A stretch of 64,000 bases of DNA, from NCBI GenBank assembly GCA_038087875.1, contig CM075993.1, forward strand, positions 7,008,001-7,072,000. Reading direction: 5' to 3'. This document shows positions 1-64,000 of the stretch, piece after piece. Under the pieces are notes generated by a model that worked only from the letters and a program-made list of their open reading frames with translations, was not told where the DNA came from and made no database searches. Numbering within the stretch: position 1 is the stretch's first letter; every line of letters begins with the position of its first letter. The DNA comes from Malacoraja senta (lineage: Eukaryota). The position numbers were made by a program, and so were the translations under genes.

Positions 1-470
1 TATAATCGGCACAGATATTGTGGGCCTAAGGGCCTGTTCCTGCGCTGTACCATGCTAAGTTCTGTGTCACATAAATCACGTGAGCGTGAATTTTATTCCA
101 TATCCAAAATATCTGGGTAGTGATTTGTCATCATCTACATGGAATCGCCAGCCCGCAAATTATGATTGATTTCCTTTGTCAGAGCACGAAGTGTGTGTGT
201 GTGAGTGTGTCTGTCTTTCTGTCTCTATGTCTGCATATGTATGTCTGTGTGAGACGAAAAGTTGGAGTAACTCAGCAGGTCAAGCAACATCTCTGGAGAA
301 AAGGAATAGTTGACGTTTTGGGTCGAGACCCTTCTTCAGACTCACAGGGGAAAGGGAAACAAGGTATATTATGGAAAAAATGAAAAAAGTTTAGTATATA
401 TATATGTGTGTGTGGGGATATATATGAAATTATATATATATACACGCACACACACACACACGCACATATA

Positions 471-2013
471 TCTATATTACTAAAAGTCTGATCTAGACCA
501 CTTACTGTTGTTCTGTATATTGATTTTAGAAAAAACACTGCCACTTACGGCTGTGATTTTTGGCCATCTTACTCAGAGTCCCCCTCCGCTGCGCAGGACA
601 AGAGGATTTTTCCCATCGATGAAAAATAAAAGAGTTATTAATGTTTAAAAAATGTTGAGATTCTCTCTCCTGAAGGCCACGCCCCTTCCGGAGGGACTAT
701 AAAACCCGGAAGTGTGGAGGTGCCTCAGTTCTCTGCAAGATGGGGGGAGCGAGAGGTCGCAATTCTCAGTCTGAGCTGTGAATAACACTGAACACATGTC
801 TACTAAACTGTGACCTGTCAGTGTCCTTAATGTGGTTTGAAAATGAAGTTTGAAAATGCAAAAGTGTGTTTTGGTTTGAAAGTGCTAAAGCTGTGTTGCC
901 TTTGGTTTTGAAAGTGCTAAAGCAAGCTGTGTTGCCTTTGGTTTTGAAAGTGTTAAAGCAAGCTCTGTTGCCTTTGGTTTTGAAAGTGCTAAAGCAAGCT
1001 GTGTTGCTTTTGGTTTTGAAAGTGCTACAGCAAGCTACCTTGCCTTTGGTTTTGAAAGTGCTAAAGCAAGCTGCCTTGCCTTTGGTTTTGAAAGTGCTAA
1101 AGCAAGCTGCCTTGCCTTTGGTTTTGAAAGTGCTAAAGCAAGCTGCCTTGCCTTTGGTTTTGAAAGCGAGCTGACTTGCTTTTGGTTTTGAAAGTACTAA
1201 AGCGAGCTGCCTTGCCTTTGGTTTTGAAATTGCTAAAGCGAGCTGCCTTGCCTTTGGTTTTGAAAGTGCTAAAGCTGCCTTGCCAAATTAGAGCTGCCTG
1301 GCCTAATTAGAGCTGCCTTGCCTTCTATATAATTAAACGTCTAATCTTGACCACTTGCGCATTATATTGATTTTAGTAAAAACGCTACCACGTATGGCTG
1401 TGATTTTTGTCCATCTTACTCAGAGTCCCCCTCCGCTGATCAAGTGCTAAGGATTTTTCCCATCGATGACGAATAAAAGAGTTATTAGTGTTTTAAAAAT
1501 GTTGAGATTCTCTCTCCTATCAATCACGCCATGAAGGCCACGCCCCTTCTGGTGGGAGGGGGGAGGGACTACAAAACCCGGAAGTGTGGACGTGAATCAG
1601 TCTCTGCAAGATGGGAGAGGTCACGACTCGCTGTCTTTAGTGGACTTGCACCCTGCTTGAAATGGTATGAAACTGCACTTGAATTTGGTGGCCTTGCACC
1701 CTGCTTGAAATGGAATTTCAAGGAATAGCCGTGAGTCAACTGCCAGCTCACCAGCCGTGAGTGAGTGAGTGAGCTGCCAGCACAACAGGCTTGAGTGACT
1801 GAGCCGCCAGCCCAAGAATCCATTCGGCCCACAATGTCCATACTAGCCCTCTGGAAACCAGTCCCTTCAGCGCACAACACCCATACTAGCGCTCCAGAAA
1901 ACCCCCCTCCCCACTGGCCACCAAAATTGGAATTGGTGGAGAGGTGGAATATTGCGTTGGGGGATCAGCCCTCCCATGTGATGCTGGGACCCAACGGGTC
2001 CCACTTAGTCTAG
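471..2013 (+). mobile_element. Non-autonomous Helitron, composite (two 5' modules)
   Basis: Starts A|TCTATATTACTAAAA at 471 and ends CTAG|T at 2010-2013. Subterminal hairpin TGGGACCC-AAC-GGGTCCCA at 1985-2003. No TSD; inserted in a TA/CA microsatellite. A second homologous 5' module starts at about 1324. Confidence 0.85.
866..1320. repeat. 36-bp tandem array (about 11 copies, unit TTGCCTTTGGTTTTGAAAGTGCTAAAGCAAGCTGCC) inside the Helitron
   Basis: Head-to-tail repeats with no spacers; produces the repetitive LPLVLKVLKQAA ORF at 866-1174. Confidence 0.95.
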
Positions 2014-2074
2014 TATATATATTTGTGTGTGTGTGTGTGTGTGTATTTGTGAGTATGTGTATATATATATACAC

Positions 2075-2181
2075 ACTGAGCTTTTTTCTCTCTCTTGTTT
2101 ATCATATTGTTTACAGTGTACTATGTTTACATATTATGTTGTGCTGCAGCAAGTAAGAATTTCATTGTTCTATCTGGGACA
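2075..2181 (+). mobile_element. Rex1/Babar-type LINE 3' tail fragment, continues at 3352-3370
   Basis: TGTTGTGCTGCAGCAAGTAAGAATTTCATTGTTC...ACAATAAAACACTC motif shared with about 3620-3685 and 14575-14910. Confidence 0.6.
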
Positions 2182-3351
2182 TCTCTATAATAATAAAAGT
2201 CTTCCTATTGTTTGTGTTTCTGCCCACGATGTGCCTCTGTGTCAATTTGGTTATCCTATCTTCTTCCAAATGCGAGGCCACAGCCTTCCCATTCTCACAC
2301 ATCCTACTCACATTTTTCCCATGGTGGTGATAAACATCTTCCTGTCGCATTCCCACCTATATTTCTGAAGTTATTAATCCTTTAAATTAAAAAACAACCC
2401 CAAAAACTCACCCAATTCGGGAAAAAAATCCGAATGACATCACAATGCACTCGCAAGGCAGGACGGGACACTCCAGGAGGGAGGGGTACTCCAGCTTTCG
2501 TGATGAACGAGGAGTGGCGGCAGCTACCGAAGCCCTATGGCTGCCCGGTACCTGGTGGGGAGGGGGTGCCGCGGGCTGGGCCTGGGCTGGAGCCGAGCCT
2601 GGTGCTGGAGCTGGAGTGATGGCCGAGCCCGGGACTTGGGATGGGGCCATGACCGGGGCCGAGAAAGAAGCTGCCGCTGGAACCAAGGATGAGCCTGGGT
2701 CCGGGGTCAGGGACGAGTCCGGAGATGAAGTCGGGGCCTGGACTGGAGCCCAGGCGGTGGCCATGCTGACGGCTGGAGTCTACAGCCCGGGTCATGCCGA
2801 GTACGAGAACCTGGCTGTTCCAGTCCCTGACGCTGCTCTACAACCAGGGTAGGTGCTGGGGCAGGGAATGGGAGTGAGGGGAGGAGGATGAGGGAAATGA
2901 GGAGAGAGATGGGTGGTAGCGAGAGATGGGGGCTGTGGAGGAGGGATATGAGGAGGGGTGGAGGAGGGAGATGGGGTGGAGGAGGGAGATGGGGTGGGGA
3001 AAGATCCTGGGGAGGTGAGGAGGGAGGATTGAGGGAGGGTAGTTGCCATGTCTACACTCCCTCTTTCGCCCCCATCTACCCTCACTCCCACCCTCCCTCC
3101 CTTGCCCTCTTCACCCTTCCTCTCCCCCCACTCTACCCCTCTCCCTCTCAACCCTCCCTCTCTACCCGTCCTCTCTCTCTATCACCCCTCCCTCTCTAGG
3201 GATTAAAGAAGGTGAAGAGGAGGGACTGCTGGAGCCGCGCCTGCGCAGTTGGGGGCTACGCGTAATTGGTGCAATATTGTGTTGGGGGAACGGGTGAGTG
3301 GTGGAATCTTGCGTTGGGGGAGCAGCCCCAACGGGTCTGCACTTGGTCTAG
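2182..3351 (+). mobile_element. Non-autonomous Helitron
   Basis: A|TCTCTATAATAATAAAA start and CTAG|T end at 3348-3351. Subterminal hairpin GCAGCCCC-AAC-GGGTCTGC. It splits a LINE tail (GGGACA|TATGGCAATAAAACACTC) whose uninterrupted form lies on the minus strand at about 14578-14640. Confidence 0.88.
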
Positions 3352-3384
3352 TATGGCAATAAAACACTCTTTACCCTTATATAA

Positions 3385-3402
3385 GTGTATGTATGTGTGT
3401 CA

Positions 3403-3440
<38 letters not shown>

Positions 3441-3872
3441 ATATATACATATACACACACTCACATATGTATATATATGCTTTATATATTATACATATAT
3501 TTTATGTTATATATATATATATATATATAAGTACTCTGTAACCAATATAATAAACGAAAACGAGTTATATATGTTTTATTTTCGTTTATTACATTTTTTT
3601 AGAGAGTACTAAGTTAACATATTCTGTTGTGCAGCTGCAAGTATGTCATTGTTCTGTTTGGAATCTATGACAATAAAACACTCTCAGTCTGTTAACAACT
3701 CTCTGAAGCGCTTTGGGGCTTTAAAACCACGTCAAATGCAGGTCAGTGAGGAAAAGATAGACTGTGGGGGTAAAGATATCCAACCACGATTCAGATGATT
3801 TATATATAAATGGATATATGTGTGTGTGTGTGTGTGTATATAGATATATATATATATACACACACACACATA
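3385..3872. repeat. (TA)n/(TG)n/(CA)n microsatellite clusters (3385-3530, 3800-3872; others at 390-470 and 2014-2075)
   Basis: Dinucleotide runs directly visible. Confidence 0.9.
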
Positions 3873-3874
3873 TC

Positions 3875-4420
3875 GTGCGAGGTGCGCTTTCTATCAACGG
3901 ACGAACCTGGTCAGCCGTCGCCATCGCGCGTCGAGGCGCCGGGCGAGCTCCCCCTCATCTCCCCTTCATCTCCCCTCCCCTTCCTTCATGGTGCCGCGCA
4001 GGCGCAGGTTTGGGGTCTGGCGCCGACTAACCGCCGTTGAGCCGCGCGAGACGGCCCCGCCCCCCACGCCAGGACGCGCGCGCGGTGGGGGCGGGGGCGA
4101 GTGCGAATGCGCGTGCCCGAGCCCGAGCCCCGAGTCCGCGTGCCCGAGCGCGGCCGTTCGGCGCTGGAAGGCAGAGGCTTAGGGAATGCTGGTTCGGTCG
4201 GAGCCACGTGACCCGCTGCTGCCACGGTCGAGAGACGGGATGTAAATGGTAACTTGTGAGCGAGCGAGTGTGCGTGCGTGTGTGGTAGAGTGGAGGGCAG
4301 GGCAGGGCAGTGAGTGTGAGCTGGCGTGTCAGCAGTGTTAGGAGGCCCCGAGTGAGGTTGAGGAGGTTGCGGCTACACAACGGCAAACAATGGGCCTTGC
4401 TCTCGGCTCGGGTCACAACC
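3875..4420. promoter_or_regulatory. CpG island / putative promoter and first exon of an unidentified host gene
   Basis: Unique, very GC- and CpG-rich sequence. GC boxes at about 4055-4064 and 4088-4097, E-box CACGTG at 4205-4210, candidate donor ATG|GTAACT at 4248/4249, followed by GT-rich intron-like sequence. Confidence 0.75.
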
Positions 4421-6549
4421 CCTATGTGTGTGTATGTATGTCTCAGTCTATCTGTCTCCCTTCACAGGCCTCTTGTTTAAATCTTGTTTTTCTCTGGGAG
4501 ATCGGGCATATCTTTCTGTGGTGTGCAAGTTTCAGTGCCTGCTTGACAGTTTCATGGCTGCCTCTTTACTTTATCATAGTGACTCCATGATTGATTTCTG
4601 AAGCTTCCAGATTATTTGCATTCGTATTTTGTGCCTTTTAATTTTCCTTCTGCACGCCTTAGTCATTGAAGGGGAAGATTTTAGTTTCGTCGTTATATGT
4701 ATCCCTAAACCGAAGAATTGTAATTTGTCTCATTTTTCTGTGTAAAAAAAAGGCGAATGTTACACCTATAATTTTCACTTTACAGGAATTGATGACTTAT
4801 TTTATTATATTTACCTATTGTTTACATCAGTGATTCTCTTTTGTCACTAGATATAAAAGGTTAATTCTTAACCTGAATTCCATACATGTAGTACTGAAGT
4901 ACATGTCCATAGTGTACTTAGCAATGATTTGTTGCATATGATTTTCAATATATAGTGATTGTCAAAAAAAAATTCGTGGATGGTTTGAAAGTTTGTTCGT
5001 ACATGTCATTGTGCAAGAAAGTAAGATAACCAAACAGTGGTAATGTTCTGCTGGATTTGCATTTTCTAATAAATCAAATAATGAGAATCATTAAAAATGT
5101 GGGCAAAAGGGAGTTAAATACAATGCCTCTTCATCCACAATGAAATGGATGGGGGGGGGGGGGAGAGAGAGCGTGCTGGAAACTCTTAATAGTTGTCAGA
5201 TTATGTGGAAAGAGCATGCAATTCTTGGTCAGAACTGTCAATGTGTAATGGGCCTAATTGAGCACATTTTTAAGTTTGGACTTTTGAATGTCAACAAATA
5301 TGGATTCATAGCTGAACTGAGAACAAGGTGGTGGATAGTTTATTTAACCAGGATTTTTCGTTCCTAATCACAGTGACTTTGTAATTATAGTTGCTATTGT
5401 CTTAAAGGCTGAAGAACTTTAGTTAACTTTGTTGTGGTTTGGACAAATGCCAGCTATCATAGCTGCGCCTGGTCCTAATTGTATCCATTCCATGTAAAAA
5501 AAAATCCATCTTATTATTTCATTTTATTCTGTCTTAATTTCTATCTACTTATTTTGCTAACATTATTTTATTGCCTATGCTTAATCTCCTAGATTTTCAC
5601 TTTTGTTTCCATGTTAGCCAGTCATATCCAGACTGCAGTTAGCATATTGAGGTGAGGCGTGGTTTGATTGTAACAAAACCAAATATGTTGTAGCAGCTAC
5701 TATCTACTTGGCACTTTCAGAAACCTTTGCTCACATCTGTTGATTTTTCCCTTCACCTCATCTCTCTTTCCCTTCCCCCCAACCATGTCCACGTCCTTAT
5801 ATTGCTGCAGTAAGAAAGCTGAGTGGTATAATCCAGAGACAAGAGACTGCAGATGATAGAATCTTGAGTTTCAAAAAAAATAAACTACTGGAGGAACACA
5901 GCAGGTCAGGTTTAGGTTTATCATTGTCACGTACAGTGAAAGGTACAGTGAAAATCGTTTTGCATGATGTCAAATCAAAGTCAGATAATAGTTTACATAA
6001 ATACAATCAATGCAAATTCAAGTATAATAGGAAGTGAAAGACACTGAGTGCAGAATATAGTTCTAGAATTTACAGATCGAAAAGGTTTTTAAAGTGTTGG
6101 GCGATTGTATCAGATAATACTAGATCCTCCTCTGGGACCTGCATGCAAAAAGTCGCCACGCTCCTCATCTCATCATCCGGCAGCATATGTGGTGGGGGGG
6201 GGAATGAACAGAAAACATTTTGTGTCAGGACTGAAGAAGGGTTCTGACCCGAAACGTTTCTGCCTAATTCCCTCACAGATGCTGCCTGACCCACTGAGTT
6301 TCTCCAGGCGTATAATTCAGAGCTAATTTTAAGGTTCGTTTCTGCAGTTCAGCAAGAAAAATATTTGCATTAAGGCTGTAAATCTCACATCACCTGAATG
6401 TGCCAAAGTGCATGGCAATCATTAAATTTATTTTGCCTCGGTTTGAAAATCATGTATACAAGACCCATTGAGGAGGCACATAATTTCAGCTACAATTCCA
6501 TTGCAGTTTTGATGGAGCACAACATTTCAGTTGAAATGCGAGGTGATAA

Positions 6550-6980
6550 ACTGCATTAGAGATTTAAGCAACCCCATGGCACTATTTAAGAAAAGAGAGG
6601 TATATTTTCCTGGTCTTCTGGCCAACATTTATCCCTTAACAAACATTAAATCAGATTTATTCTATTTCTTTGTGGAACCTTACTGTACCCAAAAGATAGG
6701 AATTCAGCGGGACAGGCAGCATCTCTGGAGAGAAGGAATGGGTGACGTTTCGGGTTGACCAGTCTGAAGCAGGGTCTCGACCCGAAACGTCACCCATTCC
6801 TCTACTCCAGAGATGCTGCCTGTCCCGCTGAGTTATTCCAGCTTTTTGTGTCTATCTTCGGCTTAAACCAGCATCTGCAGTTCCTTCTTAAACACTTACT
6901 GTGCCCAAAATTGTCTGCAGCATTCCCTCAGAATGCCCTTCCGGATCACTCTATTCGTGTTGAAAAAAACTTTAAGGCTA
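6550..6980 (+). mobile_element. Ancient Deu-domain SINE relic, interrupted by a PLE derivative at 6695-6894
   Basis: CCCATGGCACTATTT...AAGAG...TGGCCAACATTTATCCCT resembles the Deu core. Similar relics at about 50690-50950 and 53060-53280. Confidence 0.5.
6695..6894 (+). mobile_element. Fold-back PLE-derived short element with hammerhead-like core
   Basis: Inverted arms around CTGAAGCAGGGTCTCGACCCGAAACGTC. 16-bp TSD CTTACTGT(A/G)CCCAAAA at 6679-6694 and 6895-6910. Confidence 0.8.
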
Positions 6981-7790
6981 TGATAATGGCTATAACCTTT
7001 TGAAACATGGTCTTGTATTTAGTTTGTAACCAAACAGTAATTTGGATAATTGATCAAATAATTTATTTTGACTGTTGATTGAAAGGGAAATTGTGGTTAG
7101 GATAGTATGAAAATCATGCTCTGATAGATCTACAGTTAAAACGTTATGCAAAGGTTGTGGCCCTCGACTTAGTGAGTAGTTCTCTAACAAATTGAATAGC
7201 ATTAGATTTAGTCACTGAATATCAGACAAGTTGTTAGTCACTCACTCAATGAGAGAGGTTTTGCAGTTAACATCAAGTGTTCTCGCTCATGGCATACAGG
7301 AAGTTTGTGGGTTGAAAGTTCAATTTTTAACTGTTTACTTTGTGTTGGTGTAGAAATGATTCTAAAAAACTATTATCCACACAGTACAAAGTAACAAAGA
7401 TATAAGATTAAGAAGTTCAGTTTAGTACCACATAAACTTGATGTTCATGAGGCACCAAGATATGATTTGTAAATTAAGGTAAAGTTAGCAAGATAACTAT
7501 TTTTAAATATTGTTAAATGGGATATAATGTGGTGATGTAATATTTATAATCCCTCAACATGCTGAAGTGATTTTTGTTTGTTGGAAGTTTTTATTACTGC
7601 ATCATTCTTCGTTACCTTCTTCCCAAGTGGCTTCGTCCGTTAATGAAGTGAATAACTGAATTGTACAGGCCAGGCAAATCCTAAATTTTATCCTTGTAGA
7701 TTGACTAGAGCAGCAAATTGATAGGGAAAAATCAAATTGGCCAGGGTTCATTACCCACTGACATTATCGGAAGGATGTGGACATAGACAA

Positions 7791-8781
7791 ATGGATGTGG
7801 ACTGGACTTCCACTGCTATGCTGATGACACCCAGATCTATCTCAGCACCAAGTCCCCCCACCACCCCCCTCTCTCCCATATCAACTCCTGCCTATCAGCC
7901 ATCAAATCTTGGATGCAACTCAACTTCCTTAAATTAAACAGTAGCAAAACAGAATTTCTCCTCATTGGCTCCAAATCAACACTCACTAAAATTAACAACC
8001 CCACTCTCACTATCGACGGCACCACTGTCTCCCCATCTCCTCAGGCACGCAACCTTGGCGTGATCCTTGACTCAACCCTCTCCCTTGAGCCTCACATCCG
8101 CCATGTTGTCAAAACATCATTTTTTTACCTCCGCAACATTGCAAAAATCAGATCGTCTCTTACACCCCCCACTGCTGAAAGACTCATCCATGCCTTCATC
8201 TCCTCCCGACTGGACTACTGTAACTCTCTTCTTTTCGGAATCAATTCCAGCAGCATCAAACGACTCCAACTGGTCCAAAATGCAGCCGCTCGACTCATTA
8301 CCCACACCAAATCCTGGCACCACATCACCCCAGTTCTCAAAGAACTTCACTGGCTTCCCATTTCCCACCGGATCACCTACAAAATCCTGGTCCTCACCTA
8401 CAAAGCCCTCAACAACCTGGCCCCCCCTTATCTCATTGACCTCCTCTCCCCCTACCAACCCTCACAGTCCCTCAGATCCACATCAGCTGGTCTCCTCTCC
8501 ACTCCGAAATCAAACCTCTGCACCTTTGGAGGCAGAGCCTTCTCCAGGGCAGCTCCCAGGCTCTGGAATTCCCTCCCACAACCGGTCCGAAATTCTGAGT
8601 CCCTCACCATCTTCCAGTCCCGCCTCAAGACCCATCTCTTCACGTCTGCATACCCTTAGTCCCATGTTCCCCTCCCCTCTGTCTTACTGCTCTATTTTGT
8701 TTTGTTTATTCCTGACTCTCAATTGTAAAGCGACTTTGAGTCCTGAAAAGCGCTATATAAATAAAATCTATTATTATTATT
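7791..8781 (+). mobile_element. 5'-truncated L2-clade LINE (RT C-terminal half and 3' tail), young
   Basis: FHCYADDTQIY motif (YADD at 7817-7828) is in frame with ORF 7913-8659 (NLGVILDS, SRLDYCNSLL, LQLVQNAAAR, LHWLP). (TTA)n tail. 8-bp TSD ATAGACAA at 7783-7790 and 8782-8789. Confidence 0.92.
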
Positions 8782-11329
8782 ATAGACAAGAAAATTATTA
8801 GCCCTATTTTTGAGTGATCTGCTAATACTCATCAAACCTTGTGCTTAAAGTGTACTTTGCTGAGGGACAAGATAGTAACTAATAACTATGTAATTAATGC
8901 GGCAAGCAATCGATACATTTAGTCGAAATTGGAGGGGGGAAAATGTCCTCCTCTGGTTTTGTCACCTCAATGTATCACAAGAGTGTTTTATTCTGTAATT
9001 CTCAACTCGCCAGTTTAACATCACTTACCAGACAGCATTTGGTCTGCCTGTGGAAGTTTGAAGTGTTCAGTCATATGGGTTTTTGTAGCAGAGAGCTGTG
9101 ATGATGCTCAGCTCTTAGCTTTTCTAGTGATTGTTAGATGGTGAACAAGGTGGGAACCTTCACAAATCCTCTTTGACCTATGTCAGTGGATGTTAGAAAT
9201 AAAACCAATCTCTGTGGACAATTTATATAATATATATTACCTATTGATTTCTTGCAAAAGAAAAATGTTGATCGGCTGATTATTTTTTTGGATGTTTTGA
9301 AATGTTGGGTTATCCGCATGCCAAGAGGCACTTCTCAAGGGAAGAGATGGCCCATGATGCCAATGCTGAGAAGGCTCTCGATCCGAAAAGTCACCCATTT
9401 CTTCTCTCCAGGAATGCTGCCTGTCCCGCTGATTTACTCCGGCATTTTGTGTCTGCCAAGGCTGAGAGTTGTTTAGAGCAAAGCAGACGTGTGAAAATTT
9501 GTATGTCATGATCCAGGGTAGATAAAATTTGAATGTAGAAGGAACAATTGACCGAGTTAAAGGAAACGAAAGTGCTAACAGGTTTCATATAACTGGGCGA
9601 TTCAATAAGCCAATGAAAACATGAGAAAAAAGTGCAGAACAAGCCTTTTCTGAGATAAAATATGCCTTGGGCGCTGGGAGTGGGCGTGTAAGCATTTTAA
9701 AGCAGCCAGCTTGATGTCTCAAAATTGTTATGGTAAACCCGTATGTGAAGCAGTAATGAGAAATGAAGCATTCATTTTTGGGGGAACCCATTTTATTAAT
9801 ATGAAACAAAACTGCAAAATTTGTGTTAAATATCGTTTAAAATTGCAATAGCAGTAAAACTTGCATTATAGCAATTATGGCAGAAACTACTCTTGGAAAA
9901 ATTGGATCATAAGTGAAAAGTCCACAGTGTCACATGTGAATGCTGGACATTTGTAAAATAAAAATTGTTTTGTTGTACAATTGGATTCTTTATAGAATTT
10001 ATTCCAGCTTTTAATTTTGATTTCCAAATGCAAGCTTGTTCTTTGCATATGCAGTTAATCTTCTTCATGCAGAAATGTGAACTTGTCAAACCCAAATGAT
10101 CAGCTGCTACTGTTCTTATAACCCATCTTCTAGAATCATTATAGATGTTATCAATCTACCTTCAACTCCTTCCAATGATTTTTTTGCTCTGCAGGAAGCA
10201 CAGGCTGCAGCATTGTATTTGTAGACGATTCACAAATGTGGTGAATCTCACAAATCGTTCTGCAGATTATGGGCAGCAATTATGATGGTAATTCCTTTCC
10301 TGAGCTAGTTATTATTGACAGAGCTTCTATCCGAAGATAAGTTGAAGGAGAAAGGACAGAAATTTTCTATCCATCTAAATATTCCTAAATACCTAAATAG
10401 TCCGCCATTGAAAAATTATATATGAATGCATCTTTTGGCTTTTCTGGGAGATTTTTCTGATGTAGAAATGGACATGAGAACATGGAAAGCAGCTGTTTTC
10501 CATTTTACTGTAACTTGGATGCAGCATGTGTCGTGTTTATTTATTCCAATCTAATGGCTGAAGGAGTAGACAACATTGGAAGATTTTGTTTAAAGAATAT
10601 TGTGCAAAAGAATTGGGGCGGCACAATGATATTCTTAAAAAAATGTAATTCTGAAACATTTTTCCAGTCACAAGAGCAGTTAGTCTTTTACCATGGCTTT
10701 CATGTGTTTCAGGAAATGGTGGATCAAAATTCGTATATCTGACCAATTGTGTCAAAATGCACTGTTAGTGGAGTCTATTCTACCTTTCCTGTTATGTAAT
10801 TCTGGAGAATTTTACTTCATGGTAGAGCTGTATTTTTTTTCCTGTTAATGTATGTGCTCATTGTTTTCAAGTATCTCCATGCCTCTATAATTTCTCTATA
10901 AGGTCCTGCAAACCTTTGACACTACGGACCACCTCTTGCACGACCATGGACTTGTTTTCTAATTGTGTTTTTGTACTAATGTTGTTTCGCACTGTCTATG
11001 GGATAATATATTTTATGTGTGGCTATGTAATGCTGCTGCAAATGAGACGTTCAATGTACCTGAACCTCACTATACGTGCATATGACGATAAATTCAACTT
11101 GACTTGACTTGCTGATTTTAAGGACCCTCACAGCTTGGGATCATGTCCTCAAAGACACAACCCTCAGTGGTACAAGAATTACCCACATAAACCCCTCAGA
11201 TTTTTCTTCCCATCTGCCTTTCTTAAACTCCTGAAAATATCACTTTTGGTCATATGACCTTATGCCATTGTGTCCTTTAATTTAACAAAATCCTGAGATT
11301 TTCCTTTGCTGAAAGTGCTATACAATGCA

Positions 11330-11615
11330 AGTCAATGGGCGCAGCTGGTAGACCTGCTGCCTTGCAACGTCAGAAACCCGGGTTTGATCTTGACCTTGGG
11401 TGCTGCCAGTGTGGAGTTTGCACGTTCTCTCTGTGACTGCGTGGGTCTCCCCTGGGCGCTCCACTCTCCTACCACATCACAAAGATGTAGGGGTTTGTAA
11501 AATGGCGTCTGTAAAATTGCCCCTAGTGTATAGGGAGTGGATGAGAAAGTAGGATAATATAGAACTAGTGTGATGGTCTGAGTGGTGGGCCATCGCCCAT
11601 GCTGTATCTCTAAAC
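11330..11615 (+). mobile_element. tRNA-derived V-type SINE (HE1-like) with CR1-like tail
   Basis: A/B-box-like head (GCGCAGCTGGTAG...GGTTTGATC), GTGGAGTTTGCACGTTCTC core, GCTGTATCTCTAAAC tail. Confidence 0.75.
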
Positions 11616-12244
11616 AAAATGGATTCTGGGGATTAATTTCAATAAATAGGGATTTGTCCAATGACCACAAAAAAAAGCAAAATAAAAGCAAAAACCTGCA
11701 ATTGCTGGAAATCTAAAATAAAAATAGAAAATTATGGAAATACGCAGCGGGTCAGACAACATATGTGGAAAAAGAAACATTAAATGTTTCAGGTCTAGGA
11801 TCTTCATCAGCTTTGTACAGTATATTTTTGTTATGACATGGTATTTACTGTGTGTCATGGGGAAGAGATGCATTAGTAACATCTTGTGAAGGTGCCAGTT
11901 AAATGCAACTCATTGGAACCACAGTCCCAGTCCCATGCGTAAGCTACCATTTCGCAATCAATTTCGTTGTGGTAATAGAATCACAGCTGGTTATTGAAGG
12001 ATGTGTAATAAGGATATAGTTATATTTTCAAAAGGATGATGAGAAAAATTGGCTCGGGTTTAATTAAATAAAGCGGATAATACTAATTTGTGCACTACAG
12101 AATAAATAACCTTCCTATTGCAAGTTATTCTAGAACTGTATACAGTAGAATAACTGTTCTAGTTGACAAATATGTGGGATTGCTAATCTAACCAATTAAA
12201 GGTCATGTAGTAATAGCATCCAAATAAGATTATTGGCGAGGAGA

Positions 12245-12460
12245 AATGTGTTGGAAGGAACTGCAGATGCTGGTTTAAACCGAAGATACACACAAAAAGC
12301 TGGAACAACTCAGTGGGTCAGACAGCATCTATGGAGAAAAGCAATAGGTGACGTTTCGGATTAAGACCCTTCAGTCTGAAGAAGGGTCTCAAACATCACC
12401 TATTCCTTTTCTCCAGAGACGCTGTGTGACCAGTTGAGTTACTCCAGCTTTTTGTGTCTA
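12245..12460. mobile_element. Fold-back PLE-derived short element
   Basis: GAACTGCAGATGCTGG...CTGAAGAAGGGTCTC...ACTCCAGCTTTTTGTGTCTA with inverted arms; imperfect TSD TATTGG..AGGAGA. Confidence 0.75.
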
Positions 12461-14480
12461 TTGGTTAGGAGAGCTGAGCTTGCATTGGCCTTTACTGACC
12501 TTTGTACCTCTGGAGATTAATTGTTACCAAGTAATTCGTGGGTGAAAAGAAATGGTTGGGGAGATTTCTTCGTGATTTTCTTTAACGCAACTGCCTTACG
12601 ATGTCAAGGAAGAAATAACATGAAGAAAAAAGGAACGGCAAATGCTGGTTTACAAAAAAACCCACAAGTGTTGGAGTAACTCCACAGGTCAGGCAGCATC
12701 TCTGGAGAACATGGATAGATGATATTTTAGGTCGGAACCCTTTTGCAGAAATAATATGGAGTATATGAGAGAATTAATTTGAAAAGTTCTGCTATTTTGT
12801 TGAATACAATCGAGCGGTGGTGGGGGGAGATACATTATAACCACATTGATGTCTATAGATACTTAATGGGATGAAAGTTAATTAGGTTTTATCCCATTTC
12901 TGATGAATATGGAAAAGCAGCCATTGCTATTTAAGCTGAGATTTTGTTATTTTTCTAGGATTATTCTATGCCCAATAATTAATGTTTGGCATGAAGAAAA
13001 TTGAGAAAATTTTGCAAAAGAGAATCTTTGAAAATAAGTTATTTCACATAGGAAAGACACAACTGGGTCACGCTGCTACCTTCGGTGTCAAAATATCTAG
13101 GTTTGATTCTTAATGGGAAAAGCTTACTGGTGAATGCAAAGTGTATACACACAGCTGTATTTAGAATCGGGACATTCTGGGCATCTGGTGTAGGAGAGTA
13201 CACAATGAATTAGCTGTTCTTTGAGTATCTCATATGAAGTATGGGGATCCAGTTGTATGGTTTATGGGTGTGGCACAGTCCCAGACTACTTCTGCAGGTA
13301 GCCTAAATTTTGCTTCCAACATATTTATAAATAAAAAACCATCTTCAGTATTCCTAAATGAGGAAAATCATTTTAAATTGATTGAAGTGACCTACTGTGA
13401 CATTTGTCATTTTGAATACTGCCTGCTGCCAGTTATCTGTCTGTGCCTGAATATCTGAGGGAAGAAAAAGAAGAAAGCTTTTCTATTAACAACTTGAGTC
13501 ATGTCAAATATTGGTAAGTACATTAGATGTATAAGACTAGGTGGAGCAGTCATCAATGCATGTAGCAAAATAACACAACTTAGCCAGTTTAGGATTTATT
13601 TGCAGGCATGCGGGGTGCTCTGGTTTTTTCCCCATACCTCAAATACATATGGGTTGGTAGTTAATTAGTCACTATAAATTGCCCCCAGTGTGCAGATGAG
13701 TGGTAGAATCTAGAGTTTATTGATAAGAAAGTGAAGGAATATAAAGTGGGATCAATGTAGGATTCATGTAAACAGATAATTGATGGTCAACAACGATTTG
13801 GTCAGTTGAAGGGCTTGTTTCCATCATGTATGCCTCTATAAACCATAGATTGAAGCAAATTAGTCAGATAGAATTGGCAATCCTTCACAGGCATGTGTGC
13901 TGCAGAGGAGGAACTTAAGTACTGAATGATGCACATACATTATTTCTACTGATCTTTGTGTCATTTGAGGTATACTAATCCTATTTAGTTTAGCAATGCA
14001 GCATGGAAATAAGCCCTTCGGCCCATAGTGTCCACACCACCCATCAATCACCCGTTCATGCTAGTTTTATGTTATCCCACTTTCACTTCCACTCCTTACA
14101 TATTAGGGGCAATTTACAGTAGCCAACTAACCTACAATCTTTAGGATGTGGGAGGAAATCAGAGCAGCTGGAGGAAAGCCAAGAGAACATGCATGTAGAA
14201 ATGGCAAAGAGGCAGGAAGACTTGCATTTATGTAGCTCGTTTCACATTCCTTTCAGGTAATTTACAGTCAACGTTATTTTTGAAGTTATGTCACTTCTGT
14301 ATTGTAACTATACAAAAAGGTCACCTGTTTGTAATGGGTAACCTGTTTGTAGTGTTAATCAATGTCATAATGGGGTTATGGATCTTCTGCTTCCACCTGC
14401 AAATGCAGGTGAGGTGCTATTTTAATTACTCATCCAAAAGAGTGCACTTCAGTCGGCATTAATTACAACTTCCTCAATAT

Positions 14481-15028
14481 AATGTGTAGGAAAGAACTGC
14501 GGATGCTGGTTTAAATTGAAGGTAGACACAAAATGCTGGAGGAACTCAGCGGGACAGGCAGCATCTCCAGAGAGTCGAGTGTTTTATTGTCATATGTCCC
14601 AGATAGAACAATGAAATCCTTACTTACTGCAGCACAACAGAATATGTAAACATAGTACACTGTAAACAATATGATAAACGAGAGAGAAAAAAAAAGTTCA
14701 GTGTGTATATGTACACATACCCTCTCTCACACACACATGGACACGCATGTGCACACACACATATATATAACAAACAATAGTAGTATAATAATAGTCAGAG
14801 CTTATTTGAGGTTGTAGTGTTTAATAGCCTGATGGCAGTAGGGAAGAAGCTGTTCCTGAACCTGGACGTTACAGTTTTCAGGCTCCTGTACCTTCTTTCC
14901 GATGGCGAGGGCAGAAGGAACGGGCGATGTTTCAGTCTGCTGAAGGGTCTCGACCCAAAACATCGGCTGTTCCTTCTCTCCGGAGATGCTGCCTATCCCG
15001 CTGAGTTGCTCAAGCATTTTGTGTCTAC
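14481..15028. mobile_element. Fold-back PLE derivative with a nested minus-strand Rex1/Babar 3' fragment (about 14572-14912)
   Basis: 12-bp TSD CTTCCTCAATAT at 14469-14480 and 15029-15040. The inner piece encodes the LYLLSDG-type C-terminus and tail on the minus strand. Confidence 0.75.
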
Positions 15029-18000
15029 CTTCCTCAATATCATTTTCAGTTGAACCTTTGGTTGTTGGAGAGAAACAGGCACATGTTTACCAGTGCCCTG
15101 AGGTTGATATTTGTTCCTTGACCAGGACTACCAAGGTAGTGACATTGTCATTGTTGCTTTATGGGAGCTTGCTCTACATATATGAGACTATATTGCAACA
15201 ATATATACTCTGTGATATCTGTAGGTTAAAAGTGGTTAAGCAGTCATGCATGTGTCTGCAGCACTCCTGATCTCCATTTGACTTGTGTTCTCTTGCCATT
15301 CAACTAAGCCATAGTCTGTCAAGCTCATGTGTTCATTGCCCAATACAAACGAGTTGTGTTCAATGCCCATAACCAAATTAATTTTTGTACTGGCCATTAG
15401 CACTTCTCAGTACTGGAGTGGAAGTAGGTCATGGAAAGTTCACAAAATGCTGGAGTAACGCAGCAGGTTCAGCAGCATGCACATGGATGGCTGACGTTTC
15501 AGGTCGGGACTCTTCTTCCTGACTCGAAACGTCACCCATCCACGTTCTCCAGGGATGCTGCCTGACATGCTGAGTTACTCCAGCATTTTATGTCTTTCCT
15601 TGGTAAACCAGCATCTTCGGTTCCATGTTTCTAGAAGCAAGTCATCATTGAATATGCAGGACTGTCAAAGAAGAAGAGTTGACATCTGCAGGCTGTGTTC
15701 CGGGGGGGAGGGATCCTTCCATCTTCATCATGAGTTTGGGATTGCCAAGATGACTGATTTATTGAGAAGCTAAGCTAACGATCTGCAAATGGCAATGGAT
15801 TTTTGAGGCAGTTTCCATGTCAACCACCACTACAGTTACTGCAATTATCGGGATGTTTCTTTGTGAAGAGGCATGATATTTGCTGTTTTTCATGGCAAAA
15901 CTCAATGCTACAGTGAATAAAAATACATGAACCATACTATACCACTGATTTAGATCAAAGCTGCAAGGAAGGGGAAAGAACTGGATTCGAACCTTAAGAG
16001 TTACTGAACTATAATGTGATTTTTTAATTATTATTTTTTCCCCTTCTTTCTTCACATTAATTAAAGCATTACATTAGAACTTCTGATACCTGACTGAATT
16101 TTAAAATACCTCTGCATAAAATAGTGTGTGTGTTACATTCATGGCTTTCGCACAGCGTAGTTGTAGGTATGAACAGAAAAGGAGAGCTGGTCTATCTGCT
16201 TGACAAGGTCACAGATTTTGTTCTGTTGTCCCCTGAGGCAGGTTTTCCAAGACTACTGTGCAGGGAGCACCAGCAGAGTCAAATTAAACTGTCTTTAGTT
16301 TAGTCATACTGAGAGGTCTATTCTATATGTTACCTTTATTTTTAAAAGTGCACATTCACATCTGTGTCGCAAGAATAATTATTTTTTTTCGTTTGCATGT
16401 TATGAATTTCTTGGTATTTTTAGGTGTGTTCAGCTACTTTACCATATTAATTCAAATTCATAGTGGTATCACTGGGAAGTTGGTGTTTATTTAGAAAGAT
16501 GTGGTTTGTAGATTGCTTTATGCTCCAGAGCAACAGGACATTATATAGGTTTATCACCTCTTCATAACCAATGCTTGTGTAACACTCTTAACTGAATAAG
16601 CCTTGAGAAAGAACTAAAGTTTGAGTTTGGAAACATTTGTGAAATAAATGATTATGATTTAGCTTGGGGCATGAGCTATGTGTCACCTATGTTATAACAG
16701 AGACAGATTAGTGTCAAATGATGCTAGTTGATGATCCAGATGGCTTTTTACTCCAAATCAAGAGAACATACATCTCGAGCTAATAGATTTCTGGTCTAAT
16801 GTCAGGCTGTGCAAATGTTATCTCTCAAATTATTTTAAAAGTCTAACCATTGTAAGTCAATAGATGCATGAAGTGATTAGGAATTGGAGGTTACCATACA
16901 CGCCATCATACCTGTCCCACCCTTTTAGTGAAACTTTGATAGAGTAAAACAAATGTAAAATGGTACGGGGAAGAGAATAGAGAAAGAATGAATGTTTAAG
17001 AAGGAACTGCAGATGCTGGAAAATCGAAGGTAGACAAAAGTGCTGGAGAAACTCAGCGGGTGCAGCAGCATCTATGGAGCGAAGGAAATAGGAAACCCTT
17101 CTTCAGACTGATTCTTCATTCTTCAGAATGAAAATGGGGAGCCAACAATAACAAAAAATGAAAGGGGCTCAGAAAAGTTTGATAATGTGCATTGGGTTTA
17201 TGGTATCTGCATTATGAATTTTTTGCATTAGGGACATATGTCCGCAATATAACTCATTAAACACATTTTGGTAATAATCAGTCATTTCTAGACATGAAAC
17301 ATTTTAAGCTTTAAAATGTAACTGGTAATGGGGAAAACGTCTACTAATATGTTGATAAATCTTTATTCCTGTTTTTAATCCCGTATTAAGTAAGTCTATG
17401 TAAGCAGCTTTAATGATTATCTAGATGGCTCTTGAGGTTTGATGTTGATTGTATTTTCACTATTTCCTGGGACTGTGCACCCAAGCATGTTATAGCATGA
17501 GATGTAGAAACATTGGTAAGACCTGTTCTCTCATCGGGTTTAAAACTCTGATTTTGTTTTCACACAATAGAAATGCGGACTTTGTCTCTTACTGTGTGTA
17601 GATTTACTTAGTGAAGCTTTATTTCTGAGAACTTAATTATTCAACAACTCTTGGAACCTTTCTATGCAACCCACAATATACCGCAAATAGAGATTTGAAG
17701 ACTTTAAAACACCGCTGCGGGTAATTTGATCAGAGAATTTGGAACCTGTACTAATATGTGCGAAAGTATGTCATACAGTTTATTATAATTTTTAGAGCAA
17801 CTAACGCAAGTAGCTGAAATGTGCAGTGTTTTGCATTTTGGAGCAGTTACTCAATGATTCTGTGTTCTTTTGTGTAAGCATATATGTAACAGGAATGTCT
17901 TTGTTTTTGGCATGTATGTGCAATGAAACATTCTACCTTGAGGCTTTGTTCAGCAGGTTGGGTATTCAGCAACAGATTTTGGCTTCTAAAAATTATTTTT

Positions 18001-19129
18001 GCTTTTTTCTGTTCCCATTTTGGAGTCATCTTTTCCCAAGGGTTTTTCTTCTTGCCTTGCTTGGTACCACAGTAAACAGGAACTTGAGGTCTACCTGGCC
18101 CACATCAACCATCTTGGGAGTGAAGTAACCTCTTTAGGGACTGTCAGTAATCTGGTATTCTCAGGACAATACATAGAGCACAAATTGGCTTTCTTTCTCC
18201 CCTCTGAACATGCCAAACAAAATTTGAGCATTTGTGCCCAAATATGAGTGTGTAAATGGTCAAATTACATTAAAAAAATATACTGAAATTACTACCTGAA
18301 TTATCTTTTCAAATTCCATGTCATTACTCTTTTGAAAATTTCTACTTGTTGCCCATTAAATTATGGGTTTTCTTATTGCTGCAATTGAATAAAAAGTGCA
18401 AGATGAGTGCTCATTGATTATCACAAGAAATTCAGGCTCCAAAACAGAATATTTCAGTTCCTCGTTCTTACTGGATGTGTTATTAAATTGTTTCCTGTAA
18501 CCTGTTATAGATTAGTTACCGTGGTGTTGCAGCTTTCTACTATTGTGATTTGAAGGGAAACTGGGAGAACATGAACCTAATTTTGTTGTTCTTATTAGTA
18601 CACAGATGTCATCAATGGTAGCAATAGAGGTCTAAAGGAGGCAGTGCTTCAGAATTGTACAAAAGCTCACAAATATCTGGATACCCAGGTGTAACCAACA
18701 TGCAAAGTATAATTGAAGGGTGCATATGGTTATTATAGAAATTTAAATTCCAGTTATTACAGCTGTGCTTCCCCATAACACATGTTCAGTGAAACCTTTC
18801 CAAGGTAATTTCATTATTGACAGAATAAATTCCAATTAATTATGCATTTTAAATTTGGCCATTTGACTAACTTGAAGAGTAAGGCTAGGGAATCCTAGCC
18901 CTGTGATTTACCACTATTATTCAAAGAATAAAGACACGAGACTGCAGATACTAGACTTGAGCAAAAAAAAACCAAATTGCTGTAGGAACTTGGTGGTCCA
19001 GGCAGCATCTGTGCAGGCAAATGGACTGACGACGCTTTGGTTCAGCATCTTTATTTGGACTGATGTAGTAGAGGGAAGAAAGCAGGTCTAGAGAGGTGAG
19101 TGAAAGGGGTGGGCAAGAACTGGCAAGTA

Positions 19130-19348
19130 ATAGGAAAGAACTGCAGATGTTGGTTTAAATCGAAGATGGACACAAAATGCTGGAGTACGTCAGCGGGAAA
19201 GGCAGCATCTCTGGAGAGAAGGAATGGGTGACATTTCGGATCGAGACCCTTCAGACTGAAGAAGTGTTCTACCCGAAACGTCACCCATTCCTTCTCTCCA
19301 GAGATGATGCCTGTCCTGCTGACTTATGCCAGCATTTTGTGTCTATCT
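19130..19348. mobile_element. Fold-back PLE-derived short element inside an older PLE relic (about 18933-19540)
   Basis: Long inverted arms centred near 19255; degenerate hammerhead-like cores on both strands. Confidence 0.75.
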
Positions 19349-19964
19349 TACTGGTAGGTGATAGATGAATTCAGATGAGGAGGGTGTCTGGTAGATTAGT
19401 CAAGGGGGGGAGAGATGCATGTAGACGCTCGAGGTGAAGTGGAGACAAGGGTGCGAATGTGGAATCTGATAAGGGATTTCCCCTCAACTCAGTCTGGAGA
19501 GGATCCCAATCTGAAATGTGTCTGTCCATGTCCCTCCTTTTAAACACTTGATTCATTCTTCCTTTTCAACATTGCATTACATTTTATGGATTAACTGATT
19601 ACATAAATGCAGGATGTTGCTATTTTATTATGGGATCGGTACTGGCAATCGCACACATAGCTGACTGTATCAACGGATGTAGCTAACTAGCTAACCAACC
19701 TTATATGTCACTTCAAGGTTGCTCAACGATTGATTATCACATTACCTTCAGTTTAGGGTATACATTATGTTTTGCAACCTCTGATCTCTAAGATATGTCA
19801 TTTTCAGCTTTTAGTTTGTTAGGCAAGTGAATCAGCTAAGAGAAGTTGCCGTAATTATTTCCTCAATGGAATTATTTTTGCCAAAATGTGCCATTGCTCT
19901 CTATTGAATGATTCTTGCAGGATATATTTGATTATAGTTCTATTTCAAAACATGAGGAAACTTT

Positions 19965-20727
19965 ACATAGAAACATAGAAAATAGGTGCAGGAGTAGGCC
20001 ATTCGGCCCTTCGAGCCTGCACCGCCATTTGATATGATCATGGCTGATCATCCAACTCCGTATCCCATCTCTGCCTTCTCTCCATACCCCCTGAGCCCTT
20101 TAGCCACAAGGGCCACATCTAACTCCCTCTTAAACATAGCCAATGAACTGGCCTCAACTACCTTCTGTGGCAGTGAATTCCACAGATTCACCACTCTCTG
20201 TGTAAAAAATGATTTCCTCATCTCGGTCCTATAAGTCTTCCCTCTTATCCTTAAACTGTGACCCCTGGTTCTGGACTTCCCCAACATCGGGAATAATCTT
20301 CCTGCATCTAGCCTGTCCAACCCCTTAAGAATTTTGTAAGTTTCTATAAGATCCCCCCTCAGTCTTCTGAATTCCAACGTGTACAAGCCAAGTCTATCCA
20401 GTCTTTCCTCGTATGAAAGTCCTGCCATCCCAGGAATCAGTCTGGTGAACCTTCTCTGTACTCCCTCTATGGCAAGAATGTCTTTCCTCAGATTAGGAGA
20501 CCAAAACTGTATGCAATACTCCAGGTGTGGTCTCACCAAGACCCTGTACAACTGCAGTAGAACCTCCCTGCTCTTATACTCAAATCCTTTTGCTATGAAT
20601 GCTAACATACCATTTGCTTTCTTCACTGCCTGCTGCACCTGCATTCCTACTTTCAATGACTGGTGTACCATGACACCCAGGTCTCGTTGCATCTCCCCTT
20701 TTCCTAATCGGCCACCATTCAGATAAT
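19965..20727 (-). mobile_element. CR1-clade LINE 3' fragment, young
   Basis: ORF 20048-20761 has RDLGV, LVRPHLEYC, RLRGDLIETYK, FFTQRVVNLWNSLP. Typical GGCCGAATGGCCTACTCCTGCACCTATTTTCTATGTTTCTATG tail. Confidence 0.93.
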
Positions 20728-23700
20728 ACAGCATCACAGTGTTCAGATACCATTGAATCACTGCAATTCATGATAAGTAGTAGGTGAGTCTCTTCAGCTT
20801 AAAGTTATCAGCTGAGAGGTAAAGATGAGCTCTTCTTGACATGGCATTTATGATTAAATGTTTATGTTATGAAAGATCTTTGAGAATGGGAAAATTGCTT
20901 GCTGAATGTTTGTTTTTTAAATCTCAATCAAATTTTGAAACATAATTTCAGCAAATATTACTATAATAATCTCCACTGGGGTATTGATCTCTCCCAAGTA
21001 GGCCTACTCTAATGACATCACAGCAGTTTGCCTCCATTGTAGATAGAGAATGTTGATTCTGTGGAATCATGCAATGAAGACAGCACAATGGTAAACCACA
21101 CTAAGGCTGTAAAATATCAGTCAACATCTGCAGGGATGCTATGGAAAGACATTTAATCAAGCTATCCTTTAAATCAGGGACGTATTTTTGATGAGTAATT
21201 AAAATACCATAAACGTTATGGAAGTAACAAATATAGTTGTGCAAGTAACGTACAATAACATAATTCTCATGACTTGCATAATTTATTCTACTCTGTGAAC
21301 TGCATGACCAATTAATTTATATGCTTGTATTCACTCTCAAACATTCATTATTTGCTATATAACCATCTGCATCCTTCAGTTATCTGTTGCTTCGTGTTTA
21401 CACCTGGGTATTCACTGTCTTGTGAGTAAACCAGTTAATCATTCACTTTGATCACAACTTGGAAGTAACTCCCAAATATCCATACTTATACAGTTGGAGT
21501 TGACGGTGTTTTTTTATTTTCCTTTATTGGGAAAGAGAGTCCATTGTGAAGGAACAGGAAAATAACATGTTGATAATTTCACAACCAGACGAGACTAAGG
21601 ATAAAAATCTTCCCGGACTAACATTTGGAGTCTTCCCCGAAGTGTATTTGGATGAACGTAATCCCAAATTGTCAGTTTAATGGGCATGGATTATAATTTA
21701 AAAATGAAAGTTCTAGAACATTTTATTCAGAGTGGTTAAAATCAAGAATTCTAGTAGATGATAGAAAGACCAACGTTTCATTTCAGTTGTATTTCAAATA
21801 TTTTTTGGTTAAATGCAAGGGAATGACATTGAGCACACATGGAAATGCCTCATGCTGACTAAATGCCTAAAATAATACAGGCTTTATTTACCAGAGTTTC
21901 CTCAGTGGCAGATGCCCATAAAAAGTAAATCAAAAATATTAATTTATTCAAATAATGTGAATGGACTATTCATCATTGTTTTGACATGACTAGCATAGGC
22001 ACTGCCAAAGAAAGCTTAATGACCTTCAGAGGCTGGGTGTTCTGGAGCAAGTGATTTGTTTCCACTCACTAATGCCTGTTTGCCATGCACAAGCCACTAA
22101 ATTAGAAGTGTAATGGAATACTTTTTACTACCTGGATGAATGCAACTCCAACAATATACAAGGAGCATAACTCCATCCAGGGCACAAGCAGTCTTTCATC
22201 ATCCACCAAAGTAAACGTTCATTCCTAGGATACTCGGACTGCATTTACAGAACCCACACCAAGAAGGACTTAGATAGCAGGTGCATGGGAGTACCACCAC
22301 CTGCGGTCTCCCCTCCGTCATTTTTTTTCTTGATGTGGAAATATCACTGTTCCTTCATCACTGAAATCCAGGGTTAAAATCCAAGAAAGGTCAGAAAGTG
22401 CTGGAGTAACTCAGTGGGTCAGACAGCATCTCTGAAGAACATGGATAGGTGACATTTCAGATTGGGACCCTCAATCCAGGAACACCCTACCTAACAACCT
22501 TGTGGAAATATCTTCAGAAGGATTGTAAGGGTTCACCACCAGTCAGAGATGATCAATAAATCCGAGTTTTATTAGTAACACCATATTGTTGTAAAATGAA
22601 TAACTAAAATTGTGAACTTGAGGCCAATAGTTACACACATCATTTAACACATAATTATATATATATATTTTTAAATGTTTTTATTTTCAATTTACTTGGA
22701 GAAAAGCATTTTGCAAAATAATTCCAAGAGTAATATTGATATTGAAGCTGAGGCAATGACTCCCATCTCTAACTGGGATGTATTTTCATTCATTGGGAGA
22801 TGCAAACACTGCAACAACAGAGCCACACTGCCATTGTTCCCAACACATCTGCAAATTAATTACTTGTGAAAGTTATAACTAGCCAAGAACAAAAGATTGA
22901 GCTTGCAATCACTCTGGTTTTTCTCCAGTCATCTGTTGTAGTATTTCCCAAGTAGCCTAGTTTGTAAGTAAAAAAACAATTGCTCTGAAATGAATGCCCC
23001 CAAGGTGAAAGTGATTTTTCTGCAACTCCTCCTTTTCTTCTCTGCCGTTTATGGAATTCAAAGACATCTTTGTCTTTCATGTTTGAATACTGCACATGCA
23101 GCAACCAGCTACACCAAGGAAGCATAAAGCAACAGTATTTTTACTGTGATATAATATCCCTCCTCGTGCTGGGTATCAGTGCAGTAGTGGATATAGCAAA
23201 CTGGGAGGAAACTATGGTAACTTTGGTTACTGTGGTAACTTTAGTTGCAGGCTTGTGCCATATTTCTGGAAATGATTTCTTATGGTCTGGCGTAAAGTAG
23301 GGTAAAGCATTCCTATCAGATATTTTGAACGAATTTACAATAGTTTTGTCAATTTGGGTAATGTTAAGTTTTTAAAACTGTAAACTTAAGGTAAACTTGT
23401 GAATTTACTTAAGACATGTTTTTTTAAGTTGCGTGTGATATGGAAGTTTTCTTGTTTGACAGTGAGTAACGTTTTTTTTTTTTTTTAATGCCACAAAGTG
23501 CTGGAATAACTCAGTGGGCCAGGCAGCAGCCCTGGTGTGCATGGATAGGTGACATTTCGGGACCCTTCAGATTGTAGGGAGGGGGGGGGGGGGGGTTGAA
23601 TCCAGCATCTGCAGTTCCTTGTTTTTACACTGTGGTTCATTTGACTACCATAAAAGATTGAGTGGTGTGATGCAGAATTAATGTATCCTAAATTAACTAT

Positions 23701-24854
23701 TTCATGAATGATTTGAAATATATTGATTGAGATCTTAAATTATGTTGAATTGTGAGCAGTAAGTAGCTGAATCACTTGCACATCTATCTTTTTTTCTTTG
23801 CTCCCTATACATGTTCCATTTATGTTTGGATTCCTTGTATTTTGTTCCAAAATGCTTAAGAGTTAAACTATGGAGTCGGGGTATATTGAACTGCATTTGT
23901 ATTCTCTTGAGAATGGACCATTGAGGTGATCTAACTGCAGAATTTACATTGATCCAAGTTTTAACATGATTGATGGAAAGATAATATTTCCTCTTAATAG
24001 AGGTGCACTAGATTGTGATTGAAATATGATAAGTAAAAGAAAGCCATTAACAGATAGTTCAAGGCCTAAGGGACACAATTTGAACGTTTTGGGAAAATTG
24101 AAAGCAAGTTTAAGAACTCTTTCTGCAGATCTGGAAGTCATTGTTTCAGGAAAACAGAAGTAGAAAATCAAGGCTTTCAAAATGGTAGGCAATTAAAAAC
24201 AAGAATAACAGTGCTGTGGGGAAAATGTGGCAATAGGACTGACTGGATTGTTTTACTGGACCTGCACAGACTCCATGCATCTTATAACCTCCTATGCCAT
24301 AATGATATTGCCACTCTAATTGGACACTGCAAAATGGCATTGTGCAAGACTGCAATACTACTGCCAGCCTATTGTTGGAATGTATTATCTGAAAAAGCAA
24401 AAGATAACACACCTTGAGGAAAAAAAAGGATTGATGCTAAAAATGTTCAACTGACAAAGTTTTCTGGCAAAGTTAAGCAAAATGGAGAGCATCTGTTTTG
24501 CAGGGAGGACTATGGTGGATACGCCAAACCAGCTTCGAGGAACACGTGTGTCAAACTTTTATTTAGAAAATAATAACTCTGGTTTGCTACATTTGCATTT
24601 TCCTTGTACATTTTGAGTTGTAGTCATACAAGATAGGGCAGGCCAAATCGACAGTGACCATCAACATCTCCAGATTATTCTACTCACGTAAACATCGGGG
24701 CAATTTACAGTGGCCAAGTGACTTACCAACTGAACATTTTTAGGTGTGGGAGGAAGCTGAGCATCCAGATGAAACCCATATGGGTACAGGGAGAACAGTA
24801 GAGGTCAAGATTGAACCCCGATGATTGGAGCCGAGTGTCAAAAAAAGAAATTCA

Positions 24855-25160
24855 TTAGTTTGGAGATACAGCACAGAAACAGGCCCTTCGGGCGACCGAG
24901 TTCGTGCCAACCAGTGATCCCCGCACCCTAACACTATCCTACACACACACTATGGACAATTTATAATTTTACCAAGCCAATTAACCTACAAACCTGTATG
25001 TCTTTAGAATGTGGAAGGAAACTGGAGCTTCCGGAGCAAATCCATGCAGGTCATGCAGAGAACGTATTAACACCATATAGACAGTACCCGTAGTCACAAT
25101 CGAACCTGGGTCTCTGGTGCGGTAAGGCAGCAACTCTACCGCTGTGCCACCATGCCGCCC
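24855..25160 (-). mobile_element. tRNA-derived V-type SINE
   Basis: Reverse complement of GGGCGGCATGGTGGCACAGCGGTAGAG...GGTTCGAT... with a CR1-like tail. Confidence 0.8.
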
Positions 25161-25640
25161 CAAATTTGGGCCAACAAAAATGTATTCATAATTCATGGCA
25201 ATTGTTAGCAATGTGCAATAATGAATATCTATGCAAATTGGAATTGTATAGAAAGACATCCTTGCAACGCATGGTGAGTCACATCAAAGTATGGAGTTAA
25301 ATCACTGGCAAATAAGGTGACATACTAAATTCATTGTAAAAATTTGACACTTCCCACACATTTTTTTACTACAATTGGTACTCTACAAACTAATAATTTT
25401 GCAGAACTAAAACAATAATCAATTGGACATTAATTATCATCCCAACCCCCATTTCCTGCATTTCCTGGTCACTCCTCTAAAGTGTTCCCAAAAGGGAAAG
25501 TCACCTTCCCCCTCCCTCCCCCTTTTACGAACTCAATTCTGCCAACCAGCAGATGCTGTCATGGTTGGTGATGCTCATTCCAATTCAGCGTGAAGTGACA
25601 GCTAAATACATAAGCAGGTATTGCACCATGGTCTTAAACA

Positions 25641-26129
25641 TTTAAGAAAGAACTGCAGATGCTGGAAAAATTGAAGGTAAACAAAAATGCTGGAGAAAAT
25701 CCTAGCAAAGTGCTTAAAATGAACATCACTTTTTTGCAACTAGGTCACGAGTAATCTTGTTTAAGACCATAGGTAGACAAAAATGCTGGAGAAACTCAGC
25801 AGGTGAGGCAGCATCTGTGGAGCGAAGGAAAAGGTGGCGTTTCGGGTCGAGACCCTTGGAGTGTAAACTACCCAAGTGAAATATGGGTAGTTTACACCCC
25901 AGCGGCATGAACATTGACTTCTCCAATTTCAGATAGTCCTTGCTTTCTCCCTCTTTCCCCTCCCCTTCCCAGCTCTCCCACAGCCAACTGTCTCTGCCTC
26001 TTCCTTTCTTTCCCCCCCCCCCCCCCCCACATCAGTCTGAAGAAGGGTCTCGACCCGAAACGTCGCCTATTCCTTCGCTCCATAGATGCTGCCTCACCCG
26101 CTGAGTTTCTCCAGCATTTTTGTCTACCT
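25641..26129 (+). mobile_element. Complex PLE insertion with internal inversions and a captured inverted 3' flank
   Basis: 13-bp TSD ATGGTCTTAAACA at 25628-25640 and 26130-26142. GIY-YIG C-terminal remnant (GSLHPSGMNIDF). Hammerhead core at 26037-26064. Confidence 0.85.
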
Positions 26130-27449
26130 ATGGTCTTAAACAAGATTACTCGTGACCTAGTTGCAAAAAAGTGATGTTCATTTTAAGCACTTTGCTAACT
26201 GGTTCATTTAGTTGTAGATTTTTTTTAAGAGAAGACTCTGCTCATTTACTGGTTTGTTTGGGAGCTGGGAATCCCATCTGTTTTCTTAGTACTGTCGAGG
26301 GAGTAAATACACCACATAGTTCAAACAGAGGTTCTGTGGTGGGCTGGATTTCACCTGCAGGCAAACAGCACGCCCCCACTGTAACCAAATGTGGCAGTCA
26401 GCTTGCATAAAACAAGCTGTCGACAACAGTGGGGAGATAATTACCTGTTAGTCTGTTTTGACAATGTCAGCTTGGAAATAAAAAATTGGTCAGAGCAGTT
26501 GAATGCTGCTCCCTTTGAAGAGTCGCGTGGATTTTTGGTGATATGCGCCTCAATTTAGGATTGAAGCTCAGAAGCAGTAGTAATGACAATTGAGCACTCA
26601 CCACTTCACAGAAGCACCAACAAGAGATTATCTGTGCATCGCTGGGCTGGAACTAAGAGGCCTCAGATCTGACAAGAGTAAAAGTCAAGTTGAGACGTGT
26701 GGAGAAAATCATGAGTACTATTCCCGGTCACTCAAATCATGACTTTATGAAGCTATGTGATAAATAGGAGTAAACGCTAAATAGAAAATAAAAGATTAAA
26801 CTAAATTTGCTGTACCACTGATTAGAATAGAGAGTATTAAAGTGAAATAAAGATAACCTAATTCGTATAATCAGTGCACATTGATTTGGTGGTAAGTTAG
26901 GAATTGAAATCAAGGTGTAAAGTATTTAGGAGGGAACCAGACCATGGGTATGGTTTTTTTAAATGAATCTTTGGAAAAGAGTCCTAATTAACTTTTGTGT
27001 GCTTTGGGCTATTTTTGTTGAACTCTTAGCACCAGATTGCAGTGGTCATGTTACTGACAAAAATAATTCTCATGCATTTCAGATGCGATAATGGCTGAAC
27101 ACCTGTCCAGCGCATCTGCCCTATTTTCTATATATGATTGATCGACCTATGTGTCACTGACGTTTATTCAACTTTTACCTTTTTGTCAATTCTTGCCAGT
27201 ACACTATAAGCAAATTCAGATAAGATAATAAAAAGGAAAAATTAACAAGTCTCGCCATCATTCTAAATATTACAAAAATAGTGAGAACATTAGTCTAAAC
27301 CTTGCAATTATAATGAATGAAGCAGGGGAACTGAATTAATTGAAAGAACTTCCAGGACAAGCAATTGAATGGTACTGAATTAGCAAGATAGCTCAATATA
27401 GGAATTATTGTCATCAGGTTCTCTGTCTGTTGTTTTGGGTGTTTCCACA

Positions 27450-27840
27450 TTTAGAGTATTGTTTTCAGTTCTGGGCACTATGTTATAGGAAATGTTGTCA
27501 AGCTGCAACGGGTACAGAGAAGATTTACGAGGATGTTGCCAGGACTAGAGGGTCTGAGTTGTAGGGAGAGGTTGAGTAGGCGGGGACTCTATTCTCTGGA
27601 GCACAGGAGGATGAGGGGTGATCTTATAGTGATGTATAACATCATGAGAGGAATAGATCAAGTAGATGCACAGTCTCTTGCCCAGAGTAGGTGGATTGAG
27701 GACCAGAGGACATAGGTTTAAGGTGAAGGGGAATCTGAGGGGTAACCTTTCAACACAAAGGGTGGTGGGTGTATGGAACAAGCTGCCTGAGGAGATAGTT
27801 GAGGCTGGGACTATCCCAACTTTTAAGAAGCAGTTAGACA
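27450..27840 (+). mobile_element. CR1-clade LINE fragment, 3' end cut off
   Basis: RFTRMLPGLEGLS..ERLSR.GLYSLE.RRMRGDLI and TQRVVGVWNKLP motifs. Confidence 0.88.
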
Positions 27841-27841
27841 C

Positions 27842-29066
27842 GCCGCCCGGGCGGCCTTCAGCACCACCATAGCGCCGGCTCCGTCAGACCTCCCGCACGC
27901 TTGCTGCAACATCGGCCTACCGACAGCCCGACCGACAACTCGCAGCACCCACCGGAGGCCCGGCCCAACGCTCACCACCCACCGGAGGCCCGGCCCGACT
28001 GACCGCTCTCACCACCCACCGGAGGCCCGGCCCAACGCTCATCACCCGCTGGAGGCCCGGCCCGACGGACCGCTCTCACCACCTGCCGGAGGCCCGTCCC
28101 GGCCGACCGTTCCCACCACCCATCAGAGGCCCAACAGCCCGACCGATCCTCCAGAGCATCCATCGGCCTACCGACAAGCCCGACTGACCTACTGACTGAC
28201 CCTAATCCTAACCCAAGCTCTATATTTGTTATTTATCATTTCTATTTAACAGTTCACATCATAACTTTATAAAGATAAATCAATTGAAAAACAAAATGAT
28301 CAGCAATGTTCCTTGGAAACCTTGCTATTGTTTTGATGTAATGAGGAGGCAGCCATGATCCCAGGGTTCTCGCTGCCTAGCGACCATAAAACAAAGCGCG
28401 GGATTGGTCAATTTGCGTCCGACCTCATTGTCAAATGTGCATTGATTGGGCAATTACTACTCAGAATTCCCTTTCCTCTCTCCCCCATCCCCCTCCCCAC
28501 TCTTCCCCCTCCATCCACACTCTTCCCCCTCTACCCCCTACCCCATCTCCTCCTCGCCCCCTCCCCCACACCTCTCTCCCCCTCCCCTCCCCCACCCCTC
28601 TATCCTCCATCTCCCTCTCCTCACCCCTCTCCCTCTTCTCCCCCTCCTAATCCCACCCCATCCCTCTCTCCCCCACCCCCCTTCTTCCTACCCCTCTGTC
28701 CTTCCACCACTCCCCCTACCCCTCTCCCTCCCCACTCTTCCACTTCTCTCCCCCTTCCCCCACCCCTCTCTCCCCCTCCCTCCCCGCTCCCCTCTCTCCC
28801 CCATCCCTTCCCCTACCCCTCTGTCCCTCTTCCACCACTCCTCTCCCCCTCCCTCCCCACTCTTCCACTTCTCTCCCCCCTTCCCCCACCCTCTCTCTCT
28901 CCCTCTCTCCCCCCACCCCCTTCCCCTACCCCCTCTTCCACTACCCCCCTCCCCCTCCCTCTCTCTCACTTCCACCACTCCCCCCGCCTGTGTGTTTGGG
29001 GGGTGGTTAGTGTGAGTGCAAACGCGCGTTGGGGAAACAGACCCAACGGGTCTGCACTTGGTCTAG
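27842..29066 (+). mobile_element. Helitron (3' end clear, 5' boundary uncertain) with a GC-rich tandem repeat and a ~0.5-kb pyrimidine tract
   Basis: GCGTTGGGG...CAGACCC-AAC-GGGTCTG-CACTTGGT-CTAG|T ending at 29066 is nearly identical to the end at 3351. No clean A|TC start found. Confidence 0.65.
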
Positions 29067-31079
29067 TATTCCTTAAAAATGTGCAAGTTTTGGTCTTGAC
29101 GAGTTTCAGGTATGATTTATATAATATTTTTACACAATATGTTAAAAATTCAGGTAGTTCCGTGAGTTCACGGAACTACCTGAACGAAAAAGCTCCTCGG
29201 CCCACAACCTATCTCCTTTACAGATCTGATCAAGTGTTGTTGACCTAAACGTGACCGTTTCTTGCCACAGATGCTGAGAGACTAAGAGCTTCCAACATTT
29301 TTTTATTCTTATTTCAGATTTCTGGCACCCGCATTGTTGTGATTTTCATTAACTTGCATAAGGACGTAAACTTCTTGAAAACAGAAATACTTCACTACAA
29401 TGGTCTCTAATTGACCTTTGAATGAGTGCCCCCTAGAACGTTAAACAGAGCTTTAATTTGGCAGGAATGTCAACTACATTCCTAGCCATAGATTCTTAAA
29501 TGAGAAATAAAACAGGAAATCAGGTATTTTTAAAACTACCTGAGGAAGCAGCCAGGACAAGAAAAGGGAAGCATTATGAGGGACCTTTAGAGCTGATCCT
29601 TTATTTTTAATCACTGGCAATTGATATTATTGTTAGTTTGCATTATTTGTTGGATTTCAGGTTTTACAGGTCTGTATTATCATTTCTAATATTGACATTT
29701 TCAACTGGCAAAATCAGACTGGTTGCTTGGAAGTGATTATCATCTTAAACAGTGGACTCTGACCCAGTTTCTTTTTCTTAAGAAGACTTGTGTTTTCATA
29801 TGATAAACTTATTTGTAGAAACATGGAATTTTCCATTAGACAGGCCAGGTCAGCTTTGAACTGGTGAAAAGAAAATCAATGGTACATATTCCGAGGACAA
29901 GAAAAAGGTTCTAAAATCTTTAAAAGTATTACTTGCTAGGATAGATTCTCAACAGGACTGTGTCCGTGCAGACTTTAATGGCATGTCTGACTTATACTGT
30001 GGTACATTCCAAAGTTGTGTAATATTTTTAAAAGGTTAATGGTTCACGTGGTGTGTAATTTAAAGGCTGAAAATGTGGGAGTGACCCGTACAAAAATGTA
30101 GGGTGTAATTTGGATTCTTCTAAAGAACAAATCTTTCCTAAGAAAAAAAATCTCCCGCAGGCAATCCCAGATGCTTGGCTATGAATGTGGTCTTAGTTTT
30201 GGGAAATGCAGACAACAGAATTGCCAACTTGAAAACCACTACTCAATGTATTGGAAAGTGTGCTCTCGTTATATTTGTTTTTATTAAAGTACCACTGTAT
30301 ATAAGCTGGATTGGTCTTTTATTGGCCATTAAGTGCTTTACTTCATAGTCTTACAGTGTATTACTTTTTGCTGGGCATATTAGAGGATGATTGCAGAAGT
30401 CTCCAGTCAAGTTATTTAGAGCAACCTTCTTTGTATTCAGTTGCAAAAGGTCAGCAATTTTATTATTACATCTAAAATCTGACTCTTAGTTCTGTGAATT
30501 GAATCACCCCATAGTCACAGTCTGGAGCTAACAAGGAGGGTTCGAACCATAGTCCAATCTTCTTGCAGTGTTTTCACTTCTCATTGTGAAATTTATAGGA
30601 AGTGTTTCTTCCTGCTCAGTTTAACATCTACGAGCAGCTCTCATGTTAGTTTGCGTTAAGATATATCTTATTGTTTCTGTTTCCATTTAAATGTCCTGGG
30701 ATCGTTGACTCTTGTGTGTGTTCCTGGAGATGTTCTCATTTAATTGCCTCTCGAATCTCTTGAATCACCTTGGCCCTTCCAGGTGCGGTACCTCTCCAGG
30801 TGTGGAGTGAGCAGGCGTTGCTCTTATGCTTGATTGTGGCAGTTAAGTGGTGTTGATCCAATCTCCCTTTTTTGTTGGACTAATAAATGGAGAAAAAAAA
30901 ATTGGGGTAATGATAAATGTTAATTTACTGTTTGTTTTGTTTCCAGGTTGCTAACACCAGTTACCCAGCAATTAATACCCAATTACCAGAGTTTCCAGTA
31001 ATTGGGGACTAATTGTCAGGTTATTTCCAGTCTCAGCTGATAGAATCCTTGTTATGTCCCAAACTAGGCAATTGAGTCA

Positions 31080-33274
31080 ATGTGGATTCCCAGCCTGAAA
31101 GTATATTTAGGGTTTATATATAAGTACTGACGAGGGATGGAGTAGGATGAAGGAGTTTGGATTTCTGGCATTGCGGCTATTTCCAGGGACCTTTCTACAA
31201 ATCGGAAAGGTTGCACCCGAGCAGCACAGGAACGTTATCCCCACAGAGGTTTGCCAGTGCTGTTGGGAGAATTTAAACTAGCTTGGCAGGGGGATGGGAA
31301 CAAAAGGGAATTTAAGAAGGAAAGTTGGAAAATAAAGATTGGAAAACTGGAAAGCAAAATAAATAGGCAGTGGAAACAAAAACAAGTAGTAAATTAGGTT
31401 AGAGTATATAAAAATATGTGGAAAAATAAGGCAATGTACTTAATTGCGTACACAAAAATGCTGGAGAAACTCAGCGGGTGCAGCAGCATCTATGGAGCGA
31501 AGGAAATAGGCAACGTTTCGGGCCGAAACCCTTCTTCAGACTGATAGGGGGTGGGGAGAAGAAAGGAAAAAAGGCGGAGGAGGAGCCCGAGGGCTGGGGG
31601 ATGGGAGGAGACAACCAGAGGGCTGATGAAGGGGAGGGGACAGCAAGGGCTAGCAGAGTTGGGAGAATTCAATGTTCATGCCCCCAGCATTTAGACTGCC
31701 CAAGCGGAATATGAGGTGCATTTCCTCCAATTTCCGGTGTTGCTCGCTGTGGCCATGGAGGAGACCCAGGACAGAGAGGTCAGATACGGAATGGGAGGGG
31801 GAGTTGAAGTGCTGAGCCACTTAATTGCGTACAGCATTGCAATAAGGTAGATAAATTAACAGCACAAATAAAATGTAAATGCAATAGTAAAACACAAAGT
31901 GCTGGAGTAACTCAACGGGCCAGGCAGCATCTGTGGAGGGAATCGATAGAGAATTCGGGTCCACTTTTCTCTAACAGAAATAGTGTAAGGAAAAATTAAA
32001 TAAATGCAAAAGAATCAACACATTTTTGTCAAGGGTTGGCAGTACATTAAATCGCTTTGTGGACATTTTGTTAGGAATTCATCCCCTCTGCAATGTGGAA
32101 ATGTAGTGTATTCATTAAGTACAACATAATTAAGAAATAGATGCACATATGTATAAATAGAAAAAGCATGAGGTACTTTAATCTACATATATAGGATCAA
32201 CAAAACAAATGATCAGTTATTAGGTGAAGGACAAATTTGTAGAATATATACACAATGCTTTTCTGAACTATGATGTTGAGGATCCAGCTAAGGAAAAGCT
32301 TATTGTTGAATTGAGTATTGTACACTAAGGGGGTTGATTAATAGTCTTGTTTTAAAGACACTTTTAGGGGAAATTAACCATAAGATGATGGAATTTTACA
32401 TTGAATTTGATGTGGTTTAATACAAAACTGGGTTCTCAAATCTAAATAAAGGGATTTTTTGAAGTTATGAGCAGTGGGATGGCTGACAAGCCACATTGGA
32501 AAGCTTGATGATGGATATGCAATGGCTGTCATTCAAATAAATGATTTATATAATTCCTCTAAAGCATCAAAACCCAAGAAATTTGATTGTCTTTGAATGC
32601 CAGGAGAAAATAAAGGCAGAGGCTTATAGTATTGTTAGGAATAGCAGTAGGCCTAAAATTGTGTTTTATTAAAACTATCAAATGAGAACTAAGAAATGTT
32701 ATTTAAAAAAGAAAGATGGAATGGTAAGCTGTAAACTAAAAAAGTAAGCTGTCAAGGTACAAAACAGATTATTGGACTTTCTATAGGTGTAAATGTAGAT
32801 CAGTAAACATCACCAAGGACATCAACAAAGAACAAAAAAATACCAGGAAACCAAGAATTTGGCAAGATTGAGGAACTGATTTGTTAGAATTGAAAAGCAA
32901 GTATCAGAGAAGTTAATGAAATTTGATAAGCATCACATTATAAGGATTAATTATCTAGATCACAGAGGCAACCACAGAGATAGTGAATATACTTCTTATC
33001 ATCTCTTACAAAATGTTTACATTTTCTGGAATGGTCATTCTATATTAGATCATAGCAAATGTGACCCTACCTTTCAAGGAAGAAGAGAGAAATGGGTTCT
33101 ACCTCCCAGTTCATTGAATATGTTGGCCTTCATTCCGAAAGGATTTCACCAAATAAGTCGTCTTCTGTTTTACAGGGCCGTGGTGAGACTGGAGCTAGAG
33201 TATAGTGTGGAGTTTTGGTATATTTCAGAAAGAAAATATAGAGGAAGTAAAATAAAGATTTACTAGGACTGGTT
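31080..33274 (+). mobile_element. Old, decayed CR1-clade LINE, continues at 35523-35910
   Basis: Degenerate ORF1-like and endonuclease/RT remnants. YRAVVRLELEYSVEFW at about 33170. TRLV|PGM is split by the younger insertion. Confidence 0.6.
31453..31818 (-). mobile_element. PLE 3' fragment (GIY-YIG C-terminus and hammerhead-bearing tail)
   Basis: Minus strand encodes VAQHFNSPSHSVSDLSVLGLLHG..RKLEE. 15-bp TSD ACTTAATTGCGTACA at 31438-31452 and 31819-31833. Confidence 0.88.
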
Positions 33275-35522
33275 AGAAACATAGAACATAGAAAATAGGT
33301 GCAAGAGGAGGCCAATTGGCCCTTCGAGCCAGCGCCACCCTTCATTGTGCTCATGGCTGATCATTCACAATCGGTAACCTGTGCTTGCCTTCTCCCCGTA
33401 TCCCTTGATTCCGCTAGCCCCTAGAGCTCTATCTAACACTCTTTTAAATTCATCCAGTGAATTGGCCTCTACTGCCTACTGTGGCAGAGAATTCCACAAA
33501 TTCACAGCTCTCTGGGTGAAATTTTTTTTTCTCATCTCAATTTTAAATGGCCTCCCCTTTATTCTTAGACTGTGGCCCCTGGTTCTAGACTCCCCCAACA
33601 TTGGGAACATTTGTCCTGCATCTAGCTTGTCCAGTCCTTTTATAATTTTATATGGTTCAATAAGATCCCCTCTCATCCTAAATTCCAGTGAATACAAGCC
33701 CAGTCTTTCCAATCTTTCCTCATATGACAGTCCCGCCATCCCGGGGATTAACCTCGTTAACCTACGCTGCACTGCCTCAATAGCAAGGATGTCCTTCATA
33801 AAATTAGGAGACCAAAACTGCACACAATACTCCAGATGTGGTCTCACCAGGGCCCTGTACAACTGCAGAAGGACCTATTTACTCCTATACTCAAATCCTC
33901 TCGTTGTGAAGGCCAACATGCCATTAGCTTTCTCCACTGCCTGCTCTACCTGCATGTTTACTTTCACTTCCCTTTTTCCCAATCTGACACCATTGAGATA
34001 ATAATCTGCCTCCTTGTTCTTGCCGCCAAAGTGGATAACCTCACATTTATCTACATTATACTGCATCTGCCCACTCACTCAACCTGTCCAAGTCACCCTG
34101 CAACCTCCTAGCATCCTCTTTGCAGTTCACACTGCCATCCAGCTTTGTGTGATCTGCAAATTTGCTAGTGTTACTTTTAATCCCATCATCTAAATCATTG
34201 CGGCCCCAGCACCGAGCCTTGCGGCACTTCACTCGCCATTGCCTGCCATTCTGACAGGGACCTGTTTATGCCTACTCTTTGTTTTCTGACTGCCAACCAA
34301 TTCTCTATCCATGTCAATACCCTACCCCCAATACCATGTGCTCTCATTTTGCCCACTAATCTCCTGTGGGACCTTATCAAAGGCTTTCTGAGTCCAGATA
34401 CACTACATCCACTCGCTCTCTTTCATCCATTTTACTTGCCACATCCTCAAAAAATTCCAGAAGATTATTCAAGCAGGATTTCCCCTTCATAAATCCACGC
34501 TGACTTGGATCAATCCTTTTACTGCTATCCAAATGCGCCGTTATTACTTCTTTAATAACTGACTCCAGCATCTTCCCCACCACCGATGTCAGGCTAACTG
34601 CTCTATAATTCCCCGTTTTCTCTTGCTCTTTTCTTGAAAAGTGGGATAACATTAGCTACCCTCCAATCCACAGGAACTAATCCTGAATCTATAGAACATT
34701 GGCAAATGATCACCAATGCGTCCACAATTTCTAGAGCCACCCCCTTGAGTACCCTGGGATGCAGACCATCGGGCACTGGGAATTTATCGGCCTTCAGTCC
34801 CATCAGTCTACCCAATACTATTTCTCATCTAATGCAAATTTATTTCAGTTCCTCTGTGTCCCTAGATCCTCTGTCCTCTAGTACATATGGGAGATTGTTT
34901 GTGTCTTCCTTAGTGAAGACAGAACCAAAATACCTGTTCAACTCTTCTGCCATTTCCTTGTTCCCCGTAATAATTTCACTTGTTTCTGCCTTCAAGGGAC
35001 CCACATATGTCTTTACTAATCTTTTTCTCTTAACATACCTAAATAAGCTTTTACTATCCTTCTTTACATTCTTGGGCAGCTTACCCTCATACATAATCTT
35101 TTCACCCTGTATTGCCCTTTTTGTTACCTTCTGTTGTCCTTTGAAAGTTTCCCAATCCTCTGGCTTCCTGCTACTCTTTGCTGTGTTATACACCTTTTCT
35201 TTTAGATTTATTCCATCCTCAACTTCCCTTGTCAGCCACGGTTGCCTCTTAATCCCCTTGGAATCTTTCTTCCTCTTTGGAATGAAGTGATCCTGCATCT
35301 TCTGGGTTATGCCCAGAAATTCCTGCCATTGCTGTTCCACCGTCATTCCTGCTAGGATCCTTTTCCAGTCAACCTTGGCCAGCTCTACTCTCATGCCTTC
35401 ATAGTTCCCTTTGTTCAATTGCAACACTGGCACTTCTGATTTAACCTTCTCCCTCTCAAATTGCAGATTAAAATTTATCATATTATGGTTACTACTTCCT
35501 AGCGGTTCCTTTACCTTGAGTT
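33275..35522 (-). mobile_element. CR1-clade LINE, about 2.25 kb, frameshifted ORF2 remnant
   Basis: ORFs 34840-35481, 34603-34815, 34377-34652, 34195-34380 (VPQGSVLGP) and 33476-33862 are consecutive parts of CR1 ORF2; 3' tail at about 33275-33350. Confidence 0.93.
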
Positions 35523-36425
35523 CCTGGAATGCAACTTTGCGTTTTGTAAGATATTGAGTAAGCTAGGTCTGTGTTCTCTAGAATTTAGAAGGGATGACCT
35601 CATTGATTTTTTTACAGAATAGGTGCAGGAAGGATTTTCCCCTGGTTGAAGAGACTAGAGCTAAAGCCCTCAAGATCAGAACAAAGGACAGAACATTTGG
35701 GTAGGAAGGAACTGCAGATGCTGGTTTACACCAACGATAGACAAAATGCTGGAGTAGCTCAGCGGGACAGGCAGGATCTCGGTTGAGAACATTTGGGACC
35801 CGGTAGAGAAATTGAGATTTCTGTATATTTTTGGATATAGGCTAGTGGAAAATGGAGCTTAGGTAAAAGACCATCCCTGATCTTCTGAATGATTCGATGG
35901 CCTATTCCAGCTCTGAATAAATTCTGAATAAAATAAACTCTCTCACCTCAGTAAATTATTGTATCTTATAAATAAGTTCCATGTGTTTTGGCTTGGGACA
36001 TGTTTCACATTTTATATCTTCAATGAAGTGCTGGGTGGCCTTGTAAAAGCAGCATCTTTCTGGATGTTTTTTAAACTGCGCAGCTACTCCCTATTAACAG
36101 ATGTTGGGAGGCATATTTGGCAGTCCAGACATCCTCACTCACAATGTTAGGATGTTTTACTCACTGCTTTTTCTCAGTAAGATATGATAAATATGCCCTT
36201 CGATAAGTAGGTCTCCATGGAGTCTCCATGTTCTTTCGTTTCATGTCTTAGATATTCTGCATAAGGCATCATTTGGCACAAACTTAAGGATAGATTTGGG
36301 TTTAAAGGAGAGAGCATGCTCTGACTATAGTAGCCTGTTATTCAAATATTGTGGAGTGCTAATCAATTTTGTGGAGATCACCCCAACGTTCATTCAACAA
36401 GATGTAAATTAAACATTTTATGTTT

Positions 36426-37100
36426 TTAGTTTAGTTTAGAGATACAGCATAGAAACAGGCCCTTCAGCCCACCGAGTCCACGCCGACCAACGACCACCCA
36501 TTCACTAAAGATACTCAAAAAGCTGGAGTAACAGTGGGACAAGCAGCATCTTTGGAGAGAAGGTATGGGTGATGTTTCGGGCACCCATACACTAGTTCTA
36601 TCCTGCACACCAGGGTCAATTTGCAGAAGCCAATTAACCTACAAACCTACACGCATTTGGAATGTGAGAGGAAGCCGAAGCACCCGGAGAAACCCCACGC
36701 AAGTCTCGGGGAGAATGTGCAAACTCCAGACAGACAGCACCGATTGTCGGGATCAAACCCAGGCCTCTGGCACGATGAGGCAGCGGTAAAGTTGCTGCCT
36801 TACAGTGAATGCAGCACCGGAGACCTGGGTTCGATCCCGACTACAGGTGCTGTCTGTACGGAGTTTGTACCTTCTCCCCATGACCTGCGTGGGGTTTCTC
36901 TGAGATTTTCGGTTTCCTGCCACACTTCAAAGGCGTACAGGTTTGTAGGTTAATTGGCTTGGTAAATGTAAAAATTGTCCCTAGTGTGTGTAGGATAGTG
37001 TTAATATGTGGGGGTCGGTGCAGACCCGGTGGGCTAAAGGGCCTGTTTCTGCGCTGTATCTCTAAACTAAACTAAATGCTACCGCTGTGCCACCATGCCA
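36426..37100. mobile_element. Nested SINEs: minus-strand SINE containing a PLE fragment (about 36508-36582) and a plus-strand SINE (about 36781-37075)
   Basis: Two TAAAC tails in opposite orientation; the outer tRNA head resumes at about 37078. Confidence 0.75.
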
Positions 37101-38019
37101 CTAATATTGCTCATGTTACTCCTATCCCGACAGCACCTACGCTCGTAATCTATCAAACTAATGGCTGTTTTAGTTGAGATGACTCCATGGTAGGGTGACG
37201 ACCTTAAAAATTTTGCTTTCTAACCCAATACCTGAAAGTGTTAAATGAACATTAATCCAAGCCAACATTGGCTAACTAGCCCTTGTGTAACAAGGGTTGA
37301 ACTCTGCCTGCACTTGGTATATGCTTCATATCTCCTACGGCTATGGTTACGTTTTCTCAATCTATTTAATTCAAGACTGTGCCCTGGGGAAGAAAGTGTA
37401 CAAGAAGGAATTCTCCATGTGCCTGTAATTTGTTTTTAACATTAAAATAGGATGGGTGGCACTTGTTTGACCAACTACAATATTGTGTAGATTTCATCCT
37501 TATTTGCCAGTTGGGAAAATGATGAGAGAATTTAAATGATGCAAGCCATTATCAGTATTCTAGCTATAAATAGCAAATACTGGAAACACTCAGCAAGTAA
37601 TGTGGTCGAGAGGAAAAATCTAGCGTAATGTTTTAAGTCAAAGACTTCATCAGAATGGGATTTGAGATTGCACCCTGATGCTGTGTTTATGCCGAATGTG
37701 GAGAGGTAACATCTGTGTGTTGTGAATGTTATGGATAATTGCTGGCATCTAAAAATGTTAACAATCCTTTTAAGAAATATACAAACAAAATGTATTAACC
37801 AAATGATACACTGGTATTGTTTGCAGTGAATCGAAGGAAATCAAGTCTCGGGCACATATAATATGTAGCTCGTCCAAAGCTGTTCGGAGTTGGTAGGTTG
37901 TGAGTTTATGAGCCGCTGTAAATACTGAAGGCGGTCATTGAAGTTAATGTTTCATTCCAATGTTAATTCAACGAAGCGATGAATCCGTTAGGGATCGTTG
38001 CTGAGTGGCCTATACCACA

Positions 38020-38660
38020 CAGCAGGAGTACATGCTGATGGACTCGCTGAATTGAAGCTTGGTGCAGCCAACACCAAGGCTCTGTGGGGAAGGATCCCAG
38101 TCTAGGGCAAGGGTCGGCAACGTTGTTCTGCATAGGGGCCAGGACGCATGTCTGTGAGCGGATGGCGGGCCACATCTATCACGTGTACACATGGTTCCCG
38201 CCCAGGATGGCAGGCATCAAATCACGTGTTCACATAGATCCCACCCCTTCGAGGATGCCACCCGGACCACTGGCCCCTAGTTATGGGCGCTCACGAACAT
38301 GGCGTACCTACGGACCATTGCCTTGGCTCTTTCCTGAAGGCGGTGGCTCAAATACACTCACTCGCCCCCAGCCTATTGACAACCCCGATCCCGACAGTGA
38401 AGCCCACACAGAAGGTGCGCGTCCGTGCCGGCGACTTTGCGCCGGATGCGGTACAGCCAGAGTTCTCCACCGGCTGTATTCCAATTCCAATTAAAGCCAG
38501 CGCAGGCCTCCTTGCATCCTTGCGTCATGTTTTGTTTAATGATAGGTGCGAACACGACTGAGTATGACACTAATGAACATCTGGACGATAAGAATGTCTG
38601 AAGAGTTTCTGGAAAGTTTTTGTTTTGTATATATTTATTCTGAATAAAGTTAAATTTTGC
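38020..38660 (+). mobile_element. Tx1/L1-type LINE 3' end, interrupted by a GC-rich insert with a hAT-like terminus
   Basis: QEY.L.D..KLGAANTKALWGR..V* C-terminal motif ending at about 38105; AT-rich GAATAAAG..ATTTTG tail at about 38640-38659. Confidence 0.55.
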
Positions 38661-40504
38661 TTTTCACAATGGGATGTTCAAACCAAGTGTCCTTCAGTAT
38701 GTTCTTGGATTGCTGTTGAGGGAGAGTTCCTCTGTGTGGTTACTCAATTTAGTACAGTATGCTGTTAAATGATCTGGTCCTGGCAGAGGTCTCCTTTGAC
38801 CTGGCAGCCAGCCTTATGAAAGCAGTAAGTTTTCTGTGACTACATTTGGCCACAAAATATTTGCATCTGGTTCTGGCCTCCATCCACTCAACTAACCTCA
38901 ATATAAATGTCCCTTTCTCACATTCATTGCTGAATGTTTCCCTCTCTGTTCTGCCTTTCTTATTAAAATGTACCTCATGTTTGTTTGTTCACTTTCTCTT
39001 TCACGTTTGTTTAATCCCAGGGTAAAGACAGCAGCCAATATGTTTTACTGGTTTGAAGTAGATTGCAGGAGGAGAGATCATTGAAATTAGAGAGAAACTG
39101 GATTCTAGTTTCAGACGAGGAAGAAATTAGGGATTGTTTAGTTTGTACGTTTAGCATGAATTTAACATGAAGTGGGAATTATATGGCATTCCGTGTCTGG
39201 TCCTGCATTTGCAAATTTGTTTGTGCATGGTGTCCAAAATGGTGGGTTGGGACAGATCTATGATCTAGGGCCTTTTAGCTGGAATAATAAAATGGATCAT
39301 GATACATTGCGAAAGGATATAATTGAATGTAATACTCAAATTAATGTGGCAATCCAACAACCTTCTGGGATTAGGGCCTATTGCCTGTTTCGGTTTAATT
39401 TGAATTATATTGGATTTCTATAATTAAATGATTCATGTACCATTGGAATAAGCATCCAGTATGTACAACTTTTCTTTAACTTTATTTTTCCACGATCGAG
39501 ACATTAATGAAAACCCAGCATTTATTACCCATCCTAATTGCTCTTGTAGATGGTGACGAGTAGTTGCCTTGAACTACTGCAGTCCCTCTGATGAATGTAC
39601 TCAGTGTTGTTTCAGGAGTTCCAGGCATTTGTCCCAGCAACAATAAAGCATTATCAATATTTCTCCAAACCAGGTTAATAAGTAAACTGGAGAGGTACCT
39701 ACAGGTGGTGATATTCTCATATGCCAGTTGAACTTGTTCTCCTTGGTGGAGATGTCACAGGTTTGAGTGATGCTGTTAAAGTAGCCAAATGATAACCATA
39801 CATTCCCGCGTGGATATTGATGCGTAATATTCTTCCAATTAAAAAAAAACCTACATTAACTCCTGCACAAGCAAGGTGAATAATGTGCCAATATTTTTGA
39901 TATTTGTGCATATTGAATTCATTATGTAAAGATAAGTATGCGAGTAAAGAGCACTTTTTTCCCATTTTGTTTTGCTGGTGCTTCTGGAACATAGAACATA
40001 TAACAGTACAGCACAGGAACAGGCCCTTCAGCCCATGTCTGCACTGACCATGATGCCAATCTAAACTATACAACTGAACTATTATCTTCCGCATTGGTGA
40101 CACTTGGACTGTGCTTGAGCGGACTTTGCTGGCTTTACCTTGCACTAAATGTTATTCCTGCGAATTTTGGGCTCGTGGTGGGTTTGAATGATTTGAAAGG
40201 TGCCTGTTGCTGAGACATTGCTGCAGTTTCGTTATAGCGGCAAAGTCGCCATCTTAGAGGACAAAATCCATTATTTTTAAAAATGATCCATTGGACCAGG
40301 TTGTGCAAACTTTGAATGGTGTAAAGATTTATAATGGAAGTTGTACAAGTATCAGCTGTGAGATCAAGAATGTATAAATGCAGAGATTAGAGTCATAGAG
40401 TCATAAAAGTGGAAAAGGGCCCTTTGGCCCAACTTGCCCCATCTGCACTAGTCCCACCTGCCCTGCGCATGGCATAAACCATCTCAAAACCTATCCATGT
40501 ACCA

Positions 40505-40832
40505 TGTAAACATGTTCCCGATGTTGGGGGAGTCCAGATCCAGGGGCCACAGTTTAAGAATAAGGGGTAGGCCATTTAGAATGGAGATGAGGAAAAACTT
40601 TTTTACCCAGAGAGTTGTGAATCTGTGGAATTCTCTGCCTCGGAGGCAGTGGAGGCCAATTATCTGGATGCTTTCAAGAGAGAGTTAGATAGAGCTCTTA
40701 AAGATAGCGGAGTCAGAGGATTTAGTGAGAAGGCAGGAACGGGGTACTGAATGTGGATGATCAGCCATGATCACAGTGAATGGTGGTGCTGGCTCGAAGG
40801 GCCGAATGGCCTACTCCTGCACCTATTGTCTA
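40505..40832 (+). mobile_element. CR1 3' fragment nested in an opposite-strand CR1 tail (about 40389-40905)
   Basis: MFPMLGESRSRGHSLRIRG...FFTQRVVNLWNSLP motif and typical tail. Confidence 0.88.
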
Positions 40833-41377
40833 AATGTCTCTTAAATGTTATGTATCTCTCAACTACCTCCTCCGGCAGCTCGTTCCATATACCCACAACC
40901 CTTGATTAGTTAAATATTTAGTTGTGGTCAAGTAATATTCAATTTGTATAAACTTTAATGAAGATGGAGGAAAGGCAGACTAGAACTAATATTTTTTTTG
41001 TGAAGCCTTGGAACCAAGAAGGAAATGGCCAATTTGATTTAATAGCAGCCTAACTGTGCATAAATGCAAAATTAACTGCAATAAAAAATGATCACATTCA
41101 GAGGTATGTTTAGAAGGAAGTAATATAAACAGTTATTAAGATAGTAGACATTGGAATGTCTGTCTTCTACTAGATAAGATAGATATTTCACAGTAAACCA
41201 ACCAAGTCGACTAAATGACGAAATGAGAGCAGAATTGTGAGTGATATCAGCAAAAAAACCCGATATGGAATTAGTTGATACCTTTTGGGTGAGGGAACTA
41301 TTTTCCCAAAAATCCGTTGATGACAAAAGGGATCAATAGCATGAAACAGACGGAAAACGTATACATAAACATACAAT

Positions 41378-42358
41378 AATAATAATAATAATAAATTTTA
41401 TTTGTGGGCGCCTATACAAAAGTCTCAAGGACACCTTACAGAGTTTAACAAAGAAACAAATAGTCGGGGTAAAATAAGTTATAAAGACATTACCAATACA
41501 CAAATGAAAGACAGAATTCAATCCAAAGACACAAAAAAGAAAATCAGAAACACAATGTGAGGAGAGAGCAGCGGCAGCTAAACCGCGCCAGCGTCCACTC
41601 TCCCCTCAGACCGCCATTTTGGACACAGACTAACATAGACACAACACACAAAAATCATCCCCCCACAATGGTTACCACTGTGGGGGAAGGCACAATGTCC
41701 AGTCCCCGACCTCAGTTCACCCCAAGTCAGGCCTATTGAGGCCTCCGCTGTTGCCTCTACGGAGGCCCGATGTTCCTGGCCGTTCTCACCGGGTGATGTT
41801 GCCCCGGCATCGGGAGAGTCCTCACAGCGGCTGGGCCACCTGGAACGGCCGCATTCCTCACCGGAGGCCGCAGCTACCGAAGCCGACAAGGCCGCGCCGG
41901 TTTGGAGCTCCAAGGCTCCCGATGTTAAAGTCGGCGCCGCCCGATCCTCTCCGCAGTCCCGCAGCCCGGAGGTGTTGACCTCGGCGGTCACAGCTTACCG
42001 GAGCTCCAGCGCGGCGATCCAGCACGGCGATCCAGGCAAGGCATCGCCCGCTACGCTCCGCGACAGCGCTCCAGCACTGTGCCGCCACCGAAGCCGAGGT
42101 GCAGGACGGTTCCCGCCAGGAAACGGCACTCCAGGCCCGCTGGTAGGCCACGAGGACGGGTCGACGAGGCAGCCCGGAGAAAAAGCTGCCTCACCAACCA
42201 GGTAGGGACCTAGAAATGTCGTTGCCCCCTTCACCAAACATTACAAAGTAGAATAGCTCCTACAAACAAAACGGAGACTCACTAAAACAGTTTTTTAAAA
42301 GTGATTTAAACGGACGGCTGCTGGTTAGCAGCTGTTCCCCAAGATGGCTCCTCCTACA
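41378..42358 (-). mobile_element. ~1-kb GC-rich non-coding retroelement with an L2-type 3' tail
   Basis: Minus strand ends TGTAAGGTGTCCTTGAG...GGCGCCCACAAATAAAATT(TAT)n, resembling the L2 tail at 8724-8781. Candidate TSD ATACAAT at 41371-41377 and 42359-42365. Confidence 0.7.
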
Positions 42359-43182
42359 ATACAATGTAGTGCAGATCCTGGTGATGGAGAAAGATAACAA
42401 AATAGTGTCAAAGTAGTAAGACCCTCTGAAAATAGATGCCACAGTAGAGGTAGAGCAGCTGCCTCACGGCAGCAGAGACCCGGGTTCGATCCTGGCCACT
42501 TGAATGGAATATCAAAACGTGGTAACCGTAAAGATTGTTATATTCACAAAGAAACAATATGGACCTCGTGAAAATTGATGAGAATAAATGAAACAAAATA
42601 AACATTTAACACCAGATTTTAATACGAAAGGAAAGGGTTAACATGCTGGATATTCTGAGGGAACAATATTGAATCAGAGATGAGGACGGCAGAATTCATG
42701 TAAATAATATCAGTGAGTGAAAATGGTGCTTAAGGATGTCAAATCCCTGAAAATAATTATGGTTTCTAATCTAAGAATTCAAAGATAGTGCAGTAATGCC
42801 AATATTGCACTTGCTGCAGGTTAACATATGAGTTAACAGTGGGTGTGAACATATGATGAACATTTGACGGCACTCTACGAAAATTATTTTGATTTGGGGA
42901 CTACTCACTCCTTTTACTGAGTGGCAAAAACCTCAGTTTGTCACTGCTATCTAACAAAGGTGATAAATGGAAACCAGGGGATTAGAGACCAGTTAAACTA
43001 ATGTCTGCTGATGGAAATTCCGTGAGTCCATAATTAAAGACTGACGGAACACTGTGATCGTTTTCAATGAATGAGGGAAAGCCAACATTGAAAAGATGGG
43101 TCATGCCAGATGAGTTTTGGCTAATTCTTTCAGAATTAACTGAAATAGCAAATAAGGGAATAACTTGATTATATTTGAAGAT

Positions 43183-43718
43183 TTAGTTTAGTTTATTGTC
43201 ATGTGTACCTAGGTACAGTGAAGAGCTTTTGTTGCGTGCTAATCAGTCAGCAGAAAGACAATACATGATTACAATCGAGCCATCCACGGCATACAGTTAC
43301 ATGATAAATAGAATAACGTGAATAATGTTTAGTGCAAGGTAAAGTCCGATTAAAGATAGCCCGATGGTCCCAATGAGGTAGATAGCAGCCGAGGACTGCT
43401 CTCTAGTTGTTGGCAAGACGGTTCAGTTGCTTAATAGCTGGGAGGAAACTGTCCCTGAATCTTGAGATGTGCATTTTCACACTTCCATACCTCTTGCCTG
43501 ATAGGAGAGGGGAGAAGAGGGAGTGACTCATCCATGATTATGCTGGTGGCCTTGCTGAGGCAGCATGAGGTGTAAATGGAGTCAATGGAAGGGAGTTTGG
43601 TTTGTGTGATGGTCTCGACTGCGCCCACAATTCTCTGCAATTTCTTGCGGTCTTAGATGGAAATGTTCCCAACCATGCTGTGATGCATCCGGATAAAATG
43701 CTTTCTACAGCACATCTG
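43183..43718 (-). mobile_element. Rex1/Babar-clade LINE 3' fragment inside an older decayed CR1 (about 42500-44760)
   Basis: ORF 43431-43640 QRIV..ITQTKLPSIDSIYTS.CLSKA..II.D; tail ...GTACCTAGGTACATGACAATAAAC(TAAAC)n. Confidence 0.75.
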
Positions 43719-44812
43719 GGTGAAGTCCTTAACGATCGTTGACTTTTGCGGTATCTTAATGTGGAATTGAAGTCATATTAGCAACCTGATTTGTAGAATT
43801 GGGGGAGACAGTTGAGACAATGAATCCAATTAACAACATGTAACTACTGATATGTGACCTTGAACTATTTGCCTTATTTATTAATGACACATTATGGAAT
43901 GGACATCCAAGTTTGATAACAACACTAGCATAATGATAATAGGTGTAATGAGCATTTTTTGGGGGAATAAATATATATATTAATAGGCTAAGTGATTACA
44001 CAAAGGTACAGTAAGCAGAACTCTGTATGGGCAAACATGAAGTCCACCACTTTGGGCACAGATAGAACAGTATTTTCTAAATCATGAATCACCAAAGATG
44101 CAAAGTTTCTTGAATGACCACATACATAGTTGATTAAAATGTCCTGGGCATGTAGAAAGAATGATAAAGAGAAGAACTGGATGTCAACTGGAATGCATTG
44201 GGATAGGTGGGAGACGGTTATTCAATCTGTCGTTAGACCATATGGGACTGAGTTATAGAATGATTTGATAGAAGTATTCAAAATATAAGGGGCCAAATTT
44301 GGAGAGAAAAAAAATAGATGATGTAAATCTGAAATAAAAATAGAAAATGCTGGAAGCAGTCAGCTGGTCAGGCCGCATCTGGACAAAAACAGTTTACATT
44401 CTAGGTCCAAAATCTATCATCAGCACAGAGAAAGAACGTTTTTTTAAACATCCTTTTTTTAAAGATACAAGGGTTTTGATGGATAAAGGGAGATTCTTCC
44501 CATAGATTGGTAGTCTGGGACATGGAACTATATTCTAAAAATTAAAGCCAGGCATTTTGGGAGTGAAATTTAGGAACACTCAGGTGATGATAGACGTTTA
44601 GAATGTCTCTTTGCAAATGGCAATTAATGTTAGAATAACTGCTAATTTTAAATCTCTGATTAATGGACTGTTGTCCAGAATTGTTGAGGGATACAGGGCA
44701 AATTTGTGTCACAGATGATCAGTGATCTTATTAAACTCCAGAACAAACTCAAGGGACCGAATAACTTAGTCGTGTTGTGTGCTCATGGAGGGAAAATCTA
44801 CTATGAGGATAT

Positions 44813-45305
44813 CATGGTCACCATGTTATAGGAAAGATGTTGTTAAGCTGGAACGGGTGCAGAGAAGATTCACGAGGATGTTGCCAACACTCAAGGGCCT
44901 GAGCTACAGGGAAATGTTGAGCACGCTAGGACTTTATGCCTTGGTGCGCAGGAGGGTGAGGGGTAATTTTATACAGGTGTACAAGATCATGAGAGGAATA
45001 GAATGCACAGAGTAGGGGAAATCAGGAACAAGATGACATAGAATTAAGGTGAGGGAAGAAAGATTTAATATGAATTTAAGAGGTGACATTTTGGCACAAA
45101 GGGTGGTGGGTAAATGTAACAAACTGCTGAAGGAGGAAGTTGAGGCTGGTGCTGTCATAACATTTAAGAGACATTTGAACAGGTACATGGATAGATTTAG
45201 TGTTATGGACCAATCACGGGCAGGTGGGTTTAGTATAGATATGACCTGTTTGTCGGCGTGGGCAATTTGGGCCGAAGCACATGTTTCCACAGTGTATGAC
45301 TCTGA
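44813..45305 (+). mobile_element. CR1-clade LINE 3' fragment
   Basis: WSPCYRKDVVKLERVQRRFTRMLP motif. Confidence 0.88.
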
Positions 45306-46774
45306 TTCTATCACTGAAAAATGAACCAACGGTAGTTTTCTCCACTGAGGTGATTTCATGGAAACGTATGATTGGGTTTAAAATTAAATAAGACATGGGG
45401 AATATCAGATGTGGCACAAATCAATGCTCTGAGTGTAAACATACATATGAGCTTCAGATAAACTGTAAAAAGAAATTACTGAAATGTCAGTCAGTTTTTC
45501 AAACTATATTACAGGTGAGTGACTTTATTGTAGAGGCAAGGAACTGTAGATGCTGGTTTACAAAACAAAATAAGCAAAGTGCTGGAGTAACTCAGCATCC
45601 CTGGAGAACATGGATAGGCAAAATCCCGGGTCCGAATTCTTCCCCAGGATTGAGTCTGGGAAAGGGTCCCAACCTGAGCCATCACCTATTCATGTTCTCC
45701 AGAGATGCTGCCTAACCTGCTGAGTTACTCCAGCACTTTGTGTATTTTGTTTTTGAAAAGTAACTTAATTCATGGATGAAGACCTCTGGACATGCATATA
45801 CCCTGTACTGTTGCTGTTTTGTTTTATCCTTTGAATTTCTTTTCAAGGATGTTTAGATATTTAGAACAGTCCTTCTGCAGGGGGTGGTTTTGGCTGGAAT
45901 TAATTACCTTCTGCAAGTTAATTCATCATTGGGTATAAATCATGTGGATTTTTAAGAAATCTTCGTGAAGGAAGGGAAAACACTAAAGTATAGTAAATCC
46001 TAGAAATACGGAGCAGGTCATTGAACATAAAACCATACAGCACTGGAGCAGGCTCTTGCCAATCTCTATGCCAGCCATGTTGCTGCTTCAAACTTGTCCA
46101 ATCTGCCTGCACATGGACCATTTTCATCATTCCCCATCTATTCACACGCTTGTCTAAGTGTTAGATTTTTAATAATTAAATATTTTACTGTCTATTGTAT
46201 TTTTAAAACTAAACTGAAGCCTGCTTACCAAAATGGAAGTTTGTAGTACACAATATTGGGTTTGATTTCACTCTGCTGTGAGGATGGAAAATTGACCTGT
46301 TGTTTACCTTAAGTTGCAGGCAACCAAGCTGATTCAAACCTATCAGAGTAGGAACTTGATTCTTCTAAGTTACGTAGGATGTTTTTTGTGTTAGATACAG
46401 AAGAGTTGAAGGTCAGTTGAGAGGAAGGGAGTTAAAGTAGACCTTGGAACTAGAGCTGTTGGATAGAGATCCAAAAACAAAACATGCTTGATGAAGATGA
46501 TCACAGGGCACTCGCAGCAGGTTACCCAAGAGCAGCCAGCGACTCCAACTGAGTCACTTATCTCCCATACACCAAACAACTTCCAAAATCCAAAGAAAAA
46601 GATTTTCCATACCATATCGGTTCCAGTTGGTCAAACTGGGGTGCAAGTAATGTGGATTAGAATTACAATGATGGCTGTCGAGGAGGGTTATAAGGGATTG
46701 CTGTTTCTGTTTCCTTTGATCTTATTTGAGTTGATCATATATACAAGCTGACCCAGGTAACAAACAACTTACAG

Positions 46775-47110
46775 TGGGTGGGATAGTAGCGCAGCTGGTA
46801 GAGCTGCTATTTCACATCCCTGGAGAACATGGATAGGCATGGATGTCAGAGATCCGAATCCATTCCTGACCTCGGGTGCTGTCTGTGTGGAGTTTGCACG
46901 TTCTCCCTTTGTCCGCATAACTTTCCTCTGGATGCTCCAGTTTCCTTCCACATCCCAACGACATCCAGATTTGGATGTTAATTGGCCTCTGTAAATTGCC
47001 CCGGTATGTCAGGAGTGGATGAGAGAGTGGGATAACATAGCACTAGTTTATACAGGTGGTCGGCATGGACTCAGTGGACCAAAGGGTCTGTTTCCATGCT
47101 GTATCTCTTT
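46775..47110 (+). mobile_element. tRNA-derived V-type SINE
   Basis: GCGCAGCTGGTAGAGCTGCT head, GTGGAGTTTGCACGTTCTCC core, CR1-like tail. Confidence 0.75.
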
Positions 47111-47983
47111 TTAAAAAAAAAAAAAAGAAACTTTGCAGGTGCTCGCAAGTCAGTCTTGTCAGGAAGTACACAGATATCACAGACTCAAAGGGCCGAATGG
47201 CCTACTCCTGCACCTATTTTTATTTTGTTTTTATTTTTTTTAACCATACCTCCATAGTATGGCAATAAATGGCATCAAAGCCATACAAGAATGTTAAGAA
47301 AGAACAGTTACTCTGTGAATGAGAGGGGAATCTAGTTCTGCCATTTGAGAATTAAGAGTATTTAATTGTGAAATGTACAAGGGAATAATGAAATCCATAC
47401 TTGCAGCAGCAGAATAGGCCTGCACCACAATTCACATAGTTTTGAGTGAACACAAATTGCATGAATTAATAACCCCAGTACTAGCCCTGGTTAATTTGTG
47501 GGAACAAACCTGTGTATGAATGCCAGACATTTCAATTTAATAATATTATGGGAGCTCATTCATATGTAAGGATGTCCATAAATCAGGCATTCAGAACATA
47601 GGGTTGACCTGAAATATTTTCAGCAGAAAATTAAGGTGGCTGAATTTATTTGTGCTAAAGGAACAATATAAATCTGTATCTGGTGACTTCGAAATTAGCT
47701 ATGTTGGGTTGTTTCAACCGGCATCATAATCACCAAGTGCGACAGCATAAATACTTGCTACATGCATAATTATACTCTTTGATGTCTTATGACTTCTGAT
47801 TATTACCAGCCATCTGTCTTGTATTAATATTAAAGAATCAATTTGAGTCTCTACTTTCTTATGTAATATTTTTGTGTGTGGGTGGTTCAGTGTGCTATGT
47901 TGCTGTGTGAAAGACTTGTAAGGAGCAGACTTTCTAAACACTCATGATGTTCACAAACCATTATTTCCAATTAAATGCGAGTT

Positions 47984-48122
47984 CTTCTTCTTCTTGCGTA
48001 TGGCGTGCACAGCCTAAAGTTGTAGGACAACTTGTCCTGTTTGATCTTCTGTTTGTGCACGTCAGGTTGATTGCATTTGTCAAAACAGGGTGGACCACGT
48101 GAAGGTTGCAATCTCCCACCCC
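47984..48122 (-). mobile_element. 139-bp non-autonomous retroposon (Ingi/Vingi-like (AAG)n tail) headed by an HDV-like ribozyme
   Basis: 11-bp TSD AAATGC(G/A)AGTT at 47973-47983 and 48123-48133. Minus strand ends CCATACGC(AAG)n. No tRNA A/B boxes. Confidence 0.85.
48069..48122 (-). ncRNA. Minimal HDV-like self-cleaving ribozyme (54 nt)
   Basis: RNA: GGGGUGG GA GAUUGCA ACC UUCACGU GGU CCACCCU GUUUUGA CAAA UGCAAUC. P1 is 7 bp with a G1-U wobble, P2 is 7 bp perfect, P3 is 3 bp with a 7-nt L3 fitting UYCNCGY. Candidate catalytic C at 48079. Confidence 0.82.
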
Positions 48123-49644
48123 AAATGCAAGTTGAATACCATATAGAAGTAAAGGGGAAATTGCTTTGGCTCAATTTGCACCTATTTCCAAACAGCCTTG
48201 TTTAATTTGAAGCCGTTGAGCAATAAAAATTACAATGGCAGATAAAATAGGGATTAAAGTGGCTTAATCCCTATCACTAAACCATTGTTTAGCGTTCGCC
48301 CCTTGTAGAGATGGGGAGGAGACAGAGGGAGGCTGGTTTGCTTGATGAACCGGCTACAATTTCTTGCCATTTTGGGAGAGCAATTGCCATATCAAATGAG
48401 ATGCATCTGGATAGAATGCTTTCTATAGTGGCATTTGTTGAAATTGGTTAGATTTATTGGAGACTTGCAAAACCCTTAGCGTTCTGAGGAAATTGAGGCA
48501 TTATTTTGGCCCTAGCATCAATGTTGTTGGACCATGACAAATTACTTTTGGTATTTACACCCAGGAGCTTGAAACTCTACAGCATCTCGACCTCCATACC
48601 CTTGATAAAGACTAGGGGTGTACTTCACCAAGCTTCTTGAGGTCAATTGCCAGGTGCTTTATTTTGCTGACATTAAGGAAGAGGCTTTAAATAAAAGTCC
48701 AGACCCAAAATGTTATGTAATCTATAACAACCCCTCCCCTGTGTCCCACTAGACTCGCACCCATTTCTCCCAATCTATGTCCTACGTTATCTACGTTCCA
48801 TTCTCTGGCTTCACAATTTGCAACACTTCAATCCTGTTGTCGCTCACATTTTTATCATCACTGGCCTTTATTACAACCATCAGCCCCCCGCCTCACCCCC
48901 CCCCTCACCTGTGTTCACCTATTACCTGCCACACTTTGTCCTGCCCTTCCTTCTCCTCCAGCTTTCTTCCTGCTCTCCCACAATCAGTCTGAAGAAGGGT
49001 CCGTCCCAAATTGTCCCGTTCTGTAGGAATGCTTCCTGACCCACTAAGTTACTCCAGCACATTGTGCCTTTTTCTTGGTTTTCTTTGGTATTGGGGTGAT
49101 AGTGGTCTTCTAAAAGCAAGTGAGAACGTCAGAATGGAATGGAGTGTGTATAAAGAGGCCTGAATTCTCCTGTTAGCTGGTTTGTGCTGGTTCTGATAAT
49201 CGGGTCCCATGTTCTTTTCTAAAACCAGTGCTGAAAGTGAAGTTGTTAAATTTTGTGAAGAATGAGCACTTCATGTTCATAAACCGACCTCATGCTGCCT
49301 TCATTTTTGCCAGTGTTTACGGCTGTAAGTTGCTATGTTAATATTTCTGTCAACTGTCACAAGGTAACTGCAGATTTTGACCAAGAGCAAATGTGCGATT
49401 GGTCTTTCAGCTCTATTGGGCTGACTGGCTTCCTCCTTGAATTTCAGGTTATTTCCTTTAGTTTGAACTTTAACTGGAAAGTTATAAAATATAGTTTTGT
49501 GTTACCATTGTTGCTGAGTTTTCCTGTGAAATACTCCAGCAAGAGAGGTTATTTTACAGTTCTTTCCCACTGGGACATAATGAACTTAAGTGACTGTGTA
49601 AGAAGTTTGCAATGATAAATAATATGTTCTTCAAATGTGAAGTT

Positions 49645-50110
49645 TAGTTTCAAGATACAGAACAGAAACAGGACCTTTGGCCCACCGGGTCTGTGCCGAC
49701 TAGCAATCCCGACACACTAACACTATCCTTCACACACTAGGGACAATTTACAATTATATCAAGCCAATTAATCTATAAACCTGTACGTCTTTAGAGTGGA
49801 ACAAAACCGGAGATCCCGGAGAAAACCCACGCAGGTCATGGGGAGAACGTGCAAACTTTGCACAGACAAGCACCCGTAGTCAGGATCGAACCCACTCTCT
49901 GGCGCAGTAATGGGCCTGTCCTACTTTTTCGGTGATTTTTTTCGGCGACTGCCAGCACCCGTCATAATCGCAGCAGGTCGCCGAAAATTTTCAACATGTT
50001 GAAAATCCAGCGGCGACCAGAAAAAGGTACGACTACTCACAACCATGCAGGCGCGTACAGGGACAGGCCCATAAGGCAGCAACTTTACCGCTGCGCCACC
50101 TTGCCGCCCA
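49645..50110 (-). mobile_element. tRNA-derived V-type SINE interrupted by a MITE
   Basis: Same family as 56167-56462; GGCGC(A/T)GTAA|GGCAGCAA is split at TAA. Confidence 0.8.
49911..50071. mobile_element. PIF/Harbinger-type MITE
   Basis: 11-bp TIRs TGGGCCTGTCC/GGACAGGCCCA. TAA TSD at 49908-49910 and 50072-50074. Central 20-bp palindrome at 49987-50006. Confidence 0.85.
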
Positions 50111-51474
50111 AACAGTTCTACACAAAATGAAAATAGCTGGCCTCTAGTCCTCTAATCAGTCTGAAGCAGCATAGGAGAATGCTTAACCACAGCCCGAAAT
50201 AGCACAAATGTATTGCACATCTGGTAATTTTGTGTACAAATGCCGACTTCAGATAATTAACACCCAAGGCACAAAACCAGGTGCAATAGAAATTATCGGT
50301 ATAAACATGTTACGCAGTCTGAATTTTTTTAAACAATTTTTTTTTTAAATTTGAATTAACCAAGAATAGTTATTTAACATCTGAAGTAGAATTAGTTGAT
50401 TATATAATAAAAATAATACAATTCATTGTTTCTAGACTGCCCATGGGACAGAAGTGATTGGTTGGCAGTCATATCACTGGAGCTGACATGCAGAAAAGTG
50501 GCTGAGTTCGAGGAGTTGTAGAGCATCTGGAACAAAGAAAACGTTTGTAAGTTAATCTTGTATTCTTTCTCATTGGTTAAAGAAAGTCAATTAAGTGTCA
50601 TTTTGATTTGTAACACTAATTCCTTTGAGTTCAAAGGTTCAAACCATGGCTCAGGGCATGAGGCTATAAAGTAAGATGGCATTTTGATGCAATGTAGAGG
50701 GGATGTCAGAAACACTATTAACTTGATGAAAAATCACAGTGAGGACCTGTTTGCTTCCTTGGAGATCCAATGACACCATTCAAAGATCCTCCATTTCCTG
50801 CCCAACATTGCAACCAATCCACCAAACAAGACTAGATTGATTTAAGAGATCCTGTTACTCTCTGAAGAACCTTGCTGCCACAATCTTGATGCAGCTTTTT
50901 TTTAAAGGAGTAATTTATTGGTTGGTAAGTGCTGTGTGAAGCCATAAAGATGTGTTGTGTGTGTGTGTTTATAAAAACATTATTTATTCACTTCAAGTAA
51001 TCATTTTAAGATTGTTGAACCTGTGTACTTTTCCTCCTGCTCCCTGTGTGTACAAACAGAAATACCACGGTTTCTTGTTTCGGAATTTAGTTGGCCTTGC
51101 CTTTCCTTTTGTGTCATGTTAATCTGTTTTCTTTTCAGACTTTCTTCCCCTTTCACTCCCTTATTCTTCCATTTTCTTTTATTAATTATTCCCTCAACAT
51201 TCCCACAGATGTTAATTGAAACATTGACACCAAGCACGTTGCAAGCCAACTTTTATTTCAGAAACTTAGTTGCTATTCTCCATGATTATGGTGATTCTCT
51301 TGGAAGATGCAATCAAAGCGCCCTTACACACTGTGATGAAAGTGCAATGCTTTACAGATCTTTACATTTTCACTTTAAGCATAATGATTGGAGATTTTTT
51401 CTTGTAAAACATTACATTTTTTTGCCCTATATGCTTTATTTATTTTACAAATGCACTGTCTTTAGTCTTCTTAG

Positions 51475-51695
51475 AATCTGTTGAATTCATTGCCACAGAC
51501 GGCTGTGGAGGCTAAGTCATTGGGTATCTTGAAATCAGAGATTGACAGATTCCTGATTAGTAAGGGTGTCAAAGGCTGTGGGGAGAAGGCAGGAAAATGG
51601 GGTTGAGAGGGAAAGATAGATCAGCCATGATTGAATGGTGGCGTAGACTCGATGGGCTGAATGGCTTGATTCTGCTCCTATGACATGGACTTATG
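51475..51695 (+). mobile_element. CR1 3' end fragment
   Basis: GAATTCATTGCCACAGACGGCTGTGGAGGC...GGGCTGAATGGC tail. Confidence 0.8.
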
Positions 51696-52112
51696 TAATT
51701 TTTCTAGGAAATATAAATCATATTTATATTTGAGAATCACTCGTCTCATATTAGATATTGCTTGTACCCTGAAGACATTCTGAAAAAAAACCCATCAGCT
51801 GTATTCCAAATGTTTTTTTTTTTTAAACTGCAAATGCTGGAAAGGTCCCGATCCAAAATGTCACCTATCCATGTTCTCCAAAGATGCTGTCTGACTGGCT
51901 AAGTTACTCCAGCACTTTTTGTCCTATTAGCTGTATTCCAAACATTGTGTTTAGTATTTGGATATACTCAACATATTCTAAAGTGTAAATTTCCTATTCA
52001 ATTTGGAAAACTTGAAGGGAGGTTTGTTGATATTGTAATTTGCATCTAAGCCTTTTTTTTTGTGAGGTGTGAATACTGATAACAACATTGGTTAGACATC
52101 TTGAAGAGTTTG

Positions 52113-52259
52113 TGTAGGAAGGAACTGCAGAAGCTGGTTTAAACCGAAGATAGACCCAAAAGGCTGTAGTAACTCAGCGGGACAGGCAGCATCTCTGGAG
52201 AGATGGAATGGGTGACGTTTCGGGTCGAGACCCTTCTTCAGACTGAACATTTTGTGTCT
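52113..52259 (-). mobile_element. PLE-derived short element with an intact hammerhead core on the minus strand
   Basis: 15-bp TSD ATCTTGAAGAGTTTG at 52098-52112 and 52260-52274. Related neighbours at 51811-51928 (14-bp TSD) and 52491-52649 (10-bp TSD). Confidence 0.82.
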
Positions 52260-55200
52260 ATCTTGAAGAGTTTGCGAGCTGAACTTTCCAAGTGAGAAAG
52301 AGCAGAGTTAGCATTGGTGAAGTAACCACTGTTAATTCTAGCAGATCTTCAGCTATGTGCATGTTAATTTGGTTACCTTTCATGATGCAATCAATTTACA
52401 CTCCATTTCTTTTAAGTTTTACCTCTTTTCTGCGCCTTTCTGTTCAAAATTACAACAGAAATATTAGTGCTTGAGCAGTTTGTCAGCTGTATAGAACGGA
52501 ACTGCAGATGCTGGTTTAAATCGAAGATAGACACAAAATACTGGAGTAACGCAGTGGGACAGGCAGCATCTTTGGAGAAGGAATGGGTGACGTTTCGGAA
52601 GAGCCTTGACCCGAAACTTCACTCATTCCTTCTTTCCAGAGATGCTGCCTGTCAGCTGTGTATGTTAGTTTATCTTCCTTTCATGACTGAGGTCAGAGAC
52701 TAATGTATCAGCATTGCTGCTTATTACAGTGACTCACTAGTCAAGAAATTATACTCTGTCTTTTCTAACCTTTTGAGATTGTATGAAGTAAAGTATGGAG
52801 CAAGTAAATATTAAATTACAAATGAACTCCTGAAAGGCTGATGCAAAGCAACACTTAGTAACTGTTTTTCACAAGTCCTGAACATGCGTCGTGATGAAAT
52901 GAAGTGATTTTGTTAACTGATTGGAAGCTGAACACTTGCTCCTGTGTTCAAACTTCAAAAGCCATTCCCATCATATCTGGTATTTCATCAAGGGCTTGTG
53001 CACTATCAGAACAGTGACTTCTTTATGGTTGAGGCTTGAAACCATGTCTACATCTACATCTACATACACGGATGGGTGAAAAATATCTGACGGTACTATT
53101 TTAAAAAGAGCATAGGTGTTTTCCTGATATCTTGACAAATATCACCACAAAATGATTGTTTCCCTGCAGTTTATGCAAGTTTCTGCTCTACAAATTGGCA
53201 ATACAACATGGATTATAAAATGTTCTTCAGCTATAAAAACAAATGTCGCACGCTGAGGCTATGAATGGGTTGATATAAATGGAAGAAAGACTTAACACTG
53301 AGGATGCTCCGAGTCAAATATAAAGTGCCGGGAACAATCTGGGGAAAACAATCTAACTGTGAGGGATTCATATTGGCCAGAACCTGTCATAGTTGGCTAA
53401 TAATTCTGAAGTTTGGCTGATCCTAAGAACACAAGGAGATCATAGAACTGCTCTTTATAAATTTTAACTTGGTTTTAAAAATTGGTTTTGATATAAGTGG
53501 CCATAAAGCCATTGAATACTGTTGAAAATTTACTCAGTGCTATTATACTAATTGGAGTGGGGAAGCATCTACTCTTTGTGTGGCTTATATGGAACTCTCC
53601 GAGCTATTCTACATTTGCCTTGATCTCCACCCCTTCAATGATCTCGTTCTCACACCTTGCACTTCCTTATCTCTGTATCTCCCCCTCCCCTGACTCTCGG
53701 TCTGAAGAAGGGTCTCAACCCGAAATGTCACCCATTCCTTCTCTCCAGAGATGCTGCCTGTCCCGCTGAGTTACTCCAGCATTTTGTGTCTATCTATAGT
53801 CCACTGACACGATTGACACAACTAACCTCTACAATGACAATGAAATGCCAGCATGACTAAAGATACCTGGCCTGATACCTGTTGAGACCTCTGTGTTCTA
53901 CTGAGTTGAAGAAGTTTGTTATTTGAAAAGCAAGTATTTGCATTGTTATTCATGCTCATAGAAGTGAATAGATTTGTTGCTTGGGAACGAACTCTCCAAT
54001 GCGTACATGTTCAAATTCAAAATTAACCATTGTTTGATGTGTGATACATCATGCAAATTTAAGATGAATACAAGGTTGATTCAATGCAGTGAATGGGAGG
54101 AGAATGTAATCTTCTATTGCAAGCTTAATTGTGATTTCATAAATTTGTTTAAAAGGGATTTTGATATTTGAGAAAGAGGAATGTAAAACGATATGTGGCA
54201 AAGATATCACATGTGGGTGGTAATAGTTTGCAATGATCGAGACATAAAAACATAGGTGCAGACTTGATGGATGCATGACGTTTTTATGTTCTATAAAATT
54301 ATTAAATTGGACCCGGGCATTATTTGCTGCTTTTTTGTGGCAATTTGTTGTTTTCTTTGTAACATGGTAAATGGATCCATTATTTGCTCACATGAAAATT
54401 CTGGTATTTTTTTGTATTCGGAGTGTCATTGGATCCAAAATGTGAGCTATACTTCCGATGTTCAAAAGAAAATCAGTTGTATTGAAAGGGGGTTAAACAA
54501 AAAGATCAGTTAATCATAATTTGTGTTTATTTTGCGGGTAATTTTGAGTTCCTGAATGTCTATTTTTGATTTTCTAGTAACAAGTATTTAATTTGATGTT
54601 TGTGGCAAATCGTATGCATTCCCTCCTTTTAGATAAGTGTAATTTTTATTTTAAAATATGTTGTCAACAGATGCATATCGGTGAGTTACTGGAAAGAATT
54701 TGTTGGAGCGGTATATCTTGCACTCTGTTGTCTGTGCCTGTGAGTATTGCTGCACTGCTGTTTGAATGCAAGGTTCCACATGCTTTTGCTGAAGAAACCT
54801 AGGAGTGGTTAAGATGTGGAACAAAGGGCAAGTGTTCCCAAAGTTGAGCCTGAAGAAACCGCAATGAGCGAGTGACTCAACATTTTTTAACATAAATAAT
54901 TCTCCTCTATCCCTCTGGTATTTGCTAAAGGCTCTCAGTGGATGTGTTTTGACATTATAAAAAAAAAAAGCTAGCTGTTCCAGTTTTTGAAACCAGTTTA
55001 TGGCAGTGTTTATGCCAAGACGAGGCATTCGCTGGTTTGAGATCTGGTCTTTCTCTGAGGACAGAGGTTGGTTTATTGATGAGCAGAAACTTGTTCCTAT
55101 GCACATTTGAGACAGGGTTGCCTCGGATCGGGGACTTTTAATGGCACGCACCAAGTAGCCTGACATCAGATTATCGAGCCTGAACATGCCGCATGCAGGC

Positions 55201-55417
55201 ACCTGGCGCTTGAGAGTGTACATGCTGCAGCTAGCAGTGCATGTGCAGTACAAGGAGTCGTCCGCAACAATGAGAACCCAACGCAACTTTCAGACACTCC
55301 ACCCTTCTATCTTTGCTCACATAAGTATCAACAGTGTATAATGTTGATCAAATGTACATGAGAAAGCTGCCAAAAGAAGCGTGAATAATTCTCCAAGAAA
55401 CTGTTCAGTTACATGAC

Positions 55418-55720
55418 AGTTTAGTTTAGAGATACTGTGCGGAAATAGGCCCTTCGGCCCACTGGGTCCGTGCCAACCAGCGCTCCCCGCACATAAACAC
55501 TATCTTACACACTCCAGGGACAAATTTTACATTTTACCATGCCAATTAACTGACAAACCTGTACGCCTTTGAAGTATGGGAGGAAACTGAAGATCTCGGA
55601 GAAAACCCACGTGGTCACGGGGAGAACGTACAAACTCCGTATAGACAGCACCCGTAGTCGTGATCGAACTCTGGTCTCCGACGCTGTAAGGCAATAGCTA
55701 CCGCTGCGCCACCGTGCGGC
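55418..55720 (-). mobile_element. tRNA-derived V-type SINE
   Basis: Full-length family member with a (TAAAC)n tail. Confidence 0.82.
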
Positions 55721-56166
55721 CCTTGTTTATTGGGCGTGATATCTTGCACCCTGTGCCTGTGAGTATTGCTGCACTGCTGTTTGAATGCAAGGTTTACGTA
55801 GGCTATGTTGGATGGTTGCTTTTTTTTCTTAGTCCTGCAGCATCAAAGAATGAATGCACTTGTCATAGCTTTTATGCAGTAATCCAGAAATGAGCTAAAC
55901 AAAATACAAGAACAGTGTTGCACATTGAGAAATATTGCACACATTCATAAGAAAACTGGAGGAGGAGGAAAGCTGGGTAAGCATGGACAATACCCTGCTT
56001 TCACTGCTGGCTATCACTTTACTGTTTATTTTAATTATGATCATATTGACATTGTAACTGGCGCATGCACTGGCAGAGGCTGACAGTTGAAGCTTATTAC
56101 ATAATATTAGGTAAAAAATGACATGTTGGGGCCAAAATGCAGGAAAATGTATAGGCCCTATCCTTG

Positions 56167-56462
56167 TAGTTTAGTTTAGAGGTACAGTGCGGAAACCAGC
56201 CCTTCGGCCCACTGAGTCCGCGCCGACCAGTGATCCCCACACACACTAGCACTATCCCAAGATATGGTGAAGATGAGCCAATTAACCTACAAACCTGTAC
56301 GTCTTTAGAGTGTGGGAAAAAACCGGAGCTCCCGGGGAAAGCCCACGCAGGTCACGGGGAGAACGTACAAACTCCATACAGACAGCACCCGTAGTCAGGA
56401 TCGAACCTGGGTCTCTGGCGCTGTAAGGCAGCAATTCTACCGCTGCGCCACCGTGCCGCCCC
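56167..56462 (-). mobile_element. tRNA-derived V-type SINE, well preserved
   Basis: Head GGGGCGGCACGGTGGCGCAGCGGTAG, B-box GGTTCGATCC, CR1-like tail. Confidence 0.85.
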
Positions 56463-57614
56463 AGCTTGTAGCTTGGTGTTGGTAAAATCCATTGTAAATT
56501 CAGTCAAAGAATACTATAGGGCAATGGGAAATGTATCGTGGAGTGTCATTGTTTGAAATGTGGATAATTATAATTTGGTTTTGTGCTGTCCTTTTGTGAG
56601 CTCGAGCAAAAAGGGGCGCTTTGTGTTGTTGGTGGTCAGGAATAGTTTGTACAATGGTTGCAGTCTTCTGCAGATTCTTGATGGAAGTGAAGATGAAAAA
56701 GACAGGAGAGATACACTCAGCATTTGGCCTACCTGAAGCTCATTGGAACAGAAGCACACAGTGATTGGAAACTCAGCAGTTTTGTGCATCTAACCAAAAT
56801 CTCTTCATACCTCAGGGGAGAATGTGACCGTGAACAGATTGCTTATACACAGCATAAACAGTATTTCACTTTGAGATTTGCTATAAATATACTGGTGACT
56901 TGTCATCATATGGCTTTAGGTATCCTTCCTTTTAAAGCTCTCACAGTAAATGTTGTGACAGACCACCTCGGAGATAGAATCGCTGCAGGCGATTGCAATT
57001 TGTTATCAGCACATTTTACAAATTTGCAGTATGGCAGAATTTAGATATATCGCCAAACGGGTTTTTTGGTGATAATACCCCCCATTTCTCATATTGCTGT
57101 CTGGTTCGACCCAATCTCATCGGCTCAGTCCGTCCACATTTGAATTTCATTGGCAGATCAATGGGGGAAGATGATTAAACATATAGTATACCGTGGGATG
57201 TGTGTTTAGTCTACTTTGAGACCGTTTTCAAATTATTCTACCAAACAGATGGTCTTAACCTTAGTCCTTGATTATGTTGGCAACAAGAGAGACTATGGTC
57301 ATGTCCACCCACCCAAAACCATTGCATTTCAAACATTCCTACTGCCTATAAACAACAGTAAAGATACTTAACTTGGAAAATATGGAGCCTGTGTAATTTA
57401 AGTTTTGAGCAAAGTGATCTAAGTATCTTTTGACATTTCAGACCCAAGTTTTAATGTTTCAGTACGATTTCTTAAATGTAAAATCCTAGGATTACATAAC
57501 AAAGCAGAAGAAAACGAAATGAAAAGGTTTAATAAAACAAGCTTGTTTTTCCCTCTTCCCCGGAACTAAAGGTGGATCTTTGATCCAAAATATTAATACT
57601 TAGTAATAATAATT

Positions 57615-58187
57615 AGTCGCTGAAAGTAAGCATGCAGGTACAACAGGCAGTGAAGAAAGCTAGTGGCATGTTGGCCTTTATAACGAGAGGAGTTGAGTAT
57701 AGGAGCAAAGAGGTCCTTCTGCAGTTATACAGGACCCTGGTGAGACCACACCTGGAGTATTGTGTGGAATTTTGGTCTTCTAATTTGAGGAAGGACATTC
57801 TTGCTATTGAGGGAGTGCAGCACAGGTTCACCAGGTTAATTCCCGGGATGGAGGGACTATCATATGATGAAAGAATGGAGCGACTGGGCTTGTATTCACT
57901 GGAATTTAGAAGGATGAGAGGGGATCATAGAAACATACAAAATTATTAAGGGATTAGACACACTAGATGCAGGAAACATGTTCCCGATGTTGGGGGAGTC
58001 CAGAACCAGGGGCCACAGTTTAAGAATAATGGGTAGGCCATTTAGAACTGAGAGGACGAAAAACTTTTTCACACAGAGTTGTGAATTTGTGTAATGCAAT
58101 TGTGTAATGTAATTCAGAAAGCAATGGAGGCCAATTCACTGGATGCATTCGAAAGAGAGTTAGATAGCGGAATCAAGGGATATGGGG
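57615..58187 (+). mobile_element. CR1-clade LINE 3' fragment
   Basis: ORF 57632-57949 (QVQQAVKKASGML..LVRPHLEYC). Followed by PLE derivatives at 58188-58600. Confidence 0.9.
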
Positions 58188-59867
58188 ATCAGTCTGAAGA
58201 AGGGTCTCGACCCGAAACGTCACCCACTCCTTCTCTCCAGAGATGCTCCCGTCTAACTTCAAGTAACCCTTGCATCCTGTCTCTCTGTGTCCCTCCCCAC
58301 CCTTGTCGTCGTACACGTTTCTTGTCGTCCTGTTGAGTTCCACTGTCTGTATAACTCATTATCACCAACCCCACAGCCAACAATGGACCATTGTGGGCTC
58401 CATCTTTCCTTGCTCATCATTGCTTCTTACATATCTTTCATTCATTTGTTCCATATCTCTATACACCACCGTCTATATCTCTTGTTTCCTTTTCCCCTGA
58501 CTCTCAGTCTGAGGAAGAGTCTTAACTCAAAACGTCACCTATTCCTTTTCTCCAGAGATGCTGTCTGACCCGCTGAGTTACTCCAGCGTTTTGTGTCTAT
58601 AATTTACTATATACCTTCCGCTTACATTTGACTTTCCAAAGTGCAACACCTCGCACTTATCCGTTTTGAACTCCCATCTGCCATTTCTTCATCTATACAT
58701 CCATCTGCTACTTGCTACTTACCAGGCTGTAACCAAATGTTGCGTTGTCTTGTCTTGCTGCATTTTAGGTATGTATGCTTCACTATCCATGGAGCTGTAA
58801 ATAGATAAGAACCCTGCAGTCATCGGATAACATCCTCACCTGATGTTACAACAAAGCAAATGACATCAATGAAGTAGTTTGAAGATAATTGTGCGAGTTA
58901 GTATCGTTGCATGCACAACTTAACCTAGCAGCAACACATCATGTTCACTGAGCACAGCACAAATGATTTCCACATCATGTAACTTGGTTTTATTTGCTTT
59001 CTCCGGGAATAAAATGGGCTAGAAAGCATCTTTTGTATTCACTGCTACCTCTTGTAGTCCTCGGGACATATTGCCAGGCACGAGCGCTAATGGAATCAGC
59101 ACTAAAAGGAGTTATTGTAGCATTACTTACAAAGAAGCATTACTGGTAGCGCTGCTATGCCAGGGATCTGTTTGAGACTCAACCCTCTGCTGGCACGCGG
59201 CAATGAAGTGATGAATGAGACCTGGCTCAGTGTGAGTGAGCCACCAAGCCAATGACATTAGCTACCTTTTAGACTTTAGAGATACAGTATGGAAACAGAC
59301 CCACTAGGGACACTACAATTTTACCAAGGCCAATTAACCTACAAACGTGTACGTCTTTGGAGTGTGGGAGGAAACCGGAGAACATACAAACTCCGTGCAG
59401 ACAGCACCTGTAGTCAGGATTGAACCCTGGTCTCTGACGATGTAAGGCAGTAATGCTACCGCTGCACCACTGTGCGCCTGTTAGGGCTGGTGGTGTTGGG
59501 TAGGCTGGGGTGAGTGGTGTGGCTGCTCAGCACTGAGATGTGGAGCTTGGGAAAGCAATCTGCCTGGCACAGGGAATGTAGACTTTTGCCAGGAACCTGC
59601 AGCAACTGCTCTGCGTTGCCAGACTGCCTATATCCTAGAGCCTCTCTCTGCTATGGATGTGATGGAAGCTGTTATCTCCCTCTTGGCATAGCTCCCCGCA
59701 GCCTCAAAATTACCTATGGTAACTTGCCCAACTATTAACTAGCTGTCTGTTAGGTTGTATTTAGTTACATCCCATGAGGTTTGGCATGGTGAAAGCAGGA
59801 TTGATGATCCTGCCCCGGCTTTTGTATGCAGCCGAATTGGATGGGTGTAATGTGGGAGAGATGTTTT

Positions 59868-60141
59868 TAGACAATAGGTGCAGGAGTAGGCCATTTGGCC
59901 CTTCAAGCCAGCACCGCCATTCACTGTGATCATGGCTGATCATCCACAATGAGCACCCAATTCCTGCCTTCTCCCCATATCCATTGACTCCGCTATAAGA
60001 GCTCTATCTAACTCTTGCTTGAAAGGATCCAGAGAATTGGCCTCCACTGTCTTCTGAGGAAGAGAATTCCACAGATTCACAACTCTCTGGGTGAAAAAGT
60101 TTTTCCTCATCTCCGTTCTAAATGGCCAACCCCTTATTCTT
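59868..60141 (-). mobile_element. CR1 3' fragment
   Basis: RIRGWPFRTEMRKNFFTQRVVNLWNSLPQ motif and tail. Confidence 0.88.
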
Positions 60142-61224
60142 ATTGGAAGAGTTGGCTCATTTCTAATTGTCATCTGCCATGGTTGTTGCTGAGAAACCCT
60201 TTTGCTTTAGTGTTTTGATGTAGTGGTTTGGTACATCTGAGTGAGTTGCTGCATCATCTCAGGGTGATTAAGGAGTTAACCATTTCTCGGATCTCACAGG
60301 TGAAACTGGGTAAAGATAACAGATTTCCTCCCGTAAACTCTATATTTTTTTAATAAATCACAGTTCTGTAAATTCATGACAACCAATCCTGATCATTTGT
60401 CCATGAAGTAAAGTTACTTCCGCAAACTGCTGGACCGGGACCCTGCTGGATTTTCGGCGGATCATAGAACCGGGAGGGAGCTGTTGCAGACGGCAGACGC
60501 GAGGAGCAAGGGTCGGTAGGAGGGTGAATAGGGTAATACCTCCAGCGCCTTCAAGATCGGCTGCAGGAGGCACCTCCAGGACAAAGATGGCCTGGCTAGG
60601 AGAGGGACGCCAGTTCGCGGGCCGATCCGGTCGAAGGCGATGGAGGAAGGCCCTGCAGAAGCCTGGGGCTTACCAGGATCGTAAACTGTGGAAATGGCGC
60701 CAAAGCATGTCACCGCCCGCATGTGTGAATATGCAAAAATAATTTCACTTTGCAGTTGCCTACATGACAAATAAAGCACCGTTGAACTGTTAAATGATGG
60801 CATTGAACTTCTGTTGCTGGATCATTAGTTTGGGCAAGTAGATTACTAGCTTAGTAATGGAACCACTGAACCACTGTTTCCTTGATGTCCTGAAAATATA
60901 CACCCTGATAAACACCAAGAGCACAAATATTATTGGTGTGTGACTGTTTAAGAAATCACAGATGTGCTAGACATTTTAACAAGCAGACCATTCTCTCGGG
61001 TGGTAAATTGCCAAGAGTGCCCATCTGGTTCAAATCGATGGGCTGTGCCTGTTCAGAGGATTGGCTCACCTTCTCCTTGGCAGTTGTGAATTGTCTGTTC
61101 TGGAAACCAGCTCAACCTTAAAGAGGACACCCGGTGTGTTCTCCCGGAAAACTCGAGCTGTTCATTTATTTTGAAAACTAACTTGCTTAGCTTGTGCCTT
61201 TACTAATTAAACGACCTCTCCATG

Positions 61225-61460
61225 AGGGCGGCATTGTGGCGCACTGGTAGAGTTGCTGCCTTTACGGCGCCGGAGACGTGGGTTCGATCCTGACTATGGG
61301 TGTCGTCTGTACGGAATTGGTACGTTCCCACTGTGAACGTGTGGGTTTTCTCCGGGTGCTCCCACACTCCAAAGACATACAGGTTTGTAGGATAATTAAC
61401 TTCTGTAAATTGCTCGATGGGCCGAAGGACCTGTTTCCACGCTGTATCTCCAAAGTCTAA
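61225..61460 (+). mobile_element. tRNA-derived V-type SINE, internally deleted
   Basis: GGGCGGCATTGTGGCGCACTGGTAG head, GGTTCGATCC B-box. A similar minus-strand copy lies at about 59268-59478. Confidence 0.8.
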
Positions 61461-62951
61461 AGTATGATGAACAACCAGTTAATATGCTTAATGTAGGTAC
61501 ATAAATGTTTGGTCTTCCTGAATTTGATATGAACACATTGTAATTTATTGACCAATGATTTCATCAGTTTTAAGTTTTGAGTTGCAGCAGAAGCTATCTG
61601 CTTCTCTACAATCAAATAATATTAAACGTGCAAAACCTTCAGAATGCTAAATCTGCTACACTCCTGGTAACATCTTTGAAGAATCAATGTTCAAAACTGT
61701 ACCTTCGATTAAAGCTATGACGTAGCTTGGGTCTGTGTAATGTCTTCAGCATATACAATCTCCCAAAACACTCTGCAACTTGACATCAAGCCACATAAAG
61801 TGTTGGGAGAGATGAGCCAAATACTGGTCAAATGCAGATTTTCGGTGTATCCAAGCATACTAATCATTACCAGGATGTGTAGGAAAGAACGGCAGATGCT
61901 GGTTTACAACGAAGATAGGCACAAAATGCTGGAGTAACTCACTGGATCAGGCAGCATCGCTGGAGAAAAGGAATAGGTGACTTTTGAAGAAGGGTCTCGA
62001 CCCTGAAACGTCCTCTATTCCTTCTCTCCAGAGATGCTGCCTGACCTGCTGAGTTACTCCAGCATTTTATGTCTAATCCTTATCGGATTGACTTGGTTCT
62101 TGAATAAAGGGCTTTAGGAAGCAGTTGTCCTTCAGGGTTGCGTGTCAGCATGAAATGTAAGTTGAAAAGGTTGCCACCCGGTATCATGGTGTATCTTGAC
62201 ATAAGGCGACCAAATACCTGTCACCGATTTCTTCAGGGATGTCAAATTATTGGGGAATTGTTGGATAGGCAGCCACAGACTCAACATGGTTTGTGCTTTC
62301 AAAGAGAAATGGAAACAATCAGAGTGCCTTTCTTTCCTTTGACATGCCATAGGGCGTAAACGCAAGCTAAGAATGTTCTTATTATTCATCCACCATTACA
62401 AACCAAAGGTGATTGCAATTTTTTAATTAGAAGAGGTGCCATTTTATTCTCCAGTGAAGAGAAATGTGGCAGCTCCCAGTTGTCGGCTATTATTTTAGAT
62501 TTTTGAATGCTAGCTGCAATTTTTTTTGTCCTGTGAAGCATGACTCATTAAATAGATTCACTGTAACACCCAACATATTTCTGCAGAAAAATGAGACTGG
62601 ATTTGTACTAAATGCATGTTCACTGTTTACTTAAACAGTGAAGCATTTGACAATCAATTAACTGCTGTGTGCGAGACCTACCTGGGAACATCTCCGTTTT
62701 TCTTTCCTTTTCTGTAGATGTACTCTGAAAGCATATCACTCATTCATGTCCCTGCAAGTGTGATGATAAGGATCCTTTCTTTGGCATGTGGAGTGATCTA
62801 GAATAGTTGCACTGAATTTCACAATCAGGAGTGTAAAACGTTCAATCAAACTTCCAAAGTATTTGACAGTCATAGAATCATACAGCACAGAAACAGGCCC
62901 ACCAGCCCAATGTGCTCAGAATCTAAACCTTTCCTGATCAATGTACCCATC

Positions 62952-63866
62952 GCAAATGTCCTCATTCTTCAGGGAACAGGGGTTCCCCTCCCCCATTATA
63001 GATGAGGATCGCACCAGGGTCTCCTCCATACCCCGCAACACTGGCAGAGTCTCTCTCCCCATCCCCCCCACTCGCAACAAGGGCAGAGTCCCCTTGGTCC
63101 TCACCTTTCACCTTTCACCCCACTAGCCGGCACATACAACAGATAGTCCTCCGTCAGTTTCGCCACCTCCAACGTGACCCCACCACGCGCCACATCTTCC
63201 CATCTTCCCCCCCCCCTGCCTTCCGCAAAGACCGCTCCCTCCGTAACTCCCTTGTCAATTCTTCCCTTCCCTCCCGCTCCACCCCTTCCCCGGGCACTTT
63301 CCCTTGCAACCGCAAGAGATGCTACACGTGTCGCTTTACTCCCCCCCCTCGACTCCATTCAAGGACCCAAGCAGTCGTTCCAGGTGCGACAGAGGTTCAC
63401 CTGCACCTCCTCCAACCTCATCTATTGCATCCGCTGCTCTAGATGTCAGCTGATCTATATCGTTTCGCCGAACATCTCCGCTCGGTCCGCACTAACCAAC
63501 CTGACCTCCCGGTGGCTCAGCACTTCAACTCCCCCTCCCATTCCATATCCGACCTCTCTGTCATGGGCCTCCTCCACGGCCAGAGTGAGCAACACCGGAA
63601 ATTGGAGGAACAGCACCTCATATTCCGCTTGGGGAGTCTGCATCCTGGTGGCATTAACATTGAATTCTCACAATTCCATTAACCCTTGCTGTCTCCTCCC
63701 CTTCCTACCTCTCCCTCAGCCCTCGGGCTCCTCCTCCTTTTTCCTTTCTTCTCCCCGCCTCCCCCCACCCCCTATCAGTCTGAAGAAGGGTTTTGGCCCG
63801 AAACGTTACCTATCTCCTTCGCTCCATAGATGCTGCTGCACCCACTGAGTTTCTCCAGCATTTTTG
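62952..63866 (+). mobile_element. Penelope-like element (Neptune-like) 3' part: Cys linker, GIY-YIG endonuclease remnant and hammerhead-bearing tail
   Basis: GTFPCNRKRCYTC, FTCTSSNLIYCIRCSRCQLIYI and RFAEHLRSV..PVAQHFNS..RKLEEQHLIFRLGSLHPGGINIEF across frameshifts; the GET segment is deleted. 10-bp TSD TGTACCCATC at 62942-62951 and 63867-63876, inside a minus-strand CR1 tail. Confidence 0.9.
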
Positions 63867-64000
63867 TGTACCCATCTAAATGTCTTTTAAATGTTATTCA
63901 TAATACCGACCTCAACTACCTCCTCTGGCAGCTCGTTCCATGTACCCACAATCCTCTGTGGAAAAAGGTTGCCTTTCGGGTTCCTATTAAATCTTTCTGC

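Follow-up and report, generated by a model that had tools for sequence, protein, structure and literature searches.

The 64-kb window (the whole stretch of Malacoraja senta contig CM075993.1 analysed here, 64,000 nucleotides) carries a 139-bp element that shares its ends with a longer retrotransposon (LINE) elsewhere in the genome. The features of this copy, with TSD standing for target-site duplication, are as follows:

47984-48122, minus strand: whole element, 139 bp, with an 11-bp TSD at both sides
48123-48133, minus strand: 5′ copy of the TSD (11 bp), abutting G1 directly
48069-48122, minus strand: HDV-type nested double pseudoknot of 54 nt, no P4; predicted cleavage 5′ of G1 (48122); components P1, P2, P3, L3, a single P1.1 pair, a P4 remnant (one pair/tetraloop) and J4/2
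48116-48122 with 48087-48093, minus strand: P1, with a G1-U wobble
48107-48113 with 48069-48075, minus strand: P2
48104-48106 with 48094-48096, minus strand: P3, with an L3 of 7 nt
48101/48086, minus strand: P1.1, one C-G pair
48079, minus strand: predicted catalytic cytosine (element C44, base 1 of J4/2), matching the J4/2 C in the alignments to the two Rfam HDV-like models
48044-48122, minus strand: piece from the 5′UTR of the parent Vingi-type LINE (first 79 nt); local alignment to LINE copy L271 with 1 gap and 7 mismatches in 79 columns
48054-48061, minus strand: long helix, 5′ arm, in the LINE 5′UTR directly after the ribozyme
48031-48043, minus strand: deletion-junction linker, 13 nt, aligning to neither LINE end and differing among subfamilies
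47984-48030, minus strand: piece corresponding to the 3′-terminal 47 nt of the LINE (final codons of the ORF, 3′UTR and tail), 45/47 identical to LINE copy L263
48014-48016, minus strand: ORF stop codon inside the LINE-derived 3′ piece
48004-48011, minus strand: long helix, 3′ arm, in the LINE 3′UTR, forming 8 bp with 48054-48061
47984-47995, minus strand: (AAG)4 tail, from which target-primed reverse transcription is presumably primed; parent LINE copies have the same tail
47973-47983, minus strand: 3′ copy of the TSD, one mismatch to the 5′ copy

An earlier note on this DNA had described P1, P2, P3, L3, P1.1 and a J4/2 cytosine at 48079, together with the (AAG)n tail, the TSD and the 8-bp helix of the 3′ half, and all of these are present at the coordinates listed above. 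When both strands of the 64-kb window were searched, an HDV descriptor found this site and no other. With the catalytic C set to A, G or T it found no site in the window, and it found none in 100 composition-matched resampled windows. Therefore, the HDV fold is not a chance arrangement. Nested folding gives a z of -2.82 for the 3′ half of the element and does not by itself single out the ribozyme part (z +0.39), which is unremarkable because a pseudoknot escapes nested folding. By resemblance, the 13-nt linker is probably a short duplication of the A-rich motif that precedes it.

The window copy has two CpG changes. Moreover, the last 8 nt of its 5′ TSD have the complementary sequence to pair with J4/2 and with the 3′ strand of P2. 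This leader pairing (-7.4 kcal/mol vs -7.7 kcal/mol for native P2) beats native P2 in the pseudoknot-free minimum free energy fold of the window copy with its leader. The window copy may cleave poorly, because its own leader competes for J4/2 and P2; it is a decayed member of the family, probably misfolded by its own 5′ flank. It had also been suggested that the element lies antisense to a host transcript. We found no host gene: the 26 scanned of the 49 window ORFs of at least 110 aa gave one reverse transcriptase (RT) fragment and no host domain. The antisense argument is thus unsupported, since it lacks a host gene or exon to refer to.

Copies, 5′ ends and subfamilies

The genome searched comprises 1.94 Gb in 6,182 contigs. 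A first-look search returned at least 3,022 candidate copies of the element, and 40 that were scored are 93-100% identical. A 29-mer of the commoner forms has 1,988 exact matches in the genome and a 25-mer of the window subfamily has 386, whilst the reversed controls gave 0 in both cases; the plain 25-mer match set was taken as an unbiased sample of copies. After hand correction for divergence, we infer a total of approximately 6,000 copies. The element, which has no ORF, has multiplied as one unit and bears TSDs of its own.

The earlier note expected the 5′ ends of copies to coincide with G1, and this is what the genome contains. G1 is the start in 27 of the 30 copies picked only by a motif in the 3′ half. 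Among 24 loci picked by the tail motif, 16 passed the script; the other eight are three LINE loci, two truncated copies and three copies that start at G1 and have internal deletions. A TSD is present in 84 of 102 G1-starting loci (three being repeats of the same locus), with a mode of 11-12 bp, compared with 4 of 2,000 mismatched pairs used as a control. Among public contigs, at least half of 11 sampled words from the element occur in 14 runs, which carry six organism labels; runs X15-X20 carry fewer than 5 of the 11, and X19 and X20 carry pieces. Among the matches listed, loose ends whose flanks are unrelated (agreement ~0.34) accumulate at G1 (471 in X1, 388 in X9 and 27 in X19), as ends of contigs, which cannot reveal an RNA start, transcription or cleavage.

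A sample of 100 distinct copies, biased to good matches, resolves into three subfamilies. Within nt 1-54 their consensuses differ only in J1/2 (position 8), in one P1 pair (U-A or U-G; 32) and at the position following the catalytic C (45), whereas nt 55-130 differ at many sites. C44 is a C in 98 of the 100 copies, part of the sample having been picked by a motif that contains it. Position 41 is C in 92 copies; at position 45, 63 copies have G, 20 have T and 15 have A. The earlier reading of the UUUG and CAAA of the window copy as products of CpG decay thus holds. The whole core, meaning every core pair and conserved base, is intact in 53 of the 100 copies of this good-match-biased sample. Within the family, two-sided covariation is nearly nil, being confined to a single P1 pair in 2 of 100 copies. 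The commonest forms have a second G-U wobble in P1.

The parent LINE

Three of the 24 loci from the tail motif search are LINE 3′ ends sharing the last 40-odd bases of the element, including the ORF stop codon. There are 518 candidates for this parent LINE in the genome, and 23 loci were read. In L271 and L261, which span 2.8 and 3.1 kb, the head of the element stands at the LINE start and corresponds to element nt 2-79; nt 93-139 correspond to the LINE end (45/47 in L263), and the element's 3′ end is present in 20 of the 23 loci. The TSD of L271 is 11 bp, similar to those of the element. On these alignments, the element is a bipartite non-autonomous LINE derivative consisting of LINE nt 1-79, the 13-nt linker and the last 47 nt. 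Moreover, the parent head is as short as that of the element. Because the LINE head is equally P4-less, P4 was lost in the LINE itself, and the small ribozyme of the element is inherited from it.

In a Pfam search, seven open stretches covering the parent ORF contain an endonuclease (PF14529/PF03372), an RT (PF00078) and a weak zf-RVT. RNase H (PF00075) was absent in these seven stretches, with a positive Nimb control. The 120 homologues listed are mostly proteins of ~1,000 aa with endonuclease and RT, the best being 71% identical, and RNase H is listed for none; looking up its cluster left the closest protein unnamed. Vingi elements are defined, in the available part of PMC13708176, by a compact single ORF with an APE endonuclease and RT and, unlike Ingi, no RNase H. 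We would class the parent as a ~3.1-kb single-ORF LINE of Vingi architecture, an assignment made by domain content and length. None of the copies examined has an intact parent ORF, the longest open frames being ~440 aa. Element copies lie 2.5-3.5% from consensus (good-match-biased samples) vs a pairwise identity of ~90% among parent LINE copies, and they look younger than the latter. The parent family is thus a candidate driver of the element, given the lack of an intact parent copy among those examined and the younger look of the element.

An autonomous LINE sharing both ends, sought since the earlier note, is thus found in this LINE of Vingi architecture, which matches nt 2-79 and nt 93-139. 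That note had taken the element for a SINE-sized parasite copied by an Ingi/Vingi-type RT; a retroposon with a Vingi-type parent it is, as an internally deleted LINE and not as a SINE-like novelty. Since the head is LINE 5′UTR, a Pol III promoter is not expected, in line with a further claim of that note, and there is no Rfam match to a tRNA, 7SL, 5S or snRNA head of the kind found in Pol III SINEs.

A Nimb-type two-ORF LINE was considered as the parent and rejected, as it shares just the tail. A genome search with PF14529, from which 20 regions were read, returned Nimb-type and other LINEs and no parent, and common ground with the element was limited to the tail. One of these 20 regions holds a truncated element copy beside the tail of another LINE. 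Four patterns designed for diverging LINEs (6, 7, 6 and 24 matches, at wrong offsets) returned deleted, truncated or rearranged element copies and chance matches, and no LINE. Outside the genome, a 19-mer matched 11 loci in metagenome contigs that lack the remaining fold and were read as chance; in viral contigs the 19-mer had 0 matches and the parent RT no relative.

HDV-like heads and the end helix

The element has the characters of HDV-like ribozymes: a nested double pseudoknot, a C first in J4/2, a U and a G in L3, and a wobble or pair at G1. Rfam analysis, which the earlier note had proposed, bore this out for a less decayed copy, below the cut-offs, and not for the window copy. The 1.1 kb around the window copy gave three weak unrelated matches and no HDV match. 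With 86 bases of the less decayed copy L049, two of 4,227 families matched, both HDV-like, namely CPEB3_ribozyme (RF00622; 19.3 bits, E 0.0026, cut-off 35) and HDV-F-prausnitzii (RF02682; 15.9 bits, E 0.32, cut-off 44). Both models include P4, and the element, falling below each cut-off, is filed in neither. We regard nt 1-54 as a putative minimal P4-less HDV-like ribozyme, its fold assigned by comparison and its catalysis presumed.

An endonuclease search recovered further Vingi-type families in the genome, at 31-40% identity. The HDV descriptor has a site in 7 of 12 loci tried, covering the family of the element and families B, C, D and F; it missed truncated or mutated copies, and family E. 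The heads of the four other families have the same fold with helices built from different letters. Therefore the helix covariation looked for on the strength of the earlier note, nearly absent within the family, is present between families, where different helix sequences still pair. Kept across families are the J4/2 C, the downstream purine-A, the U and G of L3 and the start at G1; a T at the catalytic site occurs in the single family F copy seen (L290), one of five families. The gap from P1 to J4/2 is 7 nt in the element and its parent LINE vs 26-42 nt in the other Vingi-type families.

Family C heads score 63.8, 52.6, 40.7, 64.2, 61.3 and 59.7 bits against the Rfam CPEB3 model (cut-off 35). 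Its core has four exact matches, all four just upstream of endonuclease matches; open frames in this family are 1,008-1,014 aa long, and the tail is A/AAG. On these scores, the head of this sister family closely resembles the CPEB3 ribozyme of mammals. A family C head up to 29 bits above the cut-off supports Vingi heads as the source of the mammalian CPEB3 ribozyme, a proposal that we advance tentatively and to which we give slightly less than an even chance. The human genome has an ancient Vingi trace, X12_LINE, according to the part of PMC5753468 available. Convergence between CPEB3 and Vingi heads is possible, because a phage ribozyme has similar P3/L3 letters (PMC10879173, in part). The CPEB3 ribozyme is stated not to be found outside mammals (excerpt of PMC8233481), and the discussion of retrotransposons in the accessible part of PMC10919898 gives no origin for it.

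The 8-bp helix of the element is a segment of the LINE 5′UTR paired with a segment of the LINE 3′UTR, and it extends from 8 to 10 bp in two of the three subfamilies. In families C, D and E, a stretch 6-11 nt past P2 is complementary to the 3′UTR. With windows (25- and 28-nt) picked after inspection of the sequences, the cognate 5′/3′ pairs of five families rank 1 of 120 label permutations, and A, C, D and E, but not B, lie in the top 3% of 396 background windows. When 40-nt windows were compared with dinucleotide shuffles, C and E were clear, A was borderline (95-112 of 2,000) and B and D were not significant. Family B thus has no significant end pairing in either test, and family F, whose 3′ end was not recovered, stands outside the comparison. 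Moreover, 5′ inversions occur in 6 of the 23 LINE loci, three of them confined to nt ~7-83, which is the module kept by the element. Taken together, inversions and pairing suggest with moderate strength that the region near nt 79 adjoins the 3′ end during insertion. The end helix, present in four of five families and kept by the element, may explain how the element was born.

Mobilisation, alternatives and related systems

The best overall explanation is that of an internally deleted Vingi derivative with an HDV-like head, mobilised in trans, to which we assign a probability of about 0.8. A read-through transcript of a copy would be cleaved 5′ of G1 by the head, yielding an RNA that starts at G1 with a 5′-OH and whose end would be protected by the pseudoknot. 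The Vingi endonuclease/RT would then recognise the LINE-derived 3′ end and (AAG)n tail in trans; this enzyme is proposed as the mobiliser because element and LINE share ends. Insertion by target-primed reverse transcription would produce the 11-12-bp duplication that is observed. In the full LINE RNA, the segment after the ribozyme would pair with the 3′UTR and close the RNA end to end. The element may have originated in a template jump, in which RT, having copied ~47 nt from the 3′ end, crossed this helix and resumed at nt ~79, so that the clamp helix would be retained as a local hairpin, and at least three master sequences would subsequently have been amplified to several thousand copies. 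Counting against this explanation are the sub-threshold Rfam scores, the scarcity of within-family covariation and the 53 intact cores in 100. The more specific proposal that Vingi RNA combines a self-cleaving HDV head with a 5′UTR-3′UTR clamp, and that the element is its smallest natural form with an active P4-less ribozyme, might be right but would sooner be bet against than for, by a small margin. That end-clamped Vingi RNA, an active minimal ribozyme and a Vingi origin of CPEB3 all hold jointly is doubtful.

The uniform 5′ ends would be equally expected from a promoter starting at G1. They could stem from an internal Pol II promoter that is comparable to Pr77 and lies within the LINE 5′UTR, with the P4-less fold slow or vestigial and cleavage minor. 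Such a promoter is made plausible by Pr77 itself, which is promoter and ribozyme at once (PMC4035085; PMC3383444, both in part), by trypanosome SIDER ribozymes, some of which are well folded and yet inactive (PMC4035085, in part), and by the loss of P4 and the second P1 wobble of the commonest forms. We nevertheless consider it unlikely, as every subfamily change in nt 1-54 is fold-compatible and other Vingi-type families keep the fold with an almost wholly changed sequence, whereas a sequence-specific promoter needs no such fold; moreover, phage P4-less ribozymes are active (PMC10879173, in part). A dual role as promoter and ribozyme is possible and compatible with a Vingi derivative mobilised by way of its HDV-like head. 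Given that an internal Pol II promoter as in the Pr77 of L1Tc/NARTc is possible, excision from read-through transcripts is what we infer.

The identity of the mobilising enzyme admits a second reading, in which the element is Vingi-derived and is copied, now or latterly, by another (AAG)n-tailed LINE such as Nimb or another Vingi family. In its favour, no intact copy of the parent was seen among those examined; the Nimb-type two-ORF LINE has many intact 1,277-aa ORFs and ends in a hairpin and (AAG)n, and family C has the open frames and A/AAG tail given above. We hold this reading to be very unlikely. Only the parent family shares sequence with the ends of the element, Nimb sharing the tail alone; the Nimb RT is 32% identical to that of the parent and, by eye, Nimb 5′ ends have no ribozyme; and parent and element have the same 3′UTR and similar TSDs (11 bp at L271). 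The pseudoknot could also be kept as a nuclease-resistant cap or protein-binding structure and not as a catalyst. The 5′ ends of R2 template RNA are protected by an HDV-type fold (PMC13708176, in part), and 5′ inversions and tandem head duplications in LINE copies point to an interaction of the head with the insertion machinery. However, a cap requires some route to becoming a 5′ end, and the families share, the catalytic base of L290 excepted, the J4/2 C and the purine-A after it, the U and G of L3 and a start at G1, so that a purely structural role is more improbable still.

A bipartite LINE derivative is already a known kind. NARTc/L1Tc, RIME/ingi and the Vingi-1_EE derivatives are described as such in the parts of PMC5786205 and PMC4035085 available. 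Like NARTc and RIME, the element lacks an ORF, is flanked by TSDs and retains just the two ends of an Ingi/Vingi-group LINE; in NARTc and RIME the 5′ end is an HDV-like ribozyme that cleaves at +1, which is the position predicted here. Unlike them, as far as these sources go, the element is 139 bp long, has an (AAG)n tail and an animal host, and contains a helix joining its LINE-derived halves, and its ribozyme is 54 nt without P4 vs 77 nt for Pr77. The R2 SIDEs of Drosophila also pair an HDV-like head with a LINE 3′ end and are mobilised in trans, and there cleavage has been demonstrated; they are, however, 529 bp, rDNA-specific and partnered by a restriction-like endonuclease, whereas the present element, with its APE-type partner, occurs dispersed and is roughly one quarter as long (PMC3414825, in part). 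With SINEs headed by tRNA, 7SL or 5S sequences it shares size, copy number, a LINE-derived tail and TSDs; it differs in that its whole head aligns to the LINE 5′UTR and is not derived from a small RNA.

At the level of the ribozyme, the closest forms are the minimal HDV-like/theta ribozymes, with no P4, a nested double pseudoknot, a C first in J4/2 and a length of ~50-55 nt. In the accessible part of PMC10879173, nearly 99% of reported P4-less ribozymes come from gut phages, often beside tRNAs, and no such set is reported from its search of eukaryotes (human, mouse and protists). In contrast to these phage ribozymes, the fold described here heads an animal retrotransposon in thousands of copies. 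With the CPEB3 ribozyme (RF00622), its best Rfam match, the element has in common the same L3 and a single P1.1 pair; CPEB3 is, by contrast, single-copy, intronic and equipped with P4, and the element scores below its cut-off (PMC8233481, in part). Among the papers listed, none was seen to describe this family, a Vingi end helix or a link between Vingi and CPEB3, although earlier Vingi and HDV papers, Repbase, Dfam and patents may record them. What appears to be new is the P4-less fold in an animal element, the covarying HDV heads on Vingi-type families, the end helix and the CPEB3-like head of a sister family.

These data bear on several questions. At 139 nt, the element is a natural and minimal template for a clade of LINEs that is being engineered for RNA-only gene insertion (PMC13708176, in part), and its ribozyme, end helix and tail would be the cis parts that suffice for thousands of full-length insertions. 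P4-less HDV ribozymes would extend from gut phages to the genome of an animal, in which three natural variants stand beside thousands of decayed copies. Moreover, the end helix could explain, in a way open to testing, why bipartite elements arise from only a few LINE clades, a fact called unexplained by Kojima in the portion of PMC5786205 available. Lastly, family C is a candidate for the non-mammalian outgroup lacking in the ancestral reconstruction of CPEB3 (PMC8233481, in part), and with it a retrotransposon origin of this ribozyme becomes testable.

A Vingi-type family with a CPEB3-like head

Family C, the low-copy Vingi-type sister family, retains intact frames of 1,008-1,014 aa, and its 5′ end scores 40.7-64.2 bits against the mammalian CPEB3 ribozyme model of Rfam, where the cut-off is 35. 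The matching heads lie at six loci of the genome (G000):

C8:937500-937920, family C head (L282), Rfam CPEB3 match
C4:35489500-35489920, family C head (L283), Rfam CPEB3 match
C1:217550310-217550730, family C head (L284), Rfam CPEB3 match
C1:86602600-86602860, family C head (L304), Rfam CPEB3 match
C2:157111830-157112090, family C head (L305), Rfam CPEB3 match
C21:8958020-8958280, family C head (L306), Rfam CPEB3 match

The family C head is a candidate outgroup to, or source of, the mammalian CPEB3 ribozyme.

Rearranged 5′ ends of Vingi-type LINEs

Two kinds of repetition in the ribozyme head occur among the loci L282, L283 and L285: tandem arrays of its initial 26 nt, reaching six units in L282, and, in L285, a duplication of 16 nt. 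These repeats suggest slippage of the RT at the pseudoknot. In the parent LINE, 5′ inversions are frequent (loci L256, L260, L264, L268, L269, L270, L273, L275 and L277), resembling twin priming of L1, and at three loci the inversion is confined to nt ~7-83.

Insertion sites and altered copies of the element

The base 5′ of G1 is T in 58/102 loci starting at G1. Among the 84 with a TSD, 53 have T at -2 of the target and 72 a purine as first TSD base, a figure that owes partly to tail ambiguity. At eight loci (L121, L122, L124, L126, L129, L050, L208 and L212) the TSDs are intact and internal deletions, often between short repeats, run through the ribozyme; each such form was seen at a single site or a single duplicated one, and none was amplified. 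In one case an unrelated LINE has, immediately after its tail, a piece of the element's 3′ part (L111:2447-2492). In the public run X20, recorded as a metatranscriptome, three contigs match the element, one over its full length; these are probably host material.

Other repeats of the window and genome

Three further features were recorded in the window:

849-1323, 36-bp tandem array of 11.6 units
7787-8659, + strand, RT fragment (PF00078, E 4e-7)
27926-28984, GC-rich 67/37-bp repeat, then a long pyrimidine-rich repeat

The 26 long window ORFs scanned gave no Pfam match besides the RT fragment. Elsewhere in the genome, the loci L097-L116 include a young, two-ORF Nimb-type LINE with many intact ORF2 copies of 1,277 aa, alongside at least two further Nimb-type families; the 3′ end is a hairpin followed by (AAG)n.
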